From Pocillopora damicornis (lineage: Eukaryota), in NCBI RefSeq assembly GCF_003704095.1, contig NW_020845487.1, positions 310,001 through 374,000 of the forward strand: a stretch of DNA of 64,000 nt, written 5' to 3'. Positions 1-64,000 of this stretch are shown here, piece after piece. Under the pieces are notes generated by a model that made no database searches, was not told the origin of the DNA, and saw only the letters and a list, made by a program, of their open reading frames with translations. The position numbers and the translations under genes were made by a program. Within the stretch, counting starts at the first letter, position 1. Every line of letters starts with the position of its first letter.

Positions 1-9837: not shown

Positions 9838-12800
9838 TCAAATGCTAGTTTCCATATAGCTGTCAGATTCTGAATACGAAGATTCTCTATCGTTATCTTC
9901 TCCGTGACTACCTCTCCGTTCAGCGGTTCTTCGCTTTGTTTTAAGTTCTCCCTGCAAGAAACAGGGAAAGAGTGTTTTTAATTGTCATCTTAGCTACCAT
10001 TATTTTCATCAGTTAAAGGCGGTAATCTGCAAGAAATTTTACTAAGCGTCTTAACAAGCTTACACATATAATCTGCGATTAAAGGCTTAGATGAAAGACA
10101 GATAGCCATGTGGACCTGCAAGCTTTTAAAATGGTGGATGTTGCGGCTAAAAGAGCTTTTTTAACTTAAGCAATAATGTTATAAAATGTTGCTTCTGCAG
10201 CTGTGATGTTTTGAATTTTAAACATTGCCGTGCTGTGATTTGCAATGCATTTGATGGGAAATTGCGAGCTCTTAAATATGAACACGACGTTACCTTCGGA
10301 ATTTTTTCCTGAACAACAGTGCGAACTCTTTTTGACACACTGGAATGGGCGCGAAGAATTTTCTCATTGTCTTCGATGCACTCAGCAAAAGTAACTGAGA
10401 AATTAAAATAATCCAGTTACTTAAAATCGAGCCTGTAATTTCTCTGGAAAGTTCAACCTGTCTAATGACGAAAAATAGATTTAATACTCGGATAAAGAGG
10501 AAGCTCTCTGTTCCGTTTACTTTGCTTCTTGATCCTGTGTTTCTCTACTTTCTGTTCTTTTTTTTCATTGGCTCAGTTTTGTTTTGTCTACTTGCTATTT
10601 TGCCCTTTTGGCAGGTTTACAAGCTCTTCGAAACGATAAGCCTCGAGAAATACTCGGAGATAATTTTTTACAACATTAAAAGGCGGGCACTTATTTAAAG
10701 GTTATGGAGGGGTACGATTACTTAAGACGTCCGGTTGCGATGTTGCCGAGAAAAAACCAGTCTGAGCTATTAAAGTCACTCTGTCCTTCATCAAAATCTC
10801 ATAACGCAAACAACAAACAAAACCGACGGCGTCGAACAAAGAGGAAACTATGTGCTTCAAAAACGTTAAAAACGTTAGCCTCACCATTATCTGAACCGAG
10901 TTGGTTCCTATTGAGGACCACATCTACTTGGCGTAGTTTACGAAGCGTGTGAAAGACCCTGCTATGGTCCTTATTCCATGGGTATCTAAGAACCACCCAC
11001 TTCGTTGGGTCCTCCCAACTGACACATCGATCAAAGATCTGTTAATCAAGGCAAAACATTTAAGTATCATCTCGTATTTAAGGTTGTGGTTACTCATGTT
11101 ACTGAGTACACTAGTAATGAGGTTTAATCGCTTGTCTCAGGATAGCCACTCCTTCAGGCGATGGGGTGGACTCTGCTTTGAGTGGATGTTTTTCAGTTGT
11201 TTTGATTGATGCATTTCGAAAGTTTCTCAGCGATCCGCTGTTATACGGCTTTCCTGATCATGGGCATCCATGTTTGTAGAATTTCTTTATAATAAAATTT
11301 CTAACTCCTGTCATCATTTATTGGGAACTTAATGTAATTATAATCTCCAACCCACACAAACGTCCCAGGAGAGATGGGAGCGTGCTACGCAACGAACCTC
11401 AAAGATGGCTGCTGAGTGACTAGAAATAACGACAAAAGTCGTACAGGAAAAAAACACCTTGAAATACCTTCCTTCCACTCCGAAGAGTCTGATGTAGATA
11501 TGGGATCACATTATAGTTCCACACATTCACGAACCAACCCTCTGCAACTTTAAAGTCCATTGGACACGAGTAAAACAACGAAGGACCTGGAAAAAGAGAT
11601 GTCTTTAGGAAATTTATTCGGAACGAAAGACGAACTCAAACCTGAGATTACCTCCACACATACTCACGAAATATGCTGATTTACATAAGAAGAAATTCTT
11701 ACAAAGTCAGGAGTAAATACCTAATGTAGCGTCGGAATCACAAAAGTCTTCCAGAATTTCATTCAGATGGTACCACACTTTGGACAGCCAATCAAATAAC
11801 TCTAACAGATCGTCACCTTCAACACTGACCAAAAAAAGAAAATAACGGATCAGTGCAAATTGTCAAGTGACTGTAGAGTTCGGCCAGAAAATAAGTGTAG
11901 GGGCACTTACTTGGTTTCCAACTCACTCCAACTGAGTTTACGCCTCAAGAATCTGCTGAGAACACCGCTGTACTGTCTGTCGTTTACCGACACTCGTAGC
12001 CACCTGACATGTAGCAGTAGACACTTACAGGTCAGTTTACTAGAAAGAACGAAAACTGGACAGGGAAACAGTTGAGAACGACAGCCACTGACTGATAGAA
12101 AAACACTAGCAGACTGATAGACACTGACAGATAAAAAAAACACTAGCAGACTGATAGACACTGACAGATAGACAAACACTAGCAGAATGTCAAAAAAATT
12201 GCCAGTCTTCCTCAATGGCAGCCAACTAACCAAATGGTTTCGTCAATCATACTCAGCTACACCCACCTAAAGTAATGACACAGACTCAGCTCTTTTGAAG
12301 AGAAAGGTCCTTTTCTGCTTTTGTCTCGAACACCAATTATGTAAGGACTGCAACGAACATGACATAATCATGATAACAAAATTATAAAGTGCAAATCACC
12401 ACAACAAAACACGTCTCAACGATAGAAAGATCGATAGAAATTGGCGTCAAACAAATTGTCGGCGCAAGTCTTTTTTTTTCGCTCATTTTGTTTGTTCTTT
12501 TTTTTTAGTTCGCTCTTCGGACTCGGCGCGGGAAAAGGATTGATCATGGCAAACCATGACCAAGGGGCTTTTGGCAGTACATGTCCCATAATACTACTTA
12601 CCAATTGCTGTTTTTCTCGAGCTGTGAGAAGTCAAAAGTATCAGCCAGGGAAGCTAAGCAATTTAACTGATCCAGTATTATGACAGCTGGCTTGTCCACA
12701 TTAGAACTGTTAAAAAGATAACAATTAAAGTTTTTCGTCAAGACGAGGGTCGAAAAAGGAAATCTCTGCAATATCTCGCAAAAATTCCAAGTAAATGAAG

Positions 12801-15800
12801 TTTTTTCTTGTAATAGTGGAGTCTAACTTTATCGTCCTCAGAAACATCAAAAATTCATAAAAAGCAAGTTAGCTGAAACGAAATTGGGACGGTCCATGTA
12901 GCCTGCACTTTCAAAAATGACCACTGAATCGGAGCGCCCGTTAAGCTCACGGCGGTTAACTTTGTTAAATTGTTATTCAACTAAAGAAATCACTAGAGTA
13001 ACGCCGACCATACACATAGACCCTCAGCTTACTGACTATTGATAAATTTGGATTACCAGGAACAGAACATACCCGGAGATGTCGACCTCCATCAGAGGGG
13101 CAAGCCCTTGTTTTAATTCCTAGAAAGACACAGTAATAAGTTGAACGCTGGCTAGTACCATAAGTAAAATCATCTCCTCGCATTAAAATAGGTTAGATAA
13201 ATCACTTAAAAAAAATTAAATAGAATGGCGGAATGAGAATAGAGAAAATTCAAGAATTCCAAGAAATCCAGAAAGAGGATAAAAAGAAAGAAAGAAAAAA
13301 ATCAGGTCTGCTTACATTTCGAGTTGTCTGGGTGACATTGAAGGTAACTACAGCGGGGGATGTCTTCCATCCAATCCTACATAAGATGAATAAAACCTTG
13401 TCAAAAACTCTCACGGAAATAAAATCAACCCCCTCCCCCCGTCATCACTCTCCGTGCACCCCCCCCTCTCCGTCATCACTCTCCATGCATCAACATGTAC
13501 AAGTTCATCACTGCTTGTTCACTAGTCGAGTTAAAATGATTCATTCAGGCGAAAACAAATTCATGTTCTTCACATGATAGAGACCTCATACAAAAAAAAA
13601 ATATTGTGTAAGCCAATAGATAACAGCGTTTGCAGGTTTTTAAGAAAATTCACTTGCCTTTGAACGACATGTTCAGCCAATTTAGAAGCCAAGTATGATT
13701 TTCCTAGCCCTTGTTGTCCACACAGGACTATACATCTGTGTTCCAGTAGCTGCTCTACATAATTCTGTGAAAATCAAAGAACTTTCCATCAAACAGAAGT
13801 TGCATATTGACACCACATAGTAAGGTCACCATTACCCCTTAAATCTCAAAAGTGATCAAAATGTAACTTCTCCCTATAATATCCATACATCCTCCAGCCA
13901 ACTGGTAATGAGAATACTACAACTTATTAAGTAAAAGTTGTTATCTTGATCTAACCCCAGCCTCTCAGCTAGCGGAGAGAATTACCAATCAGATCTTGAG
14001 AGTTAGCCCTTTACATCCTAACATCAGTATGCATATTCTCCATACTTTCTTTACACATTTCTTAAGGTTCTGAAAAGGAGAATTTGTTAATCAATCGAGA
14101 GCTTCTTTAGTTGTTGATCATTTCCCTTATTCTCATGACCCTTATGTTTTATTCATGGGTGATCTTGGGGGTTAAAGAGTAAAATGAATTATAATGGTAA
14201 CTGTGACAGCTCCCTAAATCTCACCTCCATGATCTCTTTCGGAAGCAGAGTGTCATAAACAAGAGAATCACAAGAGAACTGGCTTCCATCTGTAGGCAGA
14301 GCAGTGAATAACAAGGAGATTAGCAACAACTCAAGACTGAAATTAATATCAACAAAGAAGATTCTGTTTTTATATTCAGCAACTATTCAGAGACGTGGAG
14401 GTAAATAATGGCAGACATTTACATTGTCGAGAATATTCGCTTTCGTACACACCAAACAGACGCCAAAAAATTAGTTTATTTCTGTTAACATACCAAAACA
14501 TGGTAGGAAATTAACTCTTGACGCGCAATTTTATCTCTTAAGCTCCTCGAAAGTGAACATTACTCGCTAATCACTTCCGAACTAGCCAATCAGCGCGCAA
14601 GAAAAGCACTTTTTACCTATGCGGTACATACCGATCACTGATATCAAACGTTCCGTAGAGTTAAGAGTTTGAAAAAAAAAACCATGGATTTCCAGCAGGA
14701 TCACAGGCAAAGAACCAACCTGTAAAATTAGGACAGGAAATAATACAACTACTTGCCTTTGAGCTGGATAACACATGGACTGCTTTTGTTCGACAACTCT
14801 ACTCGAGGAGACCTTCTCCGCTGAGAACCTAAAATAAAATCATATAATTTTCCTTAATCACTATAAAGAATTGACCGAACGGCCAATCGCGCACTCTTTT
14901 TGTCGTTGGTTGCTATTAACTATCACCATATGAACTGTGACGTCCCGAAAGAGCTTATATTGAAAATTAACTTTACACCTTACGCGATAGTGCGAGCGGC
15001 GCCGTAAAGAGACGTACGGCCCTGAGCGTGGCATGGCGAAAGGCAAGAAGCAAGAAAGAAGGAACAAACAGAGGCGGTCATATAAAAACATGCTTATTCA
15101 CTAATACCCCTATCACACTTGCGAAACACGTTTAGTTAAATCAGGCTTAACAGAATAAAAATCAGCAACAGAAAATTGATAAACTAAATTTTCCTTAGCT
15201 GTCAAGGAGTCACTAGCTTGTCAGTATTTTTAAGTGCTAAATTAGAAGTCAACAAACATTACTTTAAACGGCTTCTAAGAAGAAAACAATTTTAAACCGT
15301 ATTTAGCGAAACAGTTGTAAAACATGTATAAGCTTTGATAGGAATAAGGTATAAGTTAAGTTGTCATGACCTCGAGCCCAGTATTTCCCCGTCCGGCCCT
15401 CCCACTCGGTCAAGGTAAACACACAGTAGCACTAAGAGAAACCTGGGACATCAGTTGTTGACTATCGGGAAAACTACTGTAGGAATTTGTGAGGCAGAAG
15501 GAGCAGAAGGAGTTGTTCACTGGCTGTAAGAATTTAGACAATAGAGAAAGAGTTGTTATCATACCTGGACTCCAGACAACAACCCCTGTTTGAACACCTT
15601 GGATGCTGTGGGCACCGAGACACAAGTAGTCCTCTGGGTCGATTTTCTTCATGTGATCCTGCAAGCAAAGAGATACTCATTATATTCGTATCTAACAACA
15701 TAAATTGCATATTAGATTGTCACATTAGCGAAACTAGTTGGATACACGAAGCATAAAAACTAGTTACTTCAGTGACTCGATAAGCAAATGTATCACTACC

Positions 15801-18800
15801 TCACTGAGGTGTGATCAGTGACGTTGACACCTTAAAATGGCACTTCGATTTATTTTCCTTGTTTTCTGTTTCCTTTTTTCTAGAGATAAATTTGCTTCAA
15901 CGCTCTTTTTCTATCTTTATCAAATGAAAAAGAAGGTAAACCTAGTGGAGCGACAAACATCGAAATGACCCAGAAATAAAATTTCTTTGCGGCGAAGGTA
16001 GAAGAGGTTTGGGGAGAATACCAGTTGTCAGCTGAATTTGAAAATTGAATAAAAATGACCTGTGGAAGATAGGTATGAATTGATTCTCACTTCATATATA
16101 TATTTACAAACTGAACAAAATTTGATCAGTACATGGCAAAATAGTTCCTGGCAGCTGTAGCCTAACTGTGCTCACTACCACTTACCACAAAGGTTTTCTT
16201 AGCAGCTTCCATCACTCCGTTCCAGTCTGCTCCGTTTACTGTCACAGTTCCCAAGTGGATGTCCTTTTTCTTTGTATGTAAAATAGAACATTATATCAAA
16301 CGAAACTGAACCGAAAAAGAACTAGCCATGAACTATTTTGTTGCAAAAGAGAAAAATAAAAATTTTAAAAAATTCGTGGTTAGTTCATTGAGTATAACTG
16401 ACAATAAATATGCACCTTGGAGGAAACACGACCAAGAGGGACAGCAGAAAATCCTCTGAGACACACATCTATTTCAACTGGTTCCTCGTCATCTGTATCA
16501 ACTAGATAAAACATTTTGATCACAATTTTTGATCATAATTTTTATCAGCCTGTGTAAAGCCGCCCCCTTCCCTCAGAAAAAAAGGCATTGGTAAGGAGCC
16601 CCTTCATAATGTGTATTTTTTTTGGAAGGTAGGGCGGGGATGCACACAGTTTACATTACTGCCATTGTATCCTTCTACTTATAGAGCACCAACATATTTA
16701 CTTTCAGTGTGTTTCCTGTTTCAGAGGTTACAGATGATTAAGCATTACACAGTCAACCGACTCGATAAGAAAATCAACTATAACAAACTACTGAACATTT
16801 CATAATGCTGGAAATTCAGTGGCTCATCGAAAAAGCGTTATTCACAAATGACTTCAGGAGTTCATGGCCATGTAACTTGAGTTTCCCAAAGAGCATCTTT
16901 TGAACATAACTTAAAGTAATCGTGGTTGTCTCGTCTTTAAAATTTCTAGAATCCTCTGAGCTGTGACTTAACCTATATTTAATCTATCGGATTTTAAGAT
17001 ACAAAACCGACTACAGCTCTTTGTGATCATTTTACCTTGCCTGGGTCTGTACAGTCGGCAGATGTTCTCCAGTCTCTCAGATGACTCAGTGCTGCTGTTC
17101 TCAGTCGCTTCTCCGGAAGTCTGTTGATTTGCCAAACTAACGACTTGTTCACGTAACATATCATTTTCATCATGAAGCAGTTTGAGCTCTCCCTGCAAAT
17201 AAATGACAGAGGACAAAAAATACTTGCAAGATCATGTACTCTTTACTATTTGCAATATTATTATTGTCAAGACTTTTGACACAAGACTAGTTACAGAGAC
17301 AGGGCACTGCAAACATTTTCTGACAAAGCAATCTTGCTAATACCATGCAAATGTTATGAACAGTGAAATCTTTGTTTCGTTCACTAAAAGAAGCTTATTA
17401 TGAAATTGATATAAATTCAACTATGGACATCCATGAAGCGGATCGTCTTCGGAGCTAATACTAAGTAAACTGTCATTTAGAAATGTTAGTTCTTGCAAAG
17501 GAAGAAAACCCAGTAAAGGCAAGGAAAAAATCTTCGAGAAAAGGAAGATAACCAACAACAAAATAAACCTACAAGTGATATCAGGATCGGAAATAAAATT
17601 TAGAGCACAGTAGAGGGACACTACACTATTTACGACAAGTCACGTATAAAATAAAATTTCCTTGACTTATTCATGAATACAAAAATGTGACCTACAGCCA
17701 AGTCAAACACGCACACCTGTTTGAGATTATCGCCTATTTATTTTAATAACTCTCATCTCTCTTAGAAAGTGCCACTATGGGAATTTTTAATTAGTACAAG
17801 GAAAGAAAATTAATTAACAGAATAAATCGCTTTCCCAGCCGAATTAGAAAACAGAACAGTGTACAGGTCATGATCAAAATTTCAAGTAATACATTCAAGT
17901 GTCCTGACCAACCTTGATTTCGCTGATTATTCCTTGCAGTTCATCAGCCTGATGTAGGGCGACATAGGCTTCCATGCTTAGACCTCCAGACAGAGCCTAC
18001 AAAAAGAACACAGATGATAACAAATGAACACGCCATTTAGCATGTGATGGTCCTTCGACCCGTGAAGCTTACAATTTACAATCCAACAAGCATAATCTAC
18101 ATTTAGAAACTAATTCAAGACTTATTTTATCAAGAACATTCGTTACAGAATGCATGGTGAGATCCAACGGTCATGCCAAGAATTAGTGTTGATTATCCAC
18201 CAGCATGAGTTTAGACTGGCTATGGACCAAGTTAAGGCTTACTGCTTGTTACAATTATGAAATTACGCTTTGGTCAGTTATCCATTTAGAATGCAGTTTG
18301 ATCTTTCTAGTGTTCCGATCTAATTAGCGGTGCTACATTTTTTAAATTGAATTTAAATAATATTTCCTGCTCGGGCGTTTTCCCAAACCCCCAACTCTCC
18401 CTCCTGGCTACTTTTCATTTATTTGAAAATTAGTCAGGAGAATTTATTGTTACGTTAAGATACAAAATTACACCCACCACTTTCTGGATAAAGTGAGGGT
18501 CGATCACGTTACGAAGTTTGAGAAGTTGATGCAAACCCGTACTTACTCAATAGCCTCACTAACTAGTGCAAGAAACCCTCAAAAAATTTAATAACTACTA
18601 GAGTCAATGAGTTATTCTAGCATGAGGTCAAGCGTTGTCAACAAAGAATAACTGTTTCTCGGTGTGAAAACCGACACTCAAAGAAAGCACTGGGTATATA
18701 CTGTATATTGCATAATGAATTCTGAAAGTCAAAAAAATCAATCAACACAAATAAAAAATATCGTCAGTTCGCCAAGTAATTTTTTTTAAAATTGTCACAT

Positions 18801-21800
18801 GAGAAGTATAATGTAGCCAAAATTGGATTTAGCTAAAAAAAGAGTTAAGACATCCTTAAGCTCAACAGAGCTGCTAATAAACGCATAACTACTTAATCGT
18901 GTGCGACAGAAAATCAATAGGTAAATACAAAGACGATTTGGCTGAGACTCTGGTTTTAATCTTATAATATTACCTTAGCTCCAAGTGAGAACTGCTTTCA
19001 GTGAATAAATGCCGAACAGTAAGATGCAAGAACGATAGCTTTGAGCAACAGATTTCTTTGTCTCTGGTAGTCACTGAAAAGAGCTCACAGAGTGTCAAAC
19101 ACTCTGACTCCTTAACCCTTAATTAGCTACAAATTAAGGATAAAGTATCAGTACCGACAGAAATCACAAGGTCAGAGTGGATTAAATCTGGCCTATGCCA
19201 ATTCTTTTATCTTTTAGAAGGCAACTCATGCAATCAAACAAATAGAAAGCCCGAGTCCATACTGCACATGAAGCCATCTAATCTGTTGAAAATTTGTTTT
19301 GGAAAGAAGTGACTTAACAAAGTTTGTCATTTTCTGATTTGAAATGACCTGTCAGCACCATCAAACTCTCCTATTCAACAATTTGCTTGAAATTCACTTA
19401 AACTTAAGTCCAATTCTCATCAGCAAAGTTTCACCATTGGATAAAAGAACGAAATGAAAACACTAAATCCAATTTGCCTAAGACATTTAACATCGCAAAT
19501 TCATCAGTCATTAAGTAATTAGACAAAGGTCTTCCCAAGCAGAAAGCACTTGTATTTCATTTAAGTAACGAAACAAGATCAACACGTAAGGTCAAAATTG
19601 TCATGAGCAATAAATGGAAAATCTGGGAATCAATTAGAACTACAGACCAGACTTCAAGCTGTGAAATTGTCTGGTTATCAATTCCCTGGTAAGTTAAATT
19701 TGCGTACGTCCTAATTCCGTATCAGAAGTTCTCTGAACGTTGTCTTACAAATTGTAAGTACGACCACTTAATGTGTTGTCAGTAATTCTTTATAAGATTA
19801 AACTGAAGCGTTATAGAAAGGCATACCCAACAGGCATACCTAACAGTTACTTCCTACTTTAACAACAAAAAACCTGATTCGGGACTGAAAGTTTGAGATG
19901 GACCAGAATAATTAATTAAATGAGGCTGTCGGTGGCTGAGTTTATAAAGCTTGAAAAACCATTCGTTTTTAGTACAGAAACAATCTCCCAAAGGGAAATG
20001 AAGAAATCCGAAGAAATCACGCGAACATACCTCAGGGTTTCCCAATCATTTGTTTAAGTGTAATGAAAAGAAAAACGTTTAGATGTAAAAAGTTTGACAA
20101 ACAAACAAAACAGTTCAAATTCAAGATACTTGTCTAGAAAGGATGACTTTCTTTAAAAAACATAGGATAAGGTCGAGCTTAAAATAACATAAAACAGGTT
20201 CCAAGCAATACCTGAATGTATTCGAAGCTGAGGGTCGGAATACACCAAACAGAAAATGTCCAGTTTCTAACCAGATATTTTACCTGCAGCTTCTCACTAG
20301 AATTAGAGACAGCTTCCTGAATATGACATTTTTTCAGATGTTTCTGACATGCAGGTCCGATGTCGTTACCTGATTGACAAGTACTTAATATACCTTAATG
20401 AAAACTTGGAAACACAAGATCATATTGCAACAATCTGGTAGCTTTTAGAAATTGAAACTTTACAGATATTGCAATTAAACAAGAAGCACAATTTAGACTT
20501 AGCCTTAAATACATTGAAATTACTAGTCAAAAATGCATCACAGAGGTAACTAATGTGTTCAGTTATTAATACGCTAAGTGGCTTGTTTTGCGTGACTGCA
20601 AAAATAAATCTGCTTATCAAATCCAAGATAAACTATCAAATTAAAATGGATATTTTAAGGACAGAAAAATAAGCACAAACCATCAAGGATTTTAAGGTTA
20701 ATAAACACATCTATTTAGACTAGAGGCAGATCAAGTGACCAAAACAGAATTTATCCCTAGAATATCAATACAGTATCAAGCAGACAAGTGGTAAGAATAG
20801 AGAAAAACATCTATTCTGGGATTATAAGTTGAGTTGATTTCAATGCCAAATTCTCCAAACTAAAATCACAACAATTGTATTGCGAAAAGTTGGGAGAATT
20901 ACTAATAAGATCTTAAGAGTGAAAGGGTTAAACTAATTTTCCCAATGTAAATCTGCCATCTATTGTGATTTACTCGTGAAATGCAGGAATATTTAACATA
21001 CACTGAAGGACAATAGACATCCTGAGTGTGTATCTATTTTCAAAGACAACAAAGTGTTTTTTTTTCCTACTGAGAAATCAAACCAGCCTTACAAAAAGCT
21101 GCAAGAATCTCTATCAGACCCTAGTTTAAAACCTGATCTCTAAATAAATAAAGCCTATTTAAGTAAAGTTACCACATCCTTAGAACCTTCACCAAAATGA
21201 TTCATTTGAAAATAAAACCTAACTTGGGAAAACTTTCACTCATAGGTACAAATACATACTTCTCCTGAAACATACTACTCGTGGTGATGCACAACTCAAG
21301 GTCTCAAATGCACCCTTAAACCCAGAAATGCCATACAGCTGTAAAACTTTGGTAGGAAATGTGGTCCCATCCCAAGCCACTCTCCTACAGATTTGGTTGC
21401 CATTAAAACACTTAAATAATGCTTGCACATTTCCTGATTAAGGATACTTGAACACAGTTTAATTGCTAAGCTAGACCACTAAATCACAATTATTTAACAT
21501 AAAATAAATCTGGGTAGCTTTGATTACTGGTTCTCAGGTATGCATGGATAACCTGATATTACACAATGTAAGAAAAAAATTGAAAAATAATAAATAAACA
21601 AATAGATACATGTACACAGATAAAGAAAAAATAAAGTCTTGTTACCCTTACCTTGTTTTGGGAGCTTGGGGAAACACGCTTCTTAAACCTGTCAATTGCT
21701 TTATCCAGGATATCAGAGTCCACAAATTCCAAATTCAGAGATCTACGCACTTCTCCTAGGAGAGCATCTAGGTGAGTCTCATCCTTCTTGTCATCATTAT

Positions 21801-24800
21801 CACTCACGGACAAAAGTTTGTCATTTGGACCACCAAGATTTAGATCAAGAGTCTCTAGATCAGTTCCCACCAATGATATCTCTGGGCAAGGTTCTGTGTC
21901 TACAAAGACCACTGTTTCTGTGCTGCCACCAAATTCTCCAAAGCGATCATCATCTGATGAATATGATGATGATGAAGCATCTCCTTGAGATTCCACATCA
22001 CTAATGGCATGCTTGTCCTCCTTTGTGGAGGTGATCACTGGTTTTTCTGGTTGTGCATCATCAAGTTCATTGAAAATTATTTTACCAACCCCCTCCTCTT
22101 TTTGTACACGGTTTGGCAGAGGTTTTGGTGTACTTGTAATGTGCATTCCATGCTTTTTTCTGTAGTCAATGAACACGTCAATACCTTCAGGACTAGCTAC
22201 TTCATGGCACAGTGTTGCTTGAGTTCTATTCTGGAAGCCCTCAGCTGGTGTAGTTAATTCTAAAATTCCTGAGTTTTCTCCATGGATACTAGCTGATTCT
22301 TTTAAATCATTGTCCCCGCGTTCAGCCTCCTTAGCAGTGGCCATGTCCTGCTTTGTATCTGGAGCTGAAAGACTTTGTTTTGCATCAAAGCCTTCATTAT
22401 CAGCTTGATTTTTATCCTTATGTGAAAATGCTCTGTCCTTCCGTGGCCTTTTCAGGCTGTGAGTGTTAGTCAACTTGCTTTGTGTTTCTATGCTATCTGT
22501 TGATTCACTACCCTCAAAAGAAACTCTCAAAACTTTTTCTTCCTTGCATTTCAGTTTCTTGAGTTTATCTTCCCTGTTATCCTGACACTCCACCTCCTCT
22601 TCAAAAACCTGTGCTCTTAGTCTCCATTCTCTGAGGCTTTTATGGATATTTTCACTGCTTTCAGAACGCCTCAGTGTCTTTGCTTCTATCACATTGGTAC
22701 GCCTCTCTCTAGCAGAATGGCCACGCCTCAAGCAGTCGTAGCTCTTAGAAGACCTCGGTGGAACATGACTAGGCTTTTTGAAGCCATTATTGTCATTCTG
22801 TTTGCCAGCAGGCCGACTTAAATGCTGCCAGCTGCTTGGTAGACTCTTTGGAGCTTTGTTGAGTCTTTCACATTTATTGTCATTTTGAGGAGATGGGCAG
22901 CTATACCTCTGTACAGAAACAGGTCTGCGAGGTACTGTCTCCTTTGGGGTACCCACTTGCATACCAGCTAGGATCTGTAGAAGCTCTTCCACAGACACAG
23001 CCTTATCACTCTCCTGAGGTGGGGCTAGCATGTCTGTGTCATTGACATAAGCAGAAGATGATGCAACTGGCTGGAATTGGTCCAGCAATGACAAATTCTG
23101 TTCCTGTGACGTTGATAGTGTGGGAGATGCTCTCTTTATTGTTGGTGTCTTGATCTGCAACTCTAGTTCTTGTAACAGCAAGGAAGGTAGCTCTCGTTGA
23201 AAGTTCACCAGAGAAGTTTGTGTTGCAACTGAAGGTGGTGGATTCAAAGCTTTGAACACAGCTGGAGGTGGTGTTTGAGTACCCCTATGTCTTCTGAAGA
23301 ATTGTTCAGCTGTTTCATGCTCAGGAACGGTTTCATCAACACAAGCTGTGTTATTTTTAAATAATCCAGTCTGAATCTCATGAGGTTCCTTGTCCTCTAA
23401 AGTTGACTTTGATGACTTCCTCTCAGTAATAGACATCACCACAGATTCAATTTCAGGATCAGGTGACACTGTCTGTGGAGACTGTAAGAGCTTTTTTATG
23501 CTCAGTGCTTCAGCTGAAATTAAGCTGTCTTTGTCTTCGCATCGAGTATAAAACTCACTGTAATCTGTATCATCAAACTCAAGTCCTGGTTCTCCACCAT
23601 CCTTTGGTTCATTTTCACAAACTATTCCTTCAAGTTCTTCGTTCTGAAATTGCCCAGAGATAAATGCCCCTTCTGATATTGGTGCTTGTGAAACTTCAGA
23701 AAACCTCTCGGAAAGAGTTTTTCTTCTAGACACCTCAGAATCTGAGCTATGTCCATTTCGTGAAGACTGAGGGCCAAACAGAGCCTCCATTGCACTGACT
23801 TTACGTCGAGTCACTGCTTTGACCAAGCCATCATGAATAGTACCATTAGTGTGATGTTGGTAACCCTGTGTCGGGAAGTTTGGCAGCTTGAAGATTTTCT
23901 CAACTTCTGAATCACTTGAAGAGCTTGTGTAAGATGAAGCCCGTCGCAGGGTCTCTGGGTGTGACACCTGAGCAGGACTAACAGGTCGAAATAAAGGTGG
24001 CTGTTCATCAGTGGCAAACTCAATAGATTGTCTCTTCAGCGCATTAATAGGATCACGACTCCCTAAGGAATGTCTTGCTCTCCTTCGTTGAACCTTAGGG
24101 AAAGAGGAGCTTTCATTGTCTGTGAGACAAATGCTGGAATCAAGTGACATACTTTTGGGAATGTGGCCATTACGAAGACCATGTGGTTGATGCCTCAATG
24201 GCTGAAATAAAGGTTCGGAATGAACACTGCTGTCATCAGAGGTGTAACCTGAATACTCCAGGTTTGATACACTTACTGTGCGGCGATCAGCCTCCCCAAA
24301 TTTTCTGTGGGAAACTTTTCTTCCAGTTGAAGGGCTCTGCAATGGTTGCCGAACAGTGCCAACAAATGGGGAGGAAAGACCACTCTCTGAACACCATGAT
24401 GACCTTGTCAGTTTGGGTGCAGGAACTTGGTAAATTTTGCGCACAAAAGGAGAGTCAACATCAACAGGACTTGGCTCACTAAATGACCACGATCTCCTTT
24501 TCAACTCAGAAGTAGTATCACCTTCTTTCCAGTTTGGGAAACCAGCAATTGACCCTGGGCGTCTTTGCGCTTTCTTCTGGTCACAAGACCTTGAACAAAT
24601 CAACAATTCATGTTTGAGTTCATTCACACGTGGATTTTGTAGCTTTCCACCTGGGCCTGTTCCCAGTTGTTCAATCTGCACAAAATCATGCAAGGACCAA
24701 ATATTGTCACTGAATTGAATATCATTGCCAGATACTGTGGTTCTTAAAAGATCACTTCCCCTTGCTGGAAATTTTAAACTTTCCATAACATTCCGTTCAG

Positions 24801-26013
24801 GTGTTGAGGTTGCTGTTGTTGAGAAGGAATGGTCAATTTCATGAACAGCACCATTGTCACCATTATGATCTACATCAGGTACAAACTGTCCTTGAATGTC
24901 AACTTTTTCATCTTCACTGACACATTCAAGCCTTGTTTTTTCATTCTCAATGCTATTGTCATGGAATTTTTCATGGACAAAAGAAGAATTCACCGAAGAC
25001 TGGAAAAAACTGCTCCCATCAATGGCAAATTCTTCTTCTTCAACTAGAGGCACAAACTGCTGTGGTGAATGTACAGCTCCCTGATGTACATTAAAAGATT
25101 CACAATCATCATTGTCACTTTCCAAGGAAAATGTCTCACTGTCTGCTAATGGGGCAATATTTTCAGCTTGGTCTTGACAATTAAGAACTAGGTGTGAATC
25201 ACTGCAACTTTCTGACGTAAAATCTTTGCTTCCAAGAGCACAAGGTGAGTCTTTGACATTTGTAGTCTGTACATTTTTAAAAACTGTGTTTTTAATTGCT
25301 CCATCTTTAGCAAATGCTTCAAAAAAGAGAACACGTGTTTCAACAGAGTTTCTCTTTGCACATTCCTGGCTCTCCTCATGCTCTCCATTGACAGCTTTGT
25401 ACTCACTTTGGCTTTCATTATAGGAGAAACGCTTGGTGACGTCTTTATTTTCGGTAAGAACTCTATCAATGTGATTAAAACTTGAAGGGGGGGCACTGCC
25501 ACGTCTTATCTTAGGCTTGGGAGGAACAGGTGGTTTCCCTCTCAATTTAATGGCATCGTTTGTTGTCAATGTACCCTCTGGAGACTCACCATAGTAAAGG
25601 CAGTAAAAATCACTGGCTCGTCTGGTTTTCTCAAGAACATCAGAAACTCCATCCACACTATCTGTAACTACAGTTTCATTTTCCCCATTTGTGATTATCT
25701 CTCCATTCATGGCATTTTCCTTGCCAGCAACATGACTATTTGCACAATTTTCTTCAGTAGCAGTTGACGCAGAAGATGCCACCAATGTAGTACCAGTATC
25801 TGCTTGACTTTCTTTATTTGCTGCTTTACACTTTTTTGAAGCTTTTTCCTTCACTGGTGAGGAGCTTATGGACCCATGCGAGCTGTCACTACTGCCATTT
25901 CTTTCAATCTCATCATCCAGGAAACACCCAGAGTCTGTTTTACTTTTGCTATCAGGTGCACTTCTTCCACGATTAGGTCGGTGAACTACTCCTGTCTTTT
26001 CTTTGCCACTCAT
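9838..26013 (-). CDS. Neuron navigator (NAV/UNC-53)-like protein: long disordered N-terminus, coiled coil, C-terminal AAA+ domain
   Basis: Phase-consistent exons: 21652-26013, then small linking exons that are uncertain (near 21350, 20284-20368, 19650, 18974), then 17913-17996, 17036-17192, 16416-16501, 16186-16263, 15565-15658, 14757-14828, 14225-14289, 13658-13764, 13316-13376, 13073-13119, 12602-12706, 12267-12347, 11911-12003, 11721-11824, 11468-11586, 10885-11038, 10294-10394, 9838-9951. The translation follows NAV motifs in order: ELKLLHDENDMLR; DSLVYDTLLPK; LLEHRCIVLCGQQGLGKSYLASKLAE (Walker A); PAVIILDQL; CPYIIG; FLRRKL; DWLSKVWYHLN; GPSLFYSCPMD..WFVNVWNYNVIPYL; WEDPTKWVVLRYPW. Confidence 0.88.
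12085..12188. repeat. Intronic minisatellite, about 38-bp unit, about 2.5 copies
   Basis: Recurring ACACTAGCAGACTGATAGACACTGACAGATA. Confidence 0.7.
13832..14183. mobile_element. Two abutting TTAA/piggyBac-like MITE copies in a NAV-like intron
   Basis: Same internal motifs as 8816-9028 and 33136-33347; junction near 14003. Confidence 0.6.
20750..20931. mobile_element. TTAA/piggyBac-like MITE, partial
   Basis: Ends ...GATCTTAAGAGTGAAAGGG|TTAA and shares the body of the 54662-54869 copy in reverse orientation. Confidence 0.65.
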
Positions 26014-29000
26014 GTCAAAAACTTCGCCTCATTCCCATAATGGTGTCACAAAAGCTTGAGGTGTTTCAAGCCGAGACCTGAAATAAAGACGAGAAATTTC
26101 TGTTGGTGGAAATGCTACAGGATCATCAATGCTAGCTTGACATCAAAATGTGTTTAAACCTTGATCAGAAATGGCTTCAATAGTTTTGATAATGAAGTTT
26201 TTTAACCCAGCACCTGACCTTACATATTAATTTTCTTTCTACTGTCTGAGTTCTAATCCTGATCACAATTTAATCACTGTAAGTTTAATCACTTGTTAAA
26301 GATAAATAATGGGTTCAGTGATAAAAATCTCAGTAAGAAAAACCTGACTTCTAGCAAAGACACAGGGAGTGTGTTTTCAATGACAAACTTCACAAGGGTT
26401 ACATCCAGCAGACAGACTTTGTGATATCAAGAAACAAATTACTCATGAGAGCCATTGAAATTTGAAGCATAACACTTACATGTAAGTTGTTATGAATCCA
26501 CATTTAAGTGATAGTTTAAAAAAGGAAATTGTTAATCACTACCATCAGTAGAAAACCAAAACTTGTTTTCAACATGTGATAAGGATCCAACCAAAGTCAT
26601 AATTGCTTTGAATGTTCTAGAACTTCTGAGAATTAGCTTACAAAACCACTACTATGAAGTGAATAGATTAACTTCAAGTCAACAGCATGTACAAAAAAAG
26701 TTACCAAGTTTCATCTGATGAAAATATATGTAGATGTGAGGAAATATTGAAGCCTCTCACAAAAATGTAATAGACAGTGTATTTGTCTATGAATAATGGG
26801 ACAAAACATCCAACCAACAAATATGCTTAGTATTCAAACATGCTTTCCTTGTACAATTTGAAAAATGCCTAACACATGTCCTAAAATACACACTTGATCA
26901 AAATCCTTCATGGGAAACACAATAGAAAGTTGTGAAACACACAAAGATGACCAGTTTCAACACAGTTCTATAGTCACGATCTCTACTGGGGCAGTGAAAT
27001 TAATTACAGGCAAAACATTATCTCACAAGTTTAGATAATAATTGCAACTACTAGACCACATACAACAACAGGAGTTCTCTACGTTTCTTCTTACCAAACA
27101 AAGCAAATAACTTCAAACCAAAGCTTACACAAAATCTGTCTTAGAAACCAAGTTGGGGGTAAAGCTCACTGTAACTGCAAACAAGTTTTGTCTGTCAACA
27201 TTTGAAACTAAATACTGCCATAAATGCTTCATTAAACAAACAGCCACAGTCAACTAAAGGAATTCACAAAATGTCATTTACATAATAAAAATATAGTGTA
27301 ATTGCTTCATTATATGCATGACATGAATACTCAATATCTTCATGTATGAATACAAATTTGAAACAAAATGAGTAAGTCTTTCAATTTGCACAAAGATAAA
27401 AAGGATATAAGTTACACTGTTACTGTACATGGAAAATTGGGTCCAAACAGAGATCATGGCCTTACACTGTTTATTGCAAAAGGATAATTAAGAAATTTAC
27501 TGGACAAGAAATACACTAATTGATAAGGAGATGAGATGCTAGTTTAGCATGAGTAGTTGACTTTGTTTTGGATATCAGACAACACACAAAGGTATAGTTA
27601 ATAACTATACCAACAAATTACTGAATTTCAACTCAATAAATTGTAATAGACAAATGAATTTTTCGTATTACTGAAAAGTTATTCTGATGTTCCACATTTC
27701 GACAAAATACATACTGTGCATACTGTAGCTCCAGTTACAGTGATCTCACTTAGTACCAATGTCTAAAGAAATCTGTAATATTTCAAGCATTCTTTGTTTT
27801 GTTCTTGACTGTCCCATAACAGCTCCTTTTCAACGTCAGTTTGTCATGATTTCTCGACACAATAAAGTTGTACTTAACAGCTAGTAGACAATTTAAGACA
27901 ATTTCCACTTCAAACCAAACATTAAAAGATAAGACCATGTGGTTTAACTTTAATTTAAATATACCCAATATGACCTGAAATGGACTGAAATGTTACCAAT
28001 TTAACTATGTGTTGAGCACAAAAATGGATTTTAAACAGAGCACTTCCTGAATATTATCTGAAGTGATAACAAAACCCACAGACATACCAAAAATGCATAA
28101 AAATTATCACCCCATGGTACATACCATTTGATTATAGGGACATCCAATTAATTTAAACCATTTCCATAAATCAAGAGTAGAACACATACTTGAATCATCA
28201 TCAAGCTGCAAAACATGATTATTATTGTTGTCATTTTTTCATTTTGTCACACAAATTCACTTATGTTCAGTCCTCTTGAACAGGCAATTTTACTACTAAC
28301 AAGAATTCCTTTTGAGATTTCAAAGCAAAAAGTCATCACCAGCGATTTTTGAGAAGAAATTCTTGGATATAATCCGCTTCATCATGATAAATGTACAATA
28401 ATAAGATTTGAACCTGCAAGGTATGTAATATACAGCAAAGCCTTTTGTCATCTTAGAATCTTGATGCTCACAAAAATTTCCTCTCTGAGATCAGTTTATA
28501 TACTGTAACTCCTTGTTTGTCCCTCTATGACCTTTAATTTGGGGTAAATTGCTATAATGTCACACCATTCCATGGGCATTAAAAAAAGGTATCTCTGCAA
28601 TCAATTGTAAGAAAGTGCTAGTGCTATTACTGGGCTTGTAAATAAAACCAATCCATAGGTACTATTAGGCATATAAGTTAAGTTTTCTGTGACATATCCA
28701 CAACTTTACAATGGGGAAGTGTAAGAGTAATTTAACTTTGAGGAAGGGCATTTCCTCATACATATACATAACTGAAGAATGGCATCTCCATATTCTGAGA
28801 CCAATTCAAGTTCTGTAGTTATGACCTCATTTGGACAAGGTTTCAACATGCACTCTTTTAAGTAAATGCTTTGACTAAATGGATTTACCGAGCAGCAAAG
28901 AATTTCTTCAATAAATTCAATGATTTAAGCTGGATGAATGAATTTTTCAAGAGGATTATTCAGTATTTTTAGATGTTACCTAAGTGTAAAGATTCAGAGG

Positions 29001-30392
29001 TTTCAGCAAAACAACCTTCTCTAAATCCAACCTACGTTTTGCAAGAGTTGCGCTATTAGCAACTACAGTGCTCTATGTTTCATGTCTAGTTTTCTAGTTT
29101 TTCCTGTCACAAGGCTATTTATCAAAGGGTACCAAGTTTCTAGGAAAAAAGCATGGTAATGTTCCAAACCAGATTGGCACTTACAATGGATATATGTAAG
29201 CAAATACACAAGTTCAAGGTTATCAGACTGACTTAAATTACTATGCTGCTGGATCAAACCAGTAAGATTGTTTACAAATTAAATTACCAAAACCTAATGC
29301 ATTTAGTTTGTGCAGATGACTTAAAACAAAGATTCTTTGGGATTTTGCTTAATTTGGTGAGAAGAAACATCTGTTTGCTCTTTGTTGTTTGCTCAACTTC
29401 CTGAACAAAATTAAAAACGGCTGCTAAGAATGAAAGAGTAAAGTTTGTGAAAAATGATATCATTTTCTTTCCATGTGTATAGTGACATGGCATGGTTTAA
29501 ATTTGCAACAGACCTTTACCATAGTAAACACATCTTAAAATACTTCACCAAGAAATCAAGGTCTTAACAAGAAATACCATTAACATGGCTCTCAAAAGAT
29601 TTGATCGCTTTATTTACTCAGTTGCTTCAACAATATTTGCAAAATAAACTATGTCCTTTAAACATAAAAGATGGTTTATGAAAGAAGTTCAAAGCCTCTG
29701 AGCACTACCACATACTGAAAGTCTAACAGGCACACTAACTACCACAAATTGTGTGCATATATCATCTTTATGTCTCTCATAGACACATTCATGAATATAA
29801 GTGCCCTCATTTTCTCATTGTCTACGTTCTCATAATCCCCCTGTATTTACATCTACATGTAAAGTCTTGCCTGTTTGCATTAACAAATGAGCAATGCATA
29901 CTTTATATCCATGGATCCAGTAGACCCTAGCTACTTATCAATTTAGGAAGCATTTATCACGGCAGACAACTCACCTAATATAAATCATAGAACAATTACC
30001 TCTTCTGTTAAAAAAATAATGAAATACTGCCCCAGCGGAAAATTTCCTGTATGAGCTAAATGTTTTGTAAAATTAGCGCCGAGCGGTTGTAGCCCTGTTT
30101 GCCTTATCCTATTACAGGGTGGATTAACTTCTGGAATAATTTCTTCATTCCTCTAGTAAGAGTTAAAAGAAGCAACATGTTCCTTCTTACTTATATGAAT
30201 CGCATGACGCTGCTTTAACAATTCATACAGATGATATTTGTCATAAGAGTTGAACTTTTATCGACACGAGATAATTCTTAAAAGAGGTTTTCACGAATTG
30301 ACAACTAAATCAACTTAAAATAAGCATCGCGGAAAACACTCATGAAAACATTTACATAAAAAAGGAGAACAAGAAAAAATAACGAACTCTAC

Positions 30393-30720
30393 CTCACAAG
30401 GTGTTTTTCCGTCGATCTATTCAAGTGTCTCACCGTGCGCAGTACTTTAGTGTGCATCTCTGCATGACACCCTTGCTAACATCACAAAAGACAAAGTGCG
30501 CTTTCTCAGAAGGTGGAATGATTTTGCAGCAATACTACAGTAAAATTTACATAAAAAACGCCAGCATATCAAATCTCTTCGTAAAGTAATCAAGCATAAA
30601 ACCACAATGTTTAAAATCACATGATAAACTCGATATAATAGCCGAAAAATCTCGATTTTGACTCATAAACAAGGAAAGAAATCCGTTTTGATACCAATGG
30701 CTTCGAACCGGCTAACATGA
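30393..30720 (-). other. Probable non-coding first (5'UTR) exon of the NAV-like gene
   Basis: CpG-rich segment ending at the donor GAG|GTAGAG (30392). The giant exon has an acceptor TTTATTTCAG at 26078 and an in-frame stop upstream of the ATG at 26013, so a UTR exon is required. The 5' boundary is approximate. Confidence 0.45.
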
Positions 30721-31983
30721 AGACTAGATTTGTTTACAACAGCGAACGTTGTGACATAAAAAAAAAATGCGTAGTGTTATAAATATACAACGCATTGAGT
30801 ATTTAATCGCAAGGTTTGGTTAACCAATGCTATTGGATCCTTCAACATTTGGTTTCCTTGATATACAGCTAAACGAGAAAGGAAATGTTAGAATTCCCGA
30901 ATGGGCCATCTTCCGTTAGAAGGCGTGATTCCGACGTGATAACGAACTACTATCTGCAAACGTAATTAAGGCTTTATCTGCACTTCACAAAGCTTTATAC
31001 TCTAGAAATACATCAGTGAGAATTAAAGATGAAACCGGACGCTGAGAATCTTATAGAATTGCGTGATTCATTAATTAGCTGTGTCTAAGGCAGCTTACAT
31101 CTGTATGGCTAATATAATTTTCTAAATTCAAACGAACGTTTGGGCAAACAATAGCACCACCTTCCGTTGAATACGACTGCAAAATTGAAATTTCCGCCTG
31201 CTTCAAAAACATCATAAGATTGTAATAAATGAGTTTAATTTTTCAAACAGAGAAGAGAATATAAAGTGGAAAAAAATATGTGCATGATTGTTCTTATCGT
31301 TAGTTCAATCAGAGAGAAGGACCTGAAAGCGCCGACGAGTCTCTGCGGAGTCAATTTTCGCAGTAGCATTTCTAGCAAGCAAAGTTTAAAATAAGCTTAA
31401 AGATAAGCCTTCGGAAAAGCTTTGAATGAAGCACTAATGTGATACATTTTTTACTACACGGACACCCGAACGAATACTCAAACAATATAGTTCAATATAA
31501 CCTGCCGGCTGTGTTTAGTTCCCTACGTAAAGTTGTGGTGGGGAGCCGCGGGCAAGGTAAGGAATATAAACTGAACTCTACGTTGTTAGACCGTTCCTTC
31601 GACCGCACTAGGTATCAAAACACCAAAATCACGTGTTAAGAGACGGAAGAATTCCACGCTTAAAGAGTCACACTAACGCTACGATCAAACTCACGCAGAA
31701 TCCTGCCAAATTAAACACGACACCCGCAATAATAACCAAATGTTTTCCCACAAACCTTTCAGGCAGATCTTGTCAAGCGAGGCTTTATCCATTCTCTTTC
31801 CTTTCCAAAGCGTGCCTTAATTCCTGACCTTTAGTTACCTTCACACGTCTTGATAATAATCTTTTGTTTCGGAGAAAATAACTCGAAATCACCGTTCCTG
31901 ATCGCCACACCGCAGCACACAGGATGTGACAAGACGTACTTCAACTGCCAAAACTACTCCAACGGAAGAGCATTGTGGCTTCA

Positions 31984-31991
31984 TGACGTCA
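31984..31991. promoter_or_regulatory. Perfect CRE palindrome TGACGTCA in the CpG-rich region upstream of the NAV-like gene
   Basis: Exact match; a minus-strand donor (AAG|GTAAC) lies near 31838. Confidence 0.35.
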
Positions 31992-32912
31992 CAAGCCTCT
32001 TTGAAATGCATTTCCTTTACATCTTCCCGCCTCTCTTTGTATTCAAATAACTTTCTTCCGCGCTTCTTTACTATTCAAGGCATTGTTCGCTTGCAAAAGA
32101 AAGCCTCAAATTCTTTTGATTAATTAACTCTAAGTTCGTTTACTATTAGACACTTGTGCAACATAGTGGTGCTTTCCGTGAACAATTCACGGGATGGGCG
32201 TATGGAACGAGCGGAGTATTATCGTTTCGTGTTTTTACAATTTCCTCTATTTTCACCGCTTTCAGTCTCTCCCAGATGAAGAGTTACGAAAAGCTGGTTA
32301 TCTGAGTAAGTTTTGACGACTTTCACAGACCTAACTTAAGATAAGAACCCATATGTTCAGAGATGCCGAAAACTAGTTACGAAAAAGCCCTTAAACTGAC
32401 ATCTCACTTAGCGACGCCGAAAGTATGTTACAAATAACGTTTTCGTGCACATTCCCAGTTAGCCTTTGCAGTTAAATGTCTTGGCTAAATTGCCATAACT
32501 TGATAATTTCCTTTATTTTTCTTATAAAGGATAAACATCTCATGGTCATAAAGCGATTATGCTGAACTTTATAATTCTCTTAATCTTTCTTTATGGCTCT
32601 GAAACGAACTGATGAGTAAATCTCGATTAACATGAACTGCGGGTGTCAGGTTTTTTTTTATCCTTCTCGAATTCTCTTTATTTCATTTATCTACAAGGGA
32701 AGCGGCAGAAAACGATGAGGATCGTGATGTCCAAAAAGAAACTTCTGTAAATGTCAGGGTGGTCTCCTCGCAGGTGTCGACATATCAAATACGAAAAAAG
32801 CTGCTTACATACTTCCGCAAGATACTGACATACCCGAAATCTAGTGTGCTGGCCTGGGGTCTGACAATCATCGCAGTCTCATCCTACATAACGACAGACA
32901 ACAAAAGATCGT

Positions 32913-33085
32913 TGTGAATATGAAAGCGATCTTCGCAGAAATGAACACTACTTAAGCAGTAGTGAAAATAAGACCTGAAACTCGTTTTCATTACTGCTCC
33001 AGCTAAAGAGTTTCATTACTGCGAAGATCGTTTTCATATTCATTTCGTAATCCACAGTTCACAAATATGATTTCAACATGTTCAT
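32913..33085. repeat. Palindromic anthozoan repeat (internally deleted copy)
   Basis: GAATATGAAAGCGATCTTCGCAG...AGCAGTAGTGAAAA is mirrored by TTTTCATTACTGCT...CTGCGAAGATCGTTTTCATATTC. Confidence 0.65.
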
Positions 33086-33135
33086 AGTCATGAAAAAGAT
33101 CCTTGTGGATGTGAATAAACTGAAGGAGATCGAAT

Positions 33136-33347
33136 TTAACCCATAAACTCCCAGTCGTGATTGACATGAACCTTCTCCCTGTAATATCCACACATTATTC
33201 AACAAATAGGTAATGAGAATACTCAAACTTATCTGGTAGAAGCTGCTATCTTGATCTAGCATCAGTTTCTCATAACTAAGTTGCAAGCAGATGTCTGGCA
33301 GTTAGAGGGGAGAATTAACGATCAGATCTTGGGAGTTGAAGGGTTAA
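33136..33347. mobile_element. TTAA/piggyBac-like MITE
   Basis: TTAA|CCCATAAACTCCCAG ... CTTGGGAGTTGAAGGG|TTAA inverted ends. Confidence 0.75.
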
Positions 33348-34554
33348 AAAGCGCACTTTTATGAGCAAATTAGAATATGATGAATAAGGGACGGACGTGA
33401 CGCAGAGAATAGTCGCCCGGAGCATGGTCGAAGAAATTATTCACCTCTTAATACTTAGTTAATTTGACTGGAGGTATTCGTTAGAATAAAACAGTTATGA
33501 AATCGAATGAGCGGACTCCTTCGCAGTATTTTTATTTGTCACGCAATACATCCGTTACAATGAACGGCTGCAAAGAAGACAATCCCCAAGGATCATGGAT
33601 CCAGGTCTCTACGTCCAAGAGTGTGGCAGGGGCGGAAAATACCAGAGATTAAATTAAAAAAAGTTGCAAGTTTGATTCTATAATTCAAATGAATACACTG
33701 ATATATTGAGCGGAAGCTGCGGAGCGAGATGAATATAGAAGAACAAAGTATTCATATTCTATAAGACTTTCTCTGGCCGTTACCGTAACAACAAATAGTT
33801 AACTTATTCGTTTCATGAGCAGAGTGTTTATCTCGATTATTCTGTGCATGATGTACCTCATTTAAAGAACCCCTTCTCCTTAACAATCAAAACAATCAAA
33901 AGTTATTCACGCCCCCCCTTACGCTGTCACCCCTCCTCCCTGTTAGCTCCTCCCCCAATGTTGGATTGGAAGAACAAGTTCCTGAATAAGTTCTTACGAC
34001 AGTAATTTCACGAGAATCATTGCAGTTGTAGTTTATTCCTCAAGTGTTGTAGGCTACCTTAACTATCTAGCAACAACTCTTAATCATCGTCATCACTTAA
34101 AAAATAAGATTTGGCTTAATTTTCTTAAAATAACAGGCCCTCGATGTGAACCTTGCTATCTGGACCACAGGAGTTGGTAACGAGATACTGTGAATTGAAG
34201 AGGGCATTCAGCACTGGAACTTGAGAGCAGTCAAGCAAATGTGATCAGTTGTTATAAACCAATCAGAAGGTTGGGAATGACCTAAGACGTGATTGTGAAT
34301 CTTGTAAAGTCACCTCAGAGGTTATGGGAAACTCTCGAACATGACAATACCATGGGAAATGATGTAGGTTTGGAAACCTGATCAATGGCTTAGGGAGGTA
34401 ACTACTACTAGACTTTGACCTTCCAGTTTATTTTGAAACGTGCAAACAACTCCATATATTTAGCCCATCTTTTATAAATTAGATTTCAAAAAAGATTATC
34501 CAAGGTTTGTTCTCTGTGGAAAATATACTATATACTCCATAAGTAAACCATCTT

Positions 34555-34650
34555 GCCAAATTGACGAAGGGCTGACGCTCGAAACTTTAAACTCTTTATG
34601 GTGGCCAATTTACGTTTTCAACTCAGTTGTCAACACTAAATTACAGCTTG
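34555..34650 (+). mobile_element. Penelope-like retroelement terminal fragment
   Basis: TGACGAAGGGCTGACGCTCGAAAC...GGTGGCCAATTTACG...CAACTCAGTTG; related sequence occurs at 52600-52780. Confidence 0.5.
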
Positions 34651-35216
34651 CCACTGTCGATGCTCTGTGTCACTGGTCAGATGTAACAAACATTAACAAA
34701 AAATTATAGAATATTTTGACGAAGCTCTACGCCTGTCGCTTCCATTACTGCAACTGTTATGCACCCTTCGTGCATTTGTTCAATATTTTAAATAAGTTCA
34801 AAATTTTTTGTTTTGCGCCGTGTTTGGCTTTTGGTCCTTTGTAAGTCTCTTCTCTTAGCACTTGTACTTAATCTCAGGTTCTTCCTTTTTTTTAAGCCTC
34901 TACTAATAACGATTAGGGAGATATTTATTGACCAGTTTCTATTCTCTTGTGTTGACCAATCTTCAATTGGTTATAGCAATAAAAAAATTATCAGGGAATC
35001 TTTGACCATCGTGATGTCATTATGGGCTTGGGGTTGCGTGTGTTGTCCATTTAGCTGTTCAATTTACAGTTTTTCTTTTGTTTTGTTGAAAACAACTGAC
35101 CATCCACTATCACTCACACGTATGTTATGTTCTCGAGCAAGTTAGTCGACGACTTGGACAACTTCTCATCGGCGTCACAAGCCAGATGTGTGTCAAGCCA
35201 CACTTCATGAAAATCA

Positions 35217-38200
35217 TTAATGAAGAGCTGGGAACAGATTATCCTGGAGGAAAACGTCCTTGAACAAATCTTCGCCTCTCATAAGCCGTGTGCTACCAAT
35301 TAAAAGCTGGAACGAAGAGAAACAGAAGTGAATCAGAATGTTGCTTCGGAAGTCCCACCAGTGACTAGAAACTCCTCAGATCAAAGCGTTCCGTAAGAAT
35401 GAAAGTAGAGTAATGCTTTTCCTAAATTACCGTTCACAGTATTCAAGTATACCCTTCCGCTCTGTCTTTAGTTAGTTCCAGAACTTGTGGGTGGCCTAAC
35501 ATACGTCCAAGCCGTATGGACCCACTTACGCTAAAGGGGAAACTTCCCATGTTGATTACTTTGGTTTTTATTTAGGAGAACACGCAGAAAATTGGCTCTA
35601 TAACAACAACGCTCTCACCTGGGTATTAGGATGATACGCAGCTAACGCTTCCCTTATCTGGTGAACCTCTGAACATGTGATTCCCCCAACGATGAACAGA
35701 ACCAACAAAGGATGGTCATTAGGACGAGGCTTGCTCACATTCATGAATAAACTGAGTCAAACAATAAAACAAGAAATGGTGAATTAACGAATATAGCATG
35801 ACGTGCATCTCAGGCAGGAAATAACTGACAGCAAAAACAAAATCGCCCCTTTCGTTTTACCTAAATCCTGTTTTGATAAGATCCTTAAATCCGTGTGACT
35901 TGAACTCGATGTCGGGTAGTTCAGGTGATTCAGGACTATAAATGCCTTCTGTTATCTGAAAAAGATGAAGCATTTTAGACATTCAAATAAATCAGAACAA
36001 TTTCCTTTGGTTGAATCACACAAAACGCTTTAAACTCAAACTTCACAGGAAAAGCTTTGTTACTAAAACAGTGCTCTGAAAAGTGTTTCTAAAGTATAGT
36101 CTACTGAAGTGCAAATTATAATAAAGTGACTCACATGGTCACCGAGGGTTACTCCGACTCAGTTTCGTCTGCAAAAAGCGTGCCACTCCTCCACTACGTG
36201 ATGTCACTCCATCACGGGTTAAACTCTACCCATACCACCCCCCTCTCCCTATATTTCCGGTGGATAAACGTACCCGTTTATAGATATTATATATATTATA
36301 GGTAGAGAGAGGCATTGTCAGGGTACCGTGTCTTGTCCAATAACATAAAAAAATGACCTTCCATGGACTCAAGCCACGAACTTTCGATTTGCAATCTAGA
36401 GCATTAATTACCAAGCAACGGCTTCTATCATAATAAAGCCGACAGTAACGTAAATTTGTTTCTGGTATTTTGATAAACTGCACAAAACAGACAGCAACCA
36501 GTTGCTATGTCTTCTTGTTGCAACTTATAAGTTATTTAGTCCAAAAACCCCATAATAGTGGCAGACAAAAAGAAAGCATCACTAACAGTAACAAGATGAC
36601 AAATGCGAACAAACCTGTTTGAGGAGAGGATAATATTGAGCTGGTTTCAATGCTGTTCCTATCTGAAATACATTTCTTTCAAAAAAGAAGGAAAACACAG
36701 ATTACAGGTAATCCCAAACAAGTCAAACGTAACGCTTATAATTCACACAAACCTCAACATTTTTATACATTATCCAACAATACCTGAACACTTGCAGTTC
36801 TTCTCTCGCCAAGCTAACGCCTCGAACTTTTTCAAAAGCATCCGAAATTCTGCTTCTTACGGTCTTCTCCGACAGTTCCGACCCTTTATGTCAAGAAATA
36901 AATGAAACTTCATCAGTATGAACTAAGGGGGGTTGGGTGAGGGTGTGATTGCGTTCTTTAAAAAAGAGCTGGACTGCAAATCAGAATGTAGTAAATGGGG
37001 AACATTTCTTACTTCAAATAAAAAAAGAGTTACTCTAAGCACAACGTTAACGACGTTGACATTAATTGTTTTTAAAGAGGGTCAAAATTTCTCCCACAGG
37101 TCATTCCATATCGTGAAAATCGATAAAACCATCAGTTTTGTTGCCGGATCATTTGGGCTGAGGGGTGTAGCAAAACTGGGGGAGGGGGATGGCTGAGATG
37201 TATGTGGCTCCCATTCCTCCCCCTTCTTCATCTGTATATGATGGTATAGCATCCCTCATTAAAAGTCCTCCAACACCCTTGAGACCCCTGGAGTTCCCAA
37301 AGGTTGTCACAAACCTAAGAACTGCTCACTGTTGCATTTCAGCTCTCCACTGAGTATGCTATTCACCAGCATGTTCTGTGAAAAGTATCAAAGACATAGC
37401 AAGACAAGTAATGAGGATTACCCAGCTGTGCATTAATAGCATAATCAGTGTTAACTCAACAATTTTCAATTGAATATTGAAAGCAATCTAGAACTGCATT
37501 AGCTTTGTGTTTCTTGCTCTAACACCAATTACTTGTTTATACCAATCCTATGTAATAAATTACATAATTATATATATATATATATTCTTACATAAAACTC
37601 AGCTTAGCAAACTAATAGCACACAGATTGTAACATAGATAAGTCAAAACATCAACATGTTAAATAAGAGGTTGTGCATACTTTGATTTGTTCTTCTTCCA
37701 TGGGTGAGTCAAAGCAATCCTGTCCACCAGTAAGTGAGTATAGGAACACCAGGACAAGCAAAACATCTTCTACAGCTACAAATCTGTAAAAGAATATAAA
37801 ACAAGTGTAAAATGATCCCCAAACTCCATGCTTGATAATATTTGCCATAAGCTACCTTATCTTCAAGGTTATAATAAAGGCCTAGCACATCTTAAAGATA
37901 TCAGTGAGGCATAACCAACCAAAACCTTACAGAAAAGAAGGAAGAGTAAGTATGTTTGGGGATGAAACTACTAGAAAACTGCTTCAACTTTAGACCACTC
38001 TGTAAAATATGTTCACAATAAGTAGTTAATAGCCTTTTTTCCGCATTACCTTTGGCTTCAAATGGATGAGACATATTAAAAAACAAAAGAGGAAGAGCTT
38101 ACATACACACCTCTGTCTACTGTCAGACTGTAACGCACTTATCACCTCTGATAAAGCACTTTGAGGTCCATGTTCTCCAATGTGGAGAATTAAACCCTTT

Positions 38201-41200
38201 AAAAATAAAAAAGAATTAATCTCTCAGAAAAAAGTAAGTGAAATGAAATTTAATAATTGTGTCTTGTGAATTGGACACTGGGCCAAATGAACTGAAACTG
38301 ATAACTGTCTAGTGTCCTTTTAAATGACTGTATATTTAATACTTTGTAATGCCTTTAGAAATTCAATTTTTGAGAGATTTCATATGAGTTGTGCTGATGA
38401 AATTAAATCATGAAATGATCCTTCCTGTGATATTTCTCAACTTCCTGCAACTGAAAAAAGAGGCCAGGATTTCAGTACATGACCCTGCAATCCTAGCGCA
38501 ATGCTCAATCCAACTAATTTATCCTTATTTTCATTTCACCATCACTTTAGATTTTTGGAGAACAATAACCACCCTTCAAAGGCAATATTCCCAACCAGCC
38601 ACAATACTGTAAATAAGCATCAGCAAATTGTAAGGACAATCTAATGGTAGACTACTAATATCTTGACTTAACTCCATGAACAGGACTTTGAACACAATGC
38701 TTGACAAGTTCACTTTAAATTTATGAAAGGTATCTGATGAGTTTCTTGGCCAAGACAAAACACTGTGTCATACCAGCCACAAAATTTACTTTAGTATTTG
38801 ACAATTTTTTCATCGTAAATGCTACAACATGGATGATGCCAGAAACTTAGGTTATTTAGTCTGTATCAACTTATTGGCATTGAGAACTGGAAGAAAAATT
38901 TATAGAAAACTTACTTTTTCTATAGCTTGCAAGTGTTCCATTTGTGAATTGTGTTCATTCTTCAATGCTGTAATTGTAGCTCTGACCAACTGCAGCAGTG
39001 CACCATGTCTTTGTAAACACTTTGGCTGACCTCTAAGAAAGGGAGAAGAGTATTTACTTGCACCAAAGAGACTCAAAGTCACCTAAAGGTAGAACAGAAA
39101 TATACTGCAATCTTGAGAGTAAGTATTAAATTTATGTATAAACACAAAAGATGTAGATATACCTGAAATGTTCTGACATGGATACCAGCTGCTCTATTGT
39201 GATTTTATTCTGAACACCTTTGTTCTTTTGTATCAGTGATTCTTTAGTCAAAGCATCTTGTAACTGTCTTGACAAATCCATAAGGCTTTCCTTAGAGACA
39301 AAAATCAGGGTATATGTCAATAGCAAAAAAATATGACACATAGAAAAAAAAAACAAAGTAATACTGGTACTTATTATAAACATGAGATTTACTTCTCAAA
39401 TATGGCAAAGAATGGCTTGAGTAAAGCATTGGCAAATGATCAGATAGTGCTGAGTGGTTATAAATAACTGTTAGAACTGTTAAAATATATTTTTACATAC
39501 TTCATCATTTGTTTGTTGCTTCTCATGACAGTACATAACAATAAGGAAAACTTTTTTTATTTCTCTTTGCCTTGAAACAGAGAGGTCCAGGGTAGTCTGT
39601 GATACTCTGACACAGGTCCACACCCAAGGATGGGATCTCAAGTTCAAGGTGGCAGGAGGTGCACATATCAATGGAATAGAATAACTTATAATATATATCA
39701 GTGAAGTCTGAAAAAATAAAACATGTTTATCATGTGCAGGGCACCTTTAGTCTCTTGGTTATCATGGAGCAGAGAAGAGCCTGGGTAGAAGGATCTCGAG
39801 GATGTGCTAAGCAGCCTGGCGCCACAGTGTGTGGAGTTGAACTGAAAACAAGAAGAGTAGAAAGAATGACCTGTTCAGCCTTGTACCTATTGTATTTCTC
39901 AAATAAGTGTCCCATGTGATTTAGCACCATACACAGAAGCATGACTTCCAAAAATTTCTGTGCTCAAATAAATGCAACATACAAACAGGAGAATGAGGTC
40001 TTTCCTTGAAGATTACACGCAGGAGCTATCATGCTTGTTTAAACTCAATAATCTACCCTACCCTTGAAAAATTGATATGAAAAAAGTGAGATTACTTAAT
40101 TATATTTTACATGATAGCTACAAATCATTTTAAAAATTTGGCTGTCATTTCTAAAACATGATTTTGAAATAAAGGTAACAAGGCTGTGGGGCTAAATCAA
40201 GTAAATAACATGATATATTTCCCTTTAACTACTATTCATTTGCATGTTGAGCACATTTCATGTCATATCAAGATAACATCTTCCAACCGATAAGATTGAG
40301 TATTCTCCTCTACCCATTGCTGGTTAATGTATTTGTGAGGAGAGTGACATGATATCCTAACTCTAGTAGGAGTTAAAAGGTTAAGAGCTGAACCAATATG
40401 AACAAGAGGTTTCCTTTCATAAAAATGTGACCTTTATCATACCTGCCAGGAGAGCAAAGTGGTGACATATCTACAGCAACATCACTGGTGTGTTGTGGTA
40501 ATCTTGGCAATGACTGGATGATCCTGTCAGCAAGTGTATCAAATGTGTGGCTTGCTGCTCCTACCAGATCAAGTGTTCTGTCGACCAAAATCAGTGATCC
40601 ACGGCTGCTCAAGCTCTGACCAGTGTAAATCAAAAACAGACTGTTGTTTAATACATCAATTTCTTCTCAGACTATTACCTAAATTTAATCAAAATTCACA
40701 GACAGACCTTTTACAAAAAACAAGTACCAAGGAAAATAAAGTCCCAGACAGACATCATGCATATCATTAAGTTCAATTTAAATATAATTTTCTGTGAGCA
40801 AGGTACAGGGGAACCTTGAGTTAAGAAAATGCCAAGGGACTAGGGAAATCGGCTCATTTTATCCCAAGTCCATTATTAAATAAATACTGAAAACCTCAAT
40901 TCAAGGAATTTATGGAAAAACAACCAAATTGTTTGTTATATTGAGGGATGGTTAACAGACTTTTTTTTTTTTTGGTGTGACGTTGCACTACCAGCATTTT
41001 GAGATTGGAATGATTATGGTAAATAACATTATTTTTTAATGTCTATTTGAGGCTATAGTACACGTGCACTGTACAGGTTTGTACATAGCTACAGCACCTT
41101 GTTTTTTAAGCAAAAATAGAAGAGAACAAATTTTAGTGGAAGTCACTGGAAAACAGAGAAACAAGGCTATTATGCTGGAAATTCCTGCCTCTTACACCTT

Positions 41201-44200
41201 TAACTACAAGAAGCCTTCAAAAATGAAGAGGTTAAATTCAACTTAATAGAACTAATAAGGGACAAAGAGCATAAAGCCGATCTATAGATATATTGATAAC
41301 GTCAGTGTCAGCATTTATAGTGAGCTGTTAACTGTGAAGTTGTTTTATTTTCAAAGAATTGAAGGATATTGATTCTTGTTGGTCTGTTTTGCATTTGTCC
41401 TTCAAGGTCACGTGTTAACATTTGTGGGGTATATTATACGTTTTGACTTCTGAATTGTGTTCATCATAACAAGGATTTAGTCACATCAAGCTTCATTATT
41501 TGAGGTTCTTTCCCATACATTTTACTGTAACTTTAGGTGCGCTGAAGAGTACTGTTCATTATATAGAGGTTCACTAAATCAAGGTTCTACTATACCAATT
41601 GACTTTATGCAATGGTAGAAAGGAGGATGCTAAATTTTAGACCTGAGGATAAAAACCAAAGATAATTTTTTACAGCTGATGACATTCAAATCTTAACTGT
41701 AGGTAGGTGTTTGTCACCTAAGCCAAGTTTAATTAGAGCTTCTCATTGAAAGCAATGGGACCAATTTACAAGTGATTGGCTGATGTACCTTTCTTCTTGT
41801 TCTAGCCGCTGGTAAGTTTGCAAGTTCTGTAGCTATCACTTTGCTGAGATATCCTACTCCATAACAATCCTCACTGACTTCCAATAATTCAAACAAACTG
41901 TTCAAACCAAAGGCAAACATCTGAAACAGTGAGGTGAAGGTAAGAAATAACTAAGGATAATGTACTCAAGTCACATTTATCATTGATGGAGTGGTTGGGG
42001 TTTATCATTAGGACCTCCATATTACTCACTTACTGGATGAAGGTTACAAAATGAAATCCCATAAACTTTGATATTTTCTTTCTTTGCAGGTTTAAAGTCC
42101 CCAACAGCATTTATCTTTTATATGAAAGATGACCACAACCAAACAGATTCATTAGAGAAGTGTTGAATTTTTTTTTGAAAGTTTTACAGAAAGGGAAATT
42201 TTCACAAAGGAAACCATTGTCTAACTGACTCAACAAAGTAGAAGTTGCGCCCTGTTCCATGTTATTTTCAGATTCCTGATTATTGTCCTGCCTAATCTTA
42301 GCATTTGTGGGCATATTGCCCTTTCAATTCAAAATGCTGCAAAGACATTCATTACCTACCTTGACTTTCAATTGCAGATTATGAGGAAGAGAAGTCACCT
42401 CAAAGTCATTCAGGCTGTTAAATACTCTTTTGTCACCCTGTTAATTTCAGACAGTTTAGATAAGTTTCCAACATGTCACACACACAGTACTTAAACAAAC
42501 AGCAAAACATACATTTAATTAAAACAAAATATAGAATACTGTGTAAGATTTGTAGTTTGTCTAATACTGGTACAGGGTAAATATCTCAAGGACCATACAG
42601 CCCCATCTTCTGTTGTAGAAGAGTAGTTAAATTTAAACTGAATTCTTGATAACTCAGTCTCCAATAGAAGGGGTATTTAGATAAAAATCATACCGTACTC
42701 CTGAGAAACTTTTGTAGTCTTGGTACGTCTGATGGCAGTAGAGGAAAAAAGGTTGAAAACACAGGAGTAATAAAAAGACCAGGACAAACCACAGCAGGAA
42801 ACAGGGGCAAGTAGTGGACATCTACAGTGGCATACTGTTGTAAACAAATAGAAGTTTCTTAATATGTGGCTATTAACAAACCTGAATTTTTTGCATATTT
42901 TTATTACATATAAAAATCAGTGAAGCAAAAACCAAACAATTTTTTTTTAATTAATGAGGGTGGAAAAGGGTTCATGCATGAATTTTACAGAAAGGTGAGT
43001 AAGAACATGAACTGCAAATTTGTCTGCCAGTTTGTGAAAACTACACTTTATTAACCTCAGAAACCCTGCACACAAAAGGAGTAATTTGAAGTTTTCCCTT
43101 TTACACATATGATACATGAATTTTTCATACAAACCATGCACCTTTGCACCATCATCAATGTGTATAACAATATATTAAATGAAAAAAATTATGCTCTTCT
43201 GATCTGCTGAAACAAGAGCATTTTTTATGTAACACAAGTGCAAAGTTGTAATATGAGTGCAAGGTTGTAAAGCAAGTACAAATTACAATAGCATGCACTG
43301 TTAGAATTTTGTCTCTCTTGACTTTCTGTGTTGCTTTTGTCATGTCATTTGAGTGCAATTTGGTGTAAGTAAGCTCTTATAGATTTTTCAAAGACTATAA
43401 ATTACTCTCGCCCTTGAAATCATGTTATTACTTATACCAGGCTGCAAGCAAGAGAAAAACAAGGAAAAATTAAGCAATTTTTTCCACATTTTCAACCCTA
43501 TCCTTCCAATTACTTAAACCTACCATGTTCCCCATCCACTCTCTAAGTTTCTGTGATATTTCTCCAAATGGTGATATTTCTCCTATTTCAACATGTCTTG
43601 CAAAACAATGCACATTTTCAGGCACTGTGCAAAGGATTGTGCAGTGCTGAAAATCGCTTGATTCTACAATGGCATGAATCAAGTCCAGAGTCTCACTTTG
43701 AAGAAGAGTACCAATCACAAACACAGCTTTTGTTTCTGATTCATTTCCACCCTGAAAATAACAGGGAGAAAGGTGATTAATTTATTAACTCTTTAATTCT
43801 CATGAGTGAACAAAAGCTGACAAGTAATGAGGATAAAGAAAACTAACAACTGGGGGATTATTTGTTAATTCAAAACCAACATCATAAGAGTTGTATGGCA
43901 GACAGGAAAGAGAATTACTAATGAGATCTTTAGAAAAAAAGGTTAACGGAATATTTAGCAACAATAAGGTGAATGGAAACAAAATAGGTTAATAGGAGCA
44001 AGAGTTACGATAAACTGAAATTGATAAATTTGCCTGAAATTGGTGCATGATATATAGGTAATTAAAAAACCTACCATTTGATCAGAAATGAAGGGCCATA
44101 ATTTCAAAATCTTTTCAATCGTTATCTCACATAAAAGCACAAAGTGGTTTAAACGGGCCAAGGAGAAATTACAAAACGGAAACTTGTTGGCAAGTGTAAG

Positions 44201-44664
44201 ATTTCCATTAAAACAATTAAAGATGCTAGTATTGTTGACTTGCTAGCAAGATGAAGACAATCAAAAAAGTAATTTATGTATCGGTATCTCTTCGTTCTGA
44301 AGCTTAAGTAGTCCATAAAATTAAAATAATAAACACGCACGATCTCCGAAAATCTTTCACTCGTAATATCTCCTGTTATAACTCAATAAGCTAATGATCT
44401 TAATTGTTTCCTTTCTGGCCTTTCAATTAAGAATTTAAAAGTTAAAACAAGATATCTGTGAAAATCAAGACCAGTACTCACTCTTCCAGAAGAAATGTCG
44501 CAGACATTAAGCGCTCCTGCATCAATCAGATCTTGTAGATTACCACACCAGTGAGTCCATTCAGCTGTTCTACTATCAAGATAAACCAAGGCATTGTTGA
44601 CAACAGTCAAAAGTTTTTGCCAGACTGATGTTATTCCACGTTCAAGTGCGCTTTTGGCCGCCAT
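35217..44664 (-). CDS. SCFD2: Sec1 family domain-containing protein 2 (SM-family trafficking protein), about 16 exons
   Basis: Exon 1 (44482-44664), MAAKSALERGITSVWQKLLTVVNNALVYLDSRTAEWTHW, matches the SCFD2 N-terminus. Other exons: 43524-43751 (KAVFVIGTLL); 41789-41920 (GYLSKVIATELANLPAARTRRK); 40444-40620 (SLILVDRTLDLVGA..DTLADRIIQSLPRLPQHTSDVAVDM); about 35620-35750 (HPLLVLFIVGGITCSEV); last exon 35217-35307 (LLIGSTRL..DNLFPALH*). Some internal boundaries are approximate. Confidence 0.9.
36130..36430 (-). repeat. Degenerate SINE-like repeat in an SCFD2 intron
   Basis: Contains GAGAGAGGCATTGT..GTGTCTTGTCCAA..ACA..GGACTCAAGCC, a motif set related to 56040-56210. Confidence 0.45.
40805..41593. 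mobile_element. Non-autonomous Tc1/mariner (Tigger/pogo-like) element, about 790 bp
   Basis: Imperfect TIRs TA|CAGGGGAACCTTGAGTTAAG ... CACTAAATCAAGGTTCTACTA|TA with TA flanks. Confidence 0.5.
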
Positions 44665-44759
44665 GTTTTCATTATTTGTTTACACCAGTCCCTCTCGTCA
44701 TGCTAACCACAATCGAGATTTCGTGTTCAGGTCTCGCTCGGTATTAATGACGCACGAAA

Positions 44760-45080
44760 TGATGGACACTAAAACTTCCCGCTTCAATATACTGGCTTCG
44801 AGACTATTCAAAGAAGATGCTGGAAAAATTTTGATCGTGGGTGGCGATTTTAATTGTTCGCTGACCAAAATTAACGAGAGATTTATAGCTTCTGGCGTAA
44901 ATGCAACCCAATTTTTTAAGGACTTTACTTGATATAGAGAGTCTAGACCCGATGGAATGAGTCTTCAAAAATACAAAGTCGCCTTGACTCTCACCGGTAG
45001 ATGGACCTTTTGATTTGCTCACGAAGAAGACCAATCTGCTTCGAAAACTCCTAGAGTTGCTGTATTTTTCTAAATAATAC
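44760..45080. mobile_element. Degraded LINE (L1/Tx1-like) endonuclease fragments upstream of SCFD2
   Basis: The plus strand gives KILIVGGDFNCSLT (APE motif GDFN). The minus strand gives RSRLVFFVSKS (SRLD.F-like). Confidence 0.45.
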
Positions 45081-45959
45081 CGTGAACTTTAATTAAATTC
45101 TTTCAAATCAGAAATTATTTGGTTAGGATGAAATGTTCAAAAAAGAAGACACGCCGTTTCATTTTCAGTTTTCGTTAAAAAGCTGTCGAATTTTCGGTCA
45201 CAAAGGGATATTTCTATGCATGGTGGAGTAATTAAAGCAAAGGATTTAGTGATGGTTTCAAATGAGGCCTAAAGCTATCGTTTGAAAATAAGTTTCTTAG
45301 CTTTCGCTGATCCGCAGCATCATCGCCGTAGAAACTTATTTCTGAGACTGTTATAGAATTGTAACTATGAAGGTTTGTCTTGGCTTCTAGTTCTCGCATA
45401 ATCCCTCACGCTAACCCTAACCCGATTAGCCCCTTGTCCTAGACCGCGAAAACAAATGGCTCGCTGATTTTACTTGGAAGGGAAAGTAACCGAAAGTAAA
45501 GTGAAAAATGTTGGTTGAGCTTTAAAAAGGAGGCTCGGAGTGTCAGAATACGAAATAATTTTGAATTTTTCACTATGTTCTTGGGCAAAGAGAATGGAAG
45601 GAATTGATTAAAACGATTAGATTACATTTACTCAGGTTTATTTCACTAGAGAAAGGAAGGTGAGAGGGTTTATTTGATTCTGTTAAGGTTTTAGACTTGG
45701 TCATGCCAGCTTGCCTGAAGGCCCTAACCTCAACCAGATCCTTAATCAATTACGCCTTAGATATGACCAACTTTTTCGATGTTTCCCAAGCTCCTCGAAA
45801 TTAAATCACCTCGTATGTGGATGAGGCAATGTTAACAAAGAAAAGCCCTTTATACCTACGATATTTCCGTACTTTTAATTTTATTTTATAGAGGGCCACT
45901 GTGTCATCAGTTTTATTACTTTAGTGTGCTACTCTCTATAAATTAAGTTTTCTCTAATT

Positions 45960-46144
45960 TACTGTATCAGTATAAATTTGTGGAGTGTCAGATGATTAAT
46001 TTTGGCTTTGCCTCGATTAACTCGGAAAGGTCGGCGATCCAAGCTCTGAACATTGTTTTCTGTTAATATTCTTGGTATGCTCTCAATCATTGGCTATGGG
46101 TGCGTTGGTTGCGGAGAGATGTCCTAATAAGAATGACATCATAT
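45960..46144 (-). pseudogene. Decayed continuation of the connexin-like ORF resembling a pre-NACHT linker
   Basis: Same frame after the stop: I*CHSY*DISPQPTHP*PMIESIPRILTENNVQSLDRRPFRVNRGKAKINHLTL, then QIYTD after a frameshift (LxLxxIYT-type motif). Confidence 0.5.
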
Positions 46145-46918
46145 TCATTTCCGTCCCTTTTGCTGTGAGCGGCCTTGGGGCGAGTCGGGAATATTTAGGT
46201 GGTCAGTAAGAAACGTTTTTCTTCGCAAAAAAATGCAGAGCATTTCAATCAAAATAAGAAGCACGTAAGTTCCATTCGTTACGAGAAGAGCACGCAACCA
46301 GAAGGTCTTCTTCTTTGCCCGTGGATTGTGACACTCGAGCTCGAGTGGGATAATTCTGCGCTGATCATCTTCTCCTGTTGTTGAGCAATGAAATTTGGGG
46401 AGAATTTCGAAACGATAGAGCAACAGAGTTTGTAAGATAATAAACAATACCCCTGTGACAAGCCTTATGGAAAGTTGATAACAGTAAGCAAGAAAAAGCT
46501 TGCGTCCCATTCTTTCTTTTTCGTCGTTACGTGACTGTCTCCCTTCATCGTCGTGTGACTGTTTGCTGTTCTGTAATTGATCGACTATAGGACTCGCTAT
46601 CTGGGCGTAAACTGCACAAACAAACCCCACAAGGAAGCAATGTACAATCACGAAGCCATAGATAGGGACACTATATTCGTTATACCGCCTCTCGTACAGC
46701 TCAAAACACTTTCCCCGGTAAAGTTCGCTGTTGTCGATGTCGTCGCTGCGTTCTGGAGCCCCACTGCAGTGAAAGTCAAACCTGGATTCCCTGTGTTCGA
46801 TGTCTACAAAGACACCAGAAAGGGTTACTGCGAGTCCGAACCACAAGATAACTGCTACGTAACTTAGCAGGTTTAAGGTTTTCGGTCCTAGTATTTTTTT
46901 AAGAGCTTCAGCATCCAT
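46145..46918 (-). CDS. Intronless four-transmembrane connexin-like protein, 257 aa, resembling the N-terminal TM domain of anthozoan membrane-anchored NLRs
   Basis: Four hydrophobic helices. EL1 is ESRFDFHC...GKCFELY (connexin EQSxFxC...CYD). TM3 is RKLFLAYCYQLSIRLVTGVLFIILQTLLLY (connexin LLxTY..K..F..Q..LY). EL2 is KFHC...LECHNPRAKKKTFW (connexin YxC...VDCFxSRPTEKTxF). TM4 ends LLILIEM (connexin LNxxE). Strong start context GCGATGG. Confidence 0.8.
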   Translation of the reverse strand: MDAEALKKILGPKTLNLLSYVAVILWFGLAVTLSGVFVDIEHRESRFDFHCSGAPERSDDIDNSELYRGKCFELYERRYNEYSVPIYGFVIVHCFLVGFVCAVYAQIASPIVDQLQNSKQSHDDEGRQSRNDEKERMGRKLFLAYCYQLSIRLVTGVLFIILQTLLLYRFEILPKFHCSTTGEDDQRRIIPLELECHNPRAKKKTFWLRALLVTNGTYVLLILIEMLCIFLRRKTFLTDHLNIPDSPQGRSQQKGRK

Positions 46919-47011
46919 CGCTCCCGTTTGTTCGAGTAAGATTCTTCTTCACTCATTTGTCATCTGACGATGGTCAATAAAACGTGTGGTTTTCATATCA
47001 CCTCTGATGCA

Positions 47012-47115
47012 GGGTTTATTTAAAGACATGCTTGAATATTATTGGTCGGTAGGAAAGAGAGTTGATTCACACAGGAACCCAATGTCAGAAACCGAAACTG
47101 GAAACTGAAATGAAA
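47012..47115 (-). promoter_or_regulatory. Promoter of the connexin-like gene: TATA-like box, CCAAT and tandem ISRE/IRF sites
   Basis: On the minus strand: TTTAAATAAA (about 47014-47023), CCAAT (47041-47045) and TTTCATTTCAGTTTCCAGTTTCGGTTTC (47088-47115), which contains the canonical AGTTTCNNTTTC. Confidence 0.6.
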
Positions 47116-48418
47116 AAATAAAATAAGACACTAAAATAGATACCTGTATCTGCTGCTTGGGCAGAATTTTCGTCACTTGTTTACCTATGTTATGGTGAGT
47201 CGCTGGAGAAGACGCTTTAAATTGTTATTGAATACTGAACAAGTATTATCATATCTCGCAGTTAGTACTTGAGCAACCACCCCTGGTCATAATTCTTACA
47301 TGGGCAGTAAAAGCCATCACAAAACTTCCGAAAATGAGATGAATACTCATAAAAAGGGAAAACTGTCTGAGAATATCTAATGACAGTTCTGAAGGACTGT
47401 AGAATTCCAGCAACCGGGTTCCCCTGATTTCAGTACTTTGGAGGAAAAACCGCTTATCGACCTTTCGTTCGATAAGAGACGAAAAGTCAGTGGTATATTG
47501 TCTGTAATAGAGTACTGGCATTGTGAAGAAGCAATCTCGACAATTTACGTTTTGGATAGGATAGATCTTCGTTCACGGAAAGTCGATGTCAGTGCAACTA
47601 GCGCAGCGGGATTGAAATCTGATTGATGTTTTCATTCAAACTGGTCTTATATTTCCTTTCTAAATTTCTCGATTCTGATTAGCTGAGAGAAATGCAGATT
47701 TCAGGAAATATACTGAACTAAGAAGGAAATTTAGTGCAGGAAAAAGCCTTAGGTAATTTAATGCAAAAATAGTAAAAAAAAAAAAAAAAGAACAACATCA
47801 ACAGGGCAATCTGATTGGTTGATAAACAAAGGCACTCACAAAGAACCAATCAAACATGAGCTCTGGATGACGCAAAGTTGCAAAGCGAGATACTTTCATG
47901 ATAGATAGTATCTTCGCCAAGTTTGAGCTAAATTAGTGATTTGAACATTACCACCCCCTGCCTGGTTTTCTCGTGGATACGCTCTTGATACATTAGCATA
48001 AGACTTCAAAACCATTATGTAATGATAGTGCTACTGAAGGACATCATACAACGATGCTAGAGGAAGTCGCTGTCGCAAACGATTTCGCCTAAAGTTTGCC
48101 GGGATGTGTTTTCTGGCTTAAATAGCACAATTGACAAGGCCACTTCACTAGAGATAACGAATTATCGTTGATAAACCCCAACGGCCAAGAGAGTCGGAAC
48201 AGAATTTGAAAACCTTTTTTTTTTTTTTAAGAGAACACATATATATGATTGTTTAATTCATACTCGTAGTGAAGGTATAGAACACGTCGTTTGAAGAACA
48301 AGTTTGCTACCACATTGAAGTCACATCTAAGTTTTATTGTGTCTGATTCTACAATTAAAATGGTAGAGTTATTGTAAATATACAATTTATATATATTTAT
48401 TTGTCTTATCTGCAGTCC

Positions 48419-49681
48419 TCAAACAATAAACTGAATATAAGCTGCTGAATGAGATTCTGTGTCACATTTCGTGGCATGTTTTTCCATTTTTCGCGATCTC
48501 TTCACCCGACGTCCTTTGTTTTCTTTCTCGACAAACATAACGTGAACGGAATCGTCAAATTTGATAGCCTTGTCTTTCTTAGAATAAACAGAGCGAATCT
48601 TGGCAACCGTATTTTCTAACTCGTTTTCAATGTGGAATAGATCTCTGTTTGTGAACCCGTAAATCAACTGCCACTCCTGGTTGATTCTTTTCAGTACCTC
48701 GGGATCAATGAGCGGTCCCTTTGCACGTCTCTCTTTTCTTTTCTCGCGCAGCATTTGTCGCCGTTTCTTCCACAGTTCATGACCGTCACCTTCAGTAGCC
48801 TCCTTAACAGTGCTCGCTGAGCTCGCTGGGAGCCTATTGACTTGTGTGACAGGGCGTTTAGCGGCTGATTGCATTCTTTCTTGCGTGACACGATGGACGT
48901 AAAGAGGGGTAACGGGACCAGGTGAGAAATCCAAACGGGCGCCATTCTTCTCAACTTTGTCATTTCGAAGCCAAACATAACTTTTTGTGTGTACTGCTAC
49001 CAGTGACAATGCCAGAAGACTTCCAAAAACAGTAAATATTGTAGGAAACAGGAAATCTGGAAAAAAAATACCAAAGAACCTATTTATTTATGCATGATCA
49101 CAAGTAAAATTAGGAGCAAATATATCTTCGTTGTGAAAAAAATTTAGTAAAGATAAACTTGATGAAAACCGAAACTATAGAGCAACAGCCTCGATTGCTT
49201 TTCTTTTTAAATTTGTTTGTTTGTTGTTTTTTTCTTTTTTTCAGCAAAGCCTGTTCTCAGTGTTATACATGCTAGTGTTCTTGGCATAATCGTTCACCAT
49301 TGACAGAAACAAACGCGAAGCGCGTGGGCCATAAATTAATTGGAGTGAAAAAAGCGACGTTCCTCAACTTATAGTGCGGACTGAGAAAACAAGGTAAGTA
49401 AGGTATTTATTATATCTCTGGGTTCAAACAGAGGGGGAACGTTTAAATTCAAACGGGCCCCATAGTTAAATAAAACCCGCTAAATTGACTAATCATTGCG
49501 CACGTATTAAGATATGAAAACGATTTCTATATCTATTTAGGTTTTTCTTACCACTGGCTGTTGTCAGATGCGTCAGATACCTAGCGTGACTGGGTAGGGA
49601 GTGGCTGAACTTAGCACTCCGCTCTCCAGTGGGACTTGCCGTTGCCAACAAAAAACAGATTAAAACGATCGTAACTTTCAT
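48419..49681 (-). CDS. Uncharacterised type-I single-pass membrane protein, 255 aa; coding exons 49552-49681 and 48419-49056; UTR exon ending near 49796
   Basis: Signal peptide MKVTIVLICFLLATA. A phase-1 GTAAG donor at 49551 joins the acceptor TTTTTTCCAG at 49057 in frame. TM segment FLFPTIFTVFGSLLALSLVAV, followed by a basic cytoplasmic tail containing KAIKFDDSVHVMF. Confidence 0.7.
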
Positions 49682-50269
49682 CCCTCCTGTGGTAAAAAAA
49701 AACTCGCTCCTTTGAGTACAAACTTCCAGCGAATGAGCAATGAAAGATCTGATCATTTCTACTTTTAATCACAAATGTACTGTTCGTTTCCTCACCTTGT
49801 ATAGGGCAAAAAAATCCTTGTCAACCAATATTCGAAGCAACAACTCTAGTAACCTCTAAAAGCTGATTATTTTTCTTCGGTCAAACGTGCAACACGTCTC
49901 TTCTCTGCAAACGATGCTTTCCAATTGATGATCCGGTTTTCCTTTATGACGAGTCATTCCTGAATGTGACGTTTATCTTAATGTCGCGCGCGTCAATTTT
50001 GTCGCGCGCGCTAAGAGAACGAATTGACAACTGGGAAAGGAAGTACTGTAGAATCGAACCCTAGAATCTTTTTCAGGAGGGCCTTAATTCATTTATTGGT
50101 GTATCCAGACCTTAATGTCTTAAAAACAGAGATAGCTGCCAGTTACGTCATGTTTCTGGCTTACAACATATCTGGGGGAATAGGTGCGAGAAAGATAGAT
50201 ACGAAAATCAAGAGGGAACCGCGGTATTGTTAGGGGTCTATTTGGCTGAGTAAAATACTAAGTATACTC

Positions 50270-50925
50270 CAGAGTAAAATTAATAACGTCTTAAAATTAA
50301 CAGCGTCTTTAACTTTAACAAACGTTTACAAACTTAACGACTCTGTTTAAAGTACAGACGTCATAAGCTGTAAATCGCAATAAAAACTTATGAAATCGCC
50401 AAAAAATTTAAGTTCTTACTGATATTAGAGACTTCTTAAATGCTATGATGGCATGATAAATGAAAATAATAATAATAATAATAATAATAACATAACCTCT
50501 ATGGCGCCGATACATTGCTGTTCTAAGCACTTTACACCCCTTTTCAAGATTTAGAATTTAGTACCAAAAAATTTAGTACCAAAATCTAACTGCTAGTAAC
50601 CGCTTCTACATCTATCACCAAGACGCGTCAAAAATTAAATATAATGACATCTATTTTGAAATCACTGGTGATCCTTGGAATATGATTGGCTCTCATCGGT
50701 GTGATTTAGTCTCGAATCGCACCGTTTTTTGCCTGAATCGGATCTTTTTCCCAGCCAATAAAGAAGACTTAGTTTAACAAAACGACCAATCAGATTTCAA
50801 GGCTTGTTACGACGTCGTTAACCAACTTAACGACGTCAATAAAATTAATGACGTCTCAAAACTAACGACGTCTTAAAATTAATGACATTAATCTTATGAT
50901 GTAAAAAAACTTTACAACGTTATTA
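50270..50925. repeat. Degenerate about 19-bp tandem arrays (AACGACGTCTTAAAATT-like) at 50270-50365 and 50810-50925, an (AAT)n microsatellite at 50466-50490 and an intervening MITE-like insert
   Basis: Repeated ACGTC..AAA.TTAA units are directly visible. Confidence 0.6.
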
Positions 50926-51084
50926 ACAGAGAAAGGCTAGTCAGGTGCTCACTCATAGGACAGAAATTACATATCTGAGCCTGCGCAACCGTAGAACAAA
51001 GCAAATCACAAGAAGCTTCTCACGAAGTTAATTTATTTCAAATGATTCCTACAGAGCCTGAAATAATGTTGCAGTTTCGAAAGA

Positions 51085-60459
<9,375 letters not shown>

Positions 60460-61774
60460 TCTTGTCGTAGCTCCGACAGGGGGAGTGTAGGGGCATTCAG
60501 CGGATACGTATCTAGGGCTATAAATACTATGTAAGCGCCACGGAAATTACAAGACATTTTACTTTAGCATACATGACTTCTAAAATGTTTCCCGCGCGAA
60601 ATGTAAATATCACGGAATCAGTTGTTGCTAACTTATGTTTGGAAAAACGCCACGTCTGCCTGCTTTATCCAGAACTGAGAAAGCCACCATGCCATTTTTC
60701 TAAAATTTTTCCGAAGATCCGCGCGCAGTGATGTAGTTTATGTCTATCCAATAAATTTAAAAAAAGAGAGTTAACGAGCACGAGGTAATACTTTGACAAT
60801 TATTGAAAGGAACAACAAAAGACAAAACTCATAAAAAGCAACCAAAAAAAGGCATTCTGTTTTAAGTCTTGGTTATGACTGTAGCTTCCCAGTGTTTTCT
60901 TTGCTTTTTTGTTTGTTGTTGTTTTTTTTTATGCGGTTTTGGTATGATTTTGGTGCTTGTCAGTTGCTTTCTTTTTCCTTTACTTTATTTTACAAGTCTT
61001 TGTTTATGAATCTAACAATTAACTGCCGCGTCTTTGAAAAGGTAACATAAGGTAAAGGAAATCTATTTATAATAAATNNNNNNNNNNNNNNNNNNNNNNN
61101 NNNNNNNNNNNNNNNNNNNNNNNNNNNNNNNNNNNNNNNNNNNNNNNNNNNNNNNNNNNNNNNNNNNNNNNNNNNNNTAACAGTACTCGTACTAAGCTGA
61201 AACTCTATTACAGCTGCGTCCTGACAACTCTTCCCTGTATGGCTCAGAATGTTGGGGCTTGACGGAGAAGGAATTATCACACCTGTCCACGTTTCATACC
61301 AGGAGCCTTCGGCATATCCTAAGCATCTTCAGACCTAATGCCATGCCAAATAAAGATCTCTCTGAACGGTGTAGAATTTAGCATTTCGGCTTTCTTTCAA
61401 TCTCTGTTAATGTCCTCCATGCCTCTGTACTAGCTCTATCTTTAATAAGCTAGTATATAGTTATATATTTTTGAATCAGACCAAGATAAATGTATTCAGT
61501 TTAATTTTTTTAAATTTGTTTTATCGCACCAAGATACAACATGACAAGTCTTTGTTGATTTATCTTACAAATGGAGTTCTAAAAATGCCATGTCAAGTGA
61601 AAATTAAACAGAAAGTAAAAGAAATGTATATATAATAAATGCATCCACAGATCGAGGTAAAAATGCATGATAACTGGCGGGTAACAATTACCGAATGCAA
61701 ACACGTAACTGCTTCTCTGAAAAATGTCCGAGCATGATCTCACAAATAAGACCAAAATCAACATTTACAAACAT

Positions 61775-61900
61775 TGTCTTCTGTCTACATCAATGTACGG
61801 GAATGAAACCTGTACCATCATCAAGTTAGGCCAACAGCGTCATCTCAGAAACATTTTGAAGATCAAATGGAATTAATATATCGGCAATGAAGAAGTCTAA
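61775..61900 (+). mobile_element. RTE-clade LINE 3' ORF fragment; a similar remnant lies at about 61200-61380
   Basis: QQRHLRNILKIKWN*YIGNEEV resembles the LR.IL.I.W...I.N.EV motif of RTE elements. Confidence 0.5.
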
Positions 61901-62264
61901 CTATGAAACTATAACGATGAAATGTAGTGCAGTACTAGACAGTTCTTGACTTTGTGCATCAAAGTGGCTATCTCTTGTAGTCATCTTTGGTGCAAAGAAG
62001 GGAGGCCGGCTGTTTTGTGAGAGAACACTATAGGACTCGGTACTTGATTTAAAAGCTGCTCTCAATGCACGTTCTTGAATTTGTTCAAGTTTGAGACTTG
62101 TCGGAGGATTTACAGAAGTGCCACACAAAGTCACAGTACGTTAGATGAGGAAGAATATCGAATTTATAAAGTTGCAGTTTAGCGGAACAGGGTATAACAT
62201 TATGTAACCTCAGTAACACTCCTACTTTCTGACTAGCTCTTCTGTTAATGACTTTCAAATGTTC
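61901..62264 (-). mobile_element. CR1/L2-like LINE RT fragment (inverted copy)
   Basis: Diverged reverse complement of about 62866-63230 (KASQKVGVLLRL..KLQLYKF.ILPHLTYC..VWHFC). Confidence 0.75.
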
Positions 62265-62364
62265 NNNNNNNNNNNNNNNNNNNNNNNNNNNNNNNNNNNN
62301 NNNNNNNNNNNNNNNNNNNNNNNNNNNNNNNNNNNNNNNNNNNNNNNNNNNNNNNNNNNNNNNN

Positions 62365-63460
62365 CACTGTGGCGAGACACTTTAATAAGGCTTTATTGTT
62401 GAGGATTAGAAAACAACTACTGATAAGAACGAAAGTGTGACGGAATTATCCGCTCATATGAGCACAGCGTTTGACTTGCTGCATCTTGCTCTAAGGATTC
62501 AGAAGCTTACAGCATGCGGTTTTTCGGAGATGTCCACAGGGTTCTTCCTTTGCACCTTTATCACTGAATCTATTCCAAAACAATATGTTTTCATGTACGG
62601 AGACGACCATCAAATATACACGACTGGGACTCAATCAAAAAAGATATTCAAGAACTAAAGAGTGAAACGGAAAAGGTCACGCAGTGGTATAAAGTGAACC
62701 TGTTACAAGCCAATCCCAGCAAATATCAGATTATTGCGATCGATCCAAAGCTCTTTATAAAGGAGCTTGTAGACAAGTTATTACTTCAAATTGACAGTCA
62801 AGTGGTAAAATCCTTCGATAAACTAACAATTCTCGGAGTGAACATTGATGAAAAGTTAACATTCATTGAACATGGAAAAGACATTAACAAAAGAGCTAGT
62901 CAGAAAGTAGGAGTGTTACTGAGGTTACATAATTTAATACCCTGTTCTGCTAAACTGCAACTTTATAAATTCGCTATTCTTCTTCATCTAACGTACTGTG
63001 ACATTGTATGGCAATTCTTTAAATCCTCCGACAATTGTCAAATTTCAACAAATTCAAGAACGTACATTAAGAGCGGCATTTAAATCAAGTACCGAGTCCT
63101 ATATTGTTCTCTCACAAAACAGCCTGCCTCCCTACCCTGCACCAAAGATGACTACAAGAGATTGCCACTTTGATGTAAAAAGTCAAGAACGGCCTAGTGC
63201 TGTACTACATTTCGGAGTTATGTCAGAAAATTACTATAAAGGATACTACCTTGCTGAGAAATGCCAACTTTAACATTCCTCCTATTACAAAAACACACTT
63301 AGGTGAACACTCACTGCGTTTTTTCGAACCCCTTCTATGGAAAATTTAAGCTCTGTCCACTGTAAGAGAGATCGAGCCTTAAAAGTTTAAAACAAAGCAT
63401 TAGCAAAAGACTTAACACTTTTAATAGATGCATGTAAACATGGCAACGTATGTATGAATA
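62365..63460 (+). mobile_element. 5'-truncated, frameshifted CR1/L2-like LINE reverse transcriptase
   Basis: MSTAFDLL (DLSKAFD-like), FMYGDDHQIY (YADD motif), LLQANPSK, LGVNIDEKLTF..H, KLQLYKFAILLHLTYC. Confidence 0.8.
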
Positions 63461-64000
63461 TTACCCTGAGACCAAGAGGACATGACATTCAAAAAAATTC
63501 TACCTTGCAGAACAATAAAGACTTGTAATATTCGCGGCTGTGCTGACATACGAAAGGAGCAGTTCATATTCACATTTCCTTTTCATTTATGAACACAGCA
63601 TCCAAAATACATTCATTTTGATTCAAAACTTAATTAGATCCTTTACCAAGACGCATAGATATACATTATAACACTATCAAGCTTAAGATTTTAACGAGCA
63701 TGGAAACAGGAAACTGTCTTTGTTTTGCTTTTTTCTGGTCTTTGTCTTTCTTTCTTTTTCTTTTGTTCGGTTTTTTTTTTTCAATAATTGGACATAAACT
63801 ACGTCACTGCGCGGAGATCTCCCCGCAATATTTGACAAAAATCGTCGCTTGATAGCATTCTCAGTTCAGAAGAGCGACGTCGAAGACACTTTTTGACGCT
63901 AACTCTTATGTTTCAAACTTAATTACTTATAGGCGACGATTTGAAACCAGGTTTGAATTAATTCCAATTAAACTGTCGCTGCCGGCCTCATTTGCCGGGG

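Follow-up and report, generated by a model that had tools for sequence, protein, structure and literature searches.

A free connexin-like gene of Pocillopora damicornis, very probably derived by truncation of a connexin-NACHT-LRR receptor

We found that a 64,000-nucleotide stretch of the Pocillopora damicornis genome (RefSeq assembly GCF_003704095.1, contig NW_020845487.1, positions 310,001 to 374,000; hereafter the window) carries an intact gene for a stand-alone connexin-like (CxL) protein. This gene very probably arose through truncation of a connexin-NACHT-LRR receptor, and we are largely confident that it is still functional. Its 3' UTR still contains the decayed remains of a pre-NACHT linker, so its likely origin is a connexin-NACHT-LRR receptor that lost its sensor half; the channel part would have been retained as a working gene. 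The sequence of the locus is direct evidence that the NACHT-LRR portion of a connexin-NLR can be dropped while the channel remains as a free, transcribed gene under selection, and it bears on the origin of free-standing connexins.

The reading frame and its connexin-like product

The ORF lies on the minus strand (46145..46918) and runs unbroken from an ATG at 46918 to a TGA at 46147-46145, encoding 257 aa (29.8 kDa) in a single exon. The earlier note on this DNA had left its domain unnamed; we found that the content of the intact ORF (46918-46148) is a CxL domain. The protein passes the Pfam Connexin profile PF00029 with 41.3 bits against a cut-off of 31.3, and its predicted structure consists of four long helices and extracellular beta strands (pLDDT 84.6). 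When this model was used for a fold search, all PDB matches listed were connexins, with Cx31.3 at the top (E 2.5e-5), and identity to the connexins among these matches was 11-19%. Four cysteines, two per extracellular loop (C51, C71, C178 and C196), are present in the ORF protein and invariant in 61/61 relatives. K140 (codon 46501-46499) occurs in 17/61 relatives, and position 232 (R232, codon 46225-46223) is R or K in 56/61. Neither Pfam nor searches of the window revealed LRRs C-terminal to the CxL domain of the ORF.

A 2026 preprint describes pmCxL30, a connexin-like protein of Pocillopora meandrina, which in HeLa cells formed a membrane hemichannel opened by depolarisation or raised CO2 (bioRxiv 10.64898/2026.06.13.731801). 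Its CO2 gating involves K140 and R232; once open, the channel lets out ATP and glutamate, and gap junctions were not formed (10.64898/2026.06.13.731801). The first nine residues, K140, R232 and the mass (30 kDa vs 29.8 kDa here) match between pmCxL30 and our ORF; judging from these four features, the two are apparently, indeed almost certainly, the same gene or orthologues. Taking the genes to be identical, the ORF protein likely functions as a hemichannel with a gated large pore, as reported for pmCxL30. The earlier note had proposed that an effector-only copy could act as an executor pore. The preprint reports autonomous channel activity for pmCxL30 in HeLa cells; the helper or decoy role that the note also put forward would go beyond it.

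According to the preprint, CxLs without a NACHT could be products of incomplete annotation or belong for the most part to a single separate clade; an ancestral role of connexins in immunity is also proposed there (10.64898/2026.06.13.731801). Its main text contains none of the terms ‘fission’, ‘truncat’, ‘stop codon’ or ‘pseudogene’ and reports no relic, selection evidence or promoter element of the kind found here for the ORF. If the ORF is pmCxL30, the preprint’s main test protein would be naturally short and derived, being neither a partial annotation nor an ancestral form. In our literature searches only the preprint named pmCxL30, and the word ‘connexin’ is absent from PMC8260672.

The linker relic and the descent of the gene

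A reread of the sequence recovered everything that the earlier note had described at the end of the gene: an open ORF, then three more in-frame stops on the minus strand (TGA 46141, TAG 46126 and TAG 46096), the quoted peptide MIESIP...HLTL in the same frame as the ORF (46090-45983) and, after a frameshift, QIYTD, which forms part of QIYTDTV at 45980-45960 in another frame. The three extra stops occupy a spacer (46094..46144, minus strand). Beyond it lies the linker relic (45960..46093), whose core (46087-45960) matches in frame the pre-NACHT linker of CxL-NACHT-LRR paralogues, apart from a one-base gap that falls between 45981 and 45980. A codon-guided alignment of the DNA with seven paralogues places the ORF frame in register with their linker and shows one base missing at the D of the LDQIY motif. 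The last stop, TAG 46096-46094, stands opposite Gln codons (CAG or CAA) in 6/7 paralogues; the earlier note had thought an origin of TAG from CAG plausible. A reading of the relic with three frameshifts, obtained at low frameshift cost, was set aside in favour of the in-register alignment. The idea that a frameshift within the repeat spacer had created the main stop was unsupported, since the spacer (46185-46085) had no significant likeness to those of eight paralogues (114-467 of 500 shuffles as high).

The likeness of the relic to the linker was assessed with frameshift-aware profiles. With a profile built from the linkers of 24 relatives and tested against 248 window tiles and 1000 shuffles, 46087-45947 topped all 248 tiles, and its score was reached by 0/1000 shuffles at frameshift costs of 12 and 15 and equalled by 1/1000 at a cost of 8. 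Four further profiles, two of which contained no near relative and one of which consisted of 23 distant sequences picked solely by Walker A, each gave 0/1000 shuffles and 0/244 tiles at the relic score. Our first profile, made from 9 sequences, gave a borderline result: 8/400 shuffles scored as high, and the relic came fourth among 248 tiles. Pairwise DNA tests against seven near paralogues gave 0, 0, 0, 6, 13, 23 and 52 of 300 shuffles as high as the relic, and those against two distant paralogues gave 123 and 212 of 300. The tBLASTn check of the downstream segment suggested in the earlier note did not report the relic, nor did blastn, hmmsearch or nhmmer.

These misses by standard searches would be expected if the linker likeness were due to chance and the gene were an old stand-alone connexin, and the next branch of the clade (L040, P0022) likewise has no NACHT. 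We consider such a coincidence highly improbable, because the relic is significant with five profiles at the expected place, strand and frame and the ORF is nested among NACHT-bearing sequences. The interpretation of the segment behind the stop as a decayed pre-NACHT linker of coral TM-NLRs, which the earlier note had put forward, is supported by the five profiles and by the register with the paralogues. Its observation that no NACHT Walker A follows was also correct: Walker A is absent after IYT, where the score of the stretch is no better than background (reached by 141/390, 73/390 and 138/390 tiles), and an extension of the relic up to Walker A was rejected on these scores.

The family profile, from positions 256-265 onward, aligns to NLRP3 from its pre-NACHT segment at about residue 130, which we take to be the FISNA region, so that what is called the linker here may belong to the NACHT module as a FISNA-like segment. 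The FISNA label itself was dropped, as six relatives gave no Pfam FISNA match.

Within the same genome, the ORF protein has 22 matches; in the best ones, one long ORF covers CxL, linker, NACHT and LRR. Its closest paralogues are CxL-NACHT-LRR receptors, with 45-50% identity in the CxL domain, and its named homologues are from Pocillopora. A library search yielded 164 relatives, 150 of them listed, and 82/163 sequences with a near-full CxL domain and no X were kept for a tree. Here the ORF protein, on a long branch (0.86), is sister (99/97) to 15 sequences, 12 of which have a NACHT Walker A, and outgroups of this clade include further NACHT-bearing sequences. Because the tree nests the ORF among NACHT-bearing sequences, we place its descent within the single-exon CxL-NLRs. 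The tree, the relic and its register all agree with the derivation from a TM-NACHT-LRR receptor claimed earlier. Identity of the relic to the paralogues by codon position is 0.56/0.58/0.46 in the codon-guided alignment, or 0.57 at positions 1-2 vs 0.46 at position 3, the corresponding values for the TM domain being 0.67 and 0.49. Because the relic keeps some codon signature, the loss of the C-terminal domains may fall late on the long branch.

The family evolves by birth and death, and short ORFs with nothing but CxL are common in it. The ORF locus is isolated, away from the NLR clusters of the genome. L041, L042, L045, L054 and L056 are broken or partial family copies, of which L041, L054 and L056 have kept the upstream element described below; L041 and L042 have 5 and 3 stops within the CxL domain, where the ORF has none. 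L040 (1200-2918; G000:C897, about 362.2-363.9 kb, plus strand) is a second NACHT-less copy with an intact CxL domain. Its 573-aa frame has a long acidic repeat tail after the CxL domain and it groups with P0022; the following 5 kb contain no NACHT or linker relic, and searches for a linker relic behind L040, L041, L045 and L056 gave nothing above background. In other corals, separate branches hold proteins with two CxL domains in tandem and short ones with CxL alone (P0032, P0030, P0042, P0044 and P0046; 7 of the 13 members of P0044 are 267 aa long), and it is possible that independent truncation was repeated among them. P0031 (76% identity) was rejected as an orthologue because its C-to-T pattern relative to the ORF gene makes it look like a converted copy. 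It likely entered the protein collection as an artefact of a bisulfite library, and P0170 is its cluster mate.

Neither a NACHT with Walker A nor an LRR was found in the 64 kb window, and the 11 kb of contig searched beside it contained none either. The next gene, unrelated and spliced, has its first coding exon at 44482..44664 (minus strand, ATG at 44664, no Pfam match), 1.3 kb from the relic; since the paralogues have roughly 700 residues after the linker, this gap is too small for a NACHT-LRR portion. The earlier note spoke of gene fission, which would leave both halves in existence as separate genes; as worded, this is not supported. With no NACHT-LRR half nearby and the next gene so close, we describe the event as domain loss, the C-terminal domains having been deleted or never copied. 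A 73-nt piece that adjoins the relic (45879..45951) and is 77% identical to G000:C3661:106694-106766 may mark the end of the NLR-derived DNA.

Elsewhere in the window, a low-complexity open frame of 1489 codons at 21559-26028 (minus strand, no Pfam match over cut-off) is likely one giant exon, and a VWA-domain exon lies at 493-1248 (minus strand). Another open frame at 62568-63083 (plus strand) has no Pfam match; it resembles a LINE reverse-transcriptase fragment.

True fission, hidden splicing or readthrough would place the NACHT-LRR half elsewhere or join it in the RNA, and the preprint describes a CxL clade in which an exon boundary follows the CxL domain (10.64898/2026.06.13.731801). Such an arrangement is very unlikely at this locus, where four RNA runs contained 0 joints, no NACHT lies in the window or its 11 kb flank, readthrough would be blocked by four stops and a frameshift, and the gene groups in the tree with single-exon CxL-NLRs.

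Transcription and selection

In 4/4 RNA runs examined, contigs cross the stop without a joint, and three of them extend from about 45630-45680 to 46950-46975; RNA contigs of this kind may contain DNA and carry no strand, level or cell-type information. Because the relic sits inside these unspliced contigs, it is now 3' UTR. The distal 3' UTR (45631..45959, minus strand) has AATAAA at 45674 and 45642, near the ends of three contigs at 45631, 45661 and 45678, which are a weak hint of the transcript end.

The ORF is under purifying selection, acting on this TM part among haplotypes that share the stop. In contigs assembled from few runs (8 of 24 listed), themselves found by matching the ORF sequence, the 16 variants listed comprise 10 synonymous and 6 non-synonymous changes on 170 and 601 sites, respectively. 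The resulting pN/pS is 0.17 (p 0.0006, or 0.004 under strong transition bias). No variant was listed at any of the stops, which places the selection on the ORF later than the truncation. Among the 15 members listed of a 90% identity cluster of 109, 12 end at the same residue as the ORF, one ends 3 residues early, and two read the TGA as W through to the next TAG. The latter two, P0011 and P0015, are artefacts of gene calling and in this way confirm the pattern of stops.

Behind the main stop there are 4 more disablements in 185 nt vs 0 in the 771 nt of the ORF (p 0.0014, or 0.037 if just two of the 4 are independent), and together with the pN/pS this agrees with the earlier claim that selection kept the TM domain. 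The sole indel seen in the ORF is an in-frame 24-nt deletion, and frame-breaking indels do occur in the UTR. The deletion allele (46529-46552) removes 8 aa of the cytoplasmic loop and was seen in run X19 and in 7/15 of the cluster members listed. The relic together with its spacer (45960-46144) has 2 variants in 185 nt vs 10 in 170 synonymous sites (p 0.016), and the comparison with the distal UTR (7 in 329) gave p 0.5; a UTR constraint on the relic is possible.

A young transcribed pseudogene would be a truncated copy whose 5' ORF stayed open by luck. The many broken or short CxL-family copies, the codon signature still in the relic and the failure to find an orthologue beyond one 90% cluster would suit this idea. 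Protein library searches found no orthologue of 50% to 90% identity to the ORF, and 0 of 258 pattern matches in metagenome contigs were confirmed. Even so, we regard a pseudogene as quite improbable in view of the pN/pS of 0.17, the restriction of ORF indels to one in-frame deletion while the UTR has frame-breaking ones, the location of all four disablements behind the stop, and the retention of all four family-invariant cysteines. Neither scattered disablements nor neutral change was seen within the ORF. The earlier note had named such a pattern, or a downstream segment that does not align to NLR linkers, as what would speak against it, and on both points the outcome went its way.

The upstream element, candidate functions and known systems

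About 200 nt before the ATG lies a conserved ISRE-like element (47087..47116, minus strand) with five GAAA half-sites on the plus strand, the densest GAAA cluster in the window. It matches the ISRE consensus GAAANNGAAA, as given in PMC6954429, twice (47088-47099 and 47101-47110). A motif derived solely from the upstream regions of 13 paralogues, with that of the ORF left out, is present in 9/13 of these regions at at least 30 bits and in 9/13 at -205 to -248. Its best site in the 64 kb is 47116 (27.6 bits), and the best distant site scores 10.4. A 25-nt pattern had 7 genome matches vs 0 for a control, and 7/7 precede CxL-family starts, 5 at known CxL loci and 2 at loci new to the analysis. The element common to the ORF and its CxL-NLR paralogues points to DNA-level copying together with the promoter and to shared control. 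We infer that an IRF may bind the element, on the strength of its motif; being pyrimidine-rich on the sense strand, it could alternatively be the splice acceptor of a 5' UTR intron. None of the papers listed by our literature searches dealt with cnidarian ISREs.

Our best explanation is that the gene would have been copied with its promoter and that an IRF-type factor would induce it along with the NLRs. The product is probably a free-standing hemichannel whose induction would go together with that of its NLR relatives. Depolarisation or CO2 would make it release ATP or glutamate, with no ligand sensing. In coral cells this release might serve as a danger signal for which no LRR ligand is required. 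That the protein is an autonomous immune hemichannel we hold to be somewhat favoured.

As a decoy or helper, the short subunit might instead join hexamers with full-length CxL-NLRs, dilute their NACHT domains and damp or tune opening, by analogy with POPs and COPs on inflammasomes. Connexins form heteromers, and the common upstream element suggests co-expression with the CxL-NLRs. Domain-only NLR offspring are regulators in primates, according to PMC3775265 and PMC3056782. This role is unlikely, though not negligible, since pmCxL30 was gated as a channel alone in HeLa cells (10.64898/2026.06.13.731801) and the domain is just 45-50% identical to its paralogues, on a branch of 0.86. A complex prediction with two copies of the ORF protein and two of P0004 1-245, in which the alignment was unused, scored 0.25, short of the mark of 0.34.

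Non-immune reuse, with the sensor-free channel serving as a CO2 or voltage sensor in, for example, calcification or symbiosis, draws on the CO2 gating via K140 and R232 (10.64898/2026.06.13.731801), the long branch and the position of the locus apart from the NLR clusters. It seems improbable given that the NLR-family upstream element was kept and that the gating residues are no innovation (R or K at 232 in 56/61 and K140 in 17/61 relatives).

Returning to the free hemichannel, we tentatively see in this locus a stand-alone connexin being born from an immune receptor, although this broader picture is rather doubtful: a route by which free connexins could come from connexin-NLRs, with the gene kept in an IRF-type regulon as a ligand-independent ATP-release channel or a retuning subunit. 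The shared ISRE-like element provides a starting point for experiments on the induction of coral CxL-NLRs. The channel itself is already described, and domain-only NLR offspring are already known as POP2 and COPs (PMC3056782 and PMC3775265). Within our literature searches, three things are new: the origin by truncation, with the relic still carried in the mRNA; the evidence for selection; and an ISRE-like element found across the family.

Besides pmCxL30, the ORF can be compared with three known systems. The anthozoan CxL-NLRs, mostly single-exon, share with it the CxL domain (45-50% identity), the four cysteines, the linker and the upstream element; unlike them, it has no NACHT and LRR, and would be capable of neither ligand sensing nor NACHT oligomerisation. 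POP2 and the primate CARD-only proteins, as PMC3056782 and PMC3775265 describe them, retained an N-terminal effector domain while the rest of an NLR or caspase copy was lost, the marmoset relic still retaining NBD and LRR remnants. The ORF is like them in having one N-terminal domain derived through truncation of an NLR copy. According to these papers, POP2 acts as a soluble decoy and stems from a retrocopy, which acquired a new promoter and no longer has the remnants. The ORF, in contrast, would encode a membrane channel active alone, as pmCxL30 is; it has kept the upstream element of the family, and its mRNA still contains the relic. Finally, chordate connexins (PF00029; Cx31.3, Cx26) share with it the fold, a single coding exon, the stand-alone state and reported CO2 gating, whereas the ORF protein is only 11-19% identical in the fold matches, has two cysteines per extracellular loop and has no gap junctions reported. 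The stand-alone state of the ORF has an origin independent of the chordate connexins.

What the first reader, a model, noticed from the sequence alone, without database searches (positions are those of the whole stretch)
46145..46918. Stand-alone connexin-like four-TM channel gene in a non-chordate (coral-like) genome
Seen: an intact, intronless 257-aa ORF with four TM helices and connexin-pattern residues in order: E..FxC...C(F/Y) in loop 1; L..Y.....R......F...Q..LY in TM3; FxC...xEC..PR..KKT.(W/F) in loop 2; L..IE at the end of TM4. Each extracellular loop has two Cys rather than the usual three, as in Cx23. Established: canonical connexins are regarded as chordate-specific, invertebrates use innexins, and mammalian connexin channels pass small messengers such as ATP and cGAMP. 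Inference: this is a free connexin-fold hemichannel or pore. I recall similar TM domains fused N-terminally to NACHT domains in anthozoan NLRs, which would link connexin origins to innate-immune effector pores.
Basis: partly seen in the sequence, partly recalled or inferred. Interest (0 to 1): 0.92.

Follow-up and report, generated by a model that had tools for sequence, protein, structure and literature searches.

The report
Stand-alone coral connexin-like hemichannel gene
This is a real, expressed, single-exon coral gene for a connexin-like channel protein, but a June 2026 preprint has already described and functionally tested what appears to be this same protein, so the scan rediscovered it.

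Summary
The 257-aa ORF at 46145-46918 (-) is there as described. It has four hydrophobic helices and two invariant Cys in each extracellular loop. It passes Pfam's Connexin threshold (41.4 bits against 31.3). A profile of its anthozoan relatives finds only connexins among solved structures (E 2e-8 to 3e-4). Its AlphaFold model (pLDDT 85.5) puts connexins first in both fold searches.

About 20 paralogous places in the same genome mostly lie in long open frames. The window gene has no NACHT. PolyA RNA contigs from four studies are collinear with 45631-46979 and unspliced. Variants give dN/dS of about 0.17.

It is already known. bioRxiv 10.64898/2026.06.13.731801 lists A0A3M6TUS9_POCDA (Pocillopora damicornis, 257 aa, PF00029, no NACHT or LRR) as 'pmCxL30'. 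It has N-terminus MDAEALKKI, the KLFLAY motif at K140, and R232, all of which the window ORF matches. In HeLa cells that protein formed plasma-membrane hemichannels that passed ATP and glutamate. They were gated by voltage and CO2 and formed no gap junctions.

New here: the free gene sits on a long branch among NACHT-bearing paralogues, so it probably lost its NLR part. I found no 'fossil linker' behind the stop codon.

The parts
46145..46918 (-). Complete coding sequence with stop codon: 257 aa, 29.8 kDa connexin-like (CxL) protein
   Evidence: ORF list. Pfam Connexin 41.4 bits, above the 31.3 cut-off. The exact protein is on record in NCBI and UniRef.
46892..46912 (-). N-terminal helix, residues 3-9 of MDAEALKKI, with four charged residues
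   Evidence: AF2 model helix H3-9. The preprint quotes the same nonapeptide for pmCxL30 as the proposed voltage sensor.
46790..46870 (-). TM1 (residues 17-43)
   Evidence: Hydropathy and AF2 helix 17-43.
46664..46789 (-). Extracellular loop 1 (residues 44-85) with invariant C51 and C71
   Evidence: Invariant columns in alignments A1 and A2. Strand 50-52 and helix 61-79 in the model.
46550..46663 (-). TM2 and its cytoplasmic extension (residues 86-123)
   Evidence: Hydropathy and AF2 helix 86-123.
46526..46549 (-). Cytoplasmic-loop residues 124-131, removed by a common in-frame 24-nt deletion allele (249-aa variants)
   Evidence: RNA contig of run X9 lacks 24 nt here. Seven of 15 listed cluster members lack residues 124-131.
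46418..46537 (-). TM3 (residues 128-167) with K140 in the KLFLAY motif (codon 46499-46501)
   Evidence: AF2 helix 128-167. K140 present. The preprint reports that K140R abolishes CO2 gating and gives the KLFLAY motif for A0A3M6TUS9_POCDA.
46325..46417 (-). Extracellular loop 2 (residues 168-198): a beta hairpin with invariant C178 and C196
   Evidence: Strands 175-180 and 192-197. Invariant Cys.
46226..46324 (-). TM4 (residues 199-231), with nearly invariant E225
   Evidence: AF2 helix 199-231 and alignment A1. This is the best-aligned part of the Pfam and PDB connexin matches.
46148..46225 (-). Cytoplasmic tail (residues 232-257), beginning with R232 (codon 46223-46225)
   Evidence: R232 present. 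The preprint reports that R232A abolishes CO2 gating. The tail keeps the family's post-TM4 F..D..HLN motif and then stops.
45631..46144 (-). 3' UTR of about 515 nt, with AATAAA at 45669-45674 and 45637-45642
   Evidence: RNA contigs of runs X1 and X10 end at 45631. The hexamers are read from the sequence.
46919..46979 (-). 5' UTR; the mapped 5' ends of RNA contigs lie at 46947-46979
   Evidence: Table 8.
47019..47099 (-). Promoter-like stretch: TTTAAA(TAAA) at 47019-47024, CCAAT at 47041-47045, ISRE-like core GAAACCGAAACT at 47088-47099
   Evidence: Motif positions. These are consensus matches only, and function was not tested.

Best explanation
This is the Pocillopora damicornis gene for the free connexin-like protein CxL30 (UniProt A0A3M6TUS9_POCDA, called 'pmCxL30' in Butler et al. 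2026). Shown here: it is a single-exon, polyadenylated gene of about 1.3 kb under purifying selection. It encodes a four-TM protein with a short charged N-terminal helix and two disulfide-type Cys pairs in its outer loops. It is homologous in sequence and fold to chordate connexins. Taken from the preprint, not tested here: subunits assemble (hexamer or heptamer predicted) into a plasma-membrane hemichannel that opens on depolarisation. It also opens at raised PCO2, through carbamylation of K140 (TM3) bridging to R232 (TM4) of the neighbouring subunit. It releases ATP and glutamate and does not dock into gap junctions. Inferred here: the gene descends from a connexin-NACHT-LRR receptor that lost its NLR part. 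In the coral it most likely serves paracrine purinergic or danger signalling linked to innate immunity.
For: Connexin homology: Pfam PF00029 E 1.8e-10, above the cut-off. The family profile hits 34 distinct connexin sequences in the PDB, 33 at E 2.2e-8 to 3e-4 and one fragment at 0.028; the next hit is rhodopsin at 0.12. 21 of 26 relatives hit PF00029 on their own. Fold: model pLDDT 85.5, pTM 0.78. All of about 45 listed Foldseek PDB matches are connexins, the best being the Cx31.3 hemichannel at E 9.5e-6. The best VIA Z is 16.1, to Cx50. Identity with the published protein: 257 aa, 29.8 kDa, MDAEALKKI, K140 in KLFLAY and R232. The genome size of 234.35 Mb matches the 234 Mb P. damicornis assembly. 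Expression and gene structure: collinear RNA contigs in four polyA, oligo-dT or random-primed libraries, bounded at 45631 and 46947-46979, with silent flanks. Constraint: 10 synonymous against 6 non-synonymous variants over 170 and 601 sites. The only indel in the CDS is 24 nt, whereas the UTR indels are 1, 2, 3 and 4 nt. All 15 listed variants keep the Cys, K140 and R232. The same stand-alone 257-aa gene with the same neighbour occurs on Tara coral metagenome scaffolds. Derived origin: the ORF is nested among NACHT-bearing clades on a branch of length 0.96. It is 43-50% identical to nearby paralogues but 25-28% to distant ones.
Against: I could not compare the window protein with A0A3M6TUS9 letter by letter, so identity rests on length, species, domain annotation and three sequence landmarks. 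By Z-score alone the fold does not separate connexins (13-16) from LRRC8A (14.9) and pannexins (12.3-13.9). The canonical three-Cys loop signature is absent. Pfam aligns only the TM3-TM4 half. The RNA evidence is from assembled contigs, which cannot give strand or true transcript ends. The tree is a quick search, rooted only at the midpoint, without a chordate outgroup. The role in the coral is unknown.
Confidence: 0.88

Rival explanations
1. It is a decaying remnant of a connexin-NLR: a truncated receptor gene that is still open by chance and has no function of its own.
For: The gene is nested among NACHT-bearing paralogues on a long branch. Truncated or broken copies exist in this genome (L011 and L016 with stops) and in another coral (P0005 lacks TM4).
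Against: dN/dS is about 0.17 and the only coding indel is in frame. The ORF is intact in all 15 listed variants of a 109-member cluster seen on many independent contigs. A discrete transcript is found in four studies. The preprint reports a working channel.
Confidence: 0.03
2. It is only the first exon of a longer gene whose NACHT/LRR or other exons lie further downstream and were missed.
For: The preprint notes a clade of connexin-NLRs with an exon boundary right after the connexin-like domain.
Against: RNA contigs run 515 nt past the stop, end beside AATAAA signals, and show no joints. tblastn with four NLR paralogues finds no NACHT or LRR anywhere in the 64-kb window. The nearest paralogues encode domain and NACHT in a single open frame.
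Confidence: 0.03
3. It belongs to the general large-pore four-TM channel fold (pannexin, innexin, LRRC8) and resembles connexins by convergence, not descent.
For: VIA Z-scores for LRRC8A (14.9) and pannexin-1 and -2 (12.3-13.9) overlap those of connexins (13.0-16.1). Two Cys per loop is the innexin/pannexin pattern.
Against: Sequence profiles find connexins only. There is no Innexin Pfam hit at E up to 10. No pannexin, innexin or LRRC8 chain appears at E up to 10 in the PDB profile search. The listed Foldseek (3Di+AA) matches are exclusively connexins. The genome has a separate innexin locus.
Confidence: 0.04

Closest known systems
pmCxL30 = UniProt A0A3M6TUS9_POCDA (Butler et al., bioRxiv 10.64898/2026.06.13.731801)
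   Same: Apparently the same protein. It is from Pocillopora damicornis, 257 aa, with the PF00029 annotation and no NACHT or LRR. It has the N-terminus MDAEALKKI, KLFLAY with K140, and R232.
   Different: Nothing detectable. The preprint's text labels it P. meandrina although the accession is a P. damicornis entry. The full sequence is not printed there, so a letter-by-letter check was not possible.
Anthozoan connexin-NLRs (CxL-NACHT-LRR), including this genome's paralogues such as L021:1780-5256:- and L022:2-3025:-
   Same: The four-TM domain is homologous at 43-50% identity, with the same four invariant Cys and the same post-TM4 motif.
   Different: The window gene stops 26 residues after TM4 and has no NACHT, HD2 or LRR. 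It has a shorter E2 loop without the N-x-S/T sites of its paralogues, and it sits on a long branch.
Vertebrate hemichannel-type connexins: Cx31.3/GJC3 (PDB 6L3T, 6L3V) and Cx23/GJE1
   Same: Cx31.3 is the best sequence and Foldseek match. The topology, N-terminal helix and E2 beta hairpin are shared. According to the preprint these connexins are also hemichannel-only, and the epsilon clade (Cx23) also has two Cys per loop.
   Different: Identity is only 14-20%. Pfam aligns only the TM3-TM4 half. The extracellular loops are larger. The proposed CO2 bridge is TM3-TM4, not TM2-TM3.
Pannexin-1/2, LRRC8A and innexin INX-6
   Same: They share the overall four-TM large-pore fold (Z 10.6-14.9) and two Cys per loop. 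Pannexin-1 is likewise an ATP-release channel that forms no junctions.
   Different: There is no sequence-profile similarity. The genome has its own separate innexin locus.

Membership tests
Connexin (Pfam PF00029 / InterPro IPR038359 superfamily) | Sequence-profile match above the curated threshold | tested here: met
   41.4 bits against a cut-off of 31.3, E 1.8e-10, although only residues 116-230 align. The family profile matches connexin chains over profile positions 21-257 at E down to 2.2e-8.
Connexin (Pfam PF00029 / InterPro IPR038359 superfamily) | Four TM helices with a short N-terminal helix before TM1 | tested here: met
   Hydropathy and the AF2 model: H3-9, 17-43, 86-123, 128-167, 199-231.
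Connexin (Pfam PF00029 / InterPro IPR038359 superfamily) | Fold superposes on solved connexin subunits | tested here: met
   All of about 45 listed Foldseek matches are connexins, with TM-score 0.51-0.69 normalised by target. VIA Z is 16.1 to Cx50, but LRRC8 and pannexin score close by.
Connexin (Pfam PF00029 / InterPro IPR038359 superfamily) | Three conserved Cys in each extracellular loop (canonical signature, from established knowledge) | tested here: not met
   There are two per loop: C51 and C71, C178 and C196, invariant across 70 relatives. The preprint notes the same pattern in the vertebrate epsilon clade.
Connexin (Pfam PF00029 / InterPro IPR038359 superfamily) | Coding sequence in a single exon | tested here: met
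   RNA contigs are collinear with the genome and show no joints.
Connexin (Pfam PF00029 / InterPro IPR038359 superfamily) | Assembly into a hexameric pore | not testable with these tools
The preprint reports plausible AF3 hexamers and heptamers and channel activity.
Connexin (Pfam PF00029 / InterPro IPR038359 superfamily) | Docking of two hemichannels into a gap junction | not tested
   This needs a bench assay. The preprint saw no plaques and no NBDG dye transfer for pmCxL30.
Innexin / pannexin (PF00876) | Sequence-profile match | tested here: not met
   No Innexin hit at E up to 10, and no innexin, pannexin or LRRC8 chain at E up to 10. The genome's true innexin lies elsewhere, at C4198:17021-17569.
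Connexin-NLR (CxL-NACHT-LRR receptor) | NACHT NTPase domain downstream of the TM domain in the same gene | tested here: not met
   There is a stop codon 26 residues after TM4. No NACHT or LRR similarity appears anywhere in the window or in the flanks. The transcript ends 515 nt after the stop. The tested paralogues do have NACHT.
Claudin / tetraspanin four-TM proteins | Best fold or sequence match | tested here: not met
   No sequence hits. The only claudin-type row is a designed claudin fold at Z 9.0, rank 44.

The most novel reading that the evidence does not exclude
The free CxL30 subunit does not act only as a homomeric channel. It co-assembles with the connexin-NLR paralogues of the same genome, which share its TM domain at 43-50% identity. 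It would then tune or cap their membrane pores: a NACHT-less regulatory or decoy subunit of a membrane-bound NLR signalling complex, perhaps induced through the ISRE-like promoter element. Nothing here tests this reading, and nothing excludes it.
Probability: 0.08. Interest if true: 0.7.

Novelty: already known. Interest (0 to 1): 0.25.

Why it matters
Connexins were long taken to be a chordate invention. A coral connexin homologue, free or fused to NLR immune receptors, moves their origin back to the cnidarian-bilaterian ancestor. It also ties large-pore channels to innate immunity. That case has now been made, with experiments on this very protein, in a June 2026 preprint, so this window adds no new discovery. 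This analysis independently confirms the homology, the gene model, its expression and its constraint. It adds three modest points: the free gene is probably a derived, fast-evolved offshoot of a connexin-NLR; a common 8-residue deletion allele exists in its cytoplasmic loop; and its role in the living coral is still open.

Tried and rejected
1. The word-indexed protein search found only one cluster, at 99% identity. It was too insensitive at 40-50% identity and blind to the long NLR relatives. The exhaustive phmmer search and the own-genome search found the family.

2. Single-sequence phmmer against the PDB was only suggestive (E 0.28). The family profile was needed.

4. I looked for a 'fossil NLR linker' behind the stop codon. 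The tblastn extension past the stop crosses four stop codons with scattered identities. blastn and tblastx of 45000-46147 against ten paralogue loci found nothing. Rejected as undetectable.

5. I looked for NACHT or LRR exons elsewhere in the window and found none.

6. P0005, the nearest non-Pocillopora relative at 51% identity, was checked as a possible free orthologue. It is a truncated copy that lacks TM4 and is closer to the L022 type. Rejected.

7. P0013, a 108-aa fragment at 76% identity, was checked as a sister-genus orthologue. Its differences are almost all of the kind a C-to-T change gives (A>V, P>L, R>W, H>Y, L>F), so it is probably a bisulfite-converted read assembly of the same gene. 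Rejected.

8. Vertebrate contamination was considered. It is rejected by the NACHT-fused paralogues in the same genome, by the coral metagenome scaffolds, and by only 14-20% identity to vertebrate connexins.

Masked N stretches in paralogue loci were left as they are, and rows containing them were dropped from the tree.

Full report
**Observation**

The window holds an ATG-initiated 257-codon ORF at 46145-46918 on the minus strand. Only two other ORFs of 110 aa or more lie in the surrounding 20 kb, and both are shorter. The protein weighs 29.8 kDa and has four hydrophobic segments and eight Cys, four of them in the predicted outer loops: C51, C71, C178 and C196.

**Is it a connexin?**

- Pfam's Connexin model (PF00029) matches at E 1.8e-10 and 41.4 bits, above the curated 31.3 bits. 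Only residues 116-230 (TM3, loop 2, TM4) align. No innexin model appears even at E 10.
- The single sequence finds only connexins among solved structures, but weakly: E 0.28 for Cx31.3/GJC3.
- A profile of 26 connexin-like domains (alignment A2) finds 34 distinct connexin sequences: Cx31.3, Cx46, Cx32, Cx36, Cx26, Cx43, Cx50 and Cx40.1. Thirty-three score E 2.2e-8 to 3e-4, over nearly the whole domain. The next hit is rhodopsin at E 0.12. No pannexin, innexin, LRRC8 or claudin is listed.
- Twenty-one of those 26 relatives match PF00029 on their own.
- An AlphaFold2 model built on a 70-sequence alignment is confident: pLDDT 85.5, pTM 0.78. It shows a short N-terminal helix, four long helices and a beta hairpin in loop 2.
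- All of about 45 listed Foldseek matches in the PDB are connexins, the best being the Cx31.3 hemichannel at E 9.5e-6.
- An aligner that does not depend on Foldseek also ranks a connexin first (Cx50, Z 16.1). But LRRC8A (14.9) and pannexins (12.3-13.9) fall among the other connexins (13.0-14.1), and innexin INX-6 scores 10.6.

So the fold alone indicates only a large-pore four-TM channel. It is the sequence profiles that assign the protein to connexins. The canonical three-Cys loop signature is not met. There are two Cys per loop, and these are the only invariant columns across 70 relatives.

**Relatives**

- The window's genome is 234.35 Mb in 4393 contigs. It has 23 matching places, most at 45-50% identity and inside long open frames.
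- Of the six long frames scanned, five carry a NACHT. Four of those also carry NLRC4-HD2 and LRR, and three also hit the Connexin model at their N-terminus.
- An exhaustive search of 1.84 billion representatives gives 164 relatives at E up to 1e-3. With a NACHT model built from this genome's paralogues, 34 of 35 relatives of 700 aa or more carry a NACHT.
- The genome also has one separate innexin locus.

**Gene model and expression**

- RNA-library contigs from four different studies lie collinear on the ORF with no joints: 45631-46957, 45678-46947, 45837-46979 and 45989-46967. The libraries were polyA, oligo-dT or random-primed.
- The flanks 44816-45585 and 46980-48200 are empty in the polyA libraries.
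- The 3' ends lie beside two AATAAA hexamers, at 45669-45674 and 45637-45642. A TTTAAATAAA and a CCAAT lie 40-100 nt upstream of the mapped 5' ends.
- These are assembled contigs, so strand and exact ends are not shown. The picture is still of a discrete, unspliced mRNA of about 1.3 kb.
- No NACHT or LRR similarity exists anywhere in the 64 kb. The gene really is stand-alone.

**Constraint**

- The variants seen in those contigs are 10 synonymous and 6 non-synonymous, over 170 and 601 sites. That gives dN/dS of about 0.17.
- The only coding indel is an in-frame 24-nt deletion, whereas the UTR indels are 1, 2, 3 and 4 nt.
- The protein's 90% cluster has 109 members of 246-279 aa. Of the 15 listed, several are seen on many contigs.
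- Tara coral metagenome scaffolds carry the same 257-aa gene with the same upstream neighbour.
- Seven of the 15 listed variants lack residues 124-131 in the cytoplasmic loop. The four loop Cys, K140 and R232 never vary.

**Prior knowledge**

[quoted passage not shown] It reports the following.

- Connexin-like domains occur in anthozoans and some protostomes, and 92% of the anthozoan ones are fused to NACHT.
- Each loop has two Cys, as in the vertebrate epsilon clade.
- HHpred gives 99.95% to 6L3U.
- Experiments were done on 'pmCxL30'.

Its supplementary tables identify pmCxL30 as A0A3M6TUS9_POCDA: Pocillopora damicornis, 257 aa, PF00029, no NACHT or LRR, motif KLFLAY with K140, and R232. They count 13 connexin-like genes and 1 innexin in P. 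damicornis. The window ORF has the same length, the same N-terminal MDAEALKKI, K140 within KLFLAY, and R232. The exact protein is on record in NCBI and UniRef.

I conclude that the window encodes that very protein. The full sequence is not printed in the preprint, so I could not check this letter by letter.

The preprint's experiments, which I have not tested, gave these results. In HeLa cells the protein reaches the plasma membrane. It releases ATP and glutamate on depolarisation and at raised PCO2. It loses CO2 sensitivity, but not voltage sensitivity, with K140R or R232A. It forms no gap junctions.

**Origin of the free form**

- In a quick maximum-likelihood tree of 88 connexin-like domains, the window protein and its 99% twin sit on a branch of length 0.96. 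They fall inside a group of this genome's connexin-NLRs, which is itself nested in successive clades of NACHT-bearing proteins.
- The window protein is 43-50% identical to the neighbouring paralogues but 25-28% to the distant ones. A root on its own branch is therefore unlikely.
- The free gene thus most likely arose from a connexin-NLR by loss of the NLR part. It then changed quickly (shorter loop 2, no N-x-S/T sites) and later came under constraint.
- The tree has no chordate outgroup, so this remains an inference.
- I found no trace of the lost part. The alignment past the stop codon is noise, and the flanks share nothing with ten paralogue loci.

**Verdict**

It is already known and has been tested at the bench in a recent preprint. 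The open points are the oligomer prediction, which was not available, the role in the living coral, and whether the free subunit mixes with the connexin-NLR paralogues.

Noticed in passing
window 47088-47115: An ISRE-like core GAAACCGAAACT, followed by GGAAACTGAAATGAAA, lies about 110-140 nt upstream of the mapped 5' ends of the transcript. The 12-mer pattern GAAANNGAAACT occurs 3 times in the window against 0.5 expected, and 1 of 100 shuffles reached 3. It is suggestive of IRF control but weak on its own.
   Followed up: partly
window 46526-46553 (residues 124-131): A common in-frame 24-nt deletion allele removes 8 residues of the cytoplasmic loop, giving 249-aa variants. It is seen in an RNA contig and in 7 of 15 listed cluster members. 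Its effect on gating is unknown.
   Followed up: partly
window 46455 (codon 155): The reference genome has T155 in TM3. All 14 other listed variants, and three of the four RNA runs, have I155. The reference allele is the rare one.
   Followed up: no
protein P0013 (Logan, 108 aa): This '76% identical' fragment differs from the window protein almost only by changes that C-to-T conversion would give (A>V, P>L, R>W, H>Y, L>F). It is probably an assembly of bisulfite-converted reads of the same gene rather than an orthologue.
   Followed up: partly
window 48247-49009 (-): A 196-aa lysine- and arginine-rich ORF (48419-49009) is covered by RNA contigs. A 198- or 218-aa ORF lies in the same place beside the connexin-like gene on Tara scaffolds. 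Its identity was not examined.
   Followed up: no
window 44481-44663: This is an exon of a neighbouring gene. Contigs of 2.6 kb from three runs all break off at 44481 with the same loose sequence, which points to a splice site there.
   Followed up: no
G000 contigs C2282, C897, C14 and C4198: The connexin-NLR paralogues lie in clusters: four places on C2282, at least three on C897, and several within 7 kb on C14. The genome's single innexin locus (C4198:17021-17569) lies about 55 kb from a connexin-NLR on the same contig.
   Followed up: no
L031:8001-9065 and 10046-12538: In another coral's 2.57-Mb contig, a truncated connexin-like ORF lacking TM4 is followed by a run of short head-to-tail ORFs of 54, 60 and 120 aa on the other strand. 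This looks like a tandem repeat.
   Followed up: no
preprint 10.64898/2026.06.13.731801, text and supplementary tables: The protein is called pmCxL30 and ascribed to Pocillopora meandrina, but its accession A0A3M6TUS9_POCDA is a P. damicornis entry. This is a labelling inconsistency in the source.
   Followed up: yes

Follow-up and report, generated by a model that had tools for sequence, protein, structure and literature searches.

A tandem IRF-type array upstream of a coral connexin-like gene: a predicted immune-linked promoter element

A tandem array of five GAAA cores stands upstream of a connexin-like (CxL) gene of the coral Pocillopora damicornis and, from the comparisons presented here, is predicted to be an IRF-bound promoter element that contributes to immune-linked transcription of this channel gene, a reading which we regard as probable. 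The array itself appears to be a genuine, non-random promoter element; it is apparently old and belongs to a known class. An IRF-type proximal promoter element had been proposed in a preliminary description of the window (the whole 64-kb stretch of contig NW_020845487.1 that was analysed), and indirect tests now favour that proposal: the array lies upstream of the transcript, is retained among paralogues and has a single-copy flank, while the corresponding consensus appears constrained at STING promoters and IRF domains are encoded in the genome. Earlier reports describe IRF motifs in the promoters of cnidarian antiviral genes, and the element type itself is ordinary; the new part is the link of such an element to the connexin-like family. 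No report of an element on this family, or of conserved sites at coral STING promoters, was found in the open-access literature.

The features of the locus are collected in Table 1. The letters of the array are as quoted in the preliminary description, the five cores occupying positions -170 to -197 relative to the ATG, and the 13-mer given there is indeed present on the minus strand of the array. The CCAAT and TATA-like boxes that had been placed close by both lie between the array and the ATG, and a second CCAAT is found at 47079-47083 on the strand opposite to the gene. Further upstream there are a GAS-like word (-654) and an ETS-like word (-406); the latter has no counterpart among the paralogues in a comparison spanning 600 bp upstream, and neither word is taken as evidence here.

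Table 1. Features of the connexin-like locus (window coordinates)
Feature	Position	Strand	Remarks
Transcribed, unspliced span	45631..46967	-	RNA contigs, four studies
Two AATAAA polyadenylation-like signals	45637..45674	-	Where RNA contigs end
Connexin-like (CxL) gene, stand-alone, single-exon, 257 aa	46145..46918	-	ATG at 46918
TATA-like word	47015..47024	-	AT-rich words aligned here in paralogue promoters; putative function
CCAAT box	47041..47045	-	Aligned counterpart in paralogue L011; putative function
IRF-type array, five GAAA cores	47088..47115	+	Opposite to the gene's strand
Weak kappaB-like word	47416..47424	-	About -500; absent from paralogues; may be chance

Perfect matches to GAAASYGAAASY, which we take to be the IRF consensus 12-mer and which was scored with a spacer of 2 or 3, number only two in the 64-kb window; these overlap, starting at 47088 and 47094. 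The array thus contains the tandem GAAA cores (at least two) fitting the IRF consensus that mark an element of the IRF-E/ISRE type, and it presumably resembles the ISG15 element. When 64 kb were simulated by Markov models of order 2 or order 4 (60 runs of each), no five-core array arose, for a pattern that was defined post hoc, with the site already seen. The likeness to the vertebrate IRF-E and ISRE, as these are presented in the available text of PMC7819612, extends to the tandem GAAA cores, the two-base spacers, the proximity to the transcription start and the nearby TATA-like and CCAAT words. In contrast to the vertebrate elements, the array comprises five cores, belongs to a cnidarian, a group without interferon or ISGF3 signalling, and is a candidate element. 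Of the earlier claim of an ISRE match, therefore, the part concerning IRF-consensus cores stands, whereas the strict sense of the term, a site for ISGF3 (STAT1-STAT2-IRF9), does not apply to cnidarians, which are without interferon signalling. Since a strict ISRE needs such signalling, the stretch is better called an IRF-E array.

Similar words occur at two other places in the window. A weaker, three-core GAAA array lies at 45156-45173 (minus strand), approximately 500 bp upstream of the ATG at 44664 of the next gene downstream of the connexin-like gene, which is expressed, and a GAAA-spacer-GAAACT word is present at 49162-49176, where the neighbouring gene on the upstream side has an intron or its flank.

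The position of the array relative to the transcript was assessed with RNA contigs, which cannot reveal the true transcription start or strand. At the gene-start end, the contigs of three studies terminate at 46957, 46958 and 46967, i.e. 120-130 bp short of the array, and those of a fourth at 46925, at adapter letters. Because the contigs of the three studies stop within 10 bases of one another, 50-60 bp downstream of the TATA-like word, they give a weak hint that the array lies some 100-130 bp upstream of the transcription start, and they weakly place it outside the mature transcript, as befits a promoter position. A shallow contig from a random-primed run spans the array continuously (47049-47277); it probably derives from DNA or pre-mRNA. 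At the opposite end, the transcript continues unspliced past the stop codon into the 3' UTR.

These contigs also bear on whether the stretch, read on the gene strand, could be a 3' splice site (pyrimidine tract plus AG) belonging to a 5'-UTR intron, its ISRE likeness being incidental. The gene strand does present a T-rich tract followed twice by CAG, a donor-like word occurs at -268, and donor-like words are found near -400 in four paralogues. We nevertheless hold a splice acceptor to be very improbable, because the RNA contigs are unspliced and end before the array: among transcripts of the window gene from four studies no joint or skipped part is seen, the deep contigs stop 120-160 bp short of the array and the shallow one crosses it gap-free. 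Furthermore, the AG of the third unit is absent from three of ten aligned paralogue copies in which the TTTC after it is kept, and the sites at STING genes lie in the opposite orientation.

The gene downstream of the array encodes a protein whose 257-aa open reading frame matches the Pfam Connexin domain with an E-value of 1.8e-10, above the curated cut-off, and this domain lies in a single coding exon, as is characteristic of CxL genes. With the CxL30 of Pocillopora meandrina (pmCxL30) and the anthozoan CxL family the gene shares a size of approximately 30 kDa and the single coding exon. The window protein agrees with the published description of pmCxL30 in the nine N-terminal residues and in K140 and R232, so that its gene is likely to be the orthologue of the latter, as judged from sequence. 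The traits of CO2-gated CxL proteins, namely a charged N-terminal helix and a TM3 Lys / TM4 Arg pair, are likewise present when compared with the residues named in the preprint. According to the available text of that preprint, pmCxL30 is a hemichannel, not a gap-junction former, that releases ATP and glutamate when the membrane is depolarised or CO2 is raised (bioRxiv 10.64898/2026.06.13.731801). An ATP- and glutamate-releasing activity is predicted for the window protein by analogy, being carried over from pmCxL30. In one RNA run, a 24-base in-frame deletion is seen in the connexin-like frame at 46529 amid many synonymous-looking variants, representing a length polymorphism in the intracellular loop. 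Elsewhere in the window, a 1484-aa open frame of low complexity (21559-26013, minus strand), which has no Pfam match above cut-off, probably represents one large exon of a gene that has several.

The genome contains 22 matches to the window protein, and a NACHT domain was found in all five long paralogues tested. Unlike these connexin-NLR paralogues, the window protein carries no NACHT domain, as it stops at residue 257, and no NACHT remnant was matched anywhere in the 64-kb window. It is approximately 50% identical to the paralogues and sits on a long branch of their tree, which is poorly resolved (two of nine branches supported) and shows this long branch only. From the stop at residue 257, the missing remnant, the long branch and the NACHT domains of the paralogues we infer that the window gene descends from a connexin-NLR whose receptor half, with the NACHT domain, was lost. 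A search among proteins of similar length returned only the gene's own cluster; there are therefore no distant stand-alone orthologues for comparison.

The paralogues offer a comparison of promoters, as had been suggested in the preliminary description, and among them the array is the best-kept part of the promoter. The 600 bp upstream of the gene were scanned in 30-nt sliding windows (39 in all) for similarity to the flanks of 16 connexin-NLR paralogues; nine of the 16 scored above the background 95th percentile at the array, with a mean of 23.0 versus 14.5 for background and 14.8 for GPCR genes, whereas the best window not overlapping the array reached this level in six paralogues only (mean 17.8). 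BLAST of the same 600 bp against the 16 flanks gave top matches on the array, most of them to paralogue positions between -240 and -170, although the element is displaced in three of them (-59, -451 and -732). Ten hand-picked copies, when aligned, have a four-unit TTTC frame in common, so that four of the cores of the array align with a conserved unit, the second core being often degenerate in the paralogue copies. No clear array was seen in 7 of the 16 paralogue entries within the 400 bp tested, and a perfect IRF-consensus site within 400 bp of the ATG was present in none of the 16, only the window's copy being perfect near the ATG. Six paralogues possess a second perfect or one-mismatch site between -546 and -914. 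Taken over L002, L003, L005, L007, L010 and L012, second sites resembling the IRF consensus extend from -546 to -1009, and the window's gene has no counterpart of them within 1200 bp. As the paralogues are related to one another, and the STING copies likewise, such counts are not independent.

This pattern is relevant to the suggestion that the array is a degenerate ancestral pyrimidine-rich promoter stretch in which slippage of a hexamer generated, by chance, an ISRE look-alike without IRF-dependent function. TRF indeed calls the array a weak (GAAACT)x4.7 repeat (score 33), the perfect match near the ATG is confined to the window's copy, and local alignment scores are inflated by T-rich words. 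Against slippage, the four-unit frame is common to distant paralogues at a similar place, in promoters whose remainder is barely alignable, and for this reason the array would seem to be old and not the product of a recent slip. We consider a chance look-alike unlikely, and retain a promoter element bound by IRFs as the better account. The possibility, raised beforehand, that the motif might be part of a dispersed repeat was also addressed: the segment 46900-47400 matched only itself in a genome search that passes over simple and very common words, i.e. the flank of the array is single-copy.

We then consider the IRF consensus across the genome. The single 12-mer shows no enrichment, with 377 perfect matches versus 421 for the reversed control, a count which agrees with slippage, and the triple-core form shows a mild enrichment (79 versus 49). 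When genes are taken as the starting point, a perfect consensus within 400 bp of the ATG is found in four of five STING genes, compared with 1 of 30 GPCR genes and 8 of 748 background windows. The corresponding figures are one of four IRF genes and one of six usable GBP-family entries, the other six of twelve having been skipped as their exon is without an ATG. Among Mab-21/cGLR genes no perfect consensus was present within 400 bp in any of 25 (5 of 30 being skipped for short or gapped flanks), viperin has no perfect site within 400 bp and only a one-mismatch site approximately 455 bp upstream, and the search for OAS gave one weak match and was uninformative. Upstream of nine GBP-family matches, five perfect sites occur in 59 kb (Poisson P ~0.02), at 1.7-3.9 kb from the first matched exon, these distances being referred to exons and not to gene starts. 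The sites are L311:4261, L316:2346 and 5085, L317:2129 and L318:3871, and two of them overlap a kappaB-like half site.

The four STING promoters with a perfect site are 50-67% identical, yet all changes within the site fall on its degenerate positions, and the IRF consensus therefore looks constrained there, as far as these sequences go; this counts against the slippage reading. Like the array, the STING promoters have a perfect IRF consensus followed by CCAAT, at 240-270 bp upstream of the ATG. They differ in that STING has two sense-strand cores flanked by clear kappaB-like words, whereas the channel gene has five antisense cores and no nearby kappaB. The STING module, at 238-269 bp upstream of the ATG in L215-L218, consists of a kappaB-like word, a perfect IRF consensus, a CCAAT and a second kappaB-like word, and it might serve experiments as a cleaner substrate than does the channel-gene array.

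The converse test, starting from the motif, was negative. It covered 60 regions of ±5 kb containing 61 of 68 distinct triple-core sites (7 being left out), after exclusion of the window's own site and of nine matches at places shared with the control, and Pfam was run on 263 test and 249 control ORFs of at least 100 aa, a setting of low power in which shorter exons are missed. Within 5 kb of the triple-core sites in these 60 regions, no STING, GBP, OAS, RLR, viperin or IRF domain was found, whereas one STING was present among 38 reversed-pattern control regions. Immune-type matches in the test set were NACHT (one), SPATA2-PUB (two paralogues), Filamin+NHL (one) and Ig (one), versus STING, LRR, TPR, Ig and ubiquitin-like, in one region each, in the control; hence there is no enrichment of immune domains near triple-core sites (60 test versus 38 control regions). 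This lack of a tie to immune genes agrees with slippage, but the test is weak both ways, because the control regions also contain some IRF-like words. With gene-first counts partly positive and the motif-first test negative, the IRF word is, on these sequence counts, used at some immune promoters and does not by itself identify one. Among the 60 other triple-core regions, five cores are present in one and four cores in four.

Some individual regions deserve mention. In each of the two SPATA2 PUB paralogues, L147 and L148, a triple-core site stands 1.2-1.3 kb upstream of the matched exon, with an ETS-like word behind it. The IRF gene L054 has, approximately 130 bp upstream of its ATG, 16 bases in common with the start and flank of the array, which is possibly a chance match or an autoregulatory site. 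In the control set, L199:5213-5653 and L206:5033-5740 share the same 17-base match and weak Herpes_teg_N Pfam matches, which suggests that they belong to a repeated element family.

Any IRF-type element requires a cognate factor, and four IRF DNA-binding exons or domains are present in the genome. The IRF domain of L055 aligns to the solved IRF2 with an E-value of 2e-41 and keeps W11, W38, W58, R82, C83 and N86, which are among the GAAA-determinant residues of IRFs listed in the available text of PMC7819612. In both IRF1/2-like coral domains the recognition-helix residue S87 is replaced by alanine, which counts against the IRF reading. The coral genome has IRF domains with most of the residues that contact GAAA. 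The array could also be a functional element read by another GAAA/GGAAA factor, such as NFAT or a PRDM1/Blimp-type repressor, both kinds of factor having a preference for such words; we regard this as distinctly unlikely. The GGAAA words and the degenerate second core of the paralogue copies would suit such a factor, whereas the window's copy has one GGAAA only. NFAT is, moreover, expressed in coral immune cells, which co-express IRF1/2, STING and NLRs (PMC8162421, available text). When five IRFs were knocked down one at a time in Nematostella (40-60%), or STAT was, induction by cGAMP, in which NF-kB plays a role, stayed the same (PMC8713801, available text); this tells against a simple IRF model and would also suit a factor other than an IRF. 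Nevertheless, the 6-7 bp tandem spacing of the GAAA cores, with C/T spacers, fits the rule given for IRFs in PMC7819612 as far as available, 'AANNGAAA, two or more GAAA repeats', and we continue to favour IRFs as the predicted ligands.

Published cnidarian data provide a setting for this prediction. In the available text of PMC8476169, promoters of Nematostella vectensis induced by poly(I:C) are enriched in IRF, STAT, NF-kB and ETS motifs and in TATA boxes; the IRF motifs and TATA boxes resemble those of the window gene, although theirs are a statistical enrichment obtained with vertebrate matrices and not one individual element. An antiviral programme including IRF2 is reported to be common to anemone and coral (PMC13319465, available part), and Nematostella has no type I interferon and a single STAT (PMC8713801, available text). 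No connexin-like gene appears in the main text of PMC8476169 or in the part of its supplement searched, and no connexin term occurs in four small supplementary files of PMC13319465, the large data tables lying outside these. The words interferon, IRF and promoter are absent from the available text of the connexin preprint, which treats channel function (10.64898/2026.06.13.731801), and the available part of PMC11444771 contains nothing on the element.

Taken as a mechanism, a connexin-NLR ancestor would have lost its NACHT part and kept its promoter array, and the tandem cores would be occupied by several IRF molecules, like those of the vertebrate IRF-E/ISRE. With IRFs bound, transcription would increase in immune cells, upon the sensing of nucleic acids, or both, and the array would thereby tie expression of the predicted ATP/glutamate hemichannel to the immune programme of the coral. 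Sites for IRFs are equally able to support basal expression in immune cells. The preliminary description proposed, more specifically, that the channel gene is an IRF-induced, ISG-like antiviral gene. This is a candidate reading, and induction by nucleic-acid stimuli through the array, as of a virus-induced antiviral gene, is put forward tentatively, as a possibility somewhat short of even. Bolder still, and improbable as a whole, is a scheme in which an IRF-controlled ancestral promoter would switch on the stand-alone hemichannel after virus sensing, the released ATP or glutamate would act as a cell-to-cell alarm, and the whole connexin-NLR family would form an IRF regulon.

The array offers a compact, five-core, single-copy substrate for asking whether IRFs drive the interferon-like programme of cnidarians, single IRF knockdowns having been without effect. 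The channel gene, as the likely orthologue of a characterised ATP-release channel, is a candidate for spreading an antiviral state between cells without interferon.
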